Shown in pieces: positions 1 to 64,000 of a stretch of 64,000 nucleotides of DNA (position 1 is its first letter; each line of letters begins with the position of its first letter). The notes beneath the pieces were generated by a model, which had not been told where the DNA came from, searched no databases, and saw only the letters and a list, made by a program, of their open reading frames with translations. Source of the stretch: an uncultured bacterium (GTDB lineage Bacteria; JAGRBM01; JAHCIT01); NCBI GenBank assembly GCA_964565925.1, contig CAZMGV010000006.1, positions 16,176 to 80,175 on the forward strand, read 5' to 3'. Both the position numbers and the translations under genes were made by a program.

Positions 1-186
1 ACCGCCGGTCGACACGAACGCCCTGATCAGTTCCTGGCTGCCGTCGCTCGAACCGTCGTCCACGAAGATCACTTCCCACGACCGTCCCAGTTCCGTCATT
101 GATGCGGAAATGTCGTGCATCATGGGCGCCAGGCTCTGCGCTTCGTCCAGCACCGGGAGTATGACCGAGAGTTCCGGGGTTTCCAT
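1..186 (-). CDS. Glycosyltransferase family 2 (ArnC/DPM-synthase-like), N-terminal part only; runs off the window start
   Basis: Not in the ORF track (no stop in window). Manual translation METPELSVILPVLDEAQSL...WEVIFVDDGSSDGS shows the GT2 N-terminal motifs; GGAGG 5 nt upstream of the ATG at 186. Confidence 0.9.
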   Translation of the reverse strand, partial: METPELSVILPVLDEAQSLAPMMHDISASMTELGRSWEVIFVDDGSSDGSQELIRAFVSTGG

Positions 187-198
187 GAGATCCTCCGG

Positions 199-762
199 TC
201 AGGGGGCCTTGGCCCGCTGGCGGTTCCTTTCACGGCAGGCGTTCTGCGACCTTGTCAGACGCATCGTCAGTTCCTTGATCTGCTGCTGGTGCGACTCCCA
301 GGGAGGCTGCCCGAAGTCGACGTTCTTGAGCGCCGCCACACGCCGCATTTCGGACATGTCGATTTCGTGTATCTTCGCGTTCTGGAAAAACTGCGCCATG
401 CTTTTCGCACGGGCGACACCGTCTTCGGTGTTGACCGGTTCACCCGAACAGAACCGCTCCAGAAACGCGATATCGCTGTCGGCCCGCACCAGAAACGCCT
501 CGTAACTGGTGAGCGCCGACCGGTAGTCGTTCTGGATGGCTTCAATGCCGTCGTAGTTGCGGGGACCGCCCGACAGGTGCGCGACCGGATCGTTCGCATC
601 GGGCCCCTTCGCAAGACCCGGCGGCAGCTCTTTTTTCATCCGCTCCGCCCGCATGAGCGGAATGAGTAATACCGGTACGGCGATAGCCAGCAGCAGTCCT
701 GCGGCCACAAACCGCTTCCACTCGGGTTTCCGGCGAATCTGTCCAGAAGCCGTATCCATCAA
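199..762 (-). CDS. Hypothetical protein with one N-terminal hydrophobic segment
   Basis: 187-aa ORF, basic N-terminus then FVAAGLLLAIAVPVLLIPL; co-oriented with both neighbours. Confidence 0.65.
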   Translation of the reverse strand: MMDTASGQIRRKPEWKRFVAAGLLLAIAVPVLLIPLMRAERMKKELPPGLAKGPDANDPVAHLSGGPRNYDGIEAIQNDYRSALTSYEAFLVRADSDIAFLERFCSGEPVNTEDGVARAKSMAQFFQNAKIHEIDMSEMRRVAALKNVDFGQPPWESHQQQIKELTMRLTRSQNACRERNRQRAKAP

Positions 763-886
763 GCCGCTTTCCGCCCTCTGCCTGAAATCTTGTCACTGCC
801 CGGCGCTGTCCGCAATGGGAAAACGAAAGGCCCGGCTGGACTTCTCCGGCCGGGCCATGTCGATTTACCGCCAGATCACCGGCCTG

Positions 887-2071
887 TCAGTTGAAAGCCT
901 CGAACAGCCCGGCCGCACCCATGCCGCCGCCGACACACATGGTCACGATGCCCCATTTTTTCTTGCGCCGCCGCAGTTCCAGCAGGATACCGCCGATCTG
1001 GCGCGCACCGGTCATGCCGTAGGGATGGCCGATCGAGATCGCGCCGCCGTTGACGTTCAGCTTGTCGGGATTGATACCCAGCTTGTCACGGCAGTAGACC
1101 ACCTGGACCGCGAACGCCTCGTTCAGCTCGATCAGGTCGATGTCGTCCAGCTTGAGCCCGTGACGCTTGAGCAGCGTTGGAATGGCGAACACCGGACCGA
1201 TACCCATTTCATCCGGTTCGCAGCCTGCGACGACGAGTCCGCGGTATGCGCCCAGCGGAGACAGGTTGCGCTTCTTCGCCTCTTCATCGCTCATCACGAC
1301 CACGGCGGCGGCGCCGTCGGACAGCTGCGACGCGTTACCGGCGGTAACGGTGCCCTGTGGATTGAACGACGGCTTTAGCGACTTCAGGCCTTCCAGCGTC
1401 GTATCGGGCCGGTTGCCTTCGTCCTGCGCGAAGAGGAACTCCTTCTTCGTGACTTCGTTGGTATCCTTGTTCTTCTCCGTCATCGTCACCTGCATGGGGA
1501 CGATTTCCTCGGCGAGTTTGCCGGCTTTCTGCGCTGCGGCAGTGCGCTGCTGCGACAGGAACGAATATTCGTCCTGAAGATCACGCGAGACCTTGTACCG
1601 CGAAGCGACCGTTTCGGCCGTCATGCCCATCGGCATGTAGATCGCCGGCTTGATCTTGAGGACGCCCGGATTGGCAGCGTCGTTCATGTTGATGACTTTC
1701 TGGACCTTGGAGATCGACTCCACACCGGCACCGACGACCGGGCCCGTGCCGTCCACGATCACGCGCTGCGCGGCGACCGAGACCGCCTGCAAGCCGGACG
1801 AGCAGAACCGGTTGATGGTGGTGCCGCTCACCGTGACGGGGCAGCCCGCGCGGATTGCTGCGACACGGCCCACGTTGTTGCCCGTCGAACCTTCGGGAAG
1901 ACCGCACCCCATGATGACGTCTTCCACGTCACCCGGGTCGATTTTCGCGCGTTCCAGCGCCGATTTGATGGCGTGTGCGGCCATGTCCGCCCCATGGGTC
2001 GAATTGAACGCACCTTTGAATGCCTTGCCGATCGGCGTTCTCGCCGTCGCTACAATGACTGCCTGCTTCAT
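887..2071 (-). CDS. Acetyl-CoA C-acyltransferase (thiolase)
   Basis: Motifs NRFCSSG, GNASQLSDGA, NEAFA, GHPYG.TG, MCVGGG.G; start moved to MKQAVIV (2071), which has GGAGG upstream. Confidence 0.97.
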   Translation of the reverse strand: MKQAVIVATARTPIGKAFKGAFNSTHGADMAAHAIKSALERAKIDPGDVEDVIMGCGLPEGSTGNNVGRVAAIRAGCPVTVSGTTINRFCSSGLQAVSVAAQRVIVDGTGPVVGAGVESISKVQKVINMNDAANPGVLKIKPAIYMPMGMTAETVASRYKVSRDLQDEYSFLSQQRTAAAQKAGKLAEEIVPMQVTMTEKNKDTNEVTKKEFLFAQDEGNRPDTTLEGLKSLKPSFNPQGTVTAGNASQLSDGAAAVVVMSDEEAKKRNLSPLGAYRGLVVAGCEPDEMGIGPVFAIPTLLKRHGLKLDDIDLIELNEAFAVQVVYCRDKLGINPDKLNVNGGAISIGHPYGMTGARQIGGILLELRRRKKKWGIVTMCVGGGMGAAGLFEAFN

Positions 2072-2191
2072 AAGAACCTCCACATAGTTGGTCGCGTACC
2101 GGTCCGCGCCGTTACGCGGGATTGTGGACGGCTACCCGGACGGAAAGAAAACGCCATGTTCAGCTGGATTGGCCGGAACAACCCCGAAAAA

Positions 2192-2205
2192 TGACATTTG
2201 AGTCA
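2192..2205. promoter_or_regulatory. Candidate operator TGAC-N6-GTCA upstream of the thiolase
   Basis: TGACATTTGAGTCA; same spaced palindrome as at 8122, 32799 and 39271; about 120 bp upstream of the start, the weakest placement of the four. Confidence 0.4.
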
Positions 2206-2207
2206 CT

Positions 2208-3470
2208 TCAGGCAATTGCGGGTCTGGGCGTCAGTTCCTTCTCCGAGAGCTTGCGGACTGAGGCTTCGAACACCTGGTTCTTGCGGACCCGGCGGACTGT
2301 CACTTCGTGATTTCCGACGCGGAACGATTCGCTCGCCTTGGGAACGTGACCCAGTTTTGCAATCACCCAGTCGGACAGGGATTTGTGATCGGAGCTCTCG
2401 CCGGCAATTCCCGTCAGTGCGAACACATCTTTCGGCACCAGTTTTCCGCCGAGCATCCACATGTCGCCGGGCAGGCTGTGGATCATCGAGGGCAGATGGT
2501 CGAATTCGTCCTCGATTTCACCGACCAGCTCTTCGACCAGATCTTCCAGCGTCACAAGGCCGGTCAGCTTCTTGCCTGCATCCAGCACCAGCGCCAGGTG
2601 GGCGTGCTCGGTCACGAAGCGTTCCATGACCCGGTCGAGGGTTTCTTCCGGACGTACATTGGTCACCGGCCTCACGATGCCCTGGACTGTCGTGGCGTTC
2701 GGGTTGGTTCGTGCCAGAAACACCAGCTCCTTGAAGTTTACGTAACCCAGGACTTCCTCAGAGCCCGGGTTCGGCTTGACGGGGAACCGGGTGTGCGGAT
2801 TGAAATGGGCGACCAGCAGGTTCTCCACGAGCGACGATTCCAGATACATGAACACGATCTGCTCACGCGGAATCATCACGTCGCTGATCTTGAGGCGCCC
2901 AAGCCGGGCCGCACCGGTAATGATCCGTTCCTGATGCCGGCGGATCACGTTCGATGAACGGGCCAGAAACGCGAGCGCCGTGATCTCCTCTGCGAGCGTC
3001 ACCGGTTTCGCTTTCCGGCCGCCGGTTACGGTTCGGGCCACCAGATTCGTCAGCCAGATCACCGGCATGAGCGCTATCGTGCTCATTTTGAGCACCGGAG
3101 CCACCGGCACCGCCAGCCGTTCACCGTACAGAAAGCCGAGCGTCTTCGGCAGGATTTCCGACAGAACGAGAATCGCCAGCGTGAAAACGATTGAAAAAAG
3201 TATCAGGTATTTGTGACCGAAAATTCCTTCGAACTGGACGGCGACGAGGGTCGCGCCGAGCGTATTGGCAGCGGTATTGAGTATCAGGATGGCCGCCAGA
3301 GGACGGTCGATCCGGTTCTTGAACTCCTGCCAGATCGCGGCCGTACGTGGATGTTTTTCGTGAAGAGTGGCGAGCTGGGAGGTGGAAAGGCTTAAGACCA
3401 CGGCCTCCATCGCCGAGCACAGAAAACTGCCGGCCAGCGTAAACAGGATGCCTATAATCAAGAGCGTCAT
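2208..3470 (-). CDS. CNNM/hemolysin-family (DUF21-CBS-CorC) membrane protein
   Basis: N-terminal TM DUF21 region (SAMEAVVLS, ILILNTAAN, SEILPKT), CBS pair (HTRFPV; GLVTLEDLVEELVGEIEDE) and CorC-like C-terminus. Confidence 0.93.
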   Translation of the reverse strand: MTLLIIGILFTLAGSFLCSAMEAVVLSLSTSQLATLHEKHPRTAAIWQEFKNRIDRPLAAILILNTAANTLGATLVAVQFEGIFGHKYLILFSIVFTLAILVLSEILPKTLGFLYGERLAVPVAPVLKMSTIALMPVIWLTNLVARTVTGGRKAKPVTLAEEITALAFLARSSNVIRRHQERIITGAARLGRLKISDVMIPREQIVFMYLESSLVENLLVAHFNPHTRFPVKPNPGSEEVLGYVNFKELVFLARTNPNATTVQGIVRPVTNVRPEETLDRVMERFVTEHAHLALVLDAGKKLTGLVTLEDLVEELVGEIEDEFDHLPSMIHSLPGDMWMLGGKLVPKDVFALTGIAGESSDHKSLSDWVIAKLGHVPKASESFRVGNHEVTVRRVRKNQVFEASVRKLSEKELTPRPAIA

Positions 3471-3546
3471 GAGACTGCACGCTCCTTCAGGCCGGACCGA
3501 CCTGCCAAATCAGGAATACAACTGGCAGGGTCGCCCGTCACCGCCG

Positions 3547-4806
3547 TCACCGCCTGGGACGGAATGTCTTGGACGCGCCGGTGACGCCTCCGCCCACGAC
3601 CGGAAGATCGTCCCAGAAGCCGGGAGGAGCCGGAGTGTCGTAGTTGAAGCCTTCCTGGATCCGGACCGGGATTTTTTCGTTGAGCAGCAGCTCGACCCCC
3701 CGGAGCAGCGATTCTTCCGATGGCTGGCAGAGCGTGAACGCCTCGCCGGTCGAAAAGGCGCGGCCTGTGCGGCCAATACGGTGGACATAGTCCTCCGCCT
3801 GTGTCGGGACGTCGTAGTTCACAACGTGGGAGATGCCTTCGACGTCGAGGCCGCGGCTTGCCACATCGGTCGCCACCAGAATGTTGATCCGTTTTTCACG
3901 GAAGGCGTCCAGCGCGTCATTGCGTTCCTTCTGCGAGCAGTCGGAATGGAGCTTCGCAACCTTGTAACCTTTCAGCTCGATCGCACGGAACACTTCGTTG
4001 GTGCGGTTGCGGGTCCGGGTGAAAATGATGAACGTTCCGTCGGTTCCGTAGAGTTCCAGAATCTTGAGCAGCAGATGCTTCTTGAGGTGCGGCTTTACCG
4101 GCCACAGCGAGTGATCGACCGTGTCGGCGCGCTCCCCGTGACGGGCGACATCCAGATACTCCGGCTCTTTGAGAAACTGACGGGCCAGCTCCCGGATCAC
4201 CGGCGGCATAGTCGCCGAGAACATCATCGATTGCCTGTTCGTGGGGAGCTTGGAGATGATCCGCTTCACGTCCGGAATAAAACCCATATCGAGCATCCGG
4301 TCCGCTTCATCCAGCACGAGAATCTGCACATCGTCGAACATGATGGCGCGCTGTTCGGCCAGATCGAGAAGGCGGCCCGGTGTCGCCACGATCACATCCG
4401 TGCCCTTCTTAAGATCGCTGATCTGGCTGGCCATTCCCATTCCGCCCAGTACGGCGGTGGTCTTGAGCGGCAGATAGCGTCCGTACTCGGCCATGGCGAC
4501 CTGGATCTGGAGACAGAGTTCCCGTGTCGGCGTGAGAATCAGCGCACGCGGATATTTGGACCGCGATTTCGCCGGCGCCAGCCGGTTCAGGATCGGCAAA
4601 CCGAATGCCGCCGTTTTGCCCGTACCCGTACGGGCGCAGGCCACCATGTCTTTCCCCTGAATTAGTACGGGAATCGCTTTCAGCTGGATTTCGGTCGGCT
4701 GGTTGTACCCCATGTCCTCGACCCCCCAGACGAGCTTGTCGTCCATACCGAAGGTCGAAAACGGATTAACAGGGGTCTCGACGCCGCCGTCGGGCGTATT
4801 GGTCAT
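3547..4806 (-). CDS. DEAD-box RNA helicase (RhlE-like)
   Basis: Q motif, ARTGTGKT, PTREL, TPGRLLD, DEAD, SAT, HRIGRTGRA; start placed at MTNTP (4806). Confidence 0.97.
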   Translation of the reverse strand: MTNTPDGGVETPVNPFSTFGMDDKLVWGVEDMGYNQPTEIQLKAIPVLIQGKDMVACARTGTGKTAAFGLPILNRLAPAKSRSKYPRALILTPTRELCLQIQVAMAEYGRYLPLKTTAVLGGMGMASQISDLKKGTDVIVATPGRLLDLAEQRAIMFDDVQILVLDEADRMLDMGFIPDVKRIISKLPTNRQSMMFSATMPPVIRELARQFLKEPEYLDVARHGERADTVDHSLWPVKPHLKKHLLLKILELYGTDGTFIIFTRTRNRTNEVFRAIELKGYKVAKLHSDCSQKERNDALDAFREKRINILVATDVASRGLDVEGISHVVNYDVPTQAEDYVHRIGRTGRAFSTGEAFTLCQPSEESLLRGVELLLNEKIPVRIQEGFNYDTPAPPGFWDDLPVVGGGVTGASKTFRPRR

Positions 4807-4976
4807 GGAAGTGCTCAATTCATTTCTGCCGGTTTCTGAAATTCTGGAGGTCTGTCTGCATCCGCTGGTTTTCATTCCGGAGCAGCAGCCCGTCACCGGC
4901 CCCGTGATTTACGGGGTTTCGGGACAGCATACTACATAGTCAGCCCTGTGGAAGCGAGCGCGGTAACTTACTGAAA

Positions 4977-6074
4977 TTACTTGGAATAATAGGCCTTTTG
5001 TACGCCGTGATGAATGAGTTCGTGGTCGTCCGTGTTCAGTCCCGAACGCCATACCGGATCCTGGTAAATGACCAGCCGGGGATCGCCCTCAACCAGCCGG
5101 AGCAGATGCGGTCCGACAGCGGCCGAAAATGCCAGAGTCGAAGTCAGGGGAACAGCGCCCGGCATGTTCGGCACCGCGTAGTGGAGCACGCCGTCGATCA
5201 CCTGAATTGGTTTGGTATGAGTGCCGGCTTTCGAAGTCTCCACGCATCCGCCCTGATCGATCGCCACGTCCACAATGACCGATCCCTTGCGCATCCGTTT
5301 GACCAGTTTTCGTGTGATCAGCACCGGGGCGCGTTCGCCGGCCCGGTAGGCCGCTGCGACGACGATATCGGCGGCCGTTACCGTACCGGCAATCGTTTCC
5401 GCGTCAGCCTGACGAGTCTCTATCTTTCCCGGATACAGATTCTGCAATCTGCTTAAAGCCTCCGGTTTGGGGTCCACGACCGTCACCCGGGCTTCCATCC
5501 CGACGGCGATCCGAACGGCCTCCCGGCCCACGGCGCCAGCGCCAATCACCACGACGTCCGCCGGCGGGACGCCCGTAGTTCCGCCGATATACTTTCCCAT
5601 ACCGGCCGGATGTTTCGCCAGCGCATAGGCACTCTCAAGAATGGCCATCCGGCCCGCGACTTCACTCATCGGGATGAGAACCGGCGCTTGCCCGTCGGCG
5701 GTGAGGACCGTCTCGAGTCCGATGGCGACCGTCCCTCTTCGCAGCAGTTCGGCAGTTAACCCGGGTGCCGCCGCCAGATGCAGAAAACAGACGAGGACGA
5801 GATCCGGCCGGAGATATCTGATCTCCGGTCCGAGTGGTTCTTTCACTTTCAGGACAACATCGGACCGCTTCCACAGATTGCGGGCATTTGCAACGATGCG
5901 GGCTCCGGCTTTGCGGTAGACCGAATCCGGAAACCGGCTGCGTAATCCCGCGCCGGATTCCACAAGGACCCTGACGCCGCGATCCGTCACCATTTTCACG
6001 AGTTCCGGCGTCGCAGCCACCCGCCCCTCGTTCGGTTTGATTTCACGCGGAATACCCAGTGTGAGAGAATTCAT
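4977..6074 (-). CDS. ald: Alanine dehydrogenase
   Basis: GIPREIKPNEGRV, MSEVAGR, IGAGAVG Rossmann motif, DVAIDQGG, HYAVPNMPGAVP. Confidence 0.93.
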   Translation of the reverse strand: MNSLTLGIPREIKPNEGRVAATPELVKMVTDRGVRVLVESGAGLRSRFPDSVYRKAGARIVANARNLWKRSDVVLKVKEPLGPEIRYLRPDLVLVCFLHLAAAPGLTAELLRRGTVAIGLETVLTADGQAPVLIPMSEVAGRMAILESAYALAKHPAGMGKYIGGTTGVPPADVVVIGAGAVGREAVRIAVGMEARVTVVDPKPEALSRLQNLYPGKIETRQADAETIAGTVTAADIVVAAAYRAGERAPVLITRKLVKRMRKGSVIVDVAIDQGGCVETSKAGTHTKPIQVIDGVLHYAVPNMPGAVPLTSTLAFSAAVGPHLLRLVEGDPRLVIYQDPVWRSGLNTDDHELIHHGVQKAYYSK

Positions 6075-6133
6075 ATTCCGTCCTTTTAGAGATCGCCTCT
6101 TTCCGCCGCAAGTTCCTGTGCTAACTTGCCGAT

Positions 6134-6210
<77 letters not shown>

Positions 6211-6585
6211 GACCGCTTCCGGTAATCTCCGGCGTTTTATTCCGAACAATTTTCGAACCCGTACCGGCATCGGCGGAAGAAACATCCAATGAGCCCCTTC
6301 TCAAGCGTTGCGGCGGGACTCCGTTTTTCTTCGAAGAGTTGTTCTGTATTCGATTCAGGATTCTGAACCGGACGAATTTCTCCGTTGACAGTAAAATGAA
6401 CCGGTACTCTCAGATCATTCTGATAACAGAGACTGACAATGCGGATTATCTTCATCTGAATAGATATCGTGATGACTAACGTTGTTATCTGTCCGAAATA
6501 TGTCTAGTGTCTGCCGCGTTGGATAAAAAACACGTCTGTTTTCTGTCCGACGAATTCAGGAAGACTCAAGGAAGGGATACTCATA

Positions 6586-6990
6586 ATGCCGCGTCCGAGC
6601 CGAGAAGAATCACTGCTGAAGGAACTCCTCAAACTGTCGACGGTCAGCCGCAAGGCACTTCTCAAGAAGGCCACCGTCATCGGCAAAGACGCGAAAAAGC
6701 TGAAAGCCCGTCGCAAGGAACTGATCAAGCAGATCCGCGGCCTCGAGAAGGACGTCGCCAAACTGGACCGACAGCTGGGTATTCCCGGCGGAACGGGAGC
6801 GGGCCGGGGCGGCTTCGGCCGCAAGCGCGGTCCCCGCGATCCGAAAGCTACCCGGCAGGCGCGCATTACCCGCTACAAGAATTCCATTCCCAAAATAAAG
6901 GCCGAGCTGGACCGCGCAAAGGGTTCACGCAAGGAGCGGCTTCAGAAGCGCCTCGAGAAAGCTGAAAAACTGCTCAAGGAACTAAGCTGA
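6586..6990 (+). CDS. Hypothetical highly basic coiled-coil protein
   Basis: 134 aa, about 42 K+R, GC-rich third codon positions, purine-rich RBS, followed by a terminator. Confidence 0.8.
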   Translation: MPRPSREESLLKELLKLSTVSRKALLKKATVIGKDAKKLKARRKELIKQIRGLEKDVAKLDRQLGIPGGTGAGRGGFGRKRGPRDPKATRQARITRYKNSIPKIKAELDRAKGSRKERLQKRLEKAEKLLKELS

Positions 6991-7014
6991 TTTCACCGGT
7001 ATCTGGTGACGGTA

Positions 7015-7053
7015 AAATCAGAGGGCGGCGTGGATAATGCCGCCCTTTGATTT
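7015..7053. terminator. Bidirectional intrinsic terminator
   Basis: AAATCAGAGGGCGGC / GCCGCCCTTTGATTT inverted repeat between convergent genes. Confidence 0.75.
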
Positions 7054-7078
7054 GGATAAACCGGACTCTCCGACAGAC

Positions 7079-8050
7079 TTATTTCTTGAAAACTTTCTTC
7101 GTATCGATCGGATGGGTGGCGACCCATCCGTGCGCATAGACTCTGGAAAAATCCCTTGACGTCAGTAATGTCTGGACAATCGTCGTACCCTGCATTTCGC
7201 CGTCCACATCCACCGGTTTGGCCCGTGAATGCTCGGCCGGCCGTCTGGAACTCCGGTCGGCGATGACCAGCAGCGGCTCGTTGGCGGGCACCCGTTCCTG
7301 GGAGATTTCCAGAGCAACCTGAGTCGTAAACTGCGGCCGGTAGCCTTCCAGGGCTTTTGACAGCGCTCCGATAATATCGAGATAGAAACAGATAAAAGCG
7401 ACGGAGAAGAACCCTTCACCCGCTTCGAACAGACGGAGCATGCTTCCCGGTGTACGGACCTTCGCCGGATCGGTAATAGTCCAGAACAGGTTGTCGGCAT
7501 GTTCGTATTCGGTCGCCATCACCTGCGACATCTGCCGGGTCGGATTGGCTGACGCGGCGGCAAACCGGTCGCGCCAGGACGCCCAGTGGGCAGGATCAAG
7601 CAGAGGACTGTTACCGACCGACCACGCTCCTGCATCCAGCTTGTCGGTATCGCAGAAACGGCTCGTGATCCACCAGCTTCCGTTATTGGAACGCTGATAG
7701 CTGGCTTCGTACGGTACCGTTTCGTGCAGCGGGAGCCCTTTCTCCAGGCGGACATAGATCCGGCACGGAAAGGTCGAGGCGTGTTCATGAATGGAAATCC
7801 GGCGAAGCAGCGGAAAGATCCGGGCGACACAATGGAGCCCGCCCTGAAGTCTGCCCGGAGGCCCCATCAGCGCCTGATGTGCGAATTTCATTTCGCCGCG
7901 GAACCGGTGAATGCCGTCCGGGCTGCAGCCGGCCTCCTCCATCGACAGGAGGGAATCTTCCACGAGCGTATCGAGGGGCTTCCAGCTGGCAGAATCCCCC
8001 CAGGGATTCTTTTCCGGCGGACCCAGAGAGGTCAGTGCGGGTTCAGTCAT
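7079..8050 (-). CDS. Hypothetical protein, probable hotdog-fold thioesterase-like
   Basis: GPPGRLQGG resembles the GPPG..HGG motif of PaaI-type thioesterases; length fits a double hotdog; start ambiguous (8050 or 8071). Confidence 0.55.
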   Translation of the reverse strand: MTEPALTSLGPPEKNPWGDSASWKPLDTLVEDSLLSMEEAGCSPDGIHRFRGEMKFAHQALMGPPGRLQGGLHCVARIFPLLRRISIHEHASTFPCRIYVRLEKGLPLHETVPYEASYQRSNNGSWWITSRFCDTDKLDAGAWSVGNSPLLDPAHWASWRDRFAAASANPTRQMSQVMATEYEHADNLFWTITDPAKVRTPGSMLRLFEAGEGFFSVAFICFYLDIIGALSKALEGYRPQFTTQVALEISQERVPANEPLLVIADRSSRRPAEHSRAKPVDVDGEMQGTTIVQTLLTSRDFSRVYAHGWVATHPIDTKKVFKK

Positions 8051-8088
8051 GGCTTCAGTCTCCGGTTGCACCCGCTGGCGGTGTGCAC

Positions 8089-8105
8089 TGTGTGACCGTC
8101 ACACA
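8089..8105. promoter_or_regulatory. Perfect 8-1-8 palindrome, candidate operator
   Basis: TGTGTGAC-C-GTCACACA in a divergent promoter region. Confidence 0.5.
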
Positions 8106-8119
8106 AGGGGACTATATAC

Positions 8120-8137
8120 ATTGACTCGCCAGTCAAT
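8120..8137. promoter_or_regulatory. Candidate operator ATTGACT-N4-AGTCAAT (TGAC-N6-GTCA class)
   Basis: Perfect 7-4-7 palindrome inside a minus-strand TTGATT-N18-TATAGT promoter-like element. Confidence 0.65.
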
Positions 8138-8252
8138 CAAACAGGGCTGTCTTTATCGTTACAAGAGACCGGACCGGAGTGCAGGGGTTGTGTTTTGAGC
8201 CTGTTCAGGCGAGATTTCGGCCCACAATTCACCGTTTCAACGAGGTCCACCT

Positions 8253-9038
8253 ATGCGTCATGAAGATATTCTGGTCGAAAAGGACGGCAACATCGTCTGG
8301 ATAACCATTAATCGGCCCAAGCAGCTGAATGCTTTCCGCTCGCAGACGCTGCTTGAACTGGCCGATGCTTTCGACACCGCTGGCGCGGATGAGAGCTGCG
8401 GCGTCATCGTCCTGACCGGCGCCGGGGACAAGGCATTTTCCGCCGGCGGAGATATCGCTGCCATGTCGGATCTGAAGCCCGGTCCCGGACGTGAATTTTT
8501 ACGCTCCTGCAGGCGGGCTTCACAGGCCATGCGGGACTGTCCGCAGCCGGTCGTCGCCATGGTGAACGGATATGCCCTGGGCGGCGGCAACGAACTTCAC
8601 CTGTTCTGCGACCTGACGCTGGCCTCCGACAAAGCCGTGTTCGGCCAGACCGGACCCACCGTCGGATCGGTGCCGGTCTGGGGCGGGACGCAGCTTCTGC
8701 CCAGAATGGTCGGCGAAAAACGGGCCCGTGAAATGGTCTATCTCTGTCCGCGCCTCGACGCGAAAACCGCGCTCGAATGGGGGCTCTGCAACCGGGTGAT
8801 CCCGCATGACAGACTCAAGGAAGAAACCCGCAAGATCTGCCTGGATATCTTGGCGAAATCCCCGCAGTCCCTGCGGATCGCCAAGATGAGCTTCAACCAT
8901 GTGATCGCTTCGATGGACGCCTCCTTCGAGCACGGTTCCGAGCTGCTGGCCTCCTGCTACGGCGGTGCGGAACTGGGCGAAGGAATGAAAGCGTTTCTCG
9001 AAAAACGTAAGCCGGATTTCAATCAGTTCCGCAAATAG
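8253..9038 (+). CDS. Crotonase-superfamily enzyme, MenB/BadI-like
   Basis: INRPKQLNAF, AFSAGGD, GYALGGG, FGQTGPTVGS, VGEKRAREM, EGMKAFLEKRKPDF; lacks the MenB SFD motif (has SVP). Confidence 0.9.
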   Translation: MRHEDILVEKDGNIVWITINRPKQLNAFRSQTLLELADAFDTAGADESCGVIVLTGAGDKAFSAGGDIAAMSDLKPGPGREFLRSCRRASQAMRDCPQPVVAMVNGYALGGGNELHLFCDLTLASDKAVFGQTGPTVGSVPVWGGTQLLPRMVGEKRAREMVYLCPRLDAKTALEWGLCNRVIPHDRLKEETRKICLDILAKSPQSLRIAKMSFNHVIASMDASFEHGSELLASCYGGAELGEGMKAFLEKRKPDFNQFRK

Positions 9039-9127
9039 CCGTTTGCCATGCCGGGCGGACGGGATTATGAATTTGCGGCGACAGGAATTCGCACCGGTTT
9101 ACGGTGCATGAACGGGGTAAAACGGGA

Positions 9128-9622
9128 ATGGGCGGCGTAAACTTCAAAACGATTGTGGCAACCAGTGATCTTTCCGAAATTGCGGAAGAAGGTCTTTCCC
9201 ACGCGGCCCAGATTGCGGCCAGCGGCTCCGCGACCCGGTTGTATCTGCTTCATGTCGTGGCGCCGGCCGAAATGCTGCTCGGCCGCGAATACGGTCTGGG
9301 GCTCGAGATCACGAAACAGGCCCTCAAGGAAATCCATGATGCCGCCGAGCAGAAGCTCGCCGAACAGTGGAAGAAGGTCGCTCCGGCCAGCTACGCCGGA
9401 CCGTCTCCCAAACTGATGACCGTGAGCGGCAGTCCGGCGGCCGAAATCTGCGATTTTGCCGATTCGGTGAAAGCGGACCTGATCGTGATCGGGACCCACG
9501 GACGGACCGGCCTGGGACACCTGCTCATCGGTTCAGTGGCGGAAAACGTCGTCCGGCACGCTCCCTGTGCGGTGCTCACGGTCCGGCTTCCGCAAAAGCC
9601 GAAGAAGGCCAAAAAGAAATAG
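9128..9622 (+). CDS. Universal stress protein (UspA family)
   Basis: IVATSDLSE, ADLIVIGTHGRTGLGHLLIGSVAENVVRHAPCAVLTVR. Confidence 0.95.
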   Translation: MGGVNFKTIVATSDLSEIAEEGLSHAAQIAASGSATRLYLLHVVAPAEMLLGREYGLGLEITKQALKEIHDAAEQKLAEQWKKVAPASYAGPSPKLMTVSGSPAAEICDFADSVKADLIVIGTHGRTGLGHLLIGSVAENVVRHAPCAVLTVRLPQKPKKAKKK

Positions 9623-10303
9623 TCAGAAATTCTGGTAGATATTGGCTTGTCCGATACCGCAGCTGTCGGCCACGGCTTTCAGTTCGCCGATCATCTCTTT
9701 CTTGCCGCAGGCGAAGATCACTCCCGACGCCATGGGATGTTCTTTGGCGAACTGGTTCTGTACATGGACATGCGATTCGCCGGAAATGACCAGCTTCACG
9801 TCAATGCCTGCGGATTTCCAGCGGGCAATATCCGCTTCAAACGGAACCTGGTTCCGCTTCCGGCATCCATAGTAAAGATGAATGCTTTTCGCACAGCCTG
9901 GATGGGCGAGTGCGTATTCGATCACGGGCCGGATCGGCGTGATCCCGGTCCCCATGGCGAAGAGCCAGAGATCCGAATCTTTTGTAACCTTCTCGAGCGG
10001 ATAACCGTTACCTTCGGGACCCGTCGAGCGCACAGTGTCTCCCGGTTTCATGCCCGCCAGCCGGTCTACCAGCGGAGCACCCTTTTTCAGTACAAAAGTG
10101 AACGAACCTTTTTCAGCCGGACCCGAAGCGATGGCGAAATAGCCGGGCTTCTCCCCGCCAGCGGTCATCCGGACGTACTGACCGGGTTTCCGCGATGCCG
10201 CATCCACCGGCGTGCCGGCCGTATCGACGACCAGATGCAAAAGTTCGTCACCGATCGGCGACACTGACCGGATATTCAGATCAAAAAAACCGTCATTCGA
10301 CAT
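9623..10303 (-). CDS. FAD/NAD(P)-binding oxidoreductase, FNR family
   Basis: PGQYV, YFAIAS, GPEGNGY, AMGTGITPIR, LYYGCR, FACG. Confidence 0.88.
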   Translation of the reverse strand: MSNDGFFDLNIRSVSPIGDELLHLVVDTAGTPVDAASRKPGQYVRMTAGGEKPGYFAIASGPAEKGSFTFVLKKGAPLVDRLAGMKPGDTVRSTGPEGNGYPLEKVTKDSDLWLFAMGTGITPIRPVIEYALAHPGCAKSIHLYYGCRKRNQVPFEADIARWKSAGIDVKLVISGESHVHVQNQFAKEHPMASGVIFACGKKEMIGELKAVADSCGIGQANIYQNF

Positions 10304-10391
10304 CCCGACTGTCCTCTGCCTTAAAGCGGAATAATGATGGGCCGAACCATAGCCGAGCCTGCCACCGGGGCAACTCCGGCTTGTCCCTTTT

Positions 10392-11345
10392 TTGAACCAG
10401 CCTCACATGAAAGAGCCGTTGACCCTTGCGCCGATTAGGGGCAAGTACCCGGACGTGAACCTGCGAATACTGTGTTTAGGTGCGGTGCTTGCCGCCATAA
10501 TCCCCCATGCCGCCAGCGGCGAAGAAAAATCCTGGTATTTTCCGGTATGCCGCCACCTGAGTTTTCAGGGTAACGACGGAAGCCACTGCATGCCGGCGAC
10601 CGTCACCCTGAAGACCGAGATCATGAATGCAGGCCAGCCGTTTCTCGTGATCGGCGACCGGCCGAGCGAACCGGGAAAATACCCGTATTACGACCTGAGC
10701 ATGGACGTACTTCTTTACTATTCGATCGGCGACAAGCTGCAGACGAAAACCAAGGACGGTGAAGACCAGTGGCGGATGAACTACGCCGCCTCCGTCTACT
10801 GGTGTCTGGCGCCCGGCGCCGGTTCCAGCCTGAACCCCGGAACTACGCCCGGTGCACCGCTCCGTTGCGGGTCCAGTCACGGTCTCTGGTCCCGGGATTA
10901 CCAGGGACGCGGCACAGGCGGACTTCCCCCTGATTCAGTCGCCCAGCAGATACTCAAGGCGGCGATGCCTTCCATTGCGAAAGATATTCCGGCTGTTCCC
11001 CCGAAAAACGCCTGGCAGGGTTACAAGCTGGCGACGGCCGTCAGAGGGAAAAAATCCGGAAAAATCTGCAAGGAGCAGGTTCTGTCCAACCCTGCCTACC
11101 AGCAGCACATTTCAAATGTGGTGGCGGCGGAACTGCGGGGCATAGCAGCGCCGATGGTCGGTGAAAGCACGGCCCACCTCACCCTTTGCGACGGAAACGA
11201 TCTGGTCCTGAAAACAACACTGCCTGAAACAGAAACCCGCTGCACGCTCGCGCCCCCCTATGATCTGTCGGGAATAGACACGATTGCCGGCAACTGCGCG
11301 AAAAAATTCGGCGACGAACTGAAAAGCGGAACCCGGAAGCTATAA
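10392..11345 (+). CDS. Hypothetical secreted Cys-containing protein
   Basis: Signal-peptide-like LRILCLGAVLAAIIPHAASG; true start may be the GTG near 10455; about 8 Cys in the mature part. Confidence 0.65.
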   Translation: MNQPHMKEPLTLAPIRGKYPDVNLRILCLGAVLAAIIPHAASGEEKSWYFPVCRHLSFQGNDGSHCMPATVTLKTEIMNAGQPFLVIGDRPSEPGKYPYYDLSMDVLLYYSIGDKLQTKTKDGEDQWRMNYAASVYWCLAPGAGSSLNPGTTPGAPLRCGSSHGLWSRDYQGRGTGGLPPDSVAQQILKAAMPSIAKDIPAVPPKNAWQGYKLATAVRGKKSGKICKEQVLSNPAYQQHISNVVAAELRGIAAPMVGESTAHLTLCDGNDLVLKTTLPETETRCTLAPPYDLSGIDTIAGNCAKKFGDELKSGTRKL

Positions 11346-11365
11346 CACCGGCTGCCAGCGCGGTA

Positions 11366-11842
11366 TCAGCCTCCGTGCTGGTTGCGGAAGGCCGCTTCCG
11401 GTTCGGGTGGCAGGTTCAGGATTTCCTGCGGATAGTGCTCCACGATGAAATTCACGACGTCTTTGACCGAGATAATGGCGATCGGTTTGTGATCTTTGTC
11501 GACAATCGGCACATGGCGGTAGCCACCCACCGACATGCGGTTCATGGCGAACGCAATCGAATGATCCAGGCTGAGTGCCGACGGATTGACCGTCATCAGC
11601 TGGCTGACCTTCACCTGCTCCGGATTCAGCCCTTTGGACACGAATTTGTTGAGAACGTCACGCTCCGTGAATATCCCCGTCAGTTTTCCGTGACCGTCCA
11701 CCACCAGCACGGCGCCGAACTTGCGCTCCTGCATGATTCCTATGACCCGGCCGACAGAAGCGTCCATCTCCACCGTCACCGGTTTATTGGGTTCCAGCTC
11801 CCTGATTTTTTCCCGAAGCGCGCTGCGATCCATACCACTCAC
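11366..11842 (-). CDS. CBS-domain protein
   Basis: GAVLVVD..GKLTGIFTERD, VSQLMT, GGYRHVPIVD, IISVKD. Confidence 0.93.
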   Translation of the reverse strand: MSGMDRSALREKIRELEPNKPVTVEMDASVGRVIGIMQERKFGAVLVVDGHGKLTGIFTERDVLNKFVSKGLNPEQVKVSQLMTVNPSALSLDHSIAFAMNRMSVGGYRHVPIVDKDHKPIAIISVKDVVNFIVEHYPQEILNLPPEPEAAFRNQHGG

Positions 11843-12030
11843 CCCATCTGGCCGGTTCTTCGAATCGAACGGCTGGATATCTGCCGGATTGACCCGGTTT
11901 CAAAAGCCGAGGCCGTATCCGTTCAATATACCCCCGGCCCTTCCGTCCGCACAACGAAAAAAGAGTTCCCGGTCGCCGGAGTTTGACGCTTCCCGCACCG
12001 TTAAGGTACGGGACCGGGGCCGGAGCAAAC

Positions 12031-13083
12031 GTGTCAAAAGAGCCGAGAAAACTCACCTACAAGGATGCGGGCGTGGACGTGGAGGCGGGGGACCGTCTCG
12101 TCGACCAGATCGCCCCGCTGGCCAAAGCCACCCGGGTGGCTGGAGTCATGGGAGGCCTCGGAGGATTCGGAGGCCTGTTCAGGCTTCCCAAGGGTTACCG
12201 GGAGCCGGTGCTGGTGTCGGGCACCGACGGAGTCGGCACCAAACTTAAACTCGCGTTTGATTTGAACCGCCACTCAACGGTCGGGATAGACCTGGTGGCC
12301 ATGTGCGCCAATGACGTGCTCGTGCAGGGCGCGAAACCCCTCTTCTTTCTCGATTATTACGCAACCGGAAAGCTGGAAGTCGCAGCCGCCCGCGATGTGA
12401 TCAAGGGGATCGCCGAAGGCTGCCGGCAGTCCGAATGCGCCCTGCTGGGCGGTGAAACTGCCGAAATGCCCGGATTCTACCAGCCGGGCGAATACGATCT
12501 CGCCGGATTCGTGGTCGGAATTGCTGACCGCAAGAAGCTGATTACCGGCGAACGGGTCCGGGCAGGCGACGAAATAGTCGCCATTGCCTCAAGCGGTGTA
12601 CATTCCAACGGCTTCTCGCTGGTCCGCAAGATTGTTTCATCCTGCGGTCTGGATCTCAAAAAAACCTATCCCCGGACCGGCCGGCCGCTCGGCGAAGCCC
12701 TGCTGGAGCCCACCCGCATCTATGTGAAAACAGTACTGCCACTGCTCAATAAGTTCGACATCCGGGGCATGTCGCATATTACCGGCGGCGGGCTTCCGGG
12801 GAATCTGCCCCGCCAGATTCCGGCAGCGCTTCAGGCGGTCGTGGATCGTTCGAGCTGGGAGCTGCCGCCGCTGTTCAGACTTCTTCAGGATGAGGGCGGC
12901 GTTCCGGATGCCGAAATGCTCGCCACGTTCAACTGCGGCGTCGGCTTCTGTCTGATCGTCAAAGGCGGACAGGGAAACCGGCTTGTCAAAACGCTCCAGT
13001 CAAAAGGCGAAAAGGCCTGGTTGCTGGGAGAGATCGGGAAAAGACCCAAAGACCGGAAGGAAGAGGATTTCGTCCTATGCTAG
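12031..13083 (+). CDS. purM: Phosphoribosylformylglycinamidine cyclo-ligase
   Basis: YKDAGVD, GGFGG, GTDGVGTK, GGETAEMPG, SSGVHSNG, HITGGG, FNCGVG; GTG start at 12031 with GGAG. Confidence 0.98.
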   Translation: MSKEPRKLTYKDAGVDVEAGDRLVDQIAPLAKATRVAGVMGGLGGFGGLFRLPKGYREPVLVSGTDGVGTKLKLAFDLNRHSTVGIDLVAMCANDVLVQGAKPLFFLDYYATGKLEVAAARDVIKGIAEGCRQSECALLGGETAEMPGFYQPGEYDLAGFVVGIADRKKLITGERVRAGDEIVAIASSGVHSNGFSLVRKIVSSCGLDLKKTYPRTGRPLGEALLEPTRIYVKTVLPLLNKFDIRGMSHITGGGLPGNLPRQIPAALQAVVDRSSWELPPLFRLLQDEGGVPDAEMLATFNCGVGFCLIVKGGQGNRLVKTLQSKGEKAWLLGEIGKRPKDRKEEDFVLC

Positions 13084-13709
13084 GCGAAGGAAAACTGAAT
13101 ATCGCCGTAATGGCGAGCGGATACGGATCCAACTTCCAGGCCATCCTGGACTCGAGCGCACTGCGGGAGATCGGTGTCAAGATTGTCTGTGTCGTGACCA
13201 ACGACCCCAAGGCGTTCGTCATCGAACGTGCCAGACGGGCGAATATTCCCGTTGAAGTCGTCGATCACAAGGATTTCCCGGCCCGCGAAGCTTACGACAG
13301 AGAACTTCTCAAGCGGCTCGACAAGTACCATCCCGATCTCATCTGTCTGGCGGGCTTCATGCGAATTCTGTCGCCCGTGTTCCTGCGGGCCTATCACCGC
13401 AAGGTACTGAACATCCATCCGTCGCTGCTGCCGGCGTTCCCAGGCATCCGCATCCACGAACAGGTGATCGATTACGGAGTCCGGTACACGGGCTGTACCG
13501 TGCACTTCGTGGACGAAGGCGTCGATACCGGTCCGATCATCCTGCAGGCCGTCGTTTCAGTCGACGACGACGATACGCCCGAAAAACTGGCCGACCGGGT
13601 TCATGAAGAAGAGTACCGGATCTATCCGGACGCCATCCGCCTGTTCGCCCAGAAACGGCTCGAGATCGACGGCCGGCGGGTGAAGATTTTGCCGCCCAAA
13701 AGCCACTAA
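13077..13709 (+). CDS. purN: Phosphoribosylglycinamide formyltransferase
   Basis: ASGYGSNFQAI, LAGFMRIL, NIHPSLLPAF, GCTVHFV, DTGPII. Confidence 0.98.
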   Translation: MLGEGKLNIAVMASGYGSNFQAILDSSALREIGVKIVCVVTNDPKAFVIERARRANIPVEVVDHKDFPAREAYDRELLKRLDKYHPDLICLAGFMRILSPVFLRAYHRKVLNIHPSLLPAFPGIRIHEQVIDYGVRYTGCTVHFVDEGVDTGPIILQAVVSVDDDDTPEKLADRVHEEEYRIYPDAIRLFAQKRLEIDGRRVKILPPKSH

Positions 13710-14368
13710 CGCTGCGGGCCGTTCATGACGGCCAGTGCTTTTTCGTACATTCCCTTTTTGAGCGCCGTCATGGTCGGCCGGTGCTTGGCCGCCAGCGGGG
13801 CGACCCTGGCGATTGCCCGCGGAAGCACGTCCGCTTCGGCGGCCACCTCATCGACGATGCCCGCCTTCAGGCACTCTTCAGCCGACCAGCGCCGTCCGGT
13901 GACAATCGCTTCATGCGCGATCAGTTTCGGAAGTCTGGCCATGAGCAGTGCCGTCATGCCGGGCGTCAGCGGCAGCTTGAGATCGATTTCGGGCACGCAG
14001 TAGTAGCCCCGGTCTGCACGCATCACCCGGAAGTCGTGAGCTGTCGCCAGCATAGCACCGCCGGCGAAAGCGTGACCATTCACGGCGGCGACCGTCGCCA
14101 CTGGAAAAGTCATGATCCGGGCGAACAGCTTAACCACGTCTTCCACGAACAGGGCGCCTTTGGGTCCCTGGGCCATGATCCACATGAGATCGAGTCCGTT
14201 CGAAAAGAATTTTCCTTCTCCCGTCGTGACCAATGCCGCCGCGCCCGATGACTTTTCCACTTCATCCAGAGCCTTGTTTATACCCGCGAGCGTATCTCCG
14301 TTAAAACGGTTCTCGCCGGCCTTCATCGTCATAATGTAGATATCGCCCTCTTTTTTGAGCTCGATCAT
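13706..14368 (-). CDS. Enoyl-CoA hydratase/isomerase (Delta3-Delta2 isomerase-like)
   Basis: KFFSNGLDL, AVNGHAFAGG, HDFRVM, PEIDL. Confidence 0.9.
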   Translation of the reverse strand: MIELKKEGDIYIMTMKAGENRFNGDTLAGINKALDEVEKSSGAAALVTTGEGKFFSNGLDLMWIMAQGPKGALFVEDVVKLFARIMTFPVATVAAVNGHAFAGGAMLATAHDFRVMRADRGYYCVPEIDLKLPLTPGMTALLMARLPKLIAHEAIVTGRRWSAEECLKAGIVDEVAAEADVLPRAIARVAPLAAKHRPTMTALKKGMYEKALAVMNGPQR

Positions 14369-14573
14369 CGAATTCGCATCCTTCCGGTGACCGCCGGTAT
14401 TCTGTCAATCAGCCGGTCCGCCCCGGAAGAATGATAAGCGCGAATTTTCTGTTCTTCCACACACGGTGTTTTCCTCGGGATTCTTTCCGTTCCGGATTCT
14501 CCGGACCGCCTTGATGCAGCTGCCGCTGCGGACTTACTGTGGCCGGGTACAGCACCGCCCGCGCAGGAGCCAG

Positions 14574-16658
14574 ATGACCGACCGCAATCAGGACTGGGAA
14601 CGTGCCAAGGAGGAGATCCGCAGCCGGGTCGACCTCGTGGAGATCGTTTCGCGTTACACCCAGCTGAAGAAGGCCGGGCGCGACCGCTGGAAAGGGCTCT
14701 GCCCATTCCACGGCGAGAAGACGCCCAGTTTTTCCGTCGACGCGGTCCGGGGTTTCTATCACTGCTTCGGCTGCAAGGCGTCGGGCGACGTTTTCACGAT
14801 CATCCAGCAGAAGGAGCGCATGACGTTTCCGGAAGCCATGCGGATGCTCGCCGAACGGGCCGGTGTGGAACTGCCGGAAAGCGCCGGTGGCGAGGGCTCC
14901 CGGGCGCGGAACGAGGCCCGTCAGGAGCAGCTGAACCTGCTGGACCGCGTGGCAACCTACTACCGGAACCTGTTCCAGAAGGATCCCCGGGCGGCTGACG
15001 CCAAAGCATATGCGGAAAAGCGCGGCCTGACGGGCGAGACCGCCGACACCTTCCGGATCGGATATGCACCGCGTAATCGCAAGACCGTCGTCGCCCAGAT
15101 GGAAACCAAGAAGATCGATCCGGTTATCGGTATCGCGACCGGTATCGTCATTCCGCAGGACGGCGATGTGGAGCCGGGCAGGCAGTACACTTATGGCGAA
15201 CTCCGGGACCGTTTCATCGACCGGGTGATTTTTCCGATCGAGGACGACCGGGGACGCGTGGTCGGGTTCGGCGGACGGGCGCTGGGCGATGCACAGCCCA
15301 AATATCTCAACTCGCCCGGCACCGACCTCTACCAGAAGGGCCTGCTGCTTTATAACTTTCACCGGGCCCGCGAGCACATCAACGACGACAACGGCGTCAT
15401 TATCGTGGAAGGCTACATGGACGCCATCGCCTTCTGGCGGGCCGGAGTAAAAAACGTCGTCGCACCGCTGGGAACCGCACTGACGATCGAACAAGCCCAG
15501 AAGCTCGTCCGTCTGACGAAAAAAATATATCTCTGCTTTGACGCCGACGAGGCGGGCGAACGAGCGGCCCGGCGCGCGCTCGAAGTGCTGCTGCCTCTGG
15601 GCGTGGCGCCACTGCGAATCGCCGTACCGTCCGGAAAGGATCCCGACGACCTGCTCGCCTCGGAAGGTCCGCAGGCACTGCAGCGGTTGCCCCAATCGGC
15701 CGAACCGATGCTGGACCGGGTGATCGGACGGACTGCCGCCAAGACAGGGAATACTCTCGTCGACCGCCAGAGATCCATTTCGGAACTTTTGCCGCTCTTT
15801 ACGCTGGTGAAAGACCCTGCCCTCAAATCCGAAATGCTCCGTCAGACCGCACTCGCGTTCGGGTTTCCCGAACGGGCGGTCGAGGAGCAGATCGCGCGCG
15901 CGTCTGCCAAGAGCCGTATTTACCGGCGGGAGTCCGATGCTCCGCTGACGGACGCCGCTCCCGAAACCACCGTGAACCCGCTGGCCGCCATTCCCCCCGC
16001 CGTCCGGCCAGTCTATTCGATCTTCGCTAACCATCCGCTGCTGCGCGAGCTGATCGCCGAGAGCGGGCTCCGCAGTTATCTCACGGGACCCGCACTCGAA
16101 CTGTTCGACAGCTTGGTAGCGCTGTGGCGCGAAACCGGCGGTTGCGAACCCACGGACTGGTTCAACCGTCTGAACGGACCGGGACTGGTCGAAGCCGCTA
16201 CCGGTGTACTGGCCGCCGAAGAGGACCGGTTGAAGAACCTGAACGAGCAGAGCCTGGAACAGATGGTGCTGGACACGCTGTCGGCACTGGAACGCGACCG
16301 GCTGAAGGTACGCATCGGTGCACTTCGCACTGAGCTCGCCGAGCTCGAAAAATCAAGTGGGGACAGCGTCCGGATGGAGGCAGTCACCCGTGAATTGTTT
16401 GCCTGCCAGACACGAATCAAACAGACTAATCCTGCAACGGCAACTACGGCTCCGGCACGCGCGGCAAGTGGCGTTTCGGAACAGGTTTTGCCGGAGAGTG
16501 GTGAGCCGCCCGTAAATCCAGATACTCCTCCGTTTCCGGACGAACCGGAACGGACTTCCGTCGAGCACCGGTCTGACGGGAACTCTGCCGAAGAATACGA
16601 TCCGGCGGACGATTATTACGGCGCGGAAGATGACGATCCCGAGGTTTCTCCTGTCTGA
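14574..16658 (+). CDS. dnaG: DNA primase
   Basis: CHC2 zinc finger CPFH.EKTPSF...CFGC, GFGGR, KYLNSP, TOPRIM VEGYMD and CFDADEAG; extra Pro/acidic C-terminal tail. Confidence 0.98.
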   Translation: MTDRNQDWERAKEEIRSRVDLVEIVSRYTQLKKAGRDRWKGLCPFHGEKTPSFSVDAVRGFYHCFGCKASGDVFTIIQQKERMTFPEAMRMLAERAGVELPESAGGEGSRARNEARQEQLNLLDRVATYYRNLFQKDPRAADAKAYAEKRGLTGETADTFRIGYAPRNRKTVVAQMETKKIDPVIGIATGIVIPQDGDVEPGRQYTYGELRDRFIDRVIFPIEDDRGRVVGFGGRALGDAQPKYLNSPGTDLYQKGLLLYNFHRAREHINDDNGVIIVEGYMDAIAFWRAGVKNVVAPLGTALTIEQAQKLVRLTKKIYLCFDADEAGERAARRALEVLLPLGVAPLRIAVPSGKDPDDLLASEGPQALQRLPQSAEPMLDRVIGRTAAKTGNTLVDRQRSISELLPLFTLVKDPALKSEMLRQTALAFGFPERAVEEQIARASAKSRIYRRESDAPLTDAAPETTVNPLAAIPPAVRPVYSIFANHPLLRELIAESGLRSYLTGPALELFDSLVALWRETGGCEPTDWFNRLNGPGLVEAATGVLAAEEDRLKNLNEQSLEQMVLDTLSALERDRLKVRIGALRTELAELEKSSGDSVRMEAVTRELFACQTRIKQTNPATATTAPARAASGVSEQVLPESGEPPVNPDTPPFPDEPERTSVEHRSDGNSAEEYDPADDYYGAEDDDPEVSPV

Positions 16659-18713
16659 GTGGTGAGGGTTTCAGGCTTGGCACGATCCAGTTCTAAAAAG
16701 CCGAAAAAAACGTCCGCCGCAAAGAGCCGTCCGGCTCCCAAGGCACTCCCTGCGGCAAAAAAGGCATCGGGTCACAAACCGGGCAAGCCGGTGGCGGCCA
16801 AACAGATATCCAAACAGGCAAAGAGCAAAGGACCGGTCCGGTCCGGTGCCACTGAACTTATCGATATAACGACCATCAAGCTCCCCGCTTCAGTTCCAGA
16901 AACCGCCCATCAGGGTGTGATGACACTTCTCCAGAAGGGCCGGGTCCAGGGGTTCCTGACCTGGGACGAAATCAACACTACCCTTCCAGATGAAGCGAAA
17001 GATCCCCAGATATTCGACGAGATCTACCAGCGGTTCACGCAGGCGAGCATTGCCGTCGTCGACAGCGCTGCAGAAACATGCGAAGAAGACGAGGAAGAAG
17101 AATCCGAAGACGCCGACGATACGACCGCCGAGGCGGGCGCCGAAGAGGAATCCGAAGCACCGGAGACCGACTCGGTCTTCGAGGCTGAAGAGGCGAAGGC
17201 CCAGGAGTCCTCCAGCGTCGATCCGGTCCGGATGTACTTGAGGGAGATGGGCTCGGTCAGCCTGCTGAATCGCGAAGGCGAAGTCGTACTGGCCAAACGG
17301 ATCGAATCCGGCCTGTTCATGATGTTTCATGCGGCCTACAACTGCCCGACCGTGCTGGAAGACCTCGTGTCTCTGGGAGACAAACTCGAACGGGGTGAAA
17401 TCCGGCTCCGTGATCTTCTCGAGGAACCCGACGAAGAGATTGAGGACGAGGAGATCGTTCCCGACGCCGAGAGCCAGACGCTGGAATTCACGATCCAGTC
17501 GTTCAAGAAAATCCGCGCGCTTGTGAAAGACCGGGAAAAACTGGAGAAAAAGCTTCATGCCGTCCGCAACGGAACGCCTAGAGCCAGGACGGCGGCAGAG
17601 AAAGCACTGGGCGAAAATTCCAAAAAAATCACCGTCTTTATCCGGCAGATCCGGCTTCACAAGGCCCATGTACAGCGTCTTGTGGAACGGGTTCGCGAAT
17701 TCAACCGGGAAGTGAACGCCGTCGACCGTGAACTGATCGAAGTCGCCCGCCGGATCGGTCACGACGTCGACCGGCTGCGGGACGAACTGGTCAAGGTCAG
17801 ACGGTCAAAAAAACACGCCGAAGCGCTTTCCAAGAGTACTGGCCTGGCCGTTCACGAAGTGTTTCATCTGGATGGCGGAGAAGACGCCCGTCGTGAAAAG
17901 CATACCGAGATTGAAAGCCGCGCCAAGCTCACTCCATCCGAGATTCGCCGGCTGGTCCGCGAGATCAACGAGGGCGAGCGGGAAGCGGCTCAGGCCAAGG
18001 CTGAACTGGTCGAGGCTAACCTGCGGCTCGTGGTTTCCATCGCCAAGCGGTACACGAACAAGGGACTCCAGTTCCTGGACCTAATCCAGGAAGGCAATAT
18101 CGGCCTGATGAAGGCAGTGGACAAGTTCGACTATCAGCGCGGGTTCAAGTTTTCGACCTACGCCACCTGGTGGATCCGACAGGCGATCACCCGGGCCATT
18201 GCCGATCAGGCCCGCACGATCCGCATCCCGGTGCATATGATCGAGACGATTCACAAGATCACCCGGGTTCAGCGCCAGATGCTCCAGGAGCTGGGCCGCG
18301 AGCCGGGCCCCGAAGAGATCGCACTCAAGCTCGATATGCCGCTGGAACGGGTGTCGAAGGTGCTCAAGATCGCCCGCGAACCGGTCAGCCTCGAAACCCC
18401 GGTCGGCGAGGAAGAAGACTCGCATCTGGGCGATCTGCTGGAAGACACCTCGATGATTTCGCCGACAGATACGGTCATCAACGTGTCCTTAAGCGAACAG
18501 ACCCGCAAGGTGCTGGCGACACTGACGCCGCGCGAGGAAAAAGTCCTCCGCATGCGGTTCGGGATAGGCGCCAAGACCGATCACACGCTCGAGGAAGTGG
18601 GCGAGGATTTCTCGGTCACCCGCGAACGCATCCGTCAGATCGAGGCCAAGGCGCTTCGCAAACTCCGCCATCCCAGCCGGTCCAAGCGGCTCAAGACTTT
18701 CGTGGACGGCTGA
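16659..18713 (+). CDS. rpoD: RNA polymerase primary sigma factor
   Basis: [74 protein letters not shown]; Lys-rich N-terminal extension; exact start uncertain. Confidence 0.98.
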
Positions 18714-18756
18714 CTATTGAGAGTTGGCCGCCGTCCGGAACGCCGTTCGAAACGAA

Positions 18757-18779
18757 AAGGGCGCCTCACCGGCGCCCTT
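18757..18779. terminator. Intrinsic terminator between rpoD and leuD
   Basis: AAGGGCGCC-TCACC-GGCGCCCTT between convergent genes. Confidence 0.7.
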
Positions 18780-18802
18780 CTTAATTAATCAGACGATTCA
18801 GT

Positions 18803-19411
18803 TCACGCGAAGCTGTTCACGTACGGCAACTTCGAGGCAATTTTCTTCGTCTCGTCCTTCCCCTCGAGCAGGAAACCGATCGGGTCCCACTGGCCCTTGG
18901 TCAGCGACTCCCGGGCGCCCGGCTTGATCGTCAGCTTGAAAATGTCCGAGCCGGCCCGGACTTCGGACTTTTCGAGGTCGATGGTCACATCCGTGTCCGG
19001 CTTCGTCTGGACTATCTTGCCCAGTTTCTCGATGTCGCCCGGTTCCAGCGCCACGCACGGCATGCCGAGCGTCGTCGAGTTGCCGAAGAAGATCTCGGCG
19101 AAATTGGCGGCGATCACGGCCTTGATGCCGAACTTGGCGAGCGCCTGGGGCGCATGTTCGCGGGATGATCCGCAGCCGAAATTGCGCCCCGAGATCAGGA
19201 TGGTCGCGCCCTTGTGCTTGGGATCGTCCAGCGGATGGCCGCGGGAGGAGCCGTCCTCCTTGAACCGCACGTCGTAAAAGGCGTACTGGCCGAGACCGTC
19301 GAAGGTCACGCATTTCATAAAGCGGGCCGGGATGATCCGGTCGGTATCAATATCGTCGCCGGGAACATACACGCCACGGCCGGTTACTTTAGTGATTTTT
19401 TCGAGAGACAT
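18803..19411 (-). CDS. leuD: 3-isopropylmalate dehydratase small subunit
   Basis: DIDTDRIIPARF, NFGCGSSREHA, FAEIFFGN. Confidence 0.97.
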   Translation of the reverse strand: MSLEKITKVTGRGVYVPGDDIDTDRIIPARFMKCVTFDGLGQYAFYDVRFKEDGSSRGHPLDDPKHKGATILISGRNFGCGSSREHAPQALAKFGIKAVIAANFAEIFFGNSTTLGMPCVALEPGDIEKLGKIVQTKPDTDVTIDLEKSEVRAGSDIFKLTIKPGARESLTKGQWDPIGFLLEGKDETKKIASKLPYVNSFA

Positions 19412-19437
19412 ATCGGGACTCCTGATTCGTTTACGGG

Positions 19438-20847
19438 TTAAACCTTGAAAACTTCACGGGCGTCGCTGATCACGCCTTTCACGGCGGCGGCGGCCACCAT
19501 GACCGGGCTCATCAGCACCGTACGGCCCGTAGGACTTCCCTGGCGGCCCTTGAAGTTGCGGTTCGACGACGACGCGCACAGCTCGTCGCCCTTCAGCTTG
19601 TCAGGGTTCATGGCCAGGCACATGGAGCAGCCCGCCTCGCGCCATTCCCAGCCGGCATCGCGGAACACCTTGTCGAGGCCTTCCGCTTTTGCCTGGCGGT
19701 CCACTTCCTGCGAGCCCGGCACGGCCAGCGCCCGCACACCGGCCGCGACCTTCGTTCCCTTGATGATACGGGCCACTTCGCGGAAATCGCTGATGCGGCC
19801 GTTGGTGCAGCTTCCGATGAAGGCAACGTTCACTTTCGTCCCCTCGATCGGCGCCCCGCCCTTGAGCTTCATGTAGTCCAGCGCTTCGGCGATAGACGCC
19901 TTTTCCGCATCAGTCTTCGCATCGGCGGTTGCCGGGACTTTTTCCTTTACCGAGATCGCCTGCCCGGGATTGATGCCCCAGGTGACGGTCGGCGCGATGT
20001 CGGCGGCGTTAATCTCGACCACGTCGTCGTATTTCGCGTCCGCATCGGAAGCGACCGACTTCCAGTAGTGGACCGCCTTCTCCCAGGCAGCTCCCTTCGG
20101 GGAGTACTGACGGCCCTTGAGATACTCGAAGGTCTTCTCGTCCGGATTGATATAGCCGACCCGGGCTCCGCCTTCGATCGACATGTTGCAGACGGTCATG
20201 CGTTCTTCCATCGAGAGGTTCTGGATGGTCGAACCGGCGTATTCGTAGGCGTATCCGGTACCGCCGTTCACGCCGAGCTTGCGGATGATGTGCAGGATGA
20301 TGTCCTTGGCATAAACGCCAGGTCCGAGCTTCCCGTTCACCGAGATCTTGCGCACTTTCATGGGCGGCAGACTCAAGGTTTGCGTCGCCAGCACGTCACG
20401 CACCTGGGTGGTGCCGATGCCAAAAGCGATGGCGCCGAACGCTCCGTGGGTTGAGGTATGCGAGTCGCCGCAGGCGATCGTCGTGCCGGGCTGGGTAAGA
20501 CCCAGCTCCGGACCGATCACATGGACAATGCCCTGCTTGCCCGAGGCGTCGTCGAAAAACGGGATGCCGAAGTCGGTACAGGCGTCTTTGAGCGCCACGA
20601 TCATCCCTTCGGCCAGCGAATCCTGATAAGGACGCGCGCGCGTGTCGGTCGGGATGATGTGATCCACGGTGGCGAAGGTCCGCTCCGGCATGGCTACCTT
20701 AAGCTTCAGATCACGCATCATGCCAAACGCCTGCGGACTCGTGACCTCGTGAATGAGGTGCAGGCCGATAAACAGCTGCACCTGGCCGCCCGGCAGCTGC
20801 CGCACGGTGTGGGAATCCCAGACTTTCTGAAACAGGTTCTTGCCCAT
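19438..20847 (-). CDS. leuC: 3-isopropylmalate dehydratase large subunit
   Basis: [49 protein letters not shown]; start MGKNL at 20847 with GAGG. Confidence 0.98.
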
Positions 20848-20935
20848 GGAACAAATCCTCGCTGCTCCCATCATGCGCGATCTGTTTTATTAAGAAAAAT
20901 GAAACTTTCTTTCTGATCTGTTAAGTATAACTACT

Positions 20936-21868
20936 GTGATAGACCCCGCTCTCATACCGGCCCTGTATGACGTTCTGACCGTTTCACGCCTGAAATCGGT
21001 GAACGCCGCGGCCCAGCGGCTTCACAAGACGCCCTCGGCGGTCAGCCAGCAGATCCGGCGCATCGAGAGCCATTTCGGGGTGGAGCTTTTCGAGAGAATC
21101 GGGCGAGGCCTGAGACTCACGGCCGAGGGCGAGGCCGCGCTCGGCCCGGTCACCCGCCTGTTCGACGAGGCCGATTCGGTGTTCGAACTGCTGTCGACGC
21201 TCGCCGGCAAGGCGGTCACCCCGGTCCGGGTCGCGGTCAGCGACTATCTCGGCAAAGCGCTGCTGATTCCGGTGCTCAAAGAACTCGCCAGCGCCCCGCT
21301 CCGGTTTGAGATCACCACGGCCCACTCGCTCGAGGCGGTCCGGCTGGTGGAAACCGGCGAGGCGGATGTGGGCGTTGTGACGACCTCCCGCTCCCGGATG
21401 GAGTTGCAGACCCGCGAGCTGTTCGTGCAGCCGTTCTTCTGGGTGGCCCCGGCACGAAAGGGCGTATCCGTCCGTATTCAGGACCGGCTCGAATCGGAGC
21501 CGGTGCTCCGGCTCGCCCCCGGCAGCGAAGGGCGGCGCATCCTTGACCAGTTGCTGGAACGTTACCGGCTGATCCCGCGGTCAACCATCGACGTACCCAG
21601 CGTCTCGCTGCTCATTTCCTACGCCGCGGGCGGCGTCGGTGTAGGTCTGGCGCCCGCCGCCGGCTTGTTTGACACCCCGCCCGGACGGGTGACACTCCTC
21701 GAAGCCGACGTGCCACCCTTCCCGGTCCGGCTGGTTATGCGGTCCAACTACCGGCCGCCGGAACCGGTCGAACTGTTTCTGGAAAAACTGACTACCGAAA
21801 GCGAACGGGCGGCGGCCCAAATTCAGACATTCAGGAAAGCGCTGGAAAAAACCGCGAGACGCAGATGA
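20936..21868 (+). CDS. LysR-family transcriptional regulator, divergent from leuCD
   Basis: HTH AAQRLHKTPSAVSQQIRRIE..FG..LFER.GR.L.LT..G; substrate-binding domain. Confidence 0.93.
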   Translation: MIDPALIPALYDVLTVSRLKSVNAAAQRLHKTPSAVSQQIRRIESHFGVELFERIGRGLRLTAEGEAALGPVTRLFDEADSVFELLSTLAGKAVTPVRVAVSDYLGKALLIPVLKELASAPLRFEITTAHSLEAVRLVETGEADVGVVTTSRSRMELQTRELFVQPFFWVAPARKGVSVRIQDRLESEPVLRLAPGSEGRRILDQLLERYRLIPRSTIDVPSVSLLISYAAGGVGVGLAPAAGLFDTPPGRVTLLEADVPPFPVRLVMRSNYRPPEPVELFLEKLTTESERAAAQIQTFRKALEKTARRR

Positions 21869-22425
21869 CCGATACCGAAAAGCCCGCTGAACCCCCACGC
21901 TCCCGGTCCCGTGTGGCACTTGAGGTTTTCATGTGGGTTGCCGTGGCGACGCTCGTTTACGTCTGGAGTCAGGGCCGCCTGGCGCCGCGAATCGAATCCG
22001 GCCAGACGGCCCCCGACTTCGAACTCGTCTCGACCCACGGACGGCGGTTCCGGCTGTCGGAGCAGCGCGGAAAGGTGGTCGTTCTCAATTTCTGGGCCAC
22101 CTGGTGTGGCCCCTGCCGGATGGAACTCCCGCATTTATCGGAACTGTACAGCGAAATGGATCCGGACGCCGTCACGTTTCTGGCCGTGGCGCTTCAGTCG
22201 AACCCCGAAGAGGTCAAGCAGTTTGAGACAGAACTGAAGCTGCCGTTTCCGGTGCTGTTCGGCGACGGCAAGGTGGACGACCTGTACGGCATCCGGGGGT
22301 TTCCGACCACGCTTATCGTCGGCGCTGACGGGCAGGTTGAAAAAATCTTCGGCGGTTACACGACTAACTGGAGCGTAAAGAAGGCTGTCGAGACGGCGCT
22401 GGCGAAGCGCAAGAAGTCAGCGTGA
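21865..22425 (+). CDS. TlpA/ResA-family thiol-disulfide oxidoreductase
   Basis: N-terminal TM, APDF, GKVVVLNFWATWCGPC, GFPTT. Confidence 0.93.
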   Translation: MTDTEKPAEPPRSRSRVALEVFMWVAVATLVYVWSQGRLAPRIESGQTAPDFELVSTHGRRFRLSEQRGKVVVLNFWATWCGPCRMELPHLSELYSEMDPDAVTFLAVALQSNPEEVKQFETELKLPFPVLFGDGKVDDLYGIRGFPTTLIVGADGQVEKIFGGYTTNWSVKKAVETALAKRKKSA

Positions 22426-22428
22426 AGG

Positions 22429-23013
22429 CTACTCCGGCGCCGGTTCCCCTTTACGGATCCGTTCCGCCTCGCTGAGCATGTTCTGGAACACGTCCGCCTG
22501 TTCTTTGGCGTCGTCCAGGGCGTTGTGGGTGTGCGGTTTCAGGCTCTGGATGCGCTTGGGCAGCCGGCTCTTCTGCGTGTCGGTCCAGGTGGCTTCCTTC
22601 TGCGTGCTGCGCAGCCCCAGCCAGAACGCCTTCGCGTCGACACAGGTGTAGCCGAACGGGCACTTCCCCAGAAAATGCATGAAATAGTAGTTCACGAACT
22701 GCCAGTCGAACGGTGCATTGAACGCGACCAGCAGCAGTTCCTGATCCTTGTCCTTGCGGTGCGCCTCCAGCCATCCGGCGAACTTCGTCATCGCCTCTTT
22801 CGGGTCCCTGCCGGTCTCCTCGAAATGCCTGAACGGGACACCGACCACTTTCATTGAATCGGGATTCGTGTTGTTGTTGATCGGCTTCAGCTCGACATAG
22901 AACTCGTCTTTGGTTTCCAGGTCCACGGCACCGATCGACAGCAGTGAATAGTCCGGCGTGAAAGTGCCGGCTGCTTCCACGTCCACGGAAATATATCGGT
23001 AGGTTTTGGCCAT
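22429..23013 (-). CDS. DEDDh 3'-5' exonuclease
   Basis: ExoI DVE, ExoII FNAPFDW, ExoIII HNALDDA. Confidence 0.9.
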   Translation of the reverse strand: MAKTYRYISVDVEAAGTFTPDYSLLSIGAVDLETKDEFYVELKPINNNTNPDSMKVVGVPFRHFEETGRDPKEAMTKFAGWLEAHRKDKDQELLLVAFNAPFDWQFVNYYFMHFLGKCPFGYTCVDAKAFWLGLRSTQKEATWTDTQKSRLPKRIQSLKPHTHNALDDAKEQADVFQNMLSEAERIRKGEPAPE

Positions 23014-23122
23014 AAGTCCGGCACGATTGGCACTGAACCGCCCTCAAGTCCAGTGACGCGCTGCTCTTCCCGTTTCGCCCTGATAAGGATACGATTGTCT
23101 CTATTCGAAGGAGCCCTTTGCC

Positions 23123-24235
23123 ATGACCGAAGCCATCGAACCCTCCAAGCCCGCATCACTCATTATCAAGGGCGTCGACATCCTCATGCATGTGGGGGCG
23201 ATGCAGACGATCGGACGCGTAGGGCGCAGACTTCCGGCCGAAGAGAAAGTCCGGCTCATCCGCAACGTGCCCTATATCAACGACGGCAGCCGTTCGCATC
23301 TCCTCGACGTATGGATCCCGGCGCCGTATCCGGGCCTCTCGCCGGTCGTCATCTACATCCACGGCGGCGGGTTTGCCGTGGGTTCCAAGGATACGCACCG
23401 GATCGCGGGTCGCCAGTTCGCCCGCCGCGGCTGCGTCACCTTCATGCTGAACTACCGGCTGGCGCCCAAATATCCGTACCCGGCGAGCCTCGAAGACGTC
23501 TGCAAGGCCGTCTGCTGGGTGTACGACCATGTGAAGCACTACGGCGGAGACCCCAACAACATCATCATCGCCGGCGAATCGGCGGGCGGTAATCTCACGA
23601 CGATGATGGCGATCGTCAACAGCTACCGCCGGCCGGAGCCGTTCGCCCGGGAGGTGTTCGATCGGAACATCCCGGTGAAGGGCGTGATCCCATGGTGCGG
23701 ATGGTACTACCTGCACCAGCAGCAGGAGCAGAAGGAGCACCCCCGGTTCAGGTATTTCGTGCCGATTGTCCGGTACCTGGCGAGCATCTACGTGAATCTG
23801 CCGCCTGAAACCGACCGGTTGAGCGATGATCCGCTCACACATCCGCTGGAAATCCTCAAGGGACGCCGGGAACCGGACCGGCCGCTCCCGCCGTTTTTCA
23901 TTCCCATCGGAACGAACGATCCGCTCTTCTACGACTCCAAGGCACTCAAGGACGTGCTCACGGAAAAAGACGTGAAGGTGAAGTGGAAAGTGTATTCCGG
24001 CCAGCACCACGGCTTCCATGTGATGCCGTTCATGCCGAAGTTCCGCGAATGCTGGCACGACGTCAGCGACTTCCTGGACGAGACCGGGGTTCGCGACGCG
24101 CTGCACGCCGACGCCGCCCAGTCGGCGAAAGCCTCGGCGCACGGATCCGCGACGCCCAGCCGCAAGGTCAAACGGCCTTCCGGCAAATCGCGCCGCACCG
24201 ACAGGGGCGTGGGCGGATTCGCCTCGCCCACGTGA
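23123..24235 (+). CDS. Alpha/beta hydrolase (HSL/Aes-like esterase)
   Basis: HGGGF, NYRLAP, GESAGG nucleophile elbow, D and H(GF) triad candidates. Confidence 0.93.
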   Translation: MTEAIEPSKPASLIIKGVDILMHVGAMQTIGRVGRRLPAEEKVRLIRNVPYINDGSRSHLLDVWIPAPYPGLSPVVIYIHGGGFAVGSKDTHRIAGRQFARRGCVTFMLNYRLAPKYPYPASLEDVCKAVCWVYDHVKHYGGDPNNIIIAGESAGGNLTTMMAIVNSYRRPEPFAREVFDRNIPVKGVIPWCGWYYLHQQQEQKEHPRFRYFVPIVRYLASIYVNLPPETDRLSDDPLTHPLEILKGRREPDRPLPPFFIPIGTNDPLFYDSKALKDVLTEKDVKVKWKVYSGQHHGFHVMPFMPKFRECWHDVSDFLDETGVRDALHADAAQSAKASAHGSATPSRKVKRPSGKSRRTDRGVGGFASPT

Positions 24236-24242
24236 GCGGCTG

Positions 24243-24983
24243 CTAGTTTTTCATCCGGAGTTCCAGGCCGAAATTGAACCGCCAGCCGGAAAGGTCAAGG
24301 CCTTTTCCGCCGAAACTGTCGATCCAGGCATACTGGGCGGAACCGAAGAAATAGGCGTTCTCGATGCCGTCCGCCCGCAGCGACCGCTTGGCCTTGGAAT
24401 CGATGTCGATCACGTCGAGCATCAGGCCGCCGCCGCCGAACAGGCCGCCCTTTACGCCGGTCACCGAACCTGACGACACCTGTCCGTAGTTGTCATGAAA
24501 TATCCAGAGAGCCGGTCCGCCTTCGACGTATGGAATCAGGATCTGGTCGCGCATGAACTGCCCTCGGAGCCTGAGCGAGGTCTCGATCGGAATCAGGAAC
24601 AGCTCTTCCTTGTTCAGGGTCCGGACCGTCGGATGCGAACCCGGCGCGCCGACCGGGATACCGTCGGGCTGCTTCGTCGCCCACGTGTTCGCCGAAGGCT
24701 TGCCGAAACCAATCGTAAGTATGTTGTCGACGAGCGGCGCCGGATTCCAGCCCACCCGCAGGCGCCCGAGGTTCGTGTTCTTTCCGAAGAAATCGTTAAA
24801 ATTCCTGTCCGATGTGCGCATCCATTCGTAATCGCCACCCAGCCAGTAGAACGATTTGGGTTCGATAGTCTTCTTTTCCAGAAGCGATGACTGGGCGCTG
24901 GCGGATGCCGCCAGGACCAGCGTCCACAGGAGCGACACGCCCATGACCAGAGCGGATTTCCGGATTTGACGGATAACAGTCAC
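24243..24983 (-). CDS. Outer-membrane beta-barrel protein (resembles MXAN_2562-type)
   Basis: Signal peptide, alternating amphipathic strands, C-terminal WRFNFGLELRM; overlaps the stop of the upstream surface-protein gene. Confidence 0.7.
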   Translation of the reverse strand: MTVIRQIRKSALVMGVSLLWTLVLAASASAQSSLLEKKTIEPKSFYWLGGDYEWMRTSDRNFNDFFGKNTNLGRLRVGWNPAPLVDNILTIGFGKPSANTWATKQPDGIPVGAPGSHPTVRTLNKEELFLIPIETSLRLRGQFMRDQILIPYVEGGPALWIFHDNYGQVSSGSVTGVKGGLFGGGGLMLDVIDIDSKAKRSLRADGIENAYFFGSAQYAWIDSFGGKGLDLSGWRFNFGLELRMKN

Positions 24984-27253
24984 GCCCGGCGCCGCCTCCG
25001 AATGCGGAATATCAGCGCTGAAACCAGAACCAGTCCCGTGAAACCGGCCAGATCCCGCCAGGTGCCTGGCGAACCGCCGCCCATCTGGCAGCCGTTTTCG
25101 CCGATAATGTCAAACAGTCCGACACCCGCATCCGGTTCGCCCTCGCCCCGGACCCCCGCAATCGAGCGGTTTCCGGCTATATCGAGAGAATAGATATCGA
25201 AAGTGTAGGTCACCAGATTCTCCAGCCCGTCGAGTGAAATGCCGGACTGGGCAGCACTATCCACGCTGACGGTCTTCGAGACGGGGATAAACTGGTTCGG
25301 TGTCGTGGCATTGGTCGTAACTGCCGGTCCGCCGTCGGCAGGAGTCACCACCTGCCGTTCGAGATCGCCCGGATTTGGAAAGTCGGCGGCGAAATTCTCG
25401 ACGACCGAGCCATCGTCCTTTTCGTTGCGGGTCTGGAGAAACACCACGCGGTATCCGCCAATCCCGGAGGACACCCCTGTGGTTTCGTCCGTCGGATCGG
25501 TTCCCGGCGTCAGACTGATCTGAAGACGCTTGTCATCGGCGCCGACGGAATGAATCGCCGGCGGATCCGGGCGCAGGGAATCCACCGGCAGGCGGATCAG
25601 GCGCCGGCCGAAATTTCCGTCCGCATCCCGCGCCTGCACGACCACCTGGACGATTTCGTTCGTATCCGGAGCGACAACACCCGCTCCGATCAGTTCGTTG
25701 ATGGTCGTCGTAAACCCCGGGGTCGTGCCGGTGACCGGAACGGAACCGGCCAGATCTACGAACGGAAGCGTATCGTCGATGCGGGCCTGTCCCTTGACGG
25801 CGGCAGTGCTTTCATCGGAAGTGACCTTGAGCGCCGCGGACGTGACCGCCGTATCGTCCGGACTGGTAAAGATGCCGGACAGGGCGGACGGTGTGGCCGC
25901 GCCGCTCGAAAACCAGGGATTGCTCGTAAAGACCGAGACGACGTTGCTGCCGTTCGCCGCTCCATAGTTGGGCACGAACAGGTATCCGGCATCGAAGGCC
26001 AGCTGCATCGGCGTGCCCGTGGGCGATACGGTCGTGCTGGATCCCGGCGACCCGGTGATGGAATAGGCGACATTGTTTCCCGTCGCCGACGCGGAGGCCG
26101 TGGACGTCGAGATCGTGCAGTCCGGTACCGTCGACGTCGAACTGGTATCCATGCTGTTAACGTCGATCATTTCCACTATAGCGCCGCCCGAGGTGTTGTT
26201 CAGAACGGCCAGGAACGACCGTTCGGCGGTCGAAGTATCCTGAAAACCGGTCGCTGCCATGGCGATCCCCGGCGACGGGGAGAGCGGTATCGCACTGACA
26301 TTGACCGCCGCCACCTGGCACAGAGGGCTGATGATCGGACTTGTCGCCGAATCGAACACCGAATCGTTCGTATCGAGTCCGACGACCTGCCGGCCCAGAT
26401 CGTCCACATAGAACAGGACATCCGCATAGTGCGGATGGGGCACGAGAATACGGCCCCGGCTGCTCGACCCGGCGGCTATGTTCCGGTTTACGGTCGTGCC
26501 GTTGTCATCGAGCCGCGTCACCGTGTGCGCCTCGCAGCCGATGTAGGTATAAATTCCCTGCCGGACAATCGAGAGCGGCGCTGTCGTCGCGCCGGAGGCC
26601 GAGGCGCTCGTGTTGCCGCAGACCAGCACGTCGTTCGTGGCGGTGCGGGTACCGGCAGTAAACGCCACCCGGGCGAACAGATCGGCGTTGATGTTGATCT
26701 TCGACACCGTCCCCTCGAGGTTCAGAACCCACAGGTTCGTATTGAACAGCACCAGTCCGACCGGACGGGGCGTCGAGGTGGTTCCGAATTTTCCGCCGGA
26801 GCCCGGGGAGAGCTGCTCCAGCACTTCCGGCTTGCCGTCAGCTGTATCCAGCTGCAGGACCGTGATCTTGTTGTTGCCGAAATTCGCGATGTACGCCCGG
26901 GTCGCACCCACCGCGATGGCGATCGGATCCGAAAAATCAGACGAGGTGCCGACCACTTCGGTGTTGCCGGATTTGGCCCACTCATAGGTATCGAAAATAT
27001 GGACCGCACCCGGACTGCCCCTGAACAGGGCAATCGCCCACCGGGAACCCGGAATCTGCGCAACGGCCCAGGCGCTGCTCAGGTTGACCGTGGACGACAG
27101 GAACGCCTTTTCGCTATTGGGCTCGGCCAGAGCTCCAAGCGGGATCAGGCCCAGCAGAAGGAGCGCCAGCGACACAATCAGGGCCCGGCGGTGCGTTATG
27201 AAAGTAAAATACTTCAATCGGTCACAAACTAGCGGTCCCACAGCCTTTTTCAA
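24980..27253 (-). CDS. Large secreted beta-rich surface protein with MYXO-CTERM-like C-terminal sorting signal
   Basis: Signal peptide ending ALA-EP; propeller-like repeats (AYIANFGNNKITV; YLFVPNYG..VVSVF); FN3-like C-terminus; ends GCQMGG...TM...RIRRRRRA. Confidence 0.8.
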   Translation of the reverse strand: MKKAVGPLVCDRLKYFTFITHRRALIVSLALLLLGLIPLGALAEPNSEKAFLSSTVNLSSAWAVAQIPGSRWAIALFRGSPGAVHIFDTYEWAKSGNTEVVGTSSDFSDPIAIAVGATRAYIANFGNNKITVLQLDTADGKPEVLEQLSPGSGGKFGTTSTPRPVGLVLFNTNLWVLNLEGTVSKININADLFARVAFTAGTRTATNDVLVCGNTSASASGATTAPLSIVRQGIYTYIGCEAHTVTRLDDNGTTVNRNIAAGSSSRGRILVPHPHYADVLFYVDDLGRQVVGLDTNDSVFDSATSPIISPLCQVAAVNVSAIPLSPSPGIAMAATGFQDTSTAERSFLAVLNNTSGGAIVEMIDVNSMDTSSTSTVPDCTISTSTASASATGNNVAYSITGSPGSSTTVSPTGTPMQLAFDAGYLFVPNYGAANGSNVVSVFTSNPWFSSGAATPSALSGIFTSPDDTAVTSAALKVTSDESTAAVKGQARIDDTLPFVDLAGSVPVTGTTPGFTTTINELIGAGVVAPDTNEIVQVVVQARDADGNFGRRLIRLPVDSLRPDPPAIHSVGADDKRLQISLTPGTDPTDETTGVSSGIGGYRVVFLQTRNEKDDGSVVENFAADFPNPGDLERQVVTPADGGPAVTTNATTPNQFIPVSKTVSVDSAAQSGISLDGLENLVTYTFDIYSLDIAGNRSIAGVRGEGEPDAGVGLFDIIGENGCQMGGGSPGTWRDLAGFTGLVLVSALIFRIRRRRRA

Positions 27254-27280
27254 ACGGTCAGATTACCCATGTATGGGTTT

Positions 27281-27349
27281 TCATTTGTCCTTCACAGAGG
27301 TTTCAACCCTCTGCGGCACTATCGGGGCGTTCTGACTGTTCATCTTCAT
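27281..27349 (-). CDS. Putative 22-aa small ORF (MKMNSQNAPIVPQRVETSVKDK)
   Basis: GGAGGAGG directly upstream of the ATG; stop 28 nt before the surface-protein start; below the track cut-off. Confidence 0.35.
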   Translation of the reverse strand: MKMNSQNAPIVPQRVETSVKDK

Positions 27350-27366
27350 TGTCCTCCTCCAAACGT

Positions 27367-27405
27367 AAAAGTTCCTCCGCCCTTCCCGGCGGAGGAACTT
27401 TTTTT
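27367..27405. terminator. Strong intrinsic terminator, 15-bp perfect stem
   Basis: AAAAGTTCCTCCGCC-CTTCCC-GGCGGAGGAACTTTT; T7 tail on + strand, T4 tail on - strand. Confidence 0.85.
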
Positions 27406-27432
27406 GGTCCGGTTTCCACTGATCGAGTTTCT

Positions 27433-28116
27433 TCAGGAACGTTTTCCGGGGATTTTCCGTCCAAGGAGTTTCTGGACCGGAGCCGCCGGGCCGAAAATTC
27501 CACCAAGAGTTTCAGCGGCCGCTTTCCAGTCGCCCGCAACAATCTGCTGTTCCAGACGGCTTCTGACCAGTTTGCGGAATTTACCGGCATTTCCCTCGGA
27601 CTCTTCGCCTCTGGAAAGCTGCCACTCCCGGACCCGGTCCAGCACGGCCGCGTAGTGCTCAAAACCTTCGGGAAGCAGCGTTTCCGCCCGCTCCCGGAGC
27701 AGCCTGGCAAGGGCCGGTGATGCGCCGCCCGTGGAAAGCGCGATCTGGAGAGAACCGCGGACCAGCGACGCAGGCACATGGAAATCGCTTGTCTCAGGAT
27801 CCGTCACACTCTGTGCGGGGATTTTTTTCCGGGCGGCCTCTTTCAGTATCCGTCGGTTCACCAGACGATCATTGGTGCAGGCGAAGGCGATCGCCGATCC
27901 GGTGAGGTCCGCACCGCGGTAGGTCCCTTTGCGCCAGACCAGTTTTTTCTGCGTCGCGAGTTTACCGAGATTTGGCGTTAACGTGGGCGACACCAGTCGG
28001 ATCCGGGCACCGGCTTTGAGAAGGGTGCCGGCTTTTCGCTCGGCCACCGCTCCACCGCCCGCAATGAAAGCGGTCTTTCCGGAGAGGTTAAGAAACACGG
28101 GATAGAGCACCGGCAT
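27433..28116 (-). CDS. Precorrin-2 dehydrogenase/sirohydrochlorin ferrochelatase (CysG N-terminal/SirC-like)
   Basis: YPVFLNL.GK, GGG.VAERK, DFHVPA, IALSTGGASP.LAR. Confidence 0.92.
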   Translation of the reverse strand: MPVLYPVFLNLSGKTAFIAGGGAVAERKAGTLLKAGARIRLVSPTLTPNLGKLATQKKLVWRKGTYRGADLTGSAIAFACTNDRLVNRRILKEAARKKIPAQSVTDPETSDFHVPASLVRGSLQIALSTGGASPALARLLRERAETLLPEGFEHYAAVLDRVREWQLSRGEESEGNAGKFRKLVRSRLEQQIVAGDWKAAAETLGGIFGPAAPVQKLLGRKIPGKRS

Positions 28117-28409
28117 TTGTCTCCACAGCGGGGATGTCGCTGGTTGTCAACGATTGGCGACACCCGATAGTTACTGCCGGTTTACAGTTCATCGTTTACG
28201 ACGCAAACGGACGTAAGCGGCAACTGCTCCGGCAAGCACCAGCTTAACTTAATGATATTACAGAAGAAATCCCGTCCTATAACGTGATTTCGACTAACCA
28301 GGTCCAGGCTGGCATACCGGCTGCAGTTACTCCTGCAGCTCCGAAACCTGCGTTCCTTAATGTTCTGGGCTCTGCCGCCGGTTTCGAGATCGCAAGGGAG
28401 AAGTGCTTT

Positions 28410-28628
28410 ATGACCGGAACCCTGACGCTAAACGAACCGCTGCGCCATGCCGCCCTCCAGGTGCTCACCGGGCGGGATACCCATCACACGCAACGCACCA
28501 TTCGCGACGCCCAGCCCAGTGTGGAAAACCTCCGGGCAAAGGACCCCGTCACCTACCAGCTGGTGAAAAAGGCGATCATCGAAATGATCCGCCGGAACGT
28601 GAAGCCCAAGCGGCTGCGTTCGAACTGA
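28410..28628 (+). CDS. Small hypothetical protein (72 aa)
   Basis: GGGAG RBS before ATG 28410, genome-typical codons, followed by a terminator; the track extends it to 28284. Confidence 0.55.
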   Translation: MTGTLTLNEPLRHAALQVLTGRDTHHTQRTIRDAQPSVENLRAKDPVTYQLVKKAIIEMIRRNVKPKRLRSN

Positions 28629-28685
28629 CAGATTACAAAGTCCCTGTTCTTCCTTTTTCTTCCTCATTCCTCTCCTTCAACGGCT

Positions 28686-28715
28686 GACGCCCCGGTCCAT
28701 ACGGACCGGGGCGTC
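28686..28715. terminator. Intrinsic terminator
   Basis: GACGCCCCGGTCC-ATAC-GGACCGGGGCGTC, 13-bp perfect stem, then GGTTTTT. Confidence 0.8.
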
Positions 28716-28751
28716 GGTTTTTCGGGACGGAGACCGGTAAAGACCGGCTGT

Positions 28752-29645
28752 TCAGGCGGCCAGTACGTTCTGAACCGTTTCGGCCGCGGCCGAGAGGAAC
28801 CGGTCCGCCCGTTTCGCAAACAGCTTGCGGAACTGCTTCTGGCGCAGCTCCCGTGTGCGTAGCCCGTAGCTGATCAACTTTTCGGTCTCAGCCTTCACCA
28901 GCGCGTGACATTTCTGCACGATCTCGCGGTTTTCGGCCGCTTCGGGACCGTAATCTAGATGAATCGGCCACCCGATGTGGTACGTCAGCTTGCGGGGGAT
29001 CGGAAGCGGCCCCAGACCCATGAACATCGGTATAGCGTATTTTTCATTGCCGTATTTTTCGGCCGCATACCTGCCGAACGGCGTTTTCAGCATCGTCTCG
29101 TGGGTGATCGGCTGGAAGAAAAGATCATCGATGCCGATACAGGCCACGGGAATAATCGGTTTCTGCGCTCGGAGCGCCACCTTGATGAACCCGTAATGGC
29201 CGTCCCAGCGAAGCTGGTACTTCTCTTTCGTGGTCCGGATCGTCTCTTTCGTGCCGCCCGGATAGACGAGCACGAGCTTGTCTTTCTTCAGAAGATTCAC
29301 GGCCTGATTCGATTCGCCTTCCAGGATTCCGTACCGCGCCACCGACAGCCGGTAGCCGGGAATCTGGAATATCACCCGGTCGGCCAGGGCCCGGACAAAC
29401 CGGTGCTTCTGGTCCCAGATCTCCTTGAGCAGGAACGGCGCGTCCATGCCGAACGGTCCGTGATTGCCGACGATCAGCGCGCCGCCGGTTTCCGGGATAT
29501 TGTCGAGACCTTCGGCCGACACGCGGAAATACCGCTTGCCGATCCCCAGATCGCGCATGGCGCTCTTGAAATCGGACATGTCGATCTTCTCGACGAAGCC
29601 GTGCTTGTTACCGTAAAGTTGCGGGAATACCTGTTCTAACCGCAT
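28752..29645 (-). CDS. Lysophospholipid/diacylglycerol acyltransferase family protein
   Basis: ALIVGNH....D (HX4D), LVYPGG..E, GFIKVAL....PIIPVA. Confidence 0.9.
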   Translation of the reverse strand: MRLEQVFPQLYGNKHGFVEKIDMSDFKSAMRDLGIGKRYFRVSAEGLDNIPETGGALIVGNHGPFGMDAPFLLKEIWDQKHRFVRALADRVIFQIPGYRLSVARYGILEGESNQAVNLLKKDKLVLVYPGGTKETIRTTKEKYQLRWDGHYGFIKVALRAQKPIIPVACIGIDDLFFQPITHETMLKTPFGRYAAEKYGNEKYAIPMFMGLGPLPIPRKLTYHIGWPIHLDYGPEAAENREIVQKCHALVKAETEKLISYGLRTRELRQKQFRKLFAKRADRFLSAAAETVQNVLAA

Positions 29646-29903
29646 GATGCCTCCTTCAGTTTGAAGTGAAGCTCTTTGCGCTGTTCAGAGCGAAAGGCTT
29701 GATTGTCGTGCCGCAGGTGCTTCCCTTATGCAGTCCCGTCCGCCGAAGCAGTCCAGGCATCAGGAAACCCCTGCCCGGCTCAATTGTGCCGTCTCCGTTT
29801 GCGAGTTGCAAATGATGAAAATCACCCCCGGCGCGACAGCCGTTTTCTATGATCCGGCGCCGGTACGACTAGGATACGGTCGAGATAATGGAGCGTGAAA
29901 GCT

Positions 29904-30923
29904 ATGGCGGGCGTTTACCGGATATTCGGCATGGAACTTTCACCGTATTCGGTGAAGGTACGTTCTTATTTCCGCTACAAGAATATTCCTCACGAATGGG
30001 TCGTGCGGGACATGGCGAAGATGGCGGAGTTCCAGAAATACGCGAAGCTGCCGCTCATTCCGCTTGTCGTCACCCCCGAGGGTGAGGGCATCCAGGATTC
30101 GACACCGATCATCGAACGGTTCGAAAAGCTTTTCCCGGAACCCTCTATCCATCCGCCATCACCTGAACTGGAATTTCTGTCGGCGCTGATTGAAGAGTAT
30201 GCCGATGAATGGGGCAACAAGCCCATGTTCCATTTCCGCTGGACCTATGAACCGGACCAGAAGTCCGCTTCCGAACGGATCGCCGAGGCCAACATGCCCG
30301 GGGCACCTGCGCCGGCGCTTCAGCAGACCGCCGCCATGATCAAGCAGCGGATGGTGCCCAGGCTCAAGTTCGTGGGCTCCTGCGAGGAGACCAAAGACCA
30401 GATCGAGAAATCGTTCGAGCAGGTCTGTTCGATTCTCGAAAAGCACCTCGTGTCGCGCAAATACCTGTTCGGCAACCGCCCTGCGATGGCCGACTTCGGA
30501 CTCTACGCGCAGCTCTATGAATGCTCGATCGACCCGACACCGGGAAAATACATCCGTGAAAAAGCGCCGCACACGCTCGCCTGGATCAACCGGATGCTGA
30601 ACCCGGCAGGTGACGGTGGATGGGAGTCCTGGGACGCGCTTGAACCCACGCTCGCTCCGCTGCTCAGGGACGAAGTCGGCGAGATATTCCTTCCCTGGTC
30701 GAACGCCAACGCGCTGGCGCTCGCCAGCGGCGGCAGCGAAATGCGGGTCAATCTGCTCGGCAAGCCGTTTTCGCAGGAACCGCAGAAGTACCACGCGAAA
30801 TCGCTCGCCGCGATTCGCGAAAAATACACGGCCGTTCCCGACAAGACGAAACTGGACCCGATCCTCGAGCGCGCAGGCTGCCTGCAGTGGCTGCGGCCGC
30901 ATATACCGAAGGAAGTCGCCTGA
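29904..30923 (+). CDS. Glutathione S-transferase family protein
   Basis: SPYSVKVRSY, LIPLVV, QDSTPII, YLFGNRP.MADFG. Confidence 0.9.
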   Translation: MAGVYRIFGMELSPYSVKVRSYFRYKNIPHEWVVRDMAKMAEFQKYAKLPLIPLVVTPEGEGIQDSTPIIERFEKLFPEPSIHPPSPELEFLSALIEEYADEWGNKPMFHFRWTYEPDQKSASERIAEANMPGAPAPALQQTAAMIKQRMVPRLKFVGSCEETKDQIEKSFEQVCSILEKHLVSRKYLFGNRPAMADFGLYAQLYECSIDPTPGKYIREKAPHTLAWINRMLNPAGDGGWESWDALEPTLAPLLRDEVGEIFLPWSNANALALASGGSEMRVNLLGKPFSQEPQKYHAKSLAAIREKYTAVPDKTKLDPILERAGCLQWLRPHIPKEVA

Positions 30924-30924
30924 G

Positions 30925-31644
30925 ATGTCTGAATTCCGGCAAACAGGCGTCACTTACTACGGCCACTGGATCTGTCCGTTCGCCAAGCGACTCAAGTTCA
31001 CACTCGTGAACCGGGGAATCGCCCACGACGACGTCATTATTCCGCCGACGGCCGTCAGACCCAAGGATTTCGCGGTTCCGCCGGAGTTCATCCAGTACAG
31101 TCCCAAAGGCGAGATCCCCATGATCCGATTCCATGATAAATTTCTCGCTGATTCCATTCCGATCATGGAGTTTCTCGAAGATGTTTTTCCAGAGAACCCC
31201 ATGCTGCCGGCCGATCCCGCCGACCGGGCTTTTGTAATGGCCCGCGTCCGGTGGCTCGATGCCTTTCTGATGATGTCGGCCGCCCGCGTCTATTACGGCA
31301 CCAAAAAGAACGTCATTCTTCAGGGCTCCAAGGATCTCTCCGCCACTTTCCGGAAGATGGAGGGCTGGCTGACCACGCAGAAGTATCTGGTCGGCGACGT
31401 ACCGACACTGGCCGAGTCGATTGCCGTACCTATTTACGTGCGCCTGAACGGTCTGAGGCGGCTCGGGTTCGAACACGAAGGTCCAGGCCCGCTTCTGGAG
31501 GCTCATATGCGACGCTGCGAACAGCTGCCCGGCTGGAAGGCGGTAGCCTGGAGTGCCGAACAGGAAGATGAATTTGTGGGCCGGTTTCTCAAGTTCCGCG
31601 AGATCAAGAACCGGGAGCGGGCCGGAGTGCCGCTTGATTCGTAA
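30925..31644 (+). CDS. Glutathione S-transferase family protein (CPFA active site)
   Basis: ICPFAKR, SPKGEIP, DSIPIMEFLED, YLVGDVPTLAE; start reassigned to ATG 30925 right after the previous stop. Confidence 0.88.
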   Translation: MSEFRQTGVTYYGHWICPFAKRLKFTLVNRGIAHDDVIIPPTAVRPKDFAVPPEFIQYSPKGEIPMIRFHDKFLADSIPIMEFLEDVFPENPMLPADPADRAFVMARVRWLDAFLMMSAARVYYGTKKNVILQGSKDLSATFRKMEGWLTTQKYLVGDVPTLAESIAVPIYVRLNGLRRLGFEHEGPGPLLEAHMRRCEQLPGWKAVAWSAEQEDEFVGRFLKFREIKNRERAGVPLDS

Positions 31645-31673
31645 GCGGTCCCGGGCCCGGTTAAACTGGACGG

Positions 31674-32276
31674 ATGCACGACCACGATCACAAACCCGGC
31701 CAGATTGAACTGCGTCTGAGAGAAATCGGACAGCTGTTCAATTCGATGGATCCTTCCCCCTTCTGGGACAAGGATCTGGACCACGATGCCGAGATGTTTA
31801 TCGTCGAATGGGCGGAGGATTTTCCGACCGATCAGCCGCTCAAGCTGGTCATCCATCTAGAAAAGCCGGCGAATGACATGTTCGCCCACTCCCAGGTAAA
31901 CGAAGCGATCCATCACTATTTCAGCTATCAGGCGGAGAGGTCCCGCCGCCGGCTCCGGGCACTGCTCAAGCAGGGACGCACGAGTCTGATTGTCGGTCTG
32001 TCGTTTCTGGCGGCGTGCCTGATCGCGGCCGACCTGATCCGTAAATTCTGGCAGGGACCCGGTTCGGGGATCGCCGGAGAAAGCCTCTATATCGGGGGCT
32101 GGGTCGCCATGTGGCGCCCGCTCGAAATCTATCTCTATGAATGGTGGCCCATCCGGCGCATGGCGCTTGTGTTCGACAAACTGAGCGACATCGAGGTGGA
32201 ACTACGCATTCAGTCGGAACTCACCGCTCCGAATGCGGCCATGTCCAAACTGGTCGGCACCCATCATCATCGCTGA
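31674..32276 (+). CDS. Conserved hypothetical membrane protein
   Basis: IELRL...QLFNSMDPSPF..KDLD N-terminus and two C-terminal TM segments ending GWVAMWRPLEIYLYEWWP. Confidence 0.75.
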   Translation: MHDHDHKPGQIELRLREIGQLFNSMDPSPFWDKDLDHDAEMFIVEWAEDFPTDQPLKLVIHLEKPANDMFAHSQVNEAIHHYFSYQAERSRRRLRALLKQGRTSLIVGLSFLAACLIAADLIRKFWQGPGSGIAGESLYIGGWVAMWRPLEIYLYEWWPIRRMALVFDKLSDIEVELRIQSELTAPNAAMSKLVGTHHHR

Positions 32277-32674
32277 CCGGCTGCCACGGGCCGCGGATTC
32301 TTCTTCTTGTCCTCGACCCAGTGAAAAGTAAACAGGGTCCCGCTTACTACCAGAATAATGAACATGACCAGCCAGGCGGGCAGATCCATCGCCGGATCGT
32401 AAAAGGCGGTTTCGCGGTAAAACGTCATCCAGTGAGTCCACCGGAACCCGACCAGTACGATTTCCAGAATGCACAGGATGACGGTCTCGATCATGAAAAA
32501 CCGGTGAATCTGCAGACGGCGGCGGCGGTGAACGGAGATTCCGGTCATCAGCAACGCATACAGCAGACCGACCGCTATCAGGGTGACGGTCCAGTCGGCG
32601 GCCAGCCAGCAGAGCGGAAGAATCCACGCTACCGCCACGAACATTCCGCCGAATGTGGTGACCAGCTGGTTCAT
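32267..32674 (-). CDS. Hypothetical membrane protein (about 4 TM)
   Basis: Several hydrophobic segments; start uncertain (32674 or 32749). Confidence 0.6.
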   Translation of the reverse strand: MNQLVTTFGGMFVAVAWILPLCWLAADWTVTLIAVGLLYALLMTGISVHRRRRLQIHRFFMIETVILCILEIVLVGFRWTHWMTFYRETAFYDPAMDLPAWLVMFIILVVSGTLFTFHWVEDKKKNPRPVAAGQR

Positions 32675-32798
32675 GCCGATGGGCACGCCCGCAGTTCCGG
32701 AACCTTTCAGGGTCCCGGCCGTCTGTATTCCGGTGGGTGGTGGCACCATTACATTTTAGCTAACTCCTGTTCCGGGGTGAACTGTTTTTTCTGTCCGC

Positions 32799-32812
32799 TG
32801 ACTCTGGCGTCA
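32799..32812. promoter_or_regulatory. Candidate operator TGAC-N6-GTCA
   Basis: TGACTCTGGCGTCA, 13/14 identical to the reverse complement of the 39271 site; 48 bp upstream of the NMO-family start. Confidence 0.6.
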
Positions 32813-32859
32813 CCCCGAAGGCATGCTAGGTTCGCGTCGCCTTGAAGGAGGTTCTCCCT

Positions 32860-33756
32860 ATGCTGTCCGTTCAGACCGACCTCACCCGCATGCTCGGCAT
32901 GAAAATGCCCGTTATCGGCGCACCGATGTTTCTCGTATCCCGGGTCGATCTGGTAGCCGCCGTGACCAACGCCGGCGGACTGGGGACGTTTCCCAGTCTC
33001 AACTACCGCACGCATGAGGAGTTCCGTCAGGCACTTTCGGAGATCAAGCGGAAAGTCGGAAACAAGCCGTTCGGCGTGAACCTGATCGTGAAAGGCACCG
33101 GCAAGCTCGAAAATCCGCGCCTGTACGAAGATCTGGATGCCGTCATCGAGGAAAAGGTCGCCCTCGTGATCACCAGTCTCGGCAATCCCTCTCCGATTAT
33201 CGAGAAATGCCGTCCCAAAGGCATCCGGGTGTTCAGCGACGTGATCAACCTGAAGCATTCCCTGAAGGTCAAAGAGGCCGGGGCCGACGCGCTGATCGCC
33301 GTCTGCGCCGGAGCGGGCGGCCATGCCGGAACGACTTCGCCGCTGGTACTGGTTCCTTATCTGAAAGAGAAAACCGGACTCCCGGTGGTCGCCGCGGGCG
33401 GAATCGCCACGGGCGGCCAGATCGCTTCGGTGCTCGCGCTCGGAGCCGGTGCCGCCTATGTCGGGACACGCTTTATCGCCACACCGGAATCGGACGCTCC
33501 GCAGGGCTTCAAGGAAATGATCACCAGATGCACGCCCGACGACATCATTTATACGAACAAGGTTAGCGGCGTTTGGGCCAACTTCATGAAACCGTCATAC
33601 GACGAAAACTTCGGTAAGGGTAACGCCTGGAAGGATATCTGGTCCGCCGGACACAACGTCGGTCTGATCGATGATATCGTTCCTGCCGGACAGATCGTCG
33701 AGCGGATGATGAAGGAATACGCGGAAGCGGTCAGCCGGATTCCCCGGCCGGAGTAA
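32860..33756 (+). CDS. Nitronate monooxygenase/FabK-like flavin oxidoreductase
   Basis: PVIGAPMF, AGGLG, PFGVNL, GAGGHAG, PVVAAGGI, GTRFIAT.ES, IWSAG..VG. Confidence 0.92.
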   Translation: MLSVQTDLTRMLGMKMPVIGAPMFLVSRVDLVAAVTNAGGLGTFPSLNYRTHEEFRQALSEIKRKVGNKPFGVNLIVKGTGKLENPRLYEDLDAVIEEKVALVITSLGNPSPIIEKCRPKGIRVFSDVINLKHSLKVKEAGADALIAVCAGAGGHAGTTSPLVLVPYLKEKTGLPVVAAGGIATGGQIASVLALGAGAAYVGTRFIATPESDAPQGFKEMITRCTPDDIIYTNKVSGVWANFMKPSYDENFGKGNAWKDIWSAGHNVGLIDDIVPAGQIVERMMKEYAEAVSRIPRPE

Positions 33757-33813
33757 CCTGCTGGAATATACGCGAAATAAAAGAACCCGGCCGGTTCACT
33801 TCCAGAATACCGG

Positions 33814-35028
33814 TCAGGACGCGACGGCGGCGGCTTCGGCCGCTGTTTCTTTTTTCCAGGTCCGGATGTTCAGGATCGCCAGCGATCCGAAGGTGCCCGC
33901 GGCCACGATAAACGGAAGCCGGTGATCGACATCGAACAGACGGATACCGCACAGCGGACCCAGCACCCGCCCGAGACTCCCCAGACTCTGGGCTACACCC
34001 AGTACGGTTCCCTGTTCGTGAGCCGCCGTATGCTTTGAGATCAATCCGGTCATGTTCGGATTGGCAAGCCCGCCGCCCAGGCCGATCAGCACGGCAAACA
34101 CGTAAAGCATCCAGTAGGGGGCGTTCAGCGGAAACAGCAAAATCGGAATCACGTACACGGTCAATCCCGTCACCAGCAGCGTCCGCTCGTCGAACCGTTT
34201 GCCGTACTTGCGGATAAACCAGCCCTGGATGACGGCATTCGTGAGTCCTACGGCCATCAGTACCAACCCGGCATGATAACCGGCCTCCTCCACCGGAAGA
34301 TGAAGCAGATACTGGATCAGCAGCGGAATCGGCTGTTCCATGTTCGAGAAGGCGAAGCTCGCAAACGCGAACGAGATCACAAACACCCAGAGCACCGGGT
34401 GCTTGAACACGTTGACCAGCGCGCCGAAATCGACCGGCGACATGGACCGGGCATCGGCCTGCTTGCGCAGTTCAACCGGAAGCGATTCCGGCAGCCGGAC
34501 CGCCGCCAGCAGGAAGTTCAGGCCGCAGAGCGCGCTCGCTATCAGGCCAGGGGCATGAAGCCCCAGCTTGGCGGCGGCGATACCGCCCAGCGGCGGCCCC
34601 AGCGTGAACCCGATGCCGAACGATGCGCCCACAAGCGCCATGCCGCGGGCCCGTTCTTCGCGTGGCGTAATATCGGCGATATACGCCATGGCCGCGCCGA
34701 TGTTGCCGGCAAAGACGCCCGCGAACACCCGGGAGATGAACAGCATGGGAAGATTCGTGGCGAGTCCGAAGATCAGGTAGGAGACCGTCTGTCCGCCCAG
34801 CGAAATAAGCAGGATCGGCCGGCGGCCGAACCGGTCCGACAGCCGCCCCCAGATCGGGGCGAACACGAACTGCATGGCCGAAAACGAGGCGGCCAGCGAC
34901 GCCAGCGTCCAGCCCGAAGCACCGAAATGCTTGCCGTAGACGCCGATCAGCGGGATCACCATCCCGAAACCGATCAGGTCCATAAACACGGTGCTGAAGA
35001 TGATGAAAAGCTGGCTGCGGCGGTTCAT
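33814..35028 (-). CDS. MFS transporter, TetA/DHA1-like
   Basis: DLIGFGMVIP, GRLSDRFGRRP (motif A), AYIADIT..EERAR, GFTLGP.LGG. Confidence 0.95.
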   Translation of the reverse strand: MNRRSQLFIIFSTVFMDLIGFGMVIPLIGVYGKHFGASGWTLASLAASFSAMQFVFAPIWGRLSDRFGRRPILLISLGGQTVSYLIFGLATNLPMLFISRVFAGVFAGNIGAAMAYIADITPREERARGMALVGASFGIGFTLGPPLGGIAAAKLGLHAPGLIASALCGLNFLLAAVRLPESLPVELRKQADARSMSPVDFGALVNVFKHPVLWVFVISFAFASFAFSNMEQPIPLLIQYLLHLPVEEAGYHAGLVLMAVGLTNAVIQGWFIRKYGKRFDERTLLVTGLTVYVIPILLFPLNAPYWMLYVFAVLIGLGGGLANPNMTGLISKHTAAHEQGTVLGVAQSLGSLGRVLGPLCGIRLFDVDHRLPFIVAAGTFGSLAILNIRTWKKETAAEAAAVAS

Positions 35029-35126
35029 GGAACGCGCTTTGTTACCTGCGGTTGAAACCGGTGGCAAGGGATCATACGTTATGCCCGGACGCAGCGACGG
35101 ACGGGGCGACGGAGTAAATATCTGCA

Positions 35127-35366
35127 ATGGCGAACGCACTGGAACTACGAAAAGGCATTCGGGTAAAAATCGTCACCCTGAGACACGAAAACCCTTCACG
35201 TGCGTGGCCATTCCAGATGGAATGCACGGCAGGTTCCACGGGCACTGTCGTCACCGGTCCGTTCAAGGGCGACTGGTACCTGCTGGCGCTGGACTGTTCC
35301 AGAGATATCGTCGGTACCTACCGCCGGTTCGTCTCCGTCACTCCGGACGAAATCGAACGGACCTGA
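35127..35366 (+). CDS. Small hypothetical protein (79 aa)
   Basis: GGAG upstream; first gene of a tightly packed + strand run. Confidence 0.55.
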   Translation: MANALELRKGIRVKIVTLRHENPSRAWPFQMECTAGSTGTVVTGPFKGDWYLLALDCSRDIVGTYRRFVSVTPDEIERT

Positions 35367-35373
35367 CTGTTCC

Positions 35374-36210
35374 ATGAACCGACCTGCGATTCGCCTGACA
35401 GCTATCTGCACGATCTGCCTGTCCATCATTGCCGGTACCGTTGCGTGCAACCGTCCGGCGGCGGGAACCGGCCCGTACTATGCCAAATTCGACGAAGCAC
35501 TCACGCGGGAACTGGAACCCTATCCCCCCTCCCGGGCGCTGGTCGTCGGAACGAATCTCTGGCTGCCGAAGGATTACGCGAAGAAATTCAAGCGCGCGCT
35601 GACGCTGGTCAACGTCGGCGAGGAACGGCTGATCTCTTTTTACCGGATCGACGGATATCTCGCCGTCAGTATTCCGGACGCCGACAATCCCGTGCCTTAT
35701 GAACAGCCACGGGAAAACGTGAACAAGATGCTGCTCGCCTATGGACAGACGCCGCTAAAACCGGATGAGCAGACCCGGTGGGTGGACCTGCGAATGCGGT
35801 TCGAGGGCGAGTCGTTCCGGGCCATGTCCCTCACCCTTCAGCGGCTCATCGCCGTCGACGAAACCAACGGCCTCGAACTGGCGTTCCGGCCGTGGATAGC
35901 CCTGCCCGAAACCTGGCTGGATATTGGCGGCAAAATGATCTCGGCGCACGAACTGATCCGGGCGACCAGACCGCGTCTCGACGTCATCGTACAGGCCGAC
36001 ACCCTTTCGCTTCGGTACACCCGACCGAACCCAGTCTTCAGTATCGCCCGCCTGTTCACCCGTGCGTACCCGGCGCTTCTGGGTTCGAGACGCGACGCCC
36101 CCGTGTCAGGCATGGCGGTCTGGATGGACCAGCGCCGCGGAAACTTCAGCTGTCCTTCGCCGGCTCCCAAGGTCCAGTACTGCAACTACGAGGAGTTCCA
36201 TGCTCAGTAG
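35374..36210 (+). CDS. Hypothetical lipoprotein
   Basis: MNRPAIR + hydrophobic stretch + VAC lipobox-like; start reassigned to 35374. Confidence 0.65.
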   Translation: MNRPAIRLTAICTICLSIIAGTVACNRPAAGTGPYYAKFDEALTRELEPYPPSRALVVGTNLWLPKDYAKKFKRALTLVNVGEERLISFYRIDGYLAVSIPDADNPVPYEQPRENVNKMLLAYGQTPLKPDEQTRWVDLRMRFEGESFRAMSLTLQRLIAVDETNGLELAFRPWIALPETWLDIGGKMISAHELIRATRPRLDVIVQADTLSLRYTRPNPVFSIARLFTRAYPALLGSRRDAPVSGMAVWMDQRRGNFSCPSPAPKVQYCNYEEFHAQ

Positions 36211-38113
36211 GCTTCTGCCGGCCTGGCTTCTCGTCATCGTTGCGGTCACCGCCCCCCGCATCTGGATCGCGAAGCAGGACTGGCAGCGGGATCTGGGGCT
36301 CTGGCGCGACAATGTGTACGTCCGGGCCGGCGAGCAGTATCACCGGGACGGACCTTTCACGGGCGGTCTGGCAATGCGGCCGGTTGAACGCGAACTGGAC
36401 GGCGAAAAAACCTTCTATACGAATCATCCGCCGCTCTATCCGTTGTCCATCGGCGTTTCATTCGCCCTGTTCGGAGAAAGTTTCTGGGCGGCCCGGGCTC
36501 CGGAACTGGCGGCGTCGCTTCTGCTCGTCCTGATGCTCTGGAACATCGCCACCCGGGCCGACGAGGATCTAGAAGATGTCTCCCTTCATGCGGCGGCGCT
36601 GCTTGCGGTGACACCCGGCCTGGTCATGCATTCCATATCCGGCGATGTCGTCGGGACGATGGCCGTTTTCGGCGAAGTCGCCGTCATCTGGTCCTATCTG
36701 GGGTACCGCCATGCGATGACCCCGGTCTCGAGCCCCCTCTTTGTGATCGTCGCCGTCACCGCCCTGTTCATCGACTGGCTCACACTTTTTGCAACCGCCG
36801 CTTGTCTTGTTCATCTGCTGACGGATCGTGAGCGGCCAGCCAGTGCTTTGCGTACAGCTGCCGCGACGTTCATTTCCGTATCGGGGCTGTTCGCCCTGCT
36901 GGTCCTTTTTTATATGGCACCGGGCGGCGGTCTTACCGGAGTGGTGGCTCTCACGCGGGGGGTGCTCTTTCATTCGATGCCGGCGGCCTGGACCGCCGGC
37001 GGCTTCAGCCTGAGCGGCCTCTGGCCGGTTCTGGCAGGCTGGCGCCGGATGCTGATGCTGCCGGTGGCCGTGCTCGGCATCTGGGAGCTGGTTTTCCAGC
37101 CAGAGGATCCCAGACCCAACGGCCTGCGGACCGCCTGCCGGTTGCTTCTGGCGACCACCCTTCTTCACGTCGGTATTTATCTTTTCGGTTCGCTTCAGGC
37201 TCACGAATATCTCGGGCTTCCGCTGGTGACGCTGCTATCGTTTGCCGCCGCCATCAAGCTGGTCCGGTTCCGGAGCGCACTGATTTCCTGGAGTGCGCTC
37301 GCGGTGCTGATAGCAGGGGGGGTATTTGGAATTCGCGGCCAGGTTGCGAAGGAGCAGAATTTTTATGCGCCGCGAATTGTCCTGTACCGGGATATTGCCG
37401 CTGCGGTCAGGCAGAAGGCAGACGGTTTTCCGTCCACCTCTGCCGTCACCATTGGAACCAACGCGTGGGTACCGAGGGGGTTCGAAGCCTCTATCGCGCC
37501 GAACCTCCGGCTTGTCCGGGTGGGCGATCCGGCGACAATTCCGTTCCTGAATCTCGACGGCTTTCTGGCCGTGAAACCGCCGCAGGGAATGGACCTGACC
37601 CCAACTCCTTATGAGCGGATTGAAGCGGCGCCGCTGGTTGCAGCACTTGGTGCAGCGCCCCAGACGGCAGCTCTGTCATGGATTCCGCTCCCGCCAAAAA
37701 TCCCGGTAATCACTGAGCCATCCGGAGAAACCGCACCGGATACGCCCGCCGAGCTTTCCGTCTCGGTGACTGCAAGCAGGGGGCTCACGCTTGTCTTCAG
37801 TCCGGATGTATCGCTGCCCGATTCGGTTATCGCCGTGTTCGACCGGGTGTACCGTGGCGACGAACTGCTGCGCGAAGGCGGAAAGCGGCTTTCAGTCAGC
37901 CGGTCGGCCGACGGTGTGGCGCTGGACTACCGCGAGCGGTTCGATGGGGAAACCCGGTATCTCGACTACTTTCACGCCTATCCGGTGCTGGCAGGTTCGT
38001 ATCTCACCGATGCGATCCGGGTCCACCAGACGACGCTGGACGGCCGAAAAGCGGTGTTCATCTGCCCGCTACCGGGACCGGAGAAGCGATCATGCCGACG
38101 AATAAGCGCATAA
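36200..38113 (+). CDS. GT-C fold glycosyltransferase (ArnT/PMT-2-like) with C-terminal periplasmic extension
   Basis: YTNHPPLYP...FALFGES.WAAR, many TM segments; start reassigned to ATG 36200. Confidence 0.8.
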   Translation: MLSRLLPAWLLVIVAVTAPRIWIAKQDWQRDLGLWRDNVYVRAGEQYHRDGPFTGGLAMRPVERELDGEKTFYTNHPPLYPLSIGVSFALFGESFWAARAPELAASLLLVLMLWNIATRADEDLEDVSLHAAALLAVTPGLVMHSISGDVVGTMAVFGEVAVIWSYLGYRHAMTPVSSPLFVIVAVTALFIDWLTLFATAACLVHLLTDRERPASALRTAAATFISVSGLFALLVLFYMAPGGGLTGVVALTRGVLFHSMPAAWTAGGFSLSGLWPVLAGWRRMLMLPVAVLGIWELVFQPEDPRPNGLRTACRLLLATTLLHVGIYLFGSLQAHEYLGLPLVTLLSFAAAIKLVRFRSALISWSALAVLIAGGVFGIRGQVAKEQNFYAPRIVLYRDIAAAVRQKADGFPSTSAVTIGTNAWVPRGFEASIAPNLRLVRVGDPATIPFLNLDGFLAVKPPQGMDLTPTPYERIEAAPLVAALGAAPQTAALSWIPLPPKIPVITEPSGETAPDTPAELSVSVTASRGLTLVFSPDVSLPDSVIAVFDRVYRGDELLREGGKRLSVSRSADGVALDYRERFDGETRYLDYFHAYPVLAGSYLTDAIRVHQTTLDGRKAVFICPLPGPEKRSCRRISA

Positions 38114-38268
38114 TTCGAACTTTGAAGATACTAGTAATGCTTATCGTTACGAACGGTATTTTCGTCGCCTGGCAGTGTGATAAAGCCGATGACTGTCTGG
38201 ACCGAGGTGGTTGCTGGAATCACAAAGACCATGTTTGTGAATTCAAAGACAACCACAACTGTCGATAG
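38092..38268 (+). CDS. Unannotated 58-aa single-TM protein with Cys-rich C-terminus
   Basis: MPTNKRIIRTLKILVMLIVTNGIFVAWQCDKADDCLDRGGCWNHKDHVCEFKDNHNCR; GGAG RBS; fills the gap to the convergent gene. Confidence 0.65.
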   Translation: MPTNKRIIRTLKILVMLIVTNGIFVAWQCDKADDCLDRGGCWNHKDHVCEFKDNHNCR

Positions 38269-38276
38269 CCACAATA

Positions 38277-39242
38277 TCAAGCGTCGGCGAACCGGTACCC
38301 GGTCGGGTTCATCTGTTTCTGCATGAACTTCTTGAGATAGTCGTCCAGGAATCCGCCGCTGCGGCTATGGCCGGTCCGGTCCATCGCCTTCAGATAGGCC
38401 GGGGAATGCCGGAACCGGGCGTGGAGCGTCGGGTACACGGCCCGCAGGGTACGGATCGATGTTTCGTAGATGGCCTTCTCGATCACGCCGTATTTGAACC
38501 GGTACTCGTGCCGGATCCGGGGCGGCATCAATCCCGCAGTCATGATCTTGAACCAGTCCATAATCCGTTGCTGGTCGGGCTTGGGCGGTTGCAGAACGTG
38601 ATGGGCTATCTCTGCCGACGCACTGCCTACGGTCAGGATATCCGAATCCCACATCTTCCGGTTGTATGCCATGAATTCGTTCCAGTCGGGCGGAATAATC
38701 CGGTCCGGTACCCCGAACAGATAGGCGAAGAACTTGGACTCCTGGTAGTACCGGTTTTTCTCTTCCAGCGTGAGTTTGCCGACGATCAGCTCGTATATCT
38801 GGACACTGGTGTCCCAGAGCGTCGCATGAACCCATAGGAGGGCGTCGTCGTCGTTGGCATCATATTTTGAGCCGTTGTCGTAGGCCCCCACCCGCTCCGT
38901 GATCAGTCCGTGGATCATCTCATGAACCGTGTGAACCCGGCGGGAGGCCTTGAAGGCTGCCTCAAGGTTACCGAACAGCATGGCGTCCACGCTCTTGAAG
39001 GTTCTCACCCCGCGGCCATGGGGGTCGGTACGGTATTTGGAGTGCTGCACGACCGCATGGGCGACAAACGGATGGGCCGTCTGGAGCAGCAGCGCCCGGC
39101 CGCCGCCTACACCGCCGATCATCTCGCGGCCGACCTTCCACATCATCGAGTCAGGACCGAAAAGACCGGCGTTGGGGTCCTTGGTCTGCGACCGGAGGCG
39201 GTCCAGGTAGTTCTCGAGCTGATCGCGGGTGACGTGTGCCAT
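38277..39242 (-). CDS. DUF2236 / MpaB-like oxygenase family protein
   Basis: GLFGPDSMMWKV, ALLLQTAHP.VA.AV.QHS, VHTVH, ALLWVHATL, GLMPP.IR. Confidence 0.9.
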   Translation of the reverse strand: MAHVTRDQLENYLDRLRSQTKDPNAGLFGPDSMMWKVGREMIGGVGGGRALLLQTAHPFVAHAVVQHSKYRTDPHGRGVRTFKSVDAMLFGNLEAAFKASRRVHTVHEMIHGLITERVGAYDNGSKYDANDDDALLWVHATLWDTSVQIYELIVGKLTLEEKNRYYQESKFFAYLFGVPDRIIPPDWNEFMAYNRKMWDSDILTVGSASAEIAHHVLQPPKPDQQRIMDWFKIMTAGLMPPRIRHEYRFKYGVIEKAIYETSIRTLRAVYPTLHARFRHSPAYLKAMDRTGHSRSGGFLDDYLKKFMQKQMNPTGYRFADA

Positions 39243-39267
39243 GAGAGTTCCTTTTAACGGAAAATCG

Positions 39268-39287
39268 AACTGACGCCAGTGTCAGTT
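39268..39287. promoter_or_regulatory. Candidate operator AACTGAC-N6-GTCAGTT
   Basis: Perfect 7-6-7 palindrome 26-45 bp upstream of the DUF2236 start, overlapping the -10 position of a TTGACA (39301-39306, minus strand). Confidence 0.65.
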
Positions 39288-39312
39288 TTTTGTGGATATA
39301 TGTCAACCACAA

Positions 39313-39352
39313 AATAAGAACACCGTTTTCTTTTCAGAAAACGGTGTTCTTA
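39313..39352 (-). terminator. 18-bp perfect hairpin downstream of HU
   Basis: ATAAGAACACCGTTTTCT-TTTC-AGAAAACGGTGTTCTTAT; GAAA loop on the minus strand. Confidence 0.65.
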
Positions 39353-39515
39353 TCAAAATTAATGCCCGGGGACGACCGAAAAGTAGGTGAGGGCTATGGG
39401 TTTAACATCCGGCCGCCCCCGGACAATTTTAAGTCCGGTTCAAAAACTCGGATACCTGGGCGGACGCCGCCGGCAGGCCTTGCGGCCTTCTGACGGCGTT
39501 CACCTCAGTCAGGTA

Positions 39516-39788
39516 TTAGAGCTTCTCTTTGAGCGACGGGGCCGGCTTGAAGCCCACGGTCTTGGAAGCCTTGATCTTGATGGTCGCGCCCGTCTGCGGG
39601 TTGCGGCCGGTGCGGGCAGCGCGGTTGCGGACCGTGAAGGTTCCGAAGCCGGGCATTGCAAAGCGCTTTTCTTTTTTGACGGAGGCGCCGATCGCATCGA
39701 AGGTTGCGTCGATGAGTTCCTCGACGGTCTTCTTGGAAACGCCTTCGGCCGATTCGGCCACTTTGTTTACGAGTTCTGCTTTCGTCAT
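39516..39788 (-). CDS. hup: HU family DNA-binding protein
   Basis: MTKAELV, GFGTF.V..RAAR.GRNPQTG..I.I.A.K...FKP...LK. Confidence 0.97.
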   Translation of the reverse strand: MTKAELVNKVAESAEGVSKKTVEELIDATFDAIGASVKKEKRFAMPGFGTFTVRNRAARTGRNPQTGATIKIKASKTVGFKPAPSLKEKL

Positions 39789-40033
39789 TTTCTGCTTTCC
39801 TTTTTCCTTCCCTATTTTTTCAGGGGGTTTGGATTGGGTTTGGTTTTAAACAATGCCGATGTGGCGAGTGGTGGTAATGGGTGGGAACTTTGGAGAAGAA
39901 GGTTCGGGTCACCACACCGGCATTGAACTGTTTGTCTTACGCTCCGATTTACAGAGCTTTCGCCCTGTGGCCCCGATCAAATGGCGATGGCTCGCTTTCG
40001 GCCATACATATGGTGCCATATATGTATGGCTCC

Positions 40034-40062
40034 CTTCTACTCATATAAGTTTGCCCTGTCAA
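40034..40062 (-). promoter_or_regulatory. Sigma70-type promoter upstream of hup
   Basis: TTGACA-17 bp-TAGAAG on the minus strand. Confidence 0.6.
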
Positions 40063-40118
40063 GCAAAAATCTTGACCCCATGCGGCCCGGCGGACTTTTT
40101 ACAGATTAAAGAATCGGA

Positions 40119-40349
40119 TCAGCGGATCTCGACGGGACCCTCTTTGGGGTCGCCGAAGTAGACTTTGTCGGCGAGCGCCGCGAGTCTTTTTTCCGCCATC
40201 ATGAAGGCCCAGGTCGGCGCGCAACCTTTCAGATAAACGGTCGCCTTTTCGTACCGCTTCCAGTCGTGACGGTCGAGCGCGGCGGGAAAAGTGTCGGCCT
40301 TCACCATGCCTTCGATGAGGTCGGAAATATCGAGAATATGTTCTGACAT
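40119..40349 (-). CDS. Small DUF2480-like protein (76 aa)
   Basis: HDW..Y....V...C.PTWAFM....RL...A.KV.FG pattern recalls the C-terminal part of DUF2480; start at MSEHIL. Confidence 0.6.
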   Translation of the reverse strand: MSEHILDISDLIEGMVKADTFPAALDRHDWKRYEKATVYLKGCAPTWAFMMAEKRLAALADKVYFGDPKEGPVEIR

Positions 40350-40453
40350 GGTGAAACCCCCGAAAGACGCGGTTTTATTCCTGGTGGCGCCGGGAAAAAA
40401 CCAGCCGCTCAAATTCTATCTGATTTTCTGGCCGATTTTTCAGGCTTTGCTTT

Positions 40454-40846
40454 TCAGACCTTGAACGACGAACCGCAGCCGCAGCTTTTCTGGACGTTGG
40501 GGTTGAGGAACTGGAAACCCGCGGCGTTGAGTCCTTCGACGAAGTCGAGCGTCGTGCCGCGCAGGAACGTGCTGCTCTTCTGGTCGACATAAACCTTGAG
40601 GCCGCCGAACTCGAGCACTTCGTCGGTGTCGCGGGATTTGGTTTCGAACGTGAGTTTGTAGCTCTGGCCGGCGCAGCCGCCGTCCACTACCGCCACCCGG
40701 AGCCCTGAATCGGCCGGAAGCGACTTCTCGGTTTTCATGAGCGCACGGACCTTTTCCACCGCAGCCGACGTGAGCGCAATAGTGGTGGAAACCTGTGGAA
40801 TTACTTGGGTTTGTTCTGCTGCGACCATGCCTTTGCCGTGCGACAT
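40454..40846 (-). CDS. A-type Fe-S carrier (IscA/ErpA/HesB family)
   Basis: LT..AV, LRVAV..GGCAG.SY, LDF......GF.F.NPN....CGCGSSF. Confidence 0.95.
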   Translation of the reverse strand: MSHGKGMVAAEQTQVIPQVSTTIALTSAAVEKVRALMKTEKSLPADSGLRVAVVDGGCAGQSYKLTFETKSRDTDEVLEFGGLKVYVDQKSSTFLRGTTLDFVEGLNAAGFQFLNPNVQKSCGCGSSFKV

Positions 40847-40942
40847 ATGAGCTTCTCCAAACGGGCCGGAACGAAGGTCCGACCTTTCAAGTCCCATATT
40901 AGTCACCATGCCGGGGAAGGCAAGGTTGCCACGAGCCCAGAA

Positions 40943-42073
40943 TCAGGTCTGAAGTTCGCGCCAGAGTCTCGGAAAATTGGCAGCCCAGATAAGTCCCTGG
41001 GCGGCGCCGTGGCCGAACGGACCCGAGTACGGTTTCGATCCATCCGGCTCGAACAGCTCGACCCAGTTGCGTTCGCGGTCGAGCCACCCGGCCGTCTGTT
41101 CGAGATACTTTTTCGCCGTCTCCGGTTCGTGGGCGGCCACCCGTTCGATCCACGGCAGCACGAGCATCGTCCAGATCGTGTCGCCCTGGTAGTTGGGAAC
41201 GAACATGCGCGCGATCGGGTGCTCGACCGACGGCGTACGTTCGGCGTGGTATTTGAGCGGGAACGGCTGGTCGAGTCCTGCGTTCTGGATGGCTTTCAGC
41301 GCTTTCTTCTCGCGCAGAGGATCGTCCACGACGCCGCACCAGAAGGGCCACAGGTTCGCATCCGCCGACAGCAGACGTGACTGCGGATCGTTGATGAAAT
41401 GGTCTTTGTTCCAATAGCCGTCAATCAGGATTTCCGAAAAGTCGGTCCCGTGGAACGGGCTGCCCAGCCCCGGGATCTCCCACGACAGCTCATCGGTCCA
41501 GCCGATGAACGACAGTCCGGCGGCGCTCGCCGGCAGCGTCACCATGTCCTTGGCGGTCGGGAAATACGTGTCCGTGCGAAGCTGCCCGGTTTTGGAATCC
41601 GTCACCGCATCGGCGTAGTCGTTGAGCGCCTGCGACAGGAGGCCGTTATATTTCCCCATCAGCTCCATCTGTTCGGTGATGAGCAGCGCGTAGAGCAGAA
41701 ACGGCAGCGAGTCGGCCGCCATCTTGAAAATATCGACCGCCTTGCCGGAGGGCAGTACGGTCGTCGTCACGCGCCCGGCCTTTTCGTATGCTTCCAGCGC
41801 AAACCGGAGCGTCTTGACCGCTTCGTCGGTGAGCCCGAGATCGATCAGCCCCGGCAGCGCCAGCGAGAAATCCCGGATCCAGAACTGGTGAAAATGGTCG
41901 CCGCCGCCCTGGAAATATCTTCCGTTCCAGCAGGCTTTGGCGACCTGCTCACAGATCTCCACCGCGCTGCCTTCGTAGAGAACCGGTTTGGCCTTGCCGA
42001 AACCGCGGCTCACCACACCAAGACCGATCTTGATGCCGTCACCCAGGATTGGCAGTGCGTCTCGGGGATTCAT
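40943..42073 (-). CDS. Hypothetical six-hairpin glycosidase-like protein
   Basis: FWIRD motif near the N-terminus, helical pattern, NWVELF near the C-terminus; family not resolved. Confidence 0.6.
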   Translation of the reverse strand: MNPRDALPILGDGIKIGLGVVSRGFGKAKPVLYEGSAVEICEQVAKACWNGRYFQGGGDHFHQFWIRDFSLALPGLIDLGLTDEAVKTLRFALEAYEKAGRVTTTVLPSGKAVDIFKMAADSLPFLLYALLITEQMELMGKYNGLLSQALNDYADAVTDSKTGQLRTDTYFPTAKDMVTLPASAAGLSFIGWTDELSWEIPGLGSPFHGTDFSEILIDGYWNKDHFINDPQSRLLSADANLWPFWCGVVDDPLREKKALKAIQNAGLDQPFPLKYHAERTPSVEHPIARMFVPNYQGDTIWTMLVLPWIERVAAHEPETAKKYLEQTAGWLDRERNWVELFEPDGSKPYSGPFGHGAAQGLIWAANFPRLWRELQT

Positions 42074-42185
42074 AATGTGGATACACTGTATCTATCAGAA
42101 ACAGTTCTTCCTGTCATGACGCGCCGAGCGAATCCCGTTCAGATGGTTTTTCCTTCAGCCCGGGAGTGGGCCACAATTTCCCCTG

Positions 42186-42998
42186 ATGACCGCCTCTTTT
42201 GAAGAAGCCTGCGATCAGGTCGCCCGCTGGGTAACGGAAAGCCGCTCGGCCGTCGCCTTCAGCGGCGCCGGAATCTCCACCGAAAGCGGCATTCCGGATT
42301 TTCGTTCTCCGGGCGGCGTGTGGACCAAGTACAACCCGGATGACTACACGTTCCAGAACTTCATCCGCAGCCACGAGAAGCGGAACCTGTACTGGCAGCG
42401 CTCGAACGAGATGTTCGACGAATTCCACAAGGCGAAACCCAACGCGGGCCACGACGTGATCGCCAGATGGGAATCGGCCGGACTTGTCCGGGCCGTCATC
42501 ACCCAGAACATCGATGAACTGCACCAACGGGCGGGCTCGAAAAAGGTCATCGAGATTCATGGAACCGCCATGCGGGCGACCTGCCTGGAATGCGGAAAAC
42601 TGTGGCCCATGGCGACGGTGATCGACTGGGTGCGGTCCGGCCGCTCCAACGTCCGTGATTCGGTCCCTTACTGCGACGAGGCGATGACTCACGGCGAGAA
42701 GTGCGGCGGCCCGATCAAGAGCGCCACGATCAGCTTCGGACAGTCGATGCCCGAGCGCGAACTGATGGAGAGTTTCGAACTGGCGAGATCGAGCGACCTG
42801 TTTATCGTGCTGGGCAGCTCGCTCGTGGTGCAACCCGCCGCCATGCTTCCGGTCGAAGCCAAACGCGCCGGTGCCAGGCTGGTCATCATCACCGCAAGCG
42901 AAACGCCGCTCGACGAAATCGCCGACGCGCGCTTCTTCACGCCGATCGGGAAAACGCTCTCCGCCATCGCCGAACGGGTGGCGGAAAAGCGGAACTGA
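42186..42998 (+). CDS. cobB: NAD-dependent protein deacylase (sirtuin)
   Basis: GAGISTESGIPDFRS, ITQNIDELH, EIHG, two CxxC-type zinc pairs, GSSLVVQPA. Confidence 0.95.
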   Translation: MTASFEEACDQVARWVTESRSAVAFSGAGISTESGIPDFRSPGGVWTKYNPDDYTFQNFIRSHEKRNLYWQRSNEMFDEFHKAKPNAGHDVIARWESAGLVRAVITQNIDELHQRAGSKKVIEIHGTAMRATCLECGKLWPMATVIDWVRSGRSNVRDSVPYCDEAMTHGEKCGGPIKSATISFGQSMPERELMESFELARSSDLFIVLGSSLVVQPAAMLPVEAKRAGARLVIITASETPLDEIADARFFTPIGKTLSAIAERVAEKRN

Positions 42999-43013
42999 TT
43001 TTCCGTCTGCCTT

Positions 43014-43427
43014 CTATCTTGCCAGCCGCCGGTGTTCGATCTTGATGCATTTGTCCTCGACATAAGGAATTCCGGCTTTTTCGGCAGTGGCTTTCCCTTC
43101 GGGGCTCACAATTCCGAGCTGTACGAAGACCAGTTTCGGTTTCCAGGGGAGCGCCACGACCTCCCGGGCGACCCCGGCGATGAACTCCGGCCGGCGGAAA
43201 ACATCGATAATATCCACAGGGCCGGGCAGGTCCTTGAGCGCCAGATACGCCTTTTCTCCCAGCACCTCGGACGCAGTGGGATGCACCGGGAATATCCGGT
43301 ATCCGGCCCTCTGGAGATAGGCCGAAACCTCATGGCTGGTGGCCGACGGATCGGGCGAAAGACCCACGACGGCTATGGTCTTTGAACCTTTAAGGATTTC
43401 AGCCAGTTGGGAGTCGGTGACGGCCAT
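43014..43427 (-). CDS. CoA-binding protein (YccU-like)
   Basis: [40 protein letters not shown]. Confidence 0.93.
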
Positions 43428-43484
43428 ACGCCAAGGGTACCTTTCGGCCGGTTCCAAAGGGGGTCAGGCAGGAACCCGGCGCAC

Positions 43485-43513
43485 TTGATTTTGGCCTAAC
43501 TTCTCCATATAAG
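43485..43513 (+). promoter_or_regulatory. Sigma70-type promoter of the rpmE-prfA cluster
   Basis: TTGATT-17 bp-TATAAG. Confidence 0.6.
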
Positions 43514-43555
43514 CGACGGCCTTGGGTAGTGGAACCCGGAAGGTTTTGGATACAC

Positions 43556-43762
43556 ATGAAAGCAATGATTCACCCGAACTATCGTCCTGCAAAGGTCACC
43601 TGCGCCAGCTGCCATACCTCGTATGACACGCGCTCGACCCGGGGAAACTTCTCCGTGGACGTGTGCGCTGCGTGCCATCCGTTCTACACGGGCAAGCAGA
43701 AGCTGATCGATGCCGAAGGACGGGTCGAGCGGTTCAAGAAGAAGTACGCCAAGAAAGCCTAG
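43556..43762 (+). CDS. rpmE: 50S ribosomal protein L31 (zinc-binding type)
   Basis: [34 protein letters not shown]. Confidence 0.97.
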
Positions 43763-43777
43763 ACCTCTTCTTACCGG

Positions 43778-43822
43778 AACCGCCCGCCGGCTCGATCAGA
43801 GAGCGCGGGCGGTTTCGTTTTT
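43778..43822 (+). terminator. Intrinsic terminator between rpmE and prfA
   Basis: AACCGCCCGC...GCGGGCGGTT followed by TCGTTTTT. Confidence 0.6.
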
Positions 43823-43848
43823 GGGGCTTGCAGATCACCGGGACATGA

Positions 43849-44943
43849 ATGGACATCCTCGGCAAACTCGAGAAAGTGGCCAAGCGGCACACGGAACTGG
43901 AGAAACTCCTTTCCGATCCCGCAGTCACGTCCGATAACGACCGGTTCATCAAGCTCTCGCGCGAGTTCTCGGAGCTGACCCCCATTGTCGAGGCGTTCGC
44001 CGCTTACCGGAAAATCGAGACCGAACTGAAGGGAAACCGCGAACTGGCTTCGGGCGGAGACCCCGAACTGCGCGAGATGGCGCAGGGCGAAATCGCGGGC
44101 ATCGAAAAGCAGCTTGCCGAAGCCGCCGATCTGCTGAAGGTCCTGCTGCTGCCCAAAGATCCCAATGACGGCAAGAACGCGATCCTCGAACTGCGCGCCG
44201 GGACGGGCGGCGACGAGGCCGGACTGTTCGTGGCCGACCTGTTCCGCATGTATTCGCGCTACGCCGAAGACCGCAAGTGGAAGGTCGAGATCCTGTCCTC
44301 CTCGGACAACTCCGCCGGCGGCTACAAGGAGCTGATCGCCCAGATCTCCGGCAAGGACGTCTTCTCGCGGCTCAAGTTCGAATCGGGCGTTCACCGCGTG
44401 CAGCGCGTCCCGGCGACCGAAACCCAGGGGCGCATCCATACTTCCACAGCGACCGTGGCGGTGATGCCCGAGGCCGAAGACGTCGATATCCAGATCCGGG
44501 ACGAGGAACTCAGGATCGACGTGTTCCGCGCGGGCGGCCACGGCGGCCAGAGCGTGAACACGACCGACTCGGCGGTGCGGGTGACCCACCTGCCCTCCAA
44601 TACGGTCGTGATCTGCCAGGACGAAAAGAGCCAGATCAAGAACAAGGCGAAGGCGCTGAAGATTCTCAAGTCGAGGCTTCTCGCCCGGGCCGAGCAGGAA
44701 CAGCACGACAAGATCTCCGCCGAACGGCGGAGCCTGATCGGGCAGGGTATGCGGAGCGAAAAAATCCGCACCTACAACTTCCCGCAGGAGCGATGCACGG
44801 ACCACCGGATCGGCCTGACGCTCTACCAGCTGACGTCCATCATTAACGGGGATCTGGACCCGCTGATCGATCCGCTCACCAGCAACTACCAGGCGGAGCT
44901 GCTGTCGAGAGATTTGGAAAGCGAGACCGAAGCCCGCGCCTGA
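43849..44943 (+). CDS. prfA: Peptide chain release factor 1
   Basis: ELRAGTGGDEA, ESGVHRVQRVPAT, GGQ, SEKIRTYNFPQ. Confidence 0.98.
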   Translation: MDILGKLEKVAKRHTELEKLLSDPAVTSDNDRFIKLSREFSELTPIVEAFAAYRKIETELKGNRELASGGDPELREMAQGEIAGIEKQLAEAADLLKVLLLPKDPNDGKNAILELRAGTGGDEAGLFVADLFRMYSRYAEDRKWKVEILSSSDNSAGGYKELIAQISGKDVFSRLKFESGVHRVQRVPATETQGRIHTSTATVAVMPEAEDVDIQIRDEELRIDVFRAGGHGGQSVNTTDSAVRVTHLPSNTVVICQDEKSQIKNKAKALKILKSRLLARAEQEQHDKISAERRSLIGQGMRSEKIRTYNFPQERCTDHRIGLTLYQLTSIINGDLDPLIDPLTSNYQAELLSRDLESETEARA

Positions 44944-44968
44944 GAAAAGGTTTACCGGAAGAAAGGCC

Positions 44969-45871
44969 ATGCTGAAGGCGGTGAAAGACATGCCGGCGTC
45001 CGACACGGTGAAAAGCCTCATCGAAGAGGCCACGCGGCGTTTTTCGGCCGTAGGGATCCCGTCGCCACGCCTGGACGCCGAACTGCTGCTCTCCCGCGAG
45101 ACCGGCCTGGACCGTGCGGGGCTGATCCGCGAATCGGGCCGGGTCGTACCGGCCGAGGCCGCCGGCAAATTCCGCCTGAACGCCGGCCGCCGGGAAGCCT
45201 GGGAACCGATGGCCTATATCCTCGGCGAGAAGGAGTTCTTCGGCCGCACCTTCACGGTTACTCCGGATGTGCTCATCCCCCGGCCCGACACCGAGACTGC
45301 CATTGAAGCGCTGCTCGCCGTCATCCCCCGCCGGGCGACTGTGCTGGACATCGGCACGGGCAGCGGAGCCATCGCGATTACCATCGCCGCCGAACGGCCT
45401 GATGCCCGGGTGACGGCGACCGATATATCGCCCGCCGCCATTTGGGTCGCCGAGGCGAATGCCCGGGCGCTCGGTCTCAAACCGCGGATGTCGTTCCTTC
45501 TGTGCGACCTGTTCCCTAAGGGGGAGTTCCGGTTCGATGCACTGGTTTCTAACCCCCCCTATGTGGGCGATAACGACGAACTGCCCCCGAATGTGGCCCG
45601 GTACGAGCCTGCAACGGCCCTGTTTGCCGGTCCGGACGGCCTGAACCTCATCCGCAGAATTCTGGCTCAGGCGAAAAACCGCCTCATGCCCGGTGCGCCG
45701 GTTGTCATCGAAATTGGCGATACGCAGGGCGAAGCGGTAAAACAGCTCGCTTACGAGGGTGATTACCGGAAAGTTGAAATTCTCAGGGATCTGGCCGGAC
45801 GGGACCGGGTGCTCAGGTGCCGGGTTCCCGCTGATGAAACACCGGAGAAAGGCATGACGGAACGTGGATAA
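44969..45871 (+). CDS. prmC: Release-factor glutamine methyltransferase
   Basis: EPMAYILG.KEFFG, VLIPRPDTE, LDIGTGSGAI, SNPPY, EIG..Q. Confidence 0.96.
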   Translation: MLKAVKDMPASDTVKSLIEEATRRFSAVGIPSPRLDAELLLSRETGLDRAGLIRESGRVVPAEAAGKFRLNAGRREAWEPMAYILGEKEFFGRTFTVTPDVLIPRPDTETAIEALLAVIPRRATVLDIGTGSGAIAITIAAERPDARVTATDISPAAIWVAEANARALGLKPRMSFLLCDLFPKGEFRFDALVSNPPYVGDNDELPPNVARYEPATALFAGPDGLNLIRRILAQAKNRLMPGAPVVIEIGDTQGEAVKQLAYEGDYRKVEILRDLAGRDRVLRCRVPADETPEKGMTERG

Positions 45872-47156
45872 GCTCCTGATCAGAGGCGGCGCGAGACTGA
45901 AGGGCACGGTACGTGTGTCCGGCGCCAAGAACAGCGCGCTTCCGCTCATGGCCTGCGCCCTGCTCGGCGAAGGATCGTCCACGCTCAAAAACGTCCCCGC
46001 GCTCGCCGATGTGAAAACCATGGCGAAACTGCTCCAGAACATGGGCTGCGGGATCACGCCGGGCGACGGTTCCGTCACCATCGACGCATCCAAAGTACCT
46101 AACTGCGAAGCGCCGTACGATCTCGTCAAGACCATGCGTGCCTCGGTCGTCGTGCTGGGTCCGCTTGTGGGCCGGTTCGGCAAGGCGAGGATTTCACTCC
46201 CGGGCGGCTGCGCCATCGGCGCCCGGCCGATCGATCAGCACCTGAAAGTCCTCGAAGCGCTCGGAGCAATGATCCGGGTCGAGCACGGTTACGTGATCGC
46301 CGAAGCCGGACGGCTGCAGGGCGCCAGGTTCACCTTCGATATCCAGACCGTGACCGGCACCGAAAACGCCCTCATGGCTGCCGCGTGTGCCAAAGGCACC
46401 ACCGAGCTGATGAACTGCGCCCGCGAGCCGGAAGTGGTCGAGCTCGCCGAAGTGCTGGTCAGTATGGGCGCGAAGATCGACGGCGCCGGCACGGAGCGGA
46501 TCACGGTTGAGGGCGTCTCCTCGCTCAAGCCGTTCAACTGTTCCGTCATGCCGGACCGGATCGAAACCGGTACGCTGATCGCCGCCGCCGCGATCACGGG
46601 CGGCGATGTAACCCTCGAAGACGCCGTGCCGGAACACTCGGGCGCGCTGATCGCCAAATTGTCCGAATGTGGCGTCAGCATCGAAACCGACGTTCGGAAA
46701 ATCCGTGTACGGGTACCGGGCGGCATCGGTTCGATCCGCTCTGGCGACATCGACACGCAACCGTTCCCCGGCTTCGCCACCGACATGCAGGCCCAGTACA
46801 TGGCGCTCATGGCGGTCGCACAGGGAACCTCCATTATCTCGGAGAACGTCTTCGAGAACCGGTTCATGCATGTGCAGGAGCTGGTGCGCATGGGTGCCGA
46901 CATCAAGATCAAGGGAAACGTCTCGATTGTGAAAGGTGTCGAGAAGCTCACGAGCGCGCCCGTCATGGCGACCGACCTGCGGGCGTCCGCCGGTCTCGTC
47001 GTCGCCGCGCTGGTGGCCGACGGAGAAACGGTCGTGGACCGGATCTACCATCTGGACCGTGGTTACGAATCGCTGGAAAAGAAACTGGCCTCGCTCGGCG
47101 CGATGATCGAAAGATTCGCCGGAAAGTGGCCCGAACAGGTATTGGGAAAGTCATGA
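45864..47156 (+). CDS. murA: UDP-N-acetylglucosamine 1-carboxyvinyltransferase
   Basis: SGAKNSALP, MRAS, LPGGCAIGARPID, PDRIETGT, PGFATDMQ, ATDLRAS, LDRGY. Confidence 0.98.
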   Translation: MDKLLIRGGARLKGTVRVSGAKNSALPLMACALLGEGSSTLKNVPALADVKTMAKLLQNMGCGITPGDGSVTIDASKVPNCEAPYDLVKTMRASVVVLGPLVGRFGKARISLPGGCAIGARPIDQHLKVLEALGAMIRVEHGYVIAEAGRLQGARFTFDIQTVTGTENALMAAACAKGTTELMNCAREPEVVELAEVLVSMGAKIDGAGTERITVEGVSSLKPFNCSVMPDRIETGTLIAAAAITGGDVTLEDAVPEHSGALIAKLSECGVSIETDVRKIRVRVPGGIGSIRSGDIDTQPFPGFATDMQAQYMALMAVAQGTSIISENVFENRFMHVQELVRMGADIKIKGNVSIVKGVEKLTSAPVMATDLRASAGLVVAALVADGETVVDRIYHLDRGYESLEKKLASLGAMIERFAGKWPEQVLGKS

Positions 47157-47788
47157 TCACGTTAGCCGTCGCCAAAGGCCGCGTCTTCGACGAGAGCCTG
47201 GAACTCCTCGCCCCGCTCGGCGTCTCCGCCGATCAGGTGAAACGGGACAGCCGCTCGCTCATCCACGCCTTCCCGAAAGCGGGCCTGAGCCTTCTCGTCG
47301 TGCGTTCGCAGGACGTCCCGACCTATGTGGAATCGGGCGCCGCCGAGCTGGGTATTGTCGGCAAGGACGTGCTGCTCGAGCACGGCTCCAAACTGTTCGA
47401 GCTGTTCGACCTCGGCATCGGCAAGTGCCGGCTGTCGCTTGCCAAGAAAAAGTCCGATGTGCCGTTTCTGGAGATGAACCCCGATGAGCCGATCCGGGTT
47501 GCGACGAAATACGTGAATCTCACGACGGACTACCTGAACCGCATGGGCCGCCGTGCCGAAATCGTCACCCTGTACGGCTCGGTGGAACTGGCTCCGCTCG
47601 TGGGACTTGCCGACCGGATCTGCGACCTGGTTTCGACCGGGAGCACGCTGAAGGCCAACGGCCTGGTTGAAGATCTGGTCATTCTCGAGTCCACCTGCCG
47701 GCTCATCGCCAGCCCGGCGGCGCTGAAACTCAACCCCAAGGGGATCCGTCCGCTCGCCGAACGGATCGGAGGGCTCGCCGCCGCATGA
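47153..47788 (+). CDS. hisG: ATP phosphoribosyltransferase, short form
   Basis: AVAKGR, DVPTYVE.G, RVATKY, GSVELAP; 211 aa with no C-terminal regulatory domain; start at 47153. Confidence 0.96.
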   Translation: MITLAVAKGRVFDESLELLAPLGVSADQVKRDSRSLIHAFPKAGLSLLVVRSQDVPTYVESGAAELGIVGKDVLLEHGSKLFELFDLGIGKCRLSLAKKKSDVPFLEMNPDEPIRVATKYVNLTTDYLNRMGRRAEIVTLYGSVELAPLVGLADRICDLVSTGSTLKANGLVEDLVILESTCRLIASPAALKLNPKGIRPLAERIGGLAAA

Positions 47789-49260
47789 TCGGGATCTTCG
47801 ACAGCGGCACGGAATCCTGCCGGGAACGGCTGGAACGACTTCGTCCGAAGTCCGGCGGACCTTCGCCCGAATTTGCCGGTTCCGTCCAGAAGATCATCGC
47901 TGATGTCGAGCAGCGGGGCGACGAAGCCCTGCTGGAATACGCCCAGAAGTTCGACCGCGTCGCCAAGGGCGAACCGGTTGAAGTCACGAAGGCCGAGATG
48001 CAGGCGGCGGTCTCGAAGACCGACCCGGCCGTCGTGAAGGCGCTCAGACTCGCCCGCGAACGGATCGAGACCTATCACCTGAAACAGGTGAGCCGCGGTT
48101 ATGTCGTAAAGGACAAATACGGCAGCCGTCTCGAACTGCGCGTGGAGCCGGTCGCCCGGGCCGGCGTCTATGTCCCGGGCGGCAAGGCGGCCTATCCGTC
48201 GACCGTTCTGATGAACGTCGTCCCGGCCCGCGTCGCCGGTGTGAAAGAAATTATCGCCACCTCGCCCGGAGCCTCGCTCGCGGCAAACCCGGTCGTGCTG
48301 GCCGCCTGCGCCATCGCCGGAGTCGATCGTCTGTTCCGGTTCGGCGGGGCGCAAGCGATTGCCGCGCTTGCCTTCGGAACCGCGACTGTACCGAAGTGTC
48401 CGGTCATCGTGGGGCCGGGCAACGCGTTTGTGGCCGAAGCCAAGCGCCAGCTCTACGGACGCGTGGGGATCGATTCGATCGCCGGACCGTCCGAAGTGGT
48501 CGTCATCGCCGACGGCACCGCGAACCCGGTCGAGATCGCCGCCGACCTGCTTTCCCAGGCGGAGCACGACGAACTGGCCGCCGGTGTCCTGATTACCGAC
48601 TCCCGGAAACTCGCCCAGCTGGTCCAGAAAGAGATCATCCGCGCGGTCGATGTGTCGGAGCGGCGGGCAATTCTGGAAAAATCGGTCCCGGAACGTGGCC
48701 TCATTATCGTCGTCGATTCGCTGGCCGAAGCGGTCGAGATCACGAACGAGCTGGCGCCCGAGCACGTCGAGGTCATGGTCCACAGACCCGAAGGGCTTGC
48801 CCGTCACATCCGGAACGCGGGGGCGATCTTCCTCGGCCGCACGACACCCGAGGCGATGGGAGATTACCTCGCCGGTTCCAATCACGTACTGCCGACCGGC
48901 GGCGCGGCGAGTTTTTCCGGACCGCTCGGTGTGGCGACTTTCATGAAAAAGACGAGCGTCGTCTTCACGCCTGAAAGGGCGATGCAGGCGCTCGGTCCGT
49001 CGATTGTAACCCTGGCGAAATCGGAAGGACTGTTCGAGCACGCCCGGTCGGTGGAAGTCCGGCTGAACCCGCCGAAGCCTCCCAAACCCCCGGAAGCAAC
49101 AGAACCGGCGGCCACGACACGGACCGGCAACGTGTTCAAAATGCGCACCCGGCTTCGCAAGGCCGGGGGCAGCAAAAAGGGCGCGTTGGCGCCCGTGGTG
49201 AAGCTGCGTCCCGGGTCCGGCCGCAAGCCGGGCGGCCCCAAGGGGGGAAAGAAGAAATGA
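47785..49260 (+). CDS. hisD: Histidinol dehydrogenase with basic C-terminal extension
   Basis: YVPGGKA.YPST, GGAQAIAA, GPGN, AGPSE, SQAEH, PEH, GDY.AG.NHVLPT. Confidence 0.98.
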   Translation: MIGIFDSGTESCRERLERLRPKSGGPSPEFAGSVQKIIADVEQRGDEALLEYAQKFDRVAKGEPVEVTKAEMQAAVSKTDPAVVKALRLARERIETYHLKQVSRGYVVKDKYGSRLELRVEPVARAGVYVPGGKAAYPSTVLMNVVPARVAGVKEIIATSPGASLAANPVVLAACAIAGVDRLFRFGGAQAIAALAFGTATVPKCPVIVGPGNAFVAEAKRQLYGRVGIDSIAGPSEVVVIADGTANPVEIAADLLSQAEHDELAAGVLITDSRKLAQLVQKEIIRAVDVSERRAILEKSVPERGLIIVVDSLAEAVEITNELAPEHVEVMVHRPEGLARHIRNAGAIFLGRTTPEAMGDYLAGSNHVLPTGGAASFSGPLGVATFMKKTSVVFTPERAMQALGPSIVTLAKSEGLFEHARSVEVRLNPPKPPKPPEATEPAATTRTGNVFKMRTRLRKAGGSKKGALAPVVKLRPGSGRKPGGPKGGKKK

Positions 49261-50348
49261 AACTTCCCGCCCGGTACAAGGATCTCGTCCGCCCCGAAGT
49301 TGAAGAGATGAAGGGCTATCACGTCCCGCCGTCCGCCAATATCAAGGTGCGCCTGGACGCCAATGAGCTGCCGTACGACCTGCCGCTGCGCCTGCGTGCG
49401 CGGCTGGCGGCGGAACTGCAGCGCGTTCCACTCAACCGCTATCCGGAGATGAATCCGGTCGCGCTCAAGAAACTGATCGTCAAGCGCTACCGGGCGCCCC
49501 GGGACACGCAGGTGGTCCTTGGCAACGGTTCGGACGAAATCATCGGCCTGCTGCTCAACACCTTTGCCGGATCGTCACGTTCGAAGCCGCGCCTGCTGGT
49601 TCCGCAACCGACGTTCTCGATGTTCGGCATTATCGGGAAAAGCCACGGCTACGAAGTCACCGGCGTGGAAACGGGCGACGATTTCGACCTCGATCTGAAA
49701 GACGTGGGCCGGGCCATCGTGCGCCAGCCGGTGAATCTCGTTTTCCTGGCGATGCCCAACAATCCGACCGGCAACTGTTTCGATCCCGACGTGGTCAAAT
49801 GGCTGCTCGAGGATTCCGGAGCGATCGTCGTCGTGGACGAGGCCTACGGCGATTTTGCCGATTCGAGCTGGACCGACCGGCTGGCGAAATATCCGAATCT
49901 GGTGGTGATGAAGACACTTTCGAAGGTCGGTTTCGCCACCGCCCGTTTCGGCATGGCCCTCTGCAACCCGGAGATCGCCGACCGTCTGGAGCGGGTCCGC
50001 CTGCCCTACAATATCGGCGGGATGAATCTGAAGATTGCCCAGATCGCCTATGAAAACGGCCCCGAGATCGACAAGCTGGTCACCAAAGTGACCACCGAAC
50101 GGGACCGCCTGGCAGCGCAGCTCAGGCGGTTCAGCCGGCTGCGGGTCTATCCGAGCGAGGCGAACTTCATCCTGGTTCGCCTGCTGACCGGCGACGCGAC
50201 GTTGCTCTGGGATGCACTGCGCAGCAAGGGTATCCTTATCCGGAACCTGAGCCGCCCGGGACGTCTGGATGGTTGCCTGAGAATTACGATCGGGACCCCC
50301 GCCGAGAACCGCGCCCTTATGAAGGCGCTGGAAGGACTTCTGAAATAA
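49257..50348 (+). CDS. hisC: Histidinol-phosphate aminotransferase
   Basis: LDANE, NRYP, GNGSDE, PNNPTG, DEAY, TLSK, ANFIL, RITIG. Confidence 0.97.
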   Translation: MKLPARYKDLVRPEVEEMKGYHVPPSANIKVRLDANELPYDLPLRLRARLAAELQRVPLNRYPEMNPVALKKLIVKRYRAPRDTQVVLGNGSDEIIGLLLNTFAGSSRSKPRLLVPQPTFSMFGIIGKSHGYEVTGVETGDDFDLDLKDVGRAIVRQPVNLVFLAMPNNPTGNCFDPDVVKWLLEDSGAIVVVDEAYGDFADSSWTDRLAKYPNLVVMKTLSKVGFATARFGMALCNPEIADRLERVRLPYNIGGMNLKIAQIAYENGPEIDKLVTKVTTERDRLAAQLRRFSRLRVYPSEANFILVRLLTGDATLLWDALRSKGILIRNLSRPGRLDGCLRITIGTPAENRALMKALEGLLK

Positions 50349-50349
50349 C

Positions 50350-50994
50350 ATGCCGAAAAAACCGACCAGAAAGCCGTCCCCGAAATCCGGTACCAGAAAA
50401 TCTGCGGCCCGGAAAGGCCGTACCGGTTCCGTCACCCGCAAGACCAAGGAGACGGAGATTGAGCTGAAAATCAATCTGGACGGCACCGGCCGTTACGAAG
50501 TGGACACGCCGGTTCCGTTTCTCTCCCACATGCTCGCGCAGCTGGCCGTCCATGGATCATTCGATCTCGAAGTGACTGCGAAAGGCGATGTGGAAGTGGA
50601 CGCTCACCACACGGTGGAAGATCTGGCGATCTGCCTCGGCATGGCCTTCCGCGACGCCGCGGGCGACAAGTCCGGCATCAACCGGTTCGGCTTCTTTGTG
50701 GCCCCGCTGGACGAGGCACTGTGCGAGACGGTGATCGATCTGTCTGGCCGGCCGCACACGGTGTTCAACGGCGAGGTGCCGTCCGGCAAGATCGGCAATT
50801 TCGACGTGGAGATGGTCCCCCATTTCTTCCAGTCGTTCGCCAACCACTCGCTCTCGACTCTGCACCTCACTGTGCGCTACGGCGAGAACCGCCATCACAT
50901 TGTGGAGGCGCTGTTCAAGTCTTTTGCGCGTGCGCTGAAAACCGCGGTGGCCCCCTCGAATTTGGGACTAGCCTCGACCAAGGGAGTGCTCTGA
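50350..50994 (+). CDS. hisB: Imidazoleglycerol-phosphate dehydratase
   Basis: RKTKET, DAHHTVED, PLDEAL, HHIVEA.FK, STKGVL. Confidence 0.98.
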   Translation: MPKKPTRKPSPKSGTRKSAARKGRTGSVTRKTKETEIELKINLDGTGRYEVDTPVPFLSHMLAQLAVHGSFDLEVTAKGDVEVDAHHTVEDLAICLGMAFRDAAGDKSGINRFGFFVAPLDEALCETVIDLSGRPHTVFNGEVPSGKIGNFDVEMVPHFFQSFANHSLSTLHLTVRYGENRHHIVEALFKSFARALKTAVAPSNLGLASTKGVL

Positions 50995-51000
50995 CCCGTC

Positions 51001-51627
51001 ATGCCGAAGAATGTCGCCGTCATCGATTACGGACGCGGAAACCTGGGCAGCGTGGCCAAGGCGCTGGAATATGTCGGCGCCTCGGTGAAGATCGTCAGCG
51101 ACGCCGCCCAGGTGGCGGCGGCCGACCGGGTGGTGCTGCCCGGACAGGGCGCTTTTGCCGACTGCATGACGACGCTGGCCGAACGGGGTCTCACCGAGGC
51201 TGTCCAGAAGACGATCGAGAGCGGCAAACCGTACCTGGGCCTGTGCCTGGGCCTCCAGATCCTGTTCGAATACAGTGAAGAGCACGGCGGCAAGGAAGGG
51301 CTGGGAATTATTCCCGGCCGCGTGGTCCGGTTTCCGGATCCCCGCTGGACTCAGCTCAAGGTGCCCCATATGGGCTGGAATTCGATCCGCAAGACCGGTG
51401 ACTTTCCGCTGTTCGCCAGGATCGCGCAGGAGGAGTATTTTTATTTCGTACACTCCTACTACGCACAGGTGACGACCGATAACGAACCCTGGATAGCGAC
51501 GACCTCCGACTACGGGACAAACTTCATTTCTTCGGTATCGAAGGACAACGTTCATGCGACCCAGTTTCACCCGGAAAAAAGCCAGTCCGCCGGTCTCCGG
51601 TTTCTCGAGAATTTTCTCAGCGTCTGA
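51001..51627 (+). CDS. hisH: Imidazole glycerol phosphate synthase glutaminase subunit
   Basis: DYG.GNL.SV, LPGQGAF, GLCLGLQ, PHMGWN, YFVHSY, QFHPEKS. Confidence 0.98.
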   Translation: MPKNVAVIDYGRGNLGSVAKALEYVGASVKIVSDAAQVAAADRVVLPGQGAFADCMTTLAERGLTEAVQKTIESGKPYLGLCLGLQILFEYSEEHGGKEGLGIIPGRVVRFPDPRWTQLKVPHMGWNSIRKTGDFPLFARIAQEEYFYFVHSYYAQVTTDNEPWIATTSDYGTNFISSVSKDNVHATQFHPEKSQSAGLRFLENFLSV

Positions 51628-51651
51628 GCACGGGAGCGCTTTCACCTCAAG

Positions 51652-52365
51652 ATGATCGTCTATCCAGCCATTGACATCCGGGGCGGGCAATGCGTCCGCC
51701 TGAGCCAGGGCGATTACGCCCGCGAGAAGGTCTACAACCCCGATCCGGTGGATCAGGCCCGTGAATGGGTCCGCCGGGGTGCCGAATGGATTCACGTCGT
51801 CGACCTGGACGGCGCCAAGGACGGAACGCCGGCAAACCGTGACCTGATTTCACGGATCGTGCGGGACTGCCATGTACCGGTGCAGCTGGGCGGCGGAATC
51901 CGGACACTGGCGCTGGCCGAACAGTATCTCGCTCTGGGTGTGAGCCGGCTGGTACTGGGCTCGCTGCTCGTTCGTGACCGTGATACAGCTTTCGCCATTA
52001 TCCGGAAATTTTCCGGCAAGGTGGCGGCCGGCATCGACGCCCGCGACGGAAAGGTCGCCGTGCAGGGCTGGACGGAAACCACCGATACGACAGCCGCCGA
52101 TCTGGCGCAGCGAGTGCTCGACACAGGCGCCTCGCACGTGATCTATACAGATATTGCGCGGGACGGTATGCTTCAGGGGCCCAATCTTGAACAGACCGGA
52201 TCGCTCGCTGCCCGGACCGGACGGATCATCGCTTCCGGCGGTGTGGCCCGGGTTCAGGACATCACCGATCTTTCGGTACTGGACGGTGTCGAAGGCGTTA
52301 TCGTGGGACGGGCGTTGTACGAAGGAAAATTCACGCTTGAAGAAGCGATTGAGGCCGCTGGCTGA
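51652..52365 (+). CDS. hisA: ProFAR isomerase
   Basis: YPAIDI..G.CVRL.QG, HVVDLDGA, QLGGGIR, YTDI.RDGML.G, IASGGV. Confidence 0.98.
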   Translation: MIVYPAIDIRGGQCVRLSQGDYAREKVYNPDPVDQAREWVRRGAEWIHVVDLDGAKDGTPANRDLISRIVRDCHVPVQLGGGIRTLALAEQYLALGVSRLVLGSLLVRDRDTAFAIIRKFSGKVAAGIDARDGKVAVQGWTETTDTTAADLAQRVLDTGASHVIYTDIARDGMLQGPNLEQTGSLAARTGRIIASGGVARVQDITDLSVLDGVEGVIVGRALYEGKFTLEEAIEAAG

Positions 52366-52390
52366 CCGCCGCGCCCCTCCGGAGACTGAC

Positions 52391-52858
52391 ATGATGAAGA
52401 CCAAAACCGTTATTCTGGCCGCCGCCGCGGTGTTCGCGCTGACCGGGTGTCACTCCCGCCGCAAAAACGCCGAGCCGGTCAAAGCAGAACAGCCCGCCGG
52501 TGAAGCGGCGGCGCCCCGGGCGGAGTTCGTCGGGCGGCTCGACTGCAAGGCTTACGATCCTTATAAATCGTACGAGGCATCGGGTCGGGCCAAGCCGCCG
52601 GAAAAACTGCCGGAAGGGCTGAACGGCCGCCTGCTCGCTCAGAAGAACGCCGAATACGACGCGGCCTCGAAACTGCTCAAGGAAGCGGCCGTCAAATGCA
52701 ATGTGCCCGCCGAGATCGCTTCCAAAGCGCAGCCGTATGACCTGCTGCTGCGCAATTCCAGGGTTCTGAGTGAGGCCCCCGACGGAACCGTCAACGTGAC
52801 TGTCGAAGTGCTCGGCAAGGACATTCTCGACCTGCTCGGGGCGGTTTCCCGGAACTGA
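52391..52858 (+). CDS. Hypothetical lipoprotein
   Basis: MMKTK + hydrophobic + LTGC lipobox; GGAG RBS. Confidence 0.75.
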   Translation: MMKTKTVILAAAAVFALTGCHSRRKNAEPVKAEQPAGEAAAPRAEFVGRLDCKAYDPYKSYEASGRAKPPEKLPEGLNGRLLAQKNAEYDAASKLLKEAAVKCNVPAEIASKAQPYDLLLRNSRVLSEAPDGTVNVTVEVLGKDILDLLGAVSRN

Positions 52859-52983
52859 CAGAAAAGCACACCTGCTCGTTTGACCGGGTGCCGCCGTGTT
52901 TATCGCACTGCGGCACCAGTTTCTTTCGGGAACAATTGCCCCCGCCGCTTTTCGCGTTATACGATGTTTCTATATAGGACAGA

Positions 52984-53003
52984 TATCGATTTCATAATCG
53001 ATA
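52984..53003. promoter_or_regulatory. Perfect 8-4-8 palindrome upstream of the response regulator
   Basis: TATCGATT-TCAT-AATCGATA. Confidence 0.5.
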
Positions 53004-53025
53004 CTCCTCAAGGTGGTACGGCCCC

Positions 53026-53388
53026 ATGGGAAAAAGGGTTCTGCTTGTGGATGACTCGGTCACCACGGCAAAACAGCTGGAAAGCATCATCGTCGGACTG
53101 AACGGGTTCGAGATCGTCGGTCATGCCAAAAATGGCGCCGAGGCTGTGAAAATGTATAAGTCGCTCAGTCCGGACATCGTCTGCATGGATATCGTCATGC
53201 CGCTGATGGACGGTCTTCAGGCAACCCGTGCCATTCTTCAGCTCGACCAGAACGCCAAGGTTGTCATGATTTCCTCGCTGGGCGGCGTGGGCGACAAGGT
53301 CGTCGAGGCGCTGAAAGTGGGCGCCAAGGACGTGATCGCCAAGCCCTTCGAGCCCGAGAAGATCAAGCAGACGCTGACCTCTCTCTGA
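53026..53388 (+). CDS. Single-domain response regulator (CheY-like)
   Basis: VLLVDDS, PDIVCMDIVMP.MDG, MISS, IAKPF. Confidence 0.95.
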   Translation: MGKRVLLVDDSVTTAKQLESIIVGLNGFEIVGHAKNGAEAVKMYKSLSPDIVCMDIVMPLMDGLQATRAILQLDQNAKVVMISSLGGVGDKVVEALKVGAKDVIAKPFEPEKIKQTLTSL

Positions 53389-53440
53389 GGTCCTTGGATC
53401 CGGCAGAAACCAACCGGCAGGTATAAGGGGAGAGTCGCGC

Positions 53441-54292
53441 GTGGGTGTCAAATTTTTCGGCCAGTTCCTGCTCGAGAGGCAACTTGTCACGGCCCAGCAG
53501 CTTGTAGCTGCGGTCGAATATCAGCAGTCCCAGAACCTGAAGCTCGGCGACTACGCTGTGAAAAAGGGTTACCTTACCAAGGACCAGTCAGCCCAGATCA
53601 ACCGCCTTCAGCAGCAGAAGGATCTCAAGTTCGGCCAGGCGGCCGTGGAACTCAACCTGCTCACGGCCAAGCAGGTGGACGAGCTGCTCCTCATGCAGCA
53701 GAACGACCATATCTATCTGGGCGATGCCGTGGTCCTGAAGAACTACGCCACCCGCGCGAAGGTCGACGAAGCCCTCAAGGCGTTCAAGGAAGACCAGAAG
53801 ATCTACGAACTGCAGGGCGGTATTCCGGTACCGAGCGAACTTCAGCTCACCGACACGGTCCGCGTGTTCGTGGACATGACCCAGAAGATGCTGCTCCGCA
53901 TGGGTTCGATCGAAACGAAGGTGACCGGTAACGAATGGATTACCGGTTCGGTGATGCCCCCGGGTTTCGCGGCGCTGATCCGCTTCGAGGGCGGCATCAA
54001 GGTGTCCTATATTATCGGTATCAGCGAGACGCTCGTGAACACGCTCGGCCAGCAGCTGCTGGGCAAATTCTACGATGCCAAGGACCCCGCCGTACGCCAG
54101 GACGCCGTCCAGGAGTTCTGCAACATCGTTACCGGTAACGTCGTGGCGCGGCTCGCCCAGATGGGTATCCGTTGCGAGATCCTGCCGCCTGAACTGATCG
54201 GCGGGGCGGTATCACTGGGTACCGGACGGGCGCTGAAATACGACATTCATACGCCTGACGGACAGCAGGTGTTCTTGGCGCTCGTCCTGTAA
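53441..54292 (+). CDS. CheX-like phosphatase with four N-terminal MshEN-like repeats
   Basis: C-terminal DAVQEFCNIVTGN (CheC/CheX E-x2-N motif); N-terminal repeats with Gly at 7, 36, 65, 94. Confidence 0.8.
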   Translation: MGVKFFGQFLLERQLVTAQQLVAAVEYQQSQNLKLGDYAVKKGYLTKDQSAQINRLQQQKDLKFGQAAVELNLLTAKQVDELLLMQQNDHIYLGDAVVLKNYATRAKVDEALKAFKEDQKIYELQGGIPVPSELQLTDTVRVFVDMTQKMLLRMGSIETKVTGNEWITGSVMPPGFAALIRFEGGIKVSYIIGISETLVNTLGQQLLGKFYDAKDPAVRQDAVQEFCNIVTGNVVARLAQMGIRCEILPPELIGGAVSLGTGRALKYDIHTPDGQQVFLALVL

Positions 54293-54403
54293 CAACCGTT
54301 CCCTTTACAGCGCAGTCCGTGCAATTTGTCGAACCCGTCCACGGGTGGCAGGTGACCTTTTACGGTCAAGCGGGACCTGTCATTGCCCGCCGCCTGTACG
54401 CCT

Positions 54404-54430
54404 AAACAGAAAGCCCTTTCGGGCTTTTTC
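54404..54430. terminator. Bidirectional intrinsic terminator
   Basis: AAAGCCC-TTTC-GGGCTTT; T-rich tails on both strands; GAAA tetraloop on the minus strand. Confidence 0.8.
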
Positions 54431-54586
54431 GTTCATTTCCGGGATTTTCCGGGTTCTTTGGCGAGAGGGGGGGGATGTGGGAGGGGGAGCGTTGCAGCGA
54501 AGCTGATGCTTCTAGGCAGGATTCTTTTGCTCAGTGGGGAGTTTTGAAGTTTCTAACACTCCCCCTCCACGTGAGGGTATAACTGT
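54404..54586 (-). ncRNA. Candidate sigma54-dependent small RNA (about 180 nt)
   Basis: Bounded by a sigma54 promoter and a terminator; long stem GTGGAGGGGGAGTGTT / AACGCTCCCCCTCCCAC; C-rich tail; only a 15-codon GTG ORF inside. Confidence 0.55.
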
Positions 54587-54596
54587 GTTCATTTGT

Positions 54597-54612
54597 AGCA
54601 GGAACCGTACCA
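54597..54612 (-). promoter_or_regulatory. Sigma54 (-24/-12) promoter
   Basis: TGGTACG-GTTC-CTGCT versus consensus TGGCACG-N4-TTGCW, with invariant GG/GC and correct spacing. Confidence 0.7.
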
Positions 54613-54629
54613 TGCACGCGTTTGAGTCA

Positions 54630-54642
54630 TTTCAGTCACTTA
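54630..54642. promoter_or_regulatory. IHF-like site
   Basis: TTTCAGTCACTTA versus WATCARNNNNTTR (one mismatch), at about -44 to -56 of the sigma54 promoter. Confidence 0.55.
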
Positions 54643-54665
54643 GCTGCAGTGCGTCTTAAACTTCG

Positions 54666-54724
54666 TGCGCCAAAATAGCGCACCGCTCCACGGTCGAGCA
54701 TTTTACAAACTCCATTTTGGAGCA
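54666..54724. promoter_or_regulatory. Two NtrC-like enhancer boxes
   Basis: TGCGCCAAAATAGCGCA (54666-54682) and AACTCCATTTTGGAGCA (54708-54724) versus TGCACCA-N3-TGGTGCA; centres 42 bp apart. Confidence 0.55.
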
Positions 54725-54928
54725 CTGCGGCACTTATCCCCAGGATTTATCTCACAGCAGGTTCAAAAGAGAGATTGCAGTTGTTGACGATCAGCGATAA
54801 CCTGTGCTGTGCAATCCTGATTTATTCAAAGATTACAATTGGTTATGACAGGTCAAATGCAGGTAGACATCCACGTTTTTATAAGCTTCAAAAATGTTTA
54901 ACTCCCTGAAAATACAGGATTTCAAAAT

Positions 54929-55255
54929 ATGGGCGAGTCAGATTCCAATTCGACGCAAAGCGCCAAAAATCCGTCGAGTGTCAATAATTCGACATCTCCG
55001 ACAGATCTTTTGAAGAAAGCTGAGTCGCTTTACAACAGATTCGTAAACAACCAGATCGAGCACGTCATGGCTCCCGGAGAGAGCAATCTTTCTGCCGCCA
55101 TCGAATTTTTCCGCAATCCGGTCAATCAGCTGGAGACCGTCGTCCTGCTACAGGAAAGCGCCAGGCTGGGCGCGCCCCTGCTGAAAGCTCTGTTAGACCC
55201 CTTTAATGTACCTGCTGCGCGTCAAAATGTTGATAAGGATGAAAACGGAAAGTAA
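54929..55255 (+). CDS. Hypothetical protein (108 aa)
   Basis: Open frame with AGGA RBS, lower GC than the core genes, no recognised motif. Confidence 0.45.
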   Translation: MGESDSNSTQSAKNPSSVNNSTSPTDLLKKAESLYNRFVNNQIEHVMAPGESNLSAAIEFFRNPVNQLETVVLLQESARLGAPLLKALLDPFNVPAARQNVDKDENGK

Positions 55256-55339
55256 CCATAGCGCCGTTCTTGGGACATTTTGGATTGGGAAATTCTCGGG
55301 CGTTTTTCCCACTGACGTTCGCAATGCGGGTGCGCATTC

Positions 55340-55816
55340 ATGTCTAACTATGTCGATACGGCGCTGGATGCCCTCAAACATGCGGGGCATCGGCTCACGG
55401 AGCAGCGACGCGTAGTTCTCGAAGTTCTCTCCACGGCACGGGTGCCGCTGACACCGGCCGAGCTTCACGAACGGGTCAAGGCCCGCGGCAGGTCGATGGA
55501 TCTGGTCAGCGTTTACCGGATCCTCGAGACGCTCCAGGATAACGGCCTTGTCCACCATGTGATCGCCAACAACAGCTTCAAGGCCTGCTCCCACTATTTC
55601 GAGAGCTCGGAAGGCCGCAAGCCCCACGGGCATGAGCACAGCCACGACGAACAGTGTCATCATCTGGCGATCTGCACCGAGTGCGGAAAATCGTACGAGT
55701 TCGACTGCCCCCAGCTCGAAGAGATCGCCGAAGCCGTTACCAGGGACAGCGGGATCAAGATCAGCCGCCATCTGCTCGAATTCCAGGGCGTCTGCAAAAA
55801 CTGCAAGGCGGCCTGA
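55340..55816 (+). CDS. Fur-family transcriptional regulator
   Basis: G.RLT.QR..VL..L, SVYR.LE.L...GLV, His-rich HGHEHSH, HHLAIC..CG, GVC..C. Confidence 0.93.
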   Translation: MSNYVDTALDALKHAGHRLTEQRRVVLEVLSTARVPLTPAELHERVKARGRSMDLVSVYRILETLQDNGLVHHVIANNSFKACSHYFESSEGRKPHGHEHSHDEQCHHLAICTECGKSYEFDCPQLEEIAEAVTRDSGIKISRHLLEFQGVCKNCKAA

Positions 55817-55843
55817 CGGTCCGGGTGATACACTCCCCGGTCC

Positions 55844-58270
55844 ATGACCGGGACTCCTGAAAAGCTGCGCTTCGAACTGTCGGTACACGACGTCGTCGCG
55901 CTGGCGTCCGCCGGATCGTCGCGTCCCGTCGGCGCGCCCCTGAGCCGCGCGCGGCTCGGGCAGGAAGCCCACACCCGCTACCAGCAGGAAACCGCCGCGC
56001 GGCCCGGGTTCCGTAAGGAAGTGTCCGTTTCGGTCGAAGCCCCCGCGCGAGGTCTTCTGCTCGCCATCGACGGGCGCATCGACGCCGTCGTTACCGAACA
56101 GAACCTGACCGTCATCGAGGAGATCAAATCCGTCTTCGTAACGTCCCGCGAAGCCGCCCGCCTGGATCCCGCCGAACTCACCGACTGGGCCAATCAGGCA
56201 CGGCTCTACCAGTGGATGTGGGAAAAGAGCGGCCTGGGGCCGGCGCGGTCCCGGCTCGTGCTGGCGTCGCTGCTCGACGGCGGCTGGCACGCGATCGATC
56301 TCATTGAAACCGGTGACGCACTCGACCGGCATGTGCAGTCGATGCTGGACCGCGCCGCCGGACGGCTCGAACACGATCTGGAGATCGCCGAGCAGCGCCG
56401 CGCGCTCGTGCCGCGCCTGCAGTTCCCCTTTGAAGACTACCGGCCCCACCAGCAGGACCTTGAAACCGCCGCCGGGCAGGCCGTGAAATCCGGCAGCGTA
56501 CTCATTGCCGAAGCGCCCACGGGACTCGGCAAAACCGCGGCCGTGCTCGCCGGTGCGCTGCGAACCGTCCTGTCGCAGAACCGGAAACTGTATTTTCTCA
56601 CCGCCAAGGGCACCCAGCAGAAGATGGCGCTCGAGACGCTCGAAAAAATCCGGGATCAGTCCGGATTTGGCACCGCCGATCCGCTGCGGATCGTGCAGAT
56701 CCGGGCGAAAGAAAAGATGTGTCTGAACGATGTGATGGTGTGCGACCCGGAGTTCTGTCCCTACCTGAAGGATTTTCCGGAACGGCTCGAAAAAACCGGT
56801 ACAGGGACTGCGCTCATGCAGAAGGGTGTCGTGACCGGAGACGACCTTCTGGAAATCGGCCGCGCGCAGACTCTCTGCCCGTTCGAGATGTCGCTCGAAA
56901 TGGCCTGGCAGTCCGAGGCCGTCACCTGTGACTACAACTACGCCTTCGACCCGGACGTCATGCTGTGGGAACTGGCCGACCCCGATCTCGCCGGCCAGTC
57001 GGTGCTGGTCGTGGACGAAGCCCATGCACTGCCTTCGCGTGCGCGGGGCTACCGTTCGCCGGTACTGGAAGCGGCCGAGCTCGAAAAGCTCGCCGGACTC
57101 GTGCTCTCGCCGTCGATAGACGAGCCGGTGAAAAACCGCCGCGGCAAAGTGATGTCGGCCGGCCTGTTCGACACGCCGGTGGAGCGGCTCGTGCGGTCAC
57201 CGGCCGCCCGCGAACTGTCGCGGGAACTCCTGAACGCCGCCCGGATCGTGAAGAACCCCGACCTCTGCGGAGTCACCGACCCCGGCCAGCGCGGCACCTA
57301 CCGCGCCCGGCCGGAACCAGAGCAGTTCGAAAAAATCCGCGCCCGCATGGAGCGGTTGTTTCTGGACTACCTCGTGGAAAAAAAACGCGAAGGCGTCACC
57401 CGTCCGCACGACCCGGCAGCCGAGGGGTTCATGCTGGTTTCGAAATTCGCTCGTACCCTCATGGCCGCAGGCGACGAAACCGAGGCGCTCTGGACGCCTG
57501 AGTTCGGCGCGAAACTGTCGCTTCACTGTCTGGACGCATCGCGGTTTCTCGCTTCCAACTGGAGTTCCGCCGGCGCGGCCATTCTCATGTCGGCGACGCT
57601 GTCCCCGGACGACTATTTCCACACGACACTGGGGCTCCCGGCAACTGCCACCAGATTGACGTTCCCCTCGCCGTTTCCCGCCGAGAATCTCACCGTCGAA
57701 ATCGAAAGCGATATATCCACGGCGTTCCGCGACCGGACGAAATCGCTCCAGCCGCTTGCCCACCGGTTGCGCGAGTTTCTGGAAAAACCCGGCAACCGCG
57801 CCGTCTTCGCGCCGAGCTTCGACTACCTGTCGCACATTCACGATGCCGTGGGTCCGCTCCCCGGCAAGCGGTACCTGATCCAGGGAGACCGGATGAACGA
57901 CGCCGACCGGGAGTTCTTCTTCCGCGAACTGACGGCCGGGACCGGCGACATCGTTCTGTGGGCGGTGCTCGGCGGAATTTTTGCCGAAGGGATCGACCTG
58001 CCCGGCGATCACCTGATCGGGGCGGCGATCATCGGACCGGGACTGCCCAAACCGGACCCCGAGCGGGAGCTCGAGAAAACCTATTGGGACGACCGGATGC
58101 ATGGGTCGGGGTTCGACTACGCCTATCTTTATCCCGGCATGATCCGGGTGATTCAGTCAGCCGGACGGCTCATCCGTTCCGAAACCGACACGGGCGAACT
58201 GCTTTTAATTGATAAGCGGTTCGCCCAGCCGGGCTACCGGAAACTGTTCCCCGAATGGTGGCGGGTCTAG
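55844..58270 (+). CDS. XPD/DinG-like Fe-S helicase fused to an N-terminal PD-(D/E)XK nuclease domain
   Basis: G..AH, GRIDAV, EEIKS; EAPTGLGKT, four Cys, DEAH, SATL, GGIFAEGID, QSAGRLIR. Confidence 0.9.
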   Translation: MTGTPEKLRFELSVHDVVALASAGSSRPVGAPLSRARLGQEAHTRYQQETAARPGFRKEVSVSVEAPARGLLLAIDGRIDAVVTEQNLTVIEEIKSVFVTSREAARLDPAELTDWANQARLYQWMWEKSGLGPARSRLVLASLLDGGWHAIDLIETGDALDRHVQSMLDRAAGRLEHDLEIAEQRRALVPRLQFPFEDYRPHQQDLETAAGQAVKSGSVLIAEAPTGLGKTAAVLAGALRTVLSQNRKLYFLTAKGTQQKMALETLEKIRDQSGFGTADPLRIVQIRAKEKMCLNDVMVCDPEFCPYLKDFPERLEKTGTGTALMQKGVVTGDDLLEIGRAQTLCPFEMSLEMAWQSEAVTCDYNYAFDPDVMLWELADPDLAGQSVLVVDEAHALPSRARGYRSPVLEAAELEKLAGLVLSPSIDEPVKNRRGKVMSAGLFDTPVERLVRSPAARELSRELLNAARIVKNPDLCGVTDPGQRGTYRARPEPEQFEKIRARMERLFLDYLVEKKREGVTRPHDPAAEGFMLVSKFARTLMAAGDETEALWTPEFGAKLSLHCLDASRFLASNWSSAGAAILMSATLSPDDYFHTTLGLPATATRLTFPSPFPAENLTVEIESDISTAFRDRTKSLQPLAHRLREFLEKPGNRAVFAPSFDYLSHIHDAVGPLPGKRYLIQGDRMNDADREFFFRELTAGTGDIVLWAVLGGIFAEGIDLPGDHLIGAAIIGPGLPKPDPERELEKTYWDDRMHGSGFDYAYLYPGMIRVIQSAGRLIRSETDTGELLLIDKRFAQPGYRKLFPEWWRV

Positions 58271-61122
58271 ACCGTCTCCACCACCCGCGTACCGGCGCGG
58301 CGGTCGTGGGCCGTTTCCGCGCCGCCCACCAGCAGCGGCAGACCGCCCCAGCAGAACAGCAGGTTGAAAGGCCAGAGCCAGAAATAGCGGCGGATCACCA
58401 GCGCCGGAGTCGCGTCGGCACCGTCGCGGGCCACGATCTTCAGCTTCATGATCATATCGCCCGGGGTCTGGCCCACCAGCGAAACTAGCCCCACGTAGAA
58501 GATACCTTCCACGAGGGTCTTTAAAATCAGCAGCACCCACCAGGTACGTGCCAGCCAGGCGCCCGGTTCGTGAAACAGGGAGAACTCCGCCCCGGTGAAC
58601 TTGTCGGCGGCCGTCACAAAAAGGATGACCGCGAAGAACGTCATGCCGGTATCGATGAGATACGAGAGTGCGCGCTTGAGTACAAGCTGCCGGGGAAGTG
58701 TAAGCCTGGGTTTCATGTTTCTGGCCCACGCACCGGCCGAATGATCCCTGCCGGCCGTGCGCATGCGGGCCGCCGTGCGGACATCGTCCAGCTTGCCCGT
58801 GAGTCCCATGCCCACCGGCGTATCCAGCCGGATGCCAATACCCGACGCGCTCAGCACATCGGCCGACTGGAGCTGCGACTCTGGCGTCATCTCCGGACGG
58901 CTCGTTCCGAGAGGGAAACTGATCTGGTCGGGGTCTTCGATGGCGTGAGCGCTGATGCGCGTCGCCCCGCCGAAGGCATCGGCCATCTCGCCCTGGGCCG
59001 TGTCGAGTGCCATTGCGCCCGGGAACCGGCCGTCGTTGAACGGCACGATCGGGTCCGGGTTCGGAATGACCGGCGCGTCCAGTTTCTGCGACATGTCGGT
59101 GATTTCGTCGAAGATCTGTTCGATCCGTCTTTCGGGCGGCGTCCAGGACGGCATGCTGAGGTTGCCGGTGTTCTGTGTCGTCGCCGCGACCATCGCCGCC
59201 GCCGGCATGGCGGCCGCTTCGGGCGCAGGCAGGGCGCCTATGTTCGGATCGAAACCGTCGAACGCGGAAGGAATAGAGACCTCTTCGTCACCGTGTCCGC
59301 CGCCGCCGTGCCCGTCGTCATTCATATCGTCGCCAGCATCGTTATCAGAATCGTCGTCGCGGCCCTGGTCTCCGCTGCCGTCACCATCATCATGGCGGCG
59401 GTCGCTGTACCGGTCATGGAGGTTGTATTCGTCGGCGTCGGCCTGTTCATCGCCGTCCGCCTGAAGGATTTCAGGAAACAAGGTCCGGACCGGAGCCGGG
59501 CCGTCAGCCAGTATCACCGGTGCCTCTGCGACAGGCTCGCCCGCCACACGGGCGGCGATGTTGTCGCTGATTTCGTCAATATTTCCGTCGGTATTTCCGT
59601 CGATATTCTGAGCGACGCTGGCGAAATCGGTCATCGACGTTTCAGCCGTCGGCGACGGAGTCACGTCGAACATCTCTTCGGCGGTCTTCGCCTTTACGGC
59701 CATGGCCATGGCCGGCGTTTCGGAGGAGGCCTGAATGACCAGCCGGGTGAAAGTGTCGTCGCCCAGATTTGGTGACGGCTCTGCCGTTACAACGGCAGGT
59801 ATTTCAGCCGGAACAACGGCCAATTCAGCCACCGGTTCCGGCGTCTTTTCATTCGGATCGATCACCCTGCCCGCTCCGCGGGTATCGAGCATCATCTCGT
59901 CGGGGCGGATCATCGGGTTCGACACGTCGAACTCGTACTCGTAAGCCGATTCGGGCAGAACTTCGACCGGCTTCGAGGCGTCAGCCGTTTCACGGGCCGC
60001 CGTTTCGGCAGCGAATTTCGGCACAATCGGCTCACCGCCAACCGGCCGGATTCGGGGCAGTTCCACCTTCGGCAGGTCGATCCTGGGAACTTTCAGTTCG
60101 GGGAGCGGTTTCTCGGGTGCGGCAAGCACCGGCGGCTTCGGGGCTTCGATCGGCTTCGGAGCGGCGGGCGCCGGGGCCGGATGAAAACTGACCTCGCTGA
60201 TGTCGCCCAGGGACTCCATTGAGACTGGCGAGATCGCCGGTTTTTCCGAACCGGCGGGCGCGGCGGCGACCGGTACAACGGCCGGTGCCGTTTCGAGCTT
60301 GTCCGCCATGACCCGCACACGGGGTTTCGTGACCGGAGCTGCAGCAGCGTACTCCGGCTCTTTAGGAGTTGAGATAATGTCGGCGTTCTTCTGGCCGCTG
60401 GCGACTTCGGGCGAGAGCGGCGCCGGAGCCCGCAACTCGATACCTTGCATGGAGGGCGCCGGGCGCTCGATGCGCGAGAACGACTGCTCGTCGAAAGGTA
60501 CGGGCCGTTCTTTGACGGTTTCGACGGCGGCAGGCTCAGCAGCGGCAGATTCGATAGCCGCAGCTTCCGGGAACGCCTTTTCGGCACTGATAACCGACTG
60601 TTCGTCGACCGGAATAGTTTCGGCAGCCGTAACGGGCGGAGCGGTTTCGGAAACGGCTGCCACCTGCGCGGCCAGCTGTTCGGCTTTCGCTCTGCGCTTG
60701 CGTTCCCGGCGGGAGATTTTGGGCTTTTCCGGTTCCACAGCAGCGGCAACCGTTTCAGCGGTCATCGTCGGAGCGGATTCCACCGGCGGCTGTTCGGTTA
60801 CGGCCAGTACCGGAGAAGACAGTTCAGCAGCAACCGGTTCAGATACCGGTTCCGGTGCGGCTTCAACCCTGGCTTCCACCACGGCCTCTACGGCAGTCGG
60901 TACATCAGCCACCGCCGGTACAGGCGCGGCAACGGCTTCGGCCGGTGCCGCAACTTCAACCGGCACAACGGCTACTGCCGCGGCGGCCAGCGCGGGGGGG
61001 TTGAGTTTTTCGTCAATGGTGATCTGCTGGGCCGACGGTTTCGCGTCGCCAAGTGCACCACCGCACTTCGGACATGTGTCGATCTGTTTGAAATAGAGAT
61101 AACTGCAGGCAGGACAACGCAA
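58267..61122 (-). CDS. Zinc-ribbon / long low-complexity linker / RDD-domain membrane protein
   Basis: N-terminal CPAC-x10-CPKC; C-terminal RALSYLID...GQTPG...KLKIV...HDRRAGTRVV; TTG start. Confidence 0.85.
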   Translation of the reverse strand: MRCPACSYLYFKQIDTCPKCGGALGDAKPSAQQITIDEKLNPPALAAAAVAVVPVEVAAPAEAVAAPVPAVADVPTAVEAVVEARVEAAPEPVSEPVAAELSSPVLAVTEQPPVESAPTMTAETVAAAVEPEKPKISRRERKRRAKAEQLAAQVAAVSETAPPVTAAETIPVDEQSVISAEKAFPEAAAIESAAAEPAAVETVKERPVPFDEQSFSRIERPAPSMQGIELRAPAPLSPEVASGQKNADIISTPKEPEYAAAAPVTKPRVRVMADKLETAPAVVPVAAAPAGSEKPAISPVSMESLGDISEVSFHPAPAPAAPKPIEAPKPPVLAAPEKPLPELKVPRIDLPKVELPRIRPVGGEPIVPKFAAETAARETADASKPVEVLPESAYEYEFDVSNPMIRPDEMMLDTRGAGRVIDPNEKTPEPVAELAVVPAEIPAVVTAEPSPNLGDDTFTRLVIQASSETPAMAMAVKAKTAEEMFDVTPSPTAETSMTDFASVAQNIDGNTDGNIDEISDNIAARVAGEPVAEAPVILADGPAPVRTLFPEILQADGDEQADADEYNLHDRYSDRRHDDGDGSGDQGRDDDSDNDAGDDMNDDGHGGGGHGDEEVSIPSAFDGFDPNIGALPAPEAAAMPAAAMVAATTQNTGNLSMPSWTPPERRIEQIFDEITDMSQKLDAPVIPNPDPIVPFNDGRFPGAMALDTAQGEMADAFGGATRISAHAIEDPDQISFPLGTSRPEMTPESQLQSADVLSASGIGIRLDTPVGMGLTGKLDDVRTAARMRTAGRDHSAGAWARNMKPRLTLPRQLVLKRALSYLIDTGMTFFAVILFVTAADKFTGAEFSLFHEPGAWLARTWWVLLILKTLVEGIFYVGLVSLVGQTPGDMIMKLKIVARDGADATPALVIRRYFWLWPFNLLFCWGGLPLLVGGAETAHDRRAGTRVVETV

Positions 61123-61261
61123 GGGCGGACCTCGAAACGCCCGGGTTTACCCAGGCTGTGCCCTCAGCGTCTGAACCCATTATTTATATACATTTGGCCG
61201 CCGGATTCCAAGAAATATCCGGCATTTCCGATAGTTACATAAGAACAGGGACTATTCAGGT

Positions 61262-61954
61262 TTACCGGGAAAGTGCGATCGAGGCGGCGGCGATGGCGGC
61301 CGTTTCCGCTCTGAGTACAGACGGAACCAGATGGACGAACTTCACCGGCGCAGTTGCGAGCCACTCCTTTTCGGCGTCGCTCCACCCGCCCTCGGGACCG
61401 ACGATCAGCCGAATCGCTAAAGCCAGCGCGACCGACGATAGCGGCTCGGTCACCACCCGTCCCGGGATCTCCAGCACAAGCGATCCTTCGGTAGCGATCT
61501 CCTTGAGCGACTTCGCTTCACCGTACCGGGGAATGTCTATTCGCCCGCACTGCTCTGCCGCCCGGATCATCACCCGGCGCAGCCGGTCCTCGCTGCGGAC
61601 CTGGGCGTTCGAGCGGTCCGACTTGAACGCGCCGATCTCCGAGACCCCCAGTTCCGTGAGTTTCTCCGCCGCCCAGTCGAACCGGGCCGGATCGAACGTT
61701 GCCATCCAGACGGCGACCTTTCGGGAAAGTACCGGTGCCGGGAGCAACGCGACTTCCGGCGCCAGGGCGACCAACCACCGCCTGCCGTCCCGTTTCACAC
61801 GGCAGCCCGCACGCAGACCCTCTTCGTTGAAACATTCCACCGCTTCGCCGTCTTCGAGCCGGGTCGCCGCGAAGTGCGACAGCAGATCCCCGCGAACAGC
61901 GGTCCCTTCGGCGGTGATCGGCGGGTCATCGGGTGGCCAGTAAAAGCGGTGCAT
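61262..61954 (-). CDS. rsmE: 16S rRNA m3U1498 methyltransferase
   Basis: EKLTELGV, RAAEQCGR..IP, IVGPEGGWS..E, VLRAETAA. Confidence 0.93.
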   Translation of the reverse strand: MHRFYWPPDDPPITAEGTAVRGDLLSHFAATRLEDGEAVECFNEEGLRAGCRVKRDGRRWLVALAPEVALLPAPVLSRKVAVWMATFDPARFDWAAEKLTELGVSEIGAFKSDRSNAQVRSEDRLRRVMIRAAEQCGRIDIPRYGEAKSLKEIATEGSLVLEIPGRVVTEPLSSVALALAIRLIVGPEGGWSDAEKEWLATAPVKFVHLVPSVLRAETAAIAAASIALSR

Positions 61955-61992
61955 GATGAGTGGGGAATCTCATAGTCGAATAAACCTGATTG

Positions 61993-62096
61993 GCGAAAGA
62001 GGGCTCAGGTTCTTTGCCCGAATCAACGAACGTCGCTCAAGCGCCACTTAAGTGGGGACAGATTGTTGCGGGCGAAGAACCTGAGCCCTCTTTCGC
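61993..62096. repeat. Long inverted repeat (28-bp arms) around a structured 48-nt core
   Basis: GCGAAAGAGGGCTCAGGTTCTTTGCCCG vs CGGGCGAAGAACCTGAGCCCTCTTTCGC: 27/28 complementary, and the exception is U-G on the + strand. Confidence 0.9.
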
Positions 62097-62121
62097 AGAG
62101 CGATTTTTTCAATCTCTATCG

Positions 62122-62152
62122 TCTCATTTTGAGAACGATTCTCATTGTGAGA
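62122..62152. promoter_or_regulatory. Fur-box-like site
   Basis: TGAGAAC-G-ATTCTCA (62130-62144) versus TGATAAT-N-ATTATCA, embedded in two TCTCA-N3-TGAGA units. Confidence 0.65.
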
Positions 62153-62327
62153 GGCCAAATACCGACTCAAGTTGAGAATCCGTCACCCTGCCCGCTCCCG
62201 GAACCGTCATCGGAGAATCACTAATAACCCAATGTACATCGCAAGTTGTACCCGAGCTCAGGCACGCGGCACGGCAACGGTACGTTGCGTGCGATAGCAG
62301 CGGTGTCCAACGAAGGAGTTTACGCAG

Positions 62328-62717
62328 ATGGTTCGCGAGGGCAGAAAGATTCGTCAGCTGGGAGCCGCAGGAATAGCGGCGGTAGCGCTCGGACTCGGCA
62401 TCTTCACCGGTGCACAGGCCGCTCTCTACTCAAACCGTAACGACCTTTCGGGCCAGTGGGAGGTCCAGGTGATGGAGGCGACTCCGTCAGGCTGGGTGGA
62501 ATCCACCGGGTCCTACGAACTGAACGTCACCCGCTACACGGTCGAAAAGATCGGTGCAGAGGGACGGGAGGCGGGAGTGATCTCGCGCCTGGAAGACGGC
62601 CGCGTAACGCTCGACGGCCCGGTGAACGGCACCTTCAAGGTGTCCAAGCTGGCCGACAATGTAATTGTTCTGGATGGCGACAAAGCAGAAACGTCTCTAT
62701 ATCTGGTCCGGAAGTGA
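62328..62717 (+). CDS. Small secreted beta-rich (lipocalin-like) protein
   Basis: Signal peptide ending AQA, DLSGQWEV (lipocalin-type G-x-W), terminal YLVRK strand; AAGGAG RBS. Confidence 0.7.
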   Translation: MVREGRKIRQLGAAGIAAVALGLGIFTGAQAALYSNRNDLSGQWEVQVMEATPSGWVESTGSYELNVTRYTVEKIGAEGREAGVISRLEDGRVTLDGPVNGTFKVSKLADNVIVLDGDKAETSLYLVRK

Positions 62718-62889
62718 AAGATAAAAAAACTAGATGTGGGACAGAAGGAACTGAAGGGCAAGAATAGAGACGATTTCTGACTTATGCCGCTTGCAGAAGA
62801 CGGCCGGCTCCCAAAGGGACCGGTCGTCAATTTTTGGGGCTCCTGAAGAACCCCGTTCCGTTCCACCAGAAGACAGTATTCAGGCCAAG

Positions 62890-62905
62890 GGTTCCACGTG
62901 GAACC
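62890..62905. other. parS site
   Basis: GGTTCCACGTGGAACC, perfect palindrome matching the ParB-binding consensus tGTTtCACGTGaAACa / GTTCCACGTGGAAC. Confidence 0.88.
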
Positions 62906-62925
62906 TCCCCCTCCCCCTCCCCCGA

Positions 62926-62941
62926 CGTTCCACGTGGAACA
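62926..62941. other. parS site
   Basis: CGTTCCACGTGGAACA. Confidence 0.88.
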
Positions 62942-63005
62942 TCCAGGGTTATTCGGGGAATTTCCGGAGAATCTGGCCGGAACAGCTGCCTGCAACCGCC
63001 CGGTT

Positions 63006-63785
63006 TCAGACCCGGGGGTCGTGACGGACCGGAACGCCCTGCTTGCGCAGGAACGCCCGCACCTGGCCCACGGTCATCTCGCCGAAGTGAAAGACGCCGG
63101 CCGCCAGCGCCGCATCGGCACCCGCCTGGGCAAGGCCTTCGTAGAAATGCTCGACTTTGCCGACCCCGCCCGAGGCGATCACCGGTACCGGCACCGCCTG
63201 CACGATGGCGTGGGTCAGTTCCAGATCGTAACCGTCGCCCGTGCCGTCCCGGTCCATGGAGGTAATAAGGATCTCCCCTGCCCCCCGGCGCGCCATCTCC
63301 CACGCCCAGGTGACCGCGTCGAGACCGGTCGCCCGGCGCCCTCCGTGGGTGAACACTTCCCACTTGGCGGGGTTCGATTCCTTGTCCCGGCGGGCGTCCA
63401 CGGCGACGACAATCGCTTGCGACCCGAAGGCGAGCGCCGCCTCTTCCACCAGACTGGGATTCTCGATGGCGGCCGTGTTGATCGACACCTTGTCGGCACC
63501 GGCTTCCAGCAGCCGGCGGATATCGGCCACCGACCGCACGCCGCCGCCCACCGTGAGCGGCATGAACACCGTTTCCGCCGTCCGGCGGACGACGTCCAGG
63601 ATGATGTCACGCTTTTCGTGGGAAGCGGTGATGTCCAGAAAACAGAGTTCGTCGGCCCGCTGCTCGTTGTAGGCCTTGGCGACCTCGACCGGATCTCCGG
63701 CGTCTCGGAGGTTTACGAAGTTGACCCCTTTGACGACCCGGCCGTCTTTCACGTCGAGGCACGGAATGATCCGCTTGGCGAGCAC
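63006..63785 (-). CDS. hisF: Imidazole glycerol phosphate synthase cyclase subunit
   Basis: [63 protein letters not shown]. Confidence 0.98.
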
Positions 63786-63927
63786 GCTCTGGTTACACTC
63801 CGCTTTCTTCGCTTCGGTTTCCGTGTCCGTTCCGGAAACTGGTTTGAAAACCGTCCGCCATTAATGGGGGATATTCGGCCGGGCGTAAAGAGTACCGGAC
63901 GCCTTTTTTCGGGCTCCTGGCGGCCGA

Positions 63928-63943
63928 TGTTCCACGTAGAACA
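63928..63943. other. parS site (one mismatch)
   Basis: TGTTCCACGTAGAACA inside GATGTTCCACGTAGAACATC. Confidence 0.78.
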
Positions 63944-64000
63944 TCTGCCTGTTTCCGGTTCCGTGTATACTCGCGCATCCGCGGCTGCTTACCGGACCGT

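Follow-up and report, generated by a model that had tools for sequence, protein, structure and literature searches.

The window analysed here, a 64-kb stretch of DNA, contains an intergenic region between convergent and divergent genes in which a sigma-54-type promoter and a predicted small RNA are found on the minus strand (all feature coordinates refer to this strand unless said otherwise). The predicted primary transcript has ~183 nt (54404-54586), running from a predicted +1 at A 54586 to the end of a U tract, the 3' end being placed by the hairpin found there. In the window and in four other homologues, the RNA converges on a CheX gene. In the most distant homologue (L033), CheX is not adjacent and the convergent neighbour is a RibD_C gene, with the Fur-family and XPD/DinG-like helicase genes still adjacent. 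In every case a convergent gene adjoins the RNA, which therefore cannot be the leader of a gene further downstream.

The gene was found only in uncultured bacteria, a small group that carries the label Deltaproteobacteria. Promoter, activator boxes, IHF-like block and RNA core are kept together there in six distinct sequences, which represent at least four species-level lineages. The contigs stem from Logan assemblies of runs SRR14271334, SRR14271333, SRR26372209, SRR14117728 and SRR23375770/1 and from JGI 3300009351 and Ga0268299; carriers among the MAGs are GCA_026129095.1, GCA_964621525.1 and GCA_964606035.1, besides the 221-kb contig of the window. A metagenome scan with an invariant 20-mer revealed one true homologue (L028); two other loci (L026 and L027) were discarded as chance 20-mer matches inside coding sequence. 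Only two close loci were found by a genome scan with the CheX protein, and no copy of the sRNA is present in 23 distant CheX loci, in the Bdellovibrionota-type loci L037-L039 or in the CheX locus of the L033 genome itself (L029-L031). As a protein query, the 108-aa ORF matched nothing but itself, and a distant blastn search of the plasmid collection gave no match.

The -24/-12 element TGGTACGGTTCCTGCT (54597-54612) carries GG at 54611-54610 and GC at 54599-54598. It was already recognized in the initial annotation and proved to be the sole match to TGGYACG-N4-YTGCW in the 64 kb, against a chance expectation of 0.07. Exactly ten bases separate GG (-24) from GC (-12), the reference being TGGCACG-N4-TTGCW, and taking the C of GC as -12 gives the predicted +1 at A 54586. 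Several variants of the element occur among homologues (TGGTACAGAACATGCT, TGGCATAAAACGTGCT, TGGTACGGAACCTGCT, TGGTACGGAATCTGCT and TGGCACGAATAGTGCT); GG, GC and their spacing are invariant in the six distinct sequences, with at least five spacer positions varying. The same holds on a larger scale: all six conserve the RNA core as well as the promoter elements and the distances between these, and the intervening sequence drifts. A promoter scan detected no sigma-70-like promoter upstream of the RNA. As for the genes of the regulators, six-frame translations of the 64-kb window and of every fetched locus contain no GAFTGA, ESELFG or RpoN-box motif that would mark a bEBP or RpoN.

Three 17-bp dyads lie upstream, within the ~80-150 bp from the start where such sites are sought. 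Box 1 (TGCTCCAAAATGGAGTT, 54708-54724) is centred at -130 and box 3 (TGCGCTATTTTGGCGCA, 54666-54682) at -88; these are the two NtrC-like boxes previously proposed near those positions, and both are real. Between them, box 2 (TGCTCGACCGTGGAGCG, 54684-54700, centre -106) is an imperfect dyad with a conserved right half, TGGAGCG. This box was missing from the earlier list. The loose motif TGCNCNA-N3-TGGNG has 5 matches in the window, with 0.75 expected, 3 of them within these 57 bp. Box 1 is identical in five of the six homologues, and in L033 it reads TGTTCCAACTTGGAATC, a symmetric change from CTCCA..TGGAG to TTCCA..TGGAA that preserves the dyad. Boxes 1 and 3 are 42 bp apart in every homologue, and the TGG of the -24 element follows box 3 at 70 bp (71 in L001), the sequence within both intervals not being conserved. 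Alignments also revealed a conserved block, GGATAAGTGCCGCAG (54725-54739), adjoining box 1 on its upstream side; it is kept in five homologues, with one substitution in L002 and L028, and is degenerate in L033. The IHF-like site suggested between boxes and promoter corresponds to a partly conserved block, CTAAGTGACTGAAATGACT (54625-54643, -57 to -39), in which TAAGT is invariant, but the site is weak: its plus strand reads TCAgTCACTTA, one mismatch to TCAA-N4-TTR as judged by eye.

The 7-3-7 dyad layout is used by NtrC and also by other NtrC-family bEBPs. The boxes here fit TGCNCNA-N3-TGGNGCA in this layout, and ~8-11 of the 14 specified positions match the E. coli NtrC consensus. In the E. 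coli NtrC box, TGCACCAnnnTGGTGCA, conservation is highest in GCA..A and T..TGC, and the GCA and TGC triplets include the position reported as the most conserved one (PMC8743547). It is inside these triplets, at positions four and fourteen, that the boxes deviate, reading GCT or GCG, and AGT, AGC or CGC, where E. coli NtrC has GCA and TGC. The nitrogen control suggested by the initial annotation is a possibility: the boxes share the NtrC layout and deviate at the most conserved triplet position, and no bEBP gene lies in the 64 kb. Nitrogen limitation would be one candidate activating signal among several.

Downstream of the promoter, the conserved RNA core spans 129 positions of a covariance model (R1; 54459-54586). 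The model scores 132-153 bits in every homologous locus, with a single copy in each. Pairs of homologues are 73-95% identical in the core but only 62-82% in the coding sequence of the neighbouring Fur-family gene, and the conservation switches on at 54584, 2 nt past the predicted +1, with positions -11 to -1 variable. The 187-nt RNA folds with -60.4 kcal/mol (z = -4.6), and none of 200 shuffled sequences was as stable. A stem of ~16 bp had been predicted there and is indeed formed by a core of 14 pairs plus a bulge and 2-3 further pairs. In the core, the G-rich 5' arm GGAGGGGGAGUGUU (54555-54568) pairs, from 54568 to 54555, with the C-rich 3' arm AACGCUCCCCCUCC (54480-54493), with 100% of the cells paired. 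Inside it, the hairpin GAAGC-AUCA-GCUUC (54499-54512) has an invariant stem and a variable loop. Every homologue is predicted to fold into this G-rich/C-rich stem plus inner hairpin with the C/U-rich tail free, and each of them can form all pairs (100%) of the two main helices.

Two segments of the core are predicted to be single-stranded. The 5' end, ACAGUUAUACCCUCAC (54571-54586), contains the invariant AGUUAUACCC and is a candidate seed; ACCCYC at this end is predicted unpaired across homologues, with a probability of ~0.9 in five of the six and a lower, less clear value in L033. The tail, AUCCCCCCCCUCUC (54463-54476), is a candidate anti-Shine-Dalgarno seed; all six homologues have here 12-18 nt that are rich in C and U and predicted to be unpaired. 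Of the two unpaired C-rich tracts noticed at first, one is not conserved: ACTCCCCACT is shared by the window with L036 alone, its closest relative, where it reads ACTCCCTCACT. The internal ACUCCCCAC tract is not conserved. The CCCGGAAA direct repeat, also noticed at first, is absent from the other homologues, the sequence beyond the tail not aligning. A hairpin GGGGAGU/ACUCCCC, the basis of a chance match to mir-3047, can form only in the window and L036 and is therefore no family feature.

The substitutions in the long stem affect four pairs, on one side only, and all six single changes produce G-U or U-G wobbles. No compensatory (two-sided) base-pair change was found among the homologues, and the sequences resemble each other too closely for the shuffle control for covariation to be informative. 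Extra alleles collected through Fur-family orthologues do not help this test, since they add almost no sequence diversity. The comparison of related genomes advised at the outset showed a conserved promoter and, in the stem, one-sided changes.

At the 3' end, the hairpin AAAGCCC-GAAA-GGGCUUU followed by CUGUUU (54404-54427) is common to this RNA and, read the other way, to the CheX operon. A GAAA-loop terminator had been predicted to end near 54404; the hairpin is present, but its U tract is interrupted on the minus strand, and the consensus terminator scan called it on the plus strand only, for the convergent CheX operon. With this interruption it is a plausible but imperfect terminator for the sRNA. 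In three homologues (L036, L002 and L028) the RNA ends in an unrelated hairpin-plus-U terminator of its own, and no clear terminator was found in L001 and L033. The terminator shared with the CheX operon is found in the window, but in L033 the convergent neighbour is another gene (RibD_C), and the sharing is an accident of the window's genome.

As expected for a stand-alone sRNA gene, the unit is intergenic and conserved across species, has its own promoter and, in four of the six homologues, a terminator-like hairpin with a U tract, and shows no shared ORF. The comparison of the six homologues backs the idea that this RNA is non-coding, had not been described before and is transcribed on its own from an enhancer-dependent sigma-54 promoter with all its elements. 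On these sequence comparisons, the segment 54586-54404 very probably does hold the gene of such a small RNA, with a sigma-54 promoter and an NtrC-type activator.

We consider it reasonably probable, though well short of certain, that the gene produces a stand-alone non-coding RNA of ~180 nt, driven by sigma-54 and a bEBP and most likely acting in trans by base pairing. Judging from the anatomy of the region, transcription would start from the sigma-54 promoter, which would be opened by an NtrC-family enhancer-binding protein whose dimers may occupy the three 17-bp dyads at -130, -106 and -88. The activator probably assembles at the boxes into its active oligomer, and a bend in the DNA over the -57 to -39 block may bring it to the closed complex. 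The resulting RNA is predicted to have a free 5' end of 16 nt, the 14-bp stem enclosing a 64-nt interior with the GAAGC/GCUUC hairpin, the free C/U-rich tail and a species-specific 3' hairpin. The free 5' end AGUUAUACCC, the C/U-rich tail or both could base-pair with mRNAs from other parts of the genome at their G-rich ribosome-binding regions, and this pairing would change the translation or the stability of these targets.

Shine-Dalgarno targeting had been proposed from the start. The unpaired C-rich motifs it needs are present, but the window, a search space of ~1-2% of a genome, has before its ORFs no G-rich ribosome-binding site that would be complementary to the RNA, and the neighbours remain at chance level. 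The start regions of the 108-aa, Fur-family, helicase, REC and CheX genes were rejected as targets, their pairing being no better than chance. A duplex scan of the whole 64-kb window gave no convincing mRNA target. The best non-self partner of the tail was a G-rich loop downstream of hisF (-33.2 kcal/mol), which is no clear outlier since the next best reaches -29.0 kcal/mol.

The earlier statement that this RNA belongs to no recognized family agrees with Rfam, where no match at the gathering thresholds was found over the window except tRNA elsewhere. With E values up to 10 (release 15), the region 54100-55300 and the L033 copy yielded only chance microRNA or unrelated matches (E >= 0.58). Qrr, GlmY/GlmZ, CrcZ and the other known sigma-54 sRNA families of that release also gave no covariance-model match.

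The sRNA is a fresh example of a well-known kind of regulator, the sigma-54/bEBP-dependent sRNAs, and involves no new principle. Members of this kind (Qrr, GlmY, CrcZ, NrsZ, Pxr and CJnc230) are often central to quorum sensing, carbon/nitrogen balance, development or flagellar assembly. To our knowledge, the well-studied ones were all described in cultured organisms, namely Proteobacteria, Campylobacterota or myxobacteria. With this locus, an uncultured lineage would contribute a fully specified example in which the promoter, the three activator sites, the bending site and the RNA are all conserved, and the box motif is a concrete handle on the cognate activator and its regulon in MAGs.

GlmY and CrcZ are RpoN-dependent sRNAs that act by sequestering proteins, and Qrr RNAs are ~100 nt long and Hfq-dependent, with qrr1 adjoining luxO. 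CJnc230 of Campylobacter jejuni is also RpoN-dependent, which makes such sRNAs a recurrent, established kind (PMC11187230). CJnc230, GlmY and CrcZ differ from the sRNA described here in activators, layouts and modes of action, with no covariance-model match. The Qrr RNAs of Vibrio, controlled by LuxO and sigma-54, resemble it as short non-coding RNAs with a sigma-54 promoter and NtrC-family bEBPs acting upstream (PMC10162802). The RNA here is longer than Qrr, single-copy in every fetched locus, without an adjoining activator gene, and of a different family. Pxr, from Myxococcus xanthus and other myxobacteria, is similar as a small multi-stem-loop RNA of a deltaproteobacterial-grade lineage, and also in its narrow clade and fixed intergenic position (PMC5568312). 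However, Pxr has 108 nt and three stem-loops and lies directly downstream of its presumed activator gene, nla19, whereas the sRNA here has no bEBP gene nearby and one long stem enclosing a large interior. The Rfam negative does not formally exclude homology between the two.

If the boxes are true NtrC sites, the closest functional analogue would be NrsZ of Pseudomonas aeruginosa, a nitrogen-regulated sRNA induced via NtrB/C (PMC4253122). The title of that paper describes NrsZ as a processed RNA; the one predicted here shows no sequence or covariance-model match to it and has boxes deviating from TGCACCAnnnTGGTGCA. RsaE/RoxS and IsrR of Firmicutes are similar in having several unpaired C-rich stretches able to pair with G-rich ribosome-binding sites, and IsrR belongs to an iron (Fur-type) circuit (PMC6158497, PMC9410917); the sRNA here likewise shows genetic linkage to a Fur-family gene. 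They belong to different phyla and have no homology to our RNA, which has a sigma-54 promoter instead of repressor control and for which Shine-Dalgarno pairing is only a candidate mode.

The RNA could also be real and sigma-54 driven but bind or titrate a protein, or sponge another RNA, rather than pair with mRNAs, which we regard as unlikely. Nearly all of the 129-nt core is conserved, with CUUCAA, CUGAGCAA and CCUGCCUAGAAGC in its interior, and not just one short seed, and four of the six homologues contain an internal near-repeat, CCUGCCUGAGCAA and CCUGCCUAGAAGCA, as possible paired protein sites. The failure to find an mRNA target would also fit this role, although a search over 64 kb only says little. 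On the other hand, there is no known protein-binding array (neither the loop GGA motifs of CsrB/RsmZ nor the CA-rich repeats of CrcZ, and no Rfam match), and an RNA of ~180 nt in which each motif is single-copy is small for a sponge.

A bolder reading, to which we give little weight, would see a new class of enhancer-dependent riboregulator in which the G-rich arm GGAGGGGGAG and the C/U-rich 3' arm and tail form a switchable SD:anti-SD duplex, and the conserved Fur linkage ties metal homeostasis to a two-component/sigma-54 signal. Its route might be through G-rich elements, for instance the (GGGGGA)3 loop found downstream of hisF.

It is improbable that the conserved block works as DNA, for instance as a regulatory region of the divergent 108-aa/Fur-family/helicase operon, and makes no stable RNA. 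The lack of compensatory changes in the stem would agree with this, as would the permanence of the element beside the Fur-family and helicase genes when its other neighbour changes. However, the core lies downstream of the promoter elements and points away from them, at 340-470 bp from the divergent gene start, and its conservation begins at the predicted +1 of the minus-strand sigma-54 promoter. In addition, all stem substitutions keep the pairing of a fold with z = -4.6, and four homologues have their own hairpin-plus-U terminators at a matching distance.

Very improbable is a promoter serving only antisense transcription or interference against the REC / MshEN-CheX operon, with a functionless RNA sequence. 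It would suit the convergence on CheX in the window and four other homologues and the shared terminator, imperfect on the minus strand, but in L033 the convergent gene is the unrelated RibD_C, the CheX locus of that genome has no copy, and the strong conservation of the RNA body is not required by interference alone.

Finally, a small protein encoded by this locus can hardly be credited: the 15-codon GTG ORF of the initial annotation (RNA positions 28-75, translated VLETSKLPTEQKNPA) exists in the window only, no ORF of at least 10 codons is common to any two lineages, every frame is broken by 1-2-nt indels, and the GTG start reads GCG in the other homologues.

The -24/-12 element TGGTACGGTTCCTGCT (54612-54597, minus strand) was the only match to TGGYACG-N4-YTGCW in the 64-kb window, where 0.07 matches would be expected by chance. 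This bears out the sigma-54 promoter proposed in the initial annotation, with the +1 of the small RNA (sRNA) at A 54586 when the C of GC is taken as -12. The same annotation had described two NtrC-like boxes at -88 and -130; both are present, but as 17-bp dyads they number three, all on the minus strand: box 1 (TGCTCCAAAATGGAGTT, 54724-54708, centred at -130), the additional box 2 (TGCTCGACCGTGGAGCG, 54700-54684, at -106) and box 3 (TGCGCTATTTTGGCGCA, 54682-54666, at -88). A loose version of the motif, TGCNCNA-N3-TGGNG, has 5 matches in the window, where 0.75 would be expected, and three of them fall within the 57 bp of the boxes. The block CTAAGTGACTGAAATGACT (-57 to -39, minus strand) is partly conserved and, judged by eye, fits the IHF core weakly. 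No sigma-70-like promoter was found by a promoter scan upstream of the sRNA. A second sigma-54-like match, TGGCATACCGGCTGCA (28310-28325, plus strand), lies at or inside the start of a 114-aa ORF (28284-28628); as nothing like the activator boxes was observed close to it, it is probably a chance occurrence.

Scanning genomes with the CheX protein encoded next to the sRNA returned L001 and L002 as close loci, each in a MAG of an uncultured bacterium. A 20-mer that is invariant, used to scan metagenomes, added one locus (L028), and CheX and Fur-family orthologue look-ups added others (L032, L036, L033-L035 and L040-L045). A covariance model built from the RNA core (54459-54586) and run on all fetched loci found exactly one copy, scoring 132-153 bits, in every homologous locus covering the corresponding intergenic region, whereas 23 distant CheX loci and L037-L039, which are of Bdellovibrionota type, gave no hit. 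The homologues amount to six distinct sequences, which represent at least four lineages at species level and were seen in about 10 independent assemblies, the most distant being L033 (GCA_026129095.1), labelled Deltaproteobacteria bacterium at NCBI. The sRNA is so far restricted to a narrow uncultured clade.

In alignments of these loci, conserved islands rise from otherwise unalignable intergenic sequence. All three dyad boxes are kept, and box 1 of L033 (TGTTCCAACTTGGAATC) carries a symmetric change that preserves the dyad, as would be expected where a dimer recognises the site. Boxes 1 and 3 are 42 bp apart in all homologues, and box 3 is separated from the -24 TGG by 70 bp (71 in L001). 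The GG and GC doublets are retained in all six distinct sequences, the promoters of the homologues being TGGTACAGAACATGCT, TGGCATAAAACGTGCT, TGGTACGGAACCTGCT, TGGTACGGAATCTGCT and TGGCACGAATAGTGCT. Positions -11 to -1 are variable, and a conserved block of about 127 nt starts at AGTTATACCC, 2 nt past the predicted +1. Between lineages the RNA core is 73-95% identical, against 62-82% for the adjoining Fur-family coding sequence. The fixed spacing, the higher identity of the core and its onset at the predicted +1 argue for a geometrically constrained promoter and a functional transcript starting there, and the architecture strongly implies an enhancer-dependent sigma-54 promoter.

For the 187 nt between 54586 and 54400, the folding energy is -60.4 kcal/mol (z = -4.6), which was not equalled in any of 200 shuffles. 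RNAalifold places a 14-bp stem, GGAGGGGGAGYGUU / AACGCUCCYYCUCC, around an interior of about 64 nt that includes the invariant hairpin GAAGC/GCUUC. Every cell of both helices is pairable among the homologues; the four variable pairs of the long stem change on one side only, each to a wobble pair. Since no two-sided compensatory change was found in the helices and the shuffle control was uninformative, the basis of the fold is thermodynamics and compatibility rather than covariation. The 16-nt 5' end is predicted to be unpaired (probability about 0.9) in 5 of 6 homologues, less clearly in L033, and the C/U-rich tail of 12-18 nt after the stem in all six. Beyond this tail the sequences cannot be aligned. 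The proposed GAAA-loop terminator shared with the CheX operon is present on the minus strand (AAAGCCC-GAAA-GGGCUUU followed by CUGUUU, ending at 54404); a consensus scan called it on the plus strand only, where that operon ends, so it is a shared terminator, imperfect for the minus strand. Four homologues have their own hairpin-plus-U terminators, while none is clear in L001 and L033. Two other annotated features exist in the window with little conservation: the C-rich tract ACTCCCCACT recurs only in L036, and the CCCGGAAA repeat is missing from the other homologues. The 15-codon GTG ORF is confined to the window, and no ORF of at least 10 codons is common to any two lineages. The sequence data strongly imply a product that is conserved, structured and non-coding. 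We consider it highly probable that this locus holds a gene for a non-coding RNA driven by sigma-54.

On the plus strand, the sRNA locus is preceded by the his gene cluster, a small ORF with no domain hits, a REC-domain gene (53026-53388, by domain search) and a gene (53441-54292) whose product combines a c-di-GMP-binding N-terminus of MshE type (NF053729, E = 1.8e-17) with a CheX domain. A MAG of the Bdellovibrionota keeps the his-REC-CheX order as well, with 47% identity. Divergent from the sRNA, on the plus strand, are a conserved 108-aa ORF (54929-55255), a Fur-family regulator (55340-55816) scoring below the cut-offs of the Fur, Zur and PerR models, and an 808-aa XPD/Rad3/DinG-like helicase (55844-58270; DEAD_2, HBB, Helicase_C_2) with an N-terminal PD-(D/E)XK nuclease-like region. 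The 108-aa ORF has no Pfam or NCBIfam match, and a word search of databases returned no relatives; it is kept in 5 of 6 homologous loci, with motifs such as STQ..K, DLY.RF and FFRNP..QLE in common, and is shrunk to 40 aa in L033. The helicase always follows the Fur-family gene, with an extra 178-aa gene between them in L033. In that genome the CheX operon is located elsewhere (L029-L031), without the sRNA, which has a RibD_C gene on one side and the Fur-family gene on the other. The stable neighbours of the sRNA are therefore the Fur-family and helicase genes, and its sharing of a terminator with CheX is incidental. Several homologues have AT-rich ATTATAAYYA-type motifs between the boxes and the 108-aa gene (54790-54900 in the window; CCATTATAATCATTAATGATATCAG in L002), which by eye could be an operator of the Fur-family regulator. 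Downstream of the helicase, also in relatives, is a gene for a 951-aa protein (58267-61122, minus strand). It has a zinc-ribbon-like CxxC..CxxC at the N-terminus and an RDD domain at the C-terminus, together with a very long low-complexity region rich in Ala, Pro, Glu and Val and a stretch rich in Asp, Gly and His.

Small RNAs that depend on sigma-54 are an established kind, GlmY and CrcZ among them. Other examples are Qrr (PMC10162802), CJnc230 (PMC11187230) and Pxr (PMC5568312), and NrsZ is induced through the NtrB/C system (PMC4253122). No Rfam model matched in searches of the window, the locus or the L033 copy. In promoter type and phylogenetic neighbourhood, Pxr comes closest; it differs in its length of 108 nt, its three stem-loops and its position adjoining its presumed activator gene. 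RsaE/RoxS and the iron-linked IsrR of Firmicutes share the C-rich, possibly anti-Shine-Dalgarno character, as a functional analogy only. The comparative data confirm and strengthen the annotated features, and the reading placed on them is supported in part: the locus is likely an undescribed sRNA gene dependent on sigma-54 and an NtrC-type enhancer-binding protein.

An NtrC-family activator would bind the three dyads. Neither its gene nor that of sigma-54 was found in the window by motif, as no GAFTGA, ESELFG or RpoN-box motif occurs there in any frame. In the E. coli NtrC box, TGCACCAnnnTGGTGCA, the GCA/TGC triplets are reported to be the most conserved (PMC8743547); the sRNA boxes have the same 7-3-7 layout, yet differ inside these triplets, which justifies "NtrC-family" but not the nitrogen regulation suggested earlier. 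The sRNA may base-pair in trans, using either the 5' end, which is free and conserved, or the C/U-rich tail; the tail complements G-rich sequences of the Shine-Dalgarno type, the targets originally proposed. We favour the full statement, gene and base-pairing mode together, with reduced confidence. Pairing with the start regions of five neighbouring genes was at chance level, and no G-rich motif ahead of an ORF was found in the window. Among non-self sequences of the window, the tail pairs best with a G-rich loop that follows hisF (63006-63785, minus strand), at -33.2 kcal/mol, a value that is not a clear outlier. Just downstream of this gene, two perfect 14-nt palindromes, GTTCCACGTGGAAC, flank the minus-strand tract CGGGGGAGGGGGAGGGGGAGG, and a third near-copy, GTTCCACGTAGAAC, lies upstream (62891-62940 and 63929-63942 for the set), giving 3 matches in the window against 0.28 expected. 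As RNA, the palindromes would form a 14-bp stem presenting the G-rich loop.
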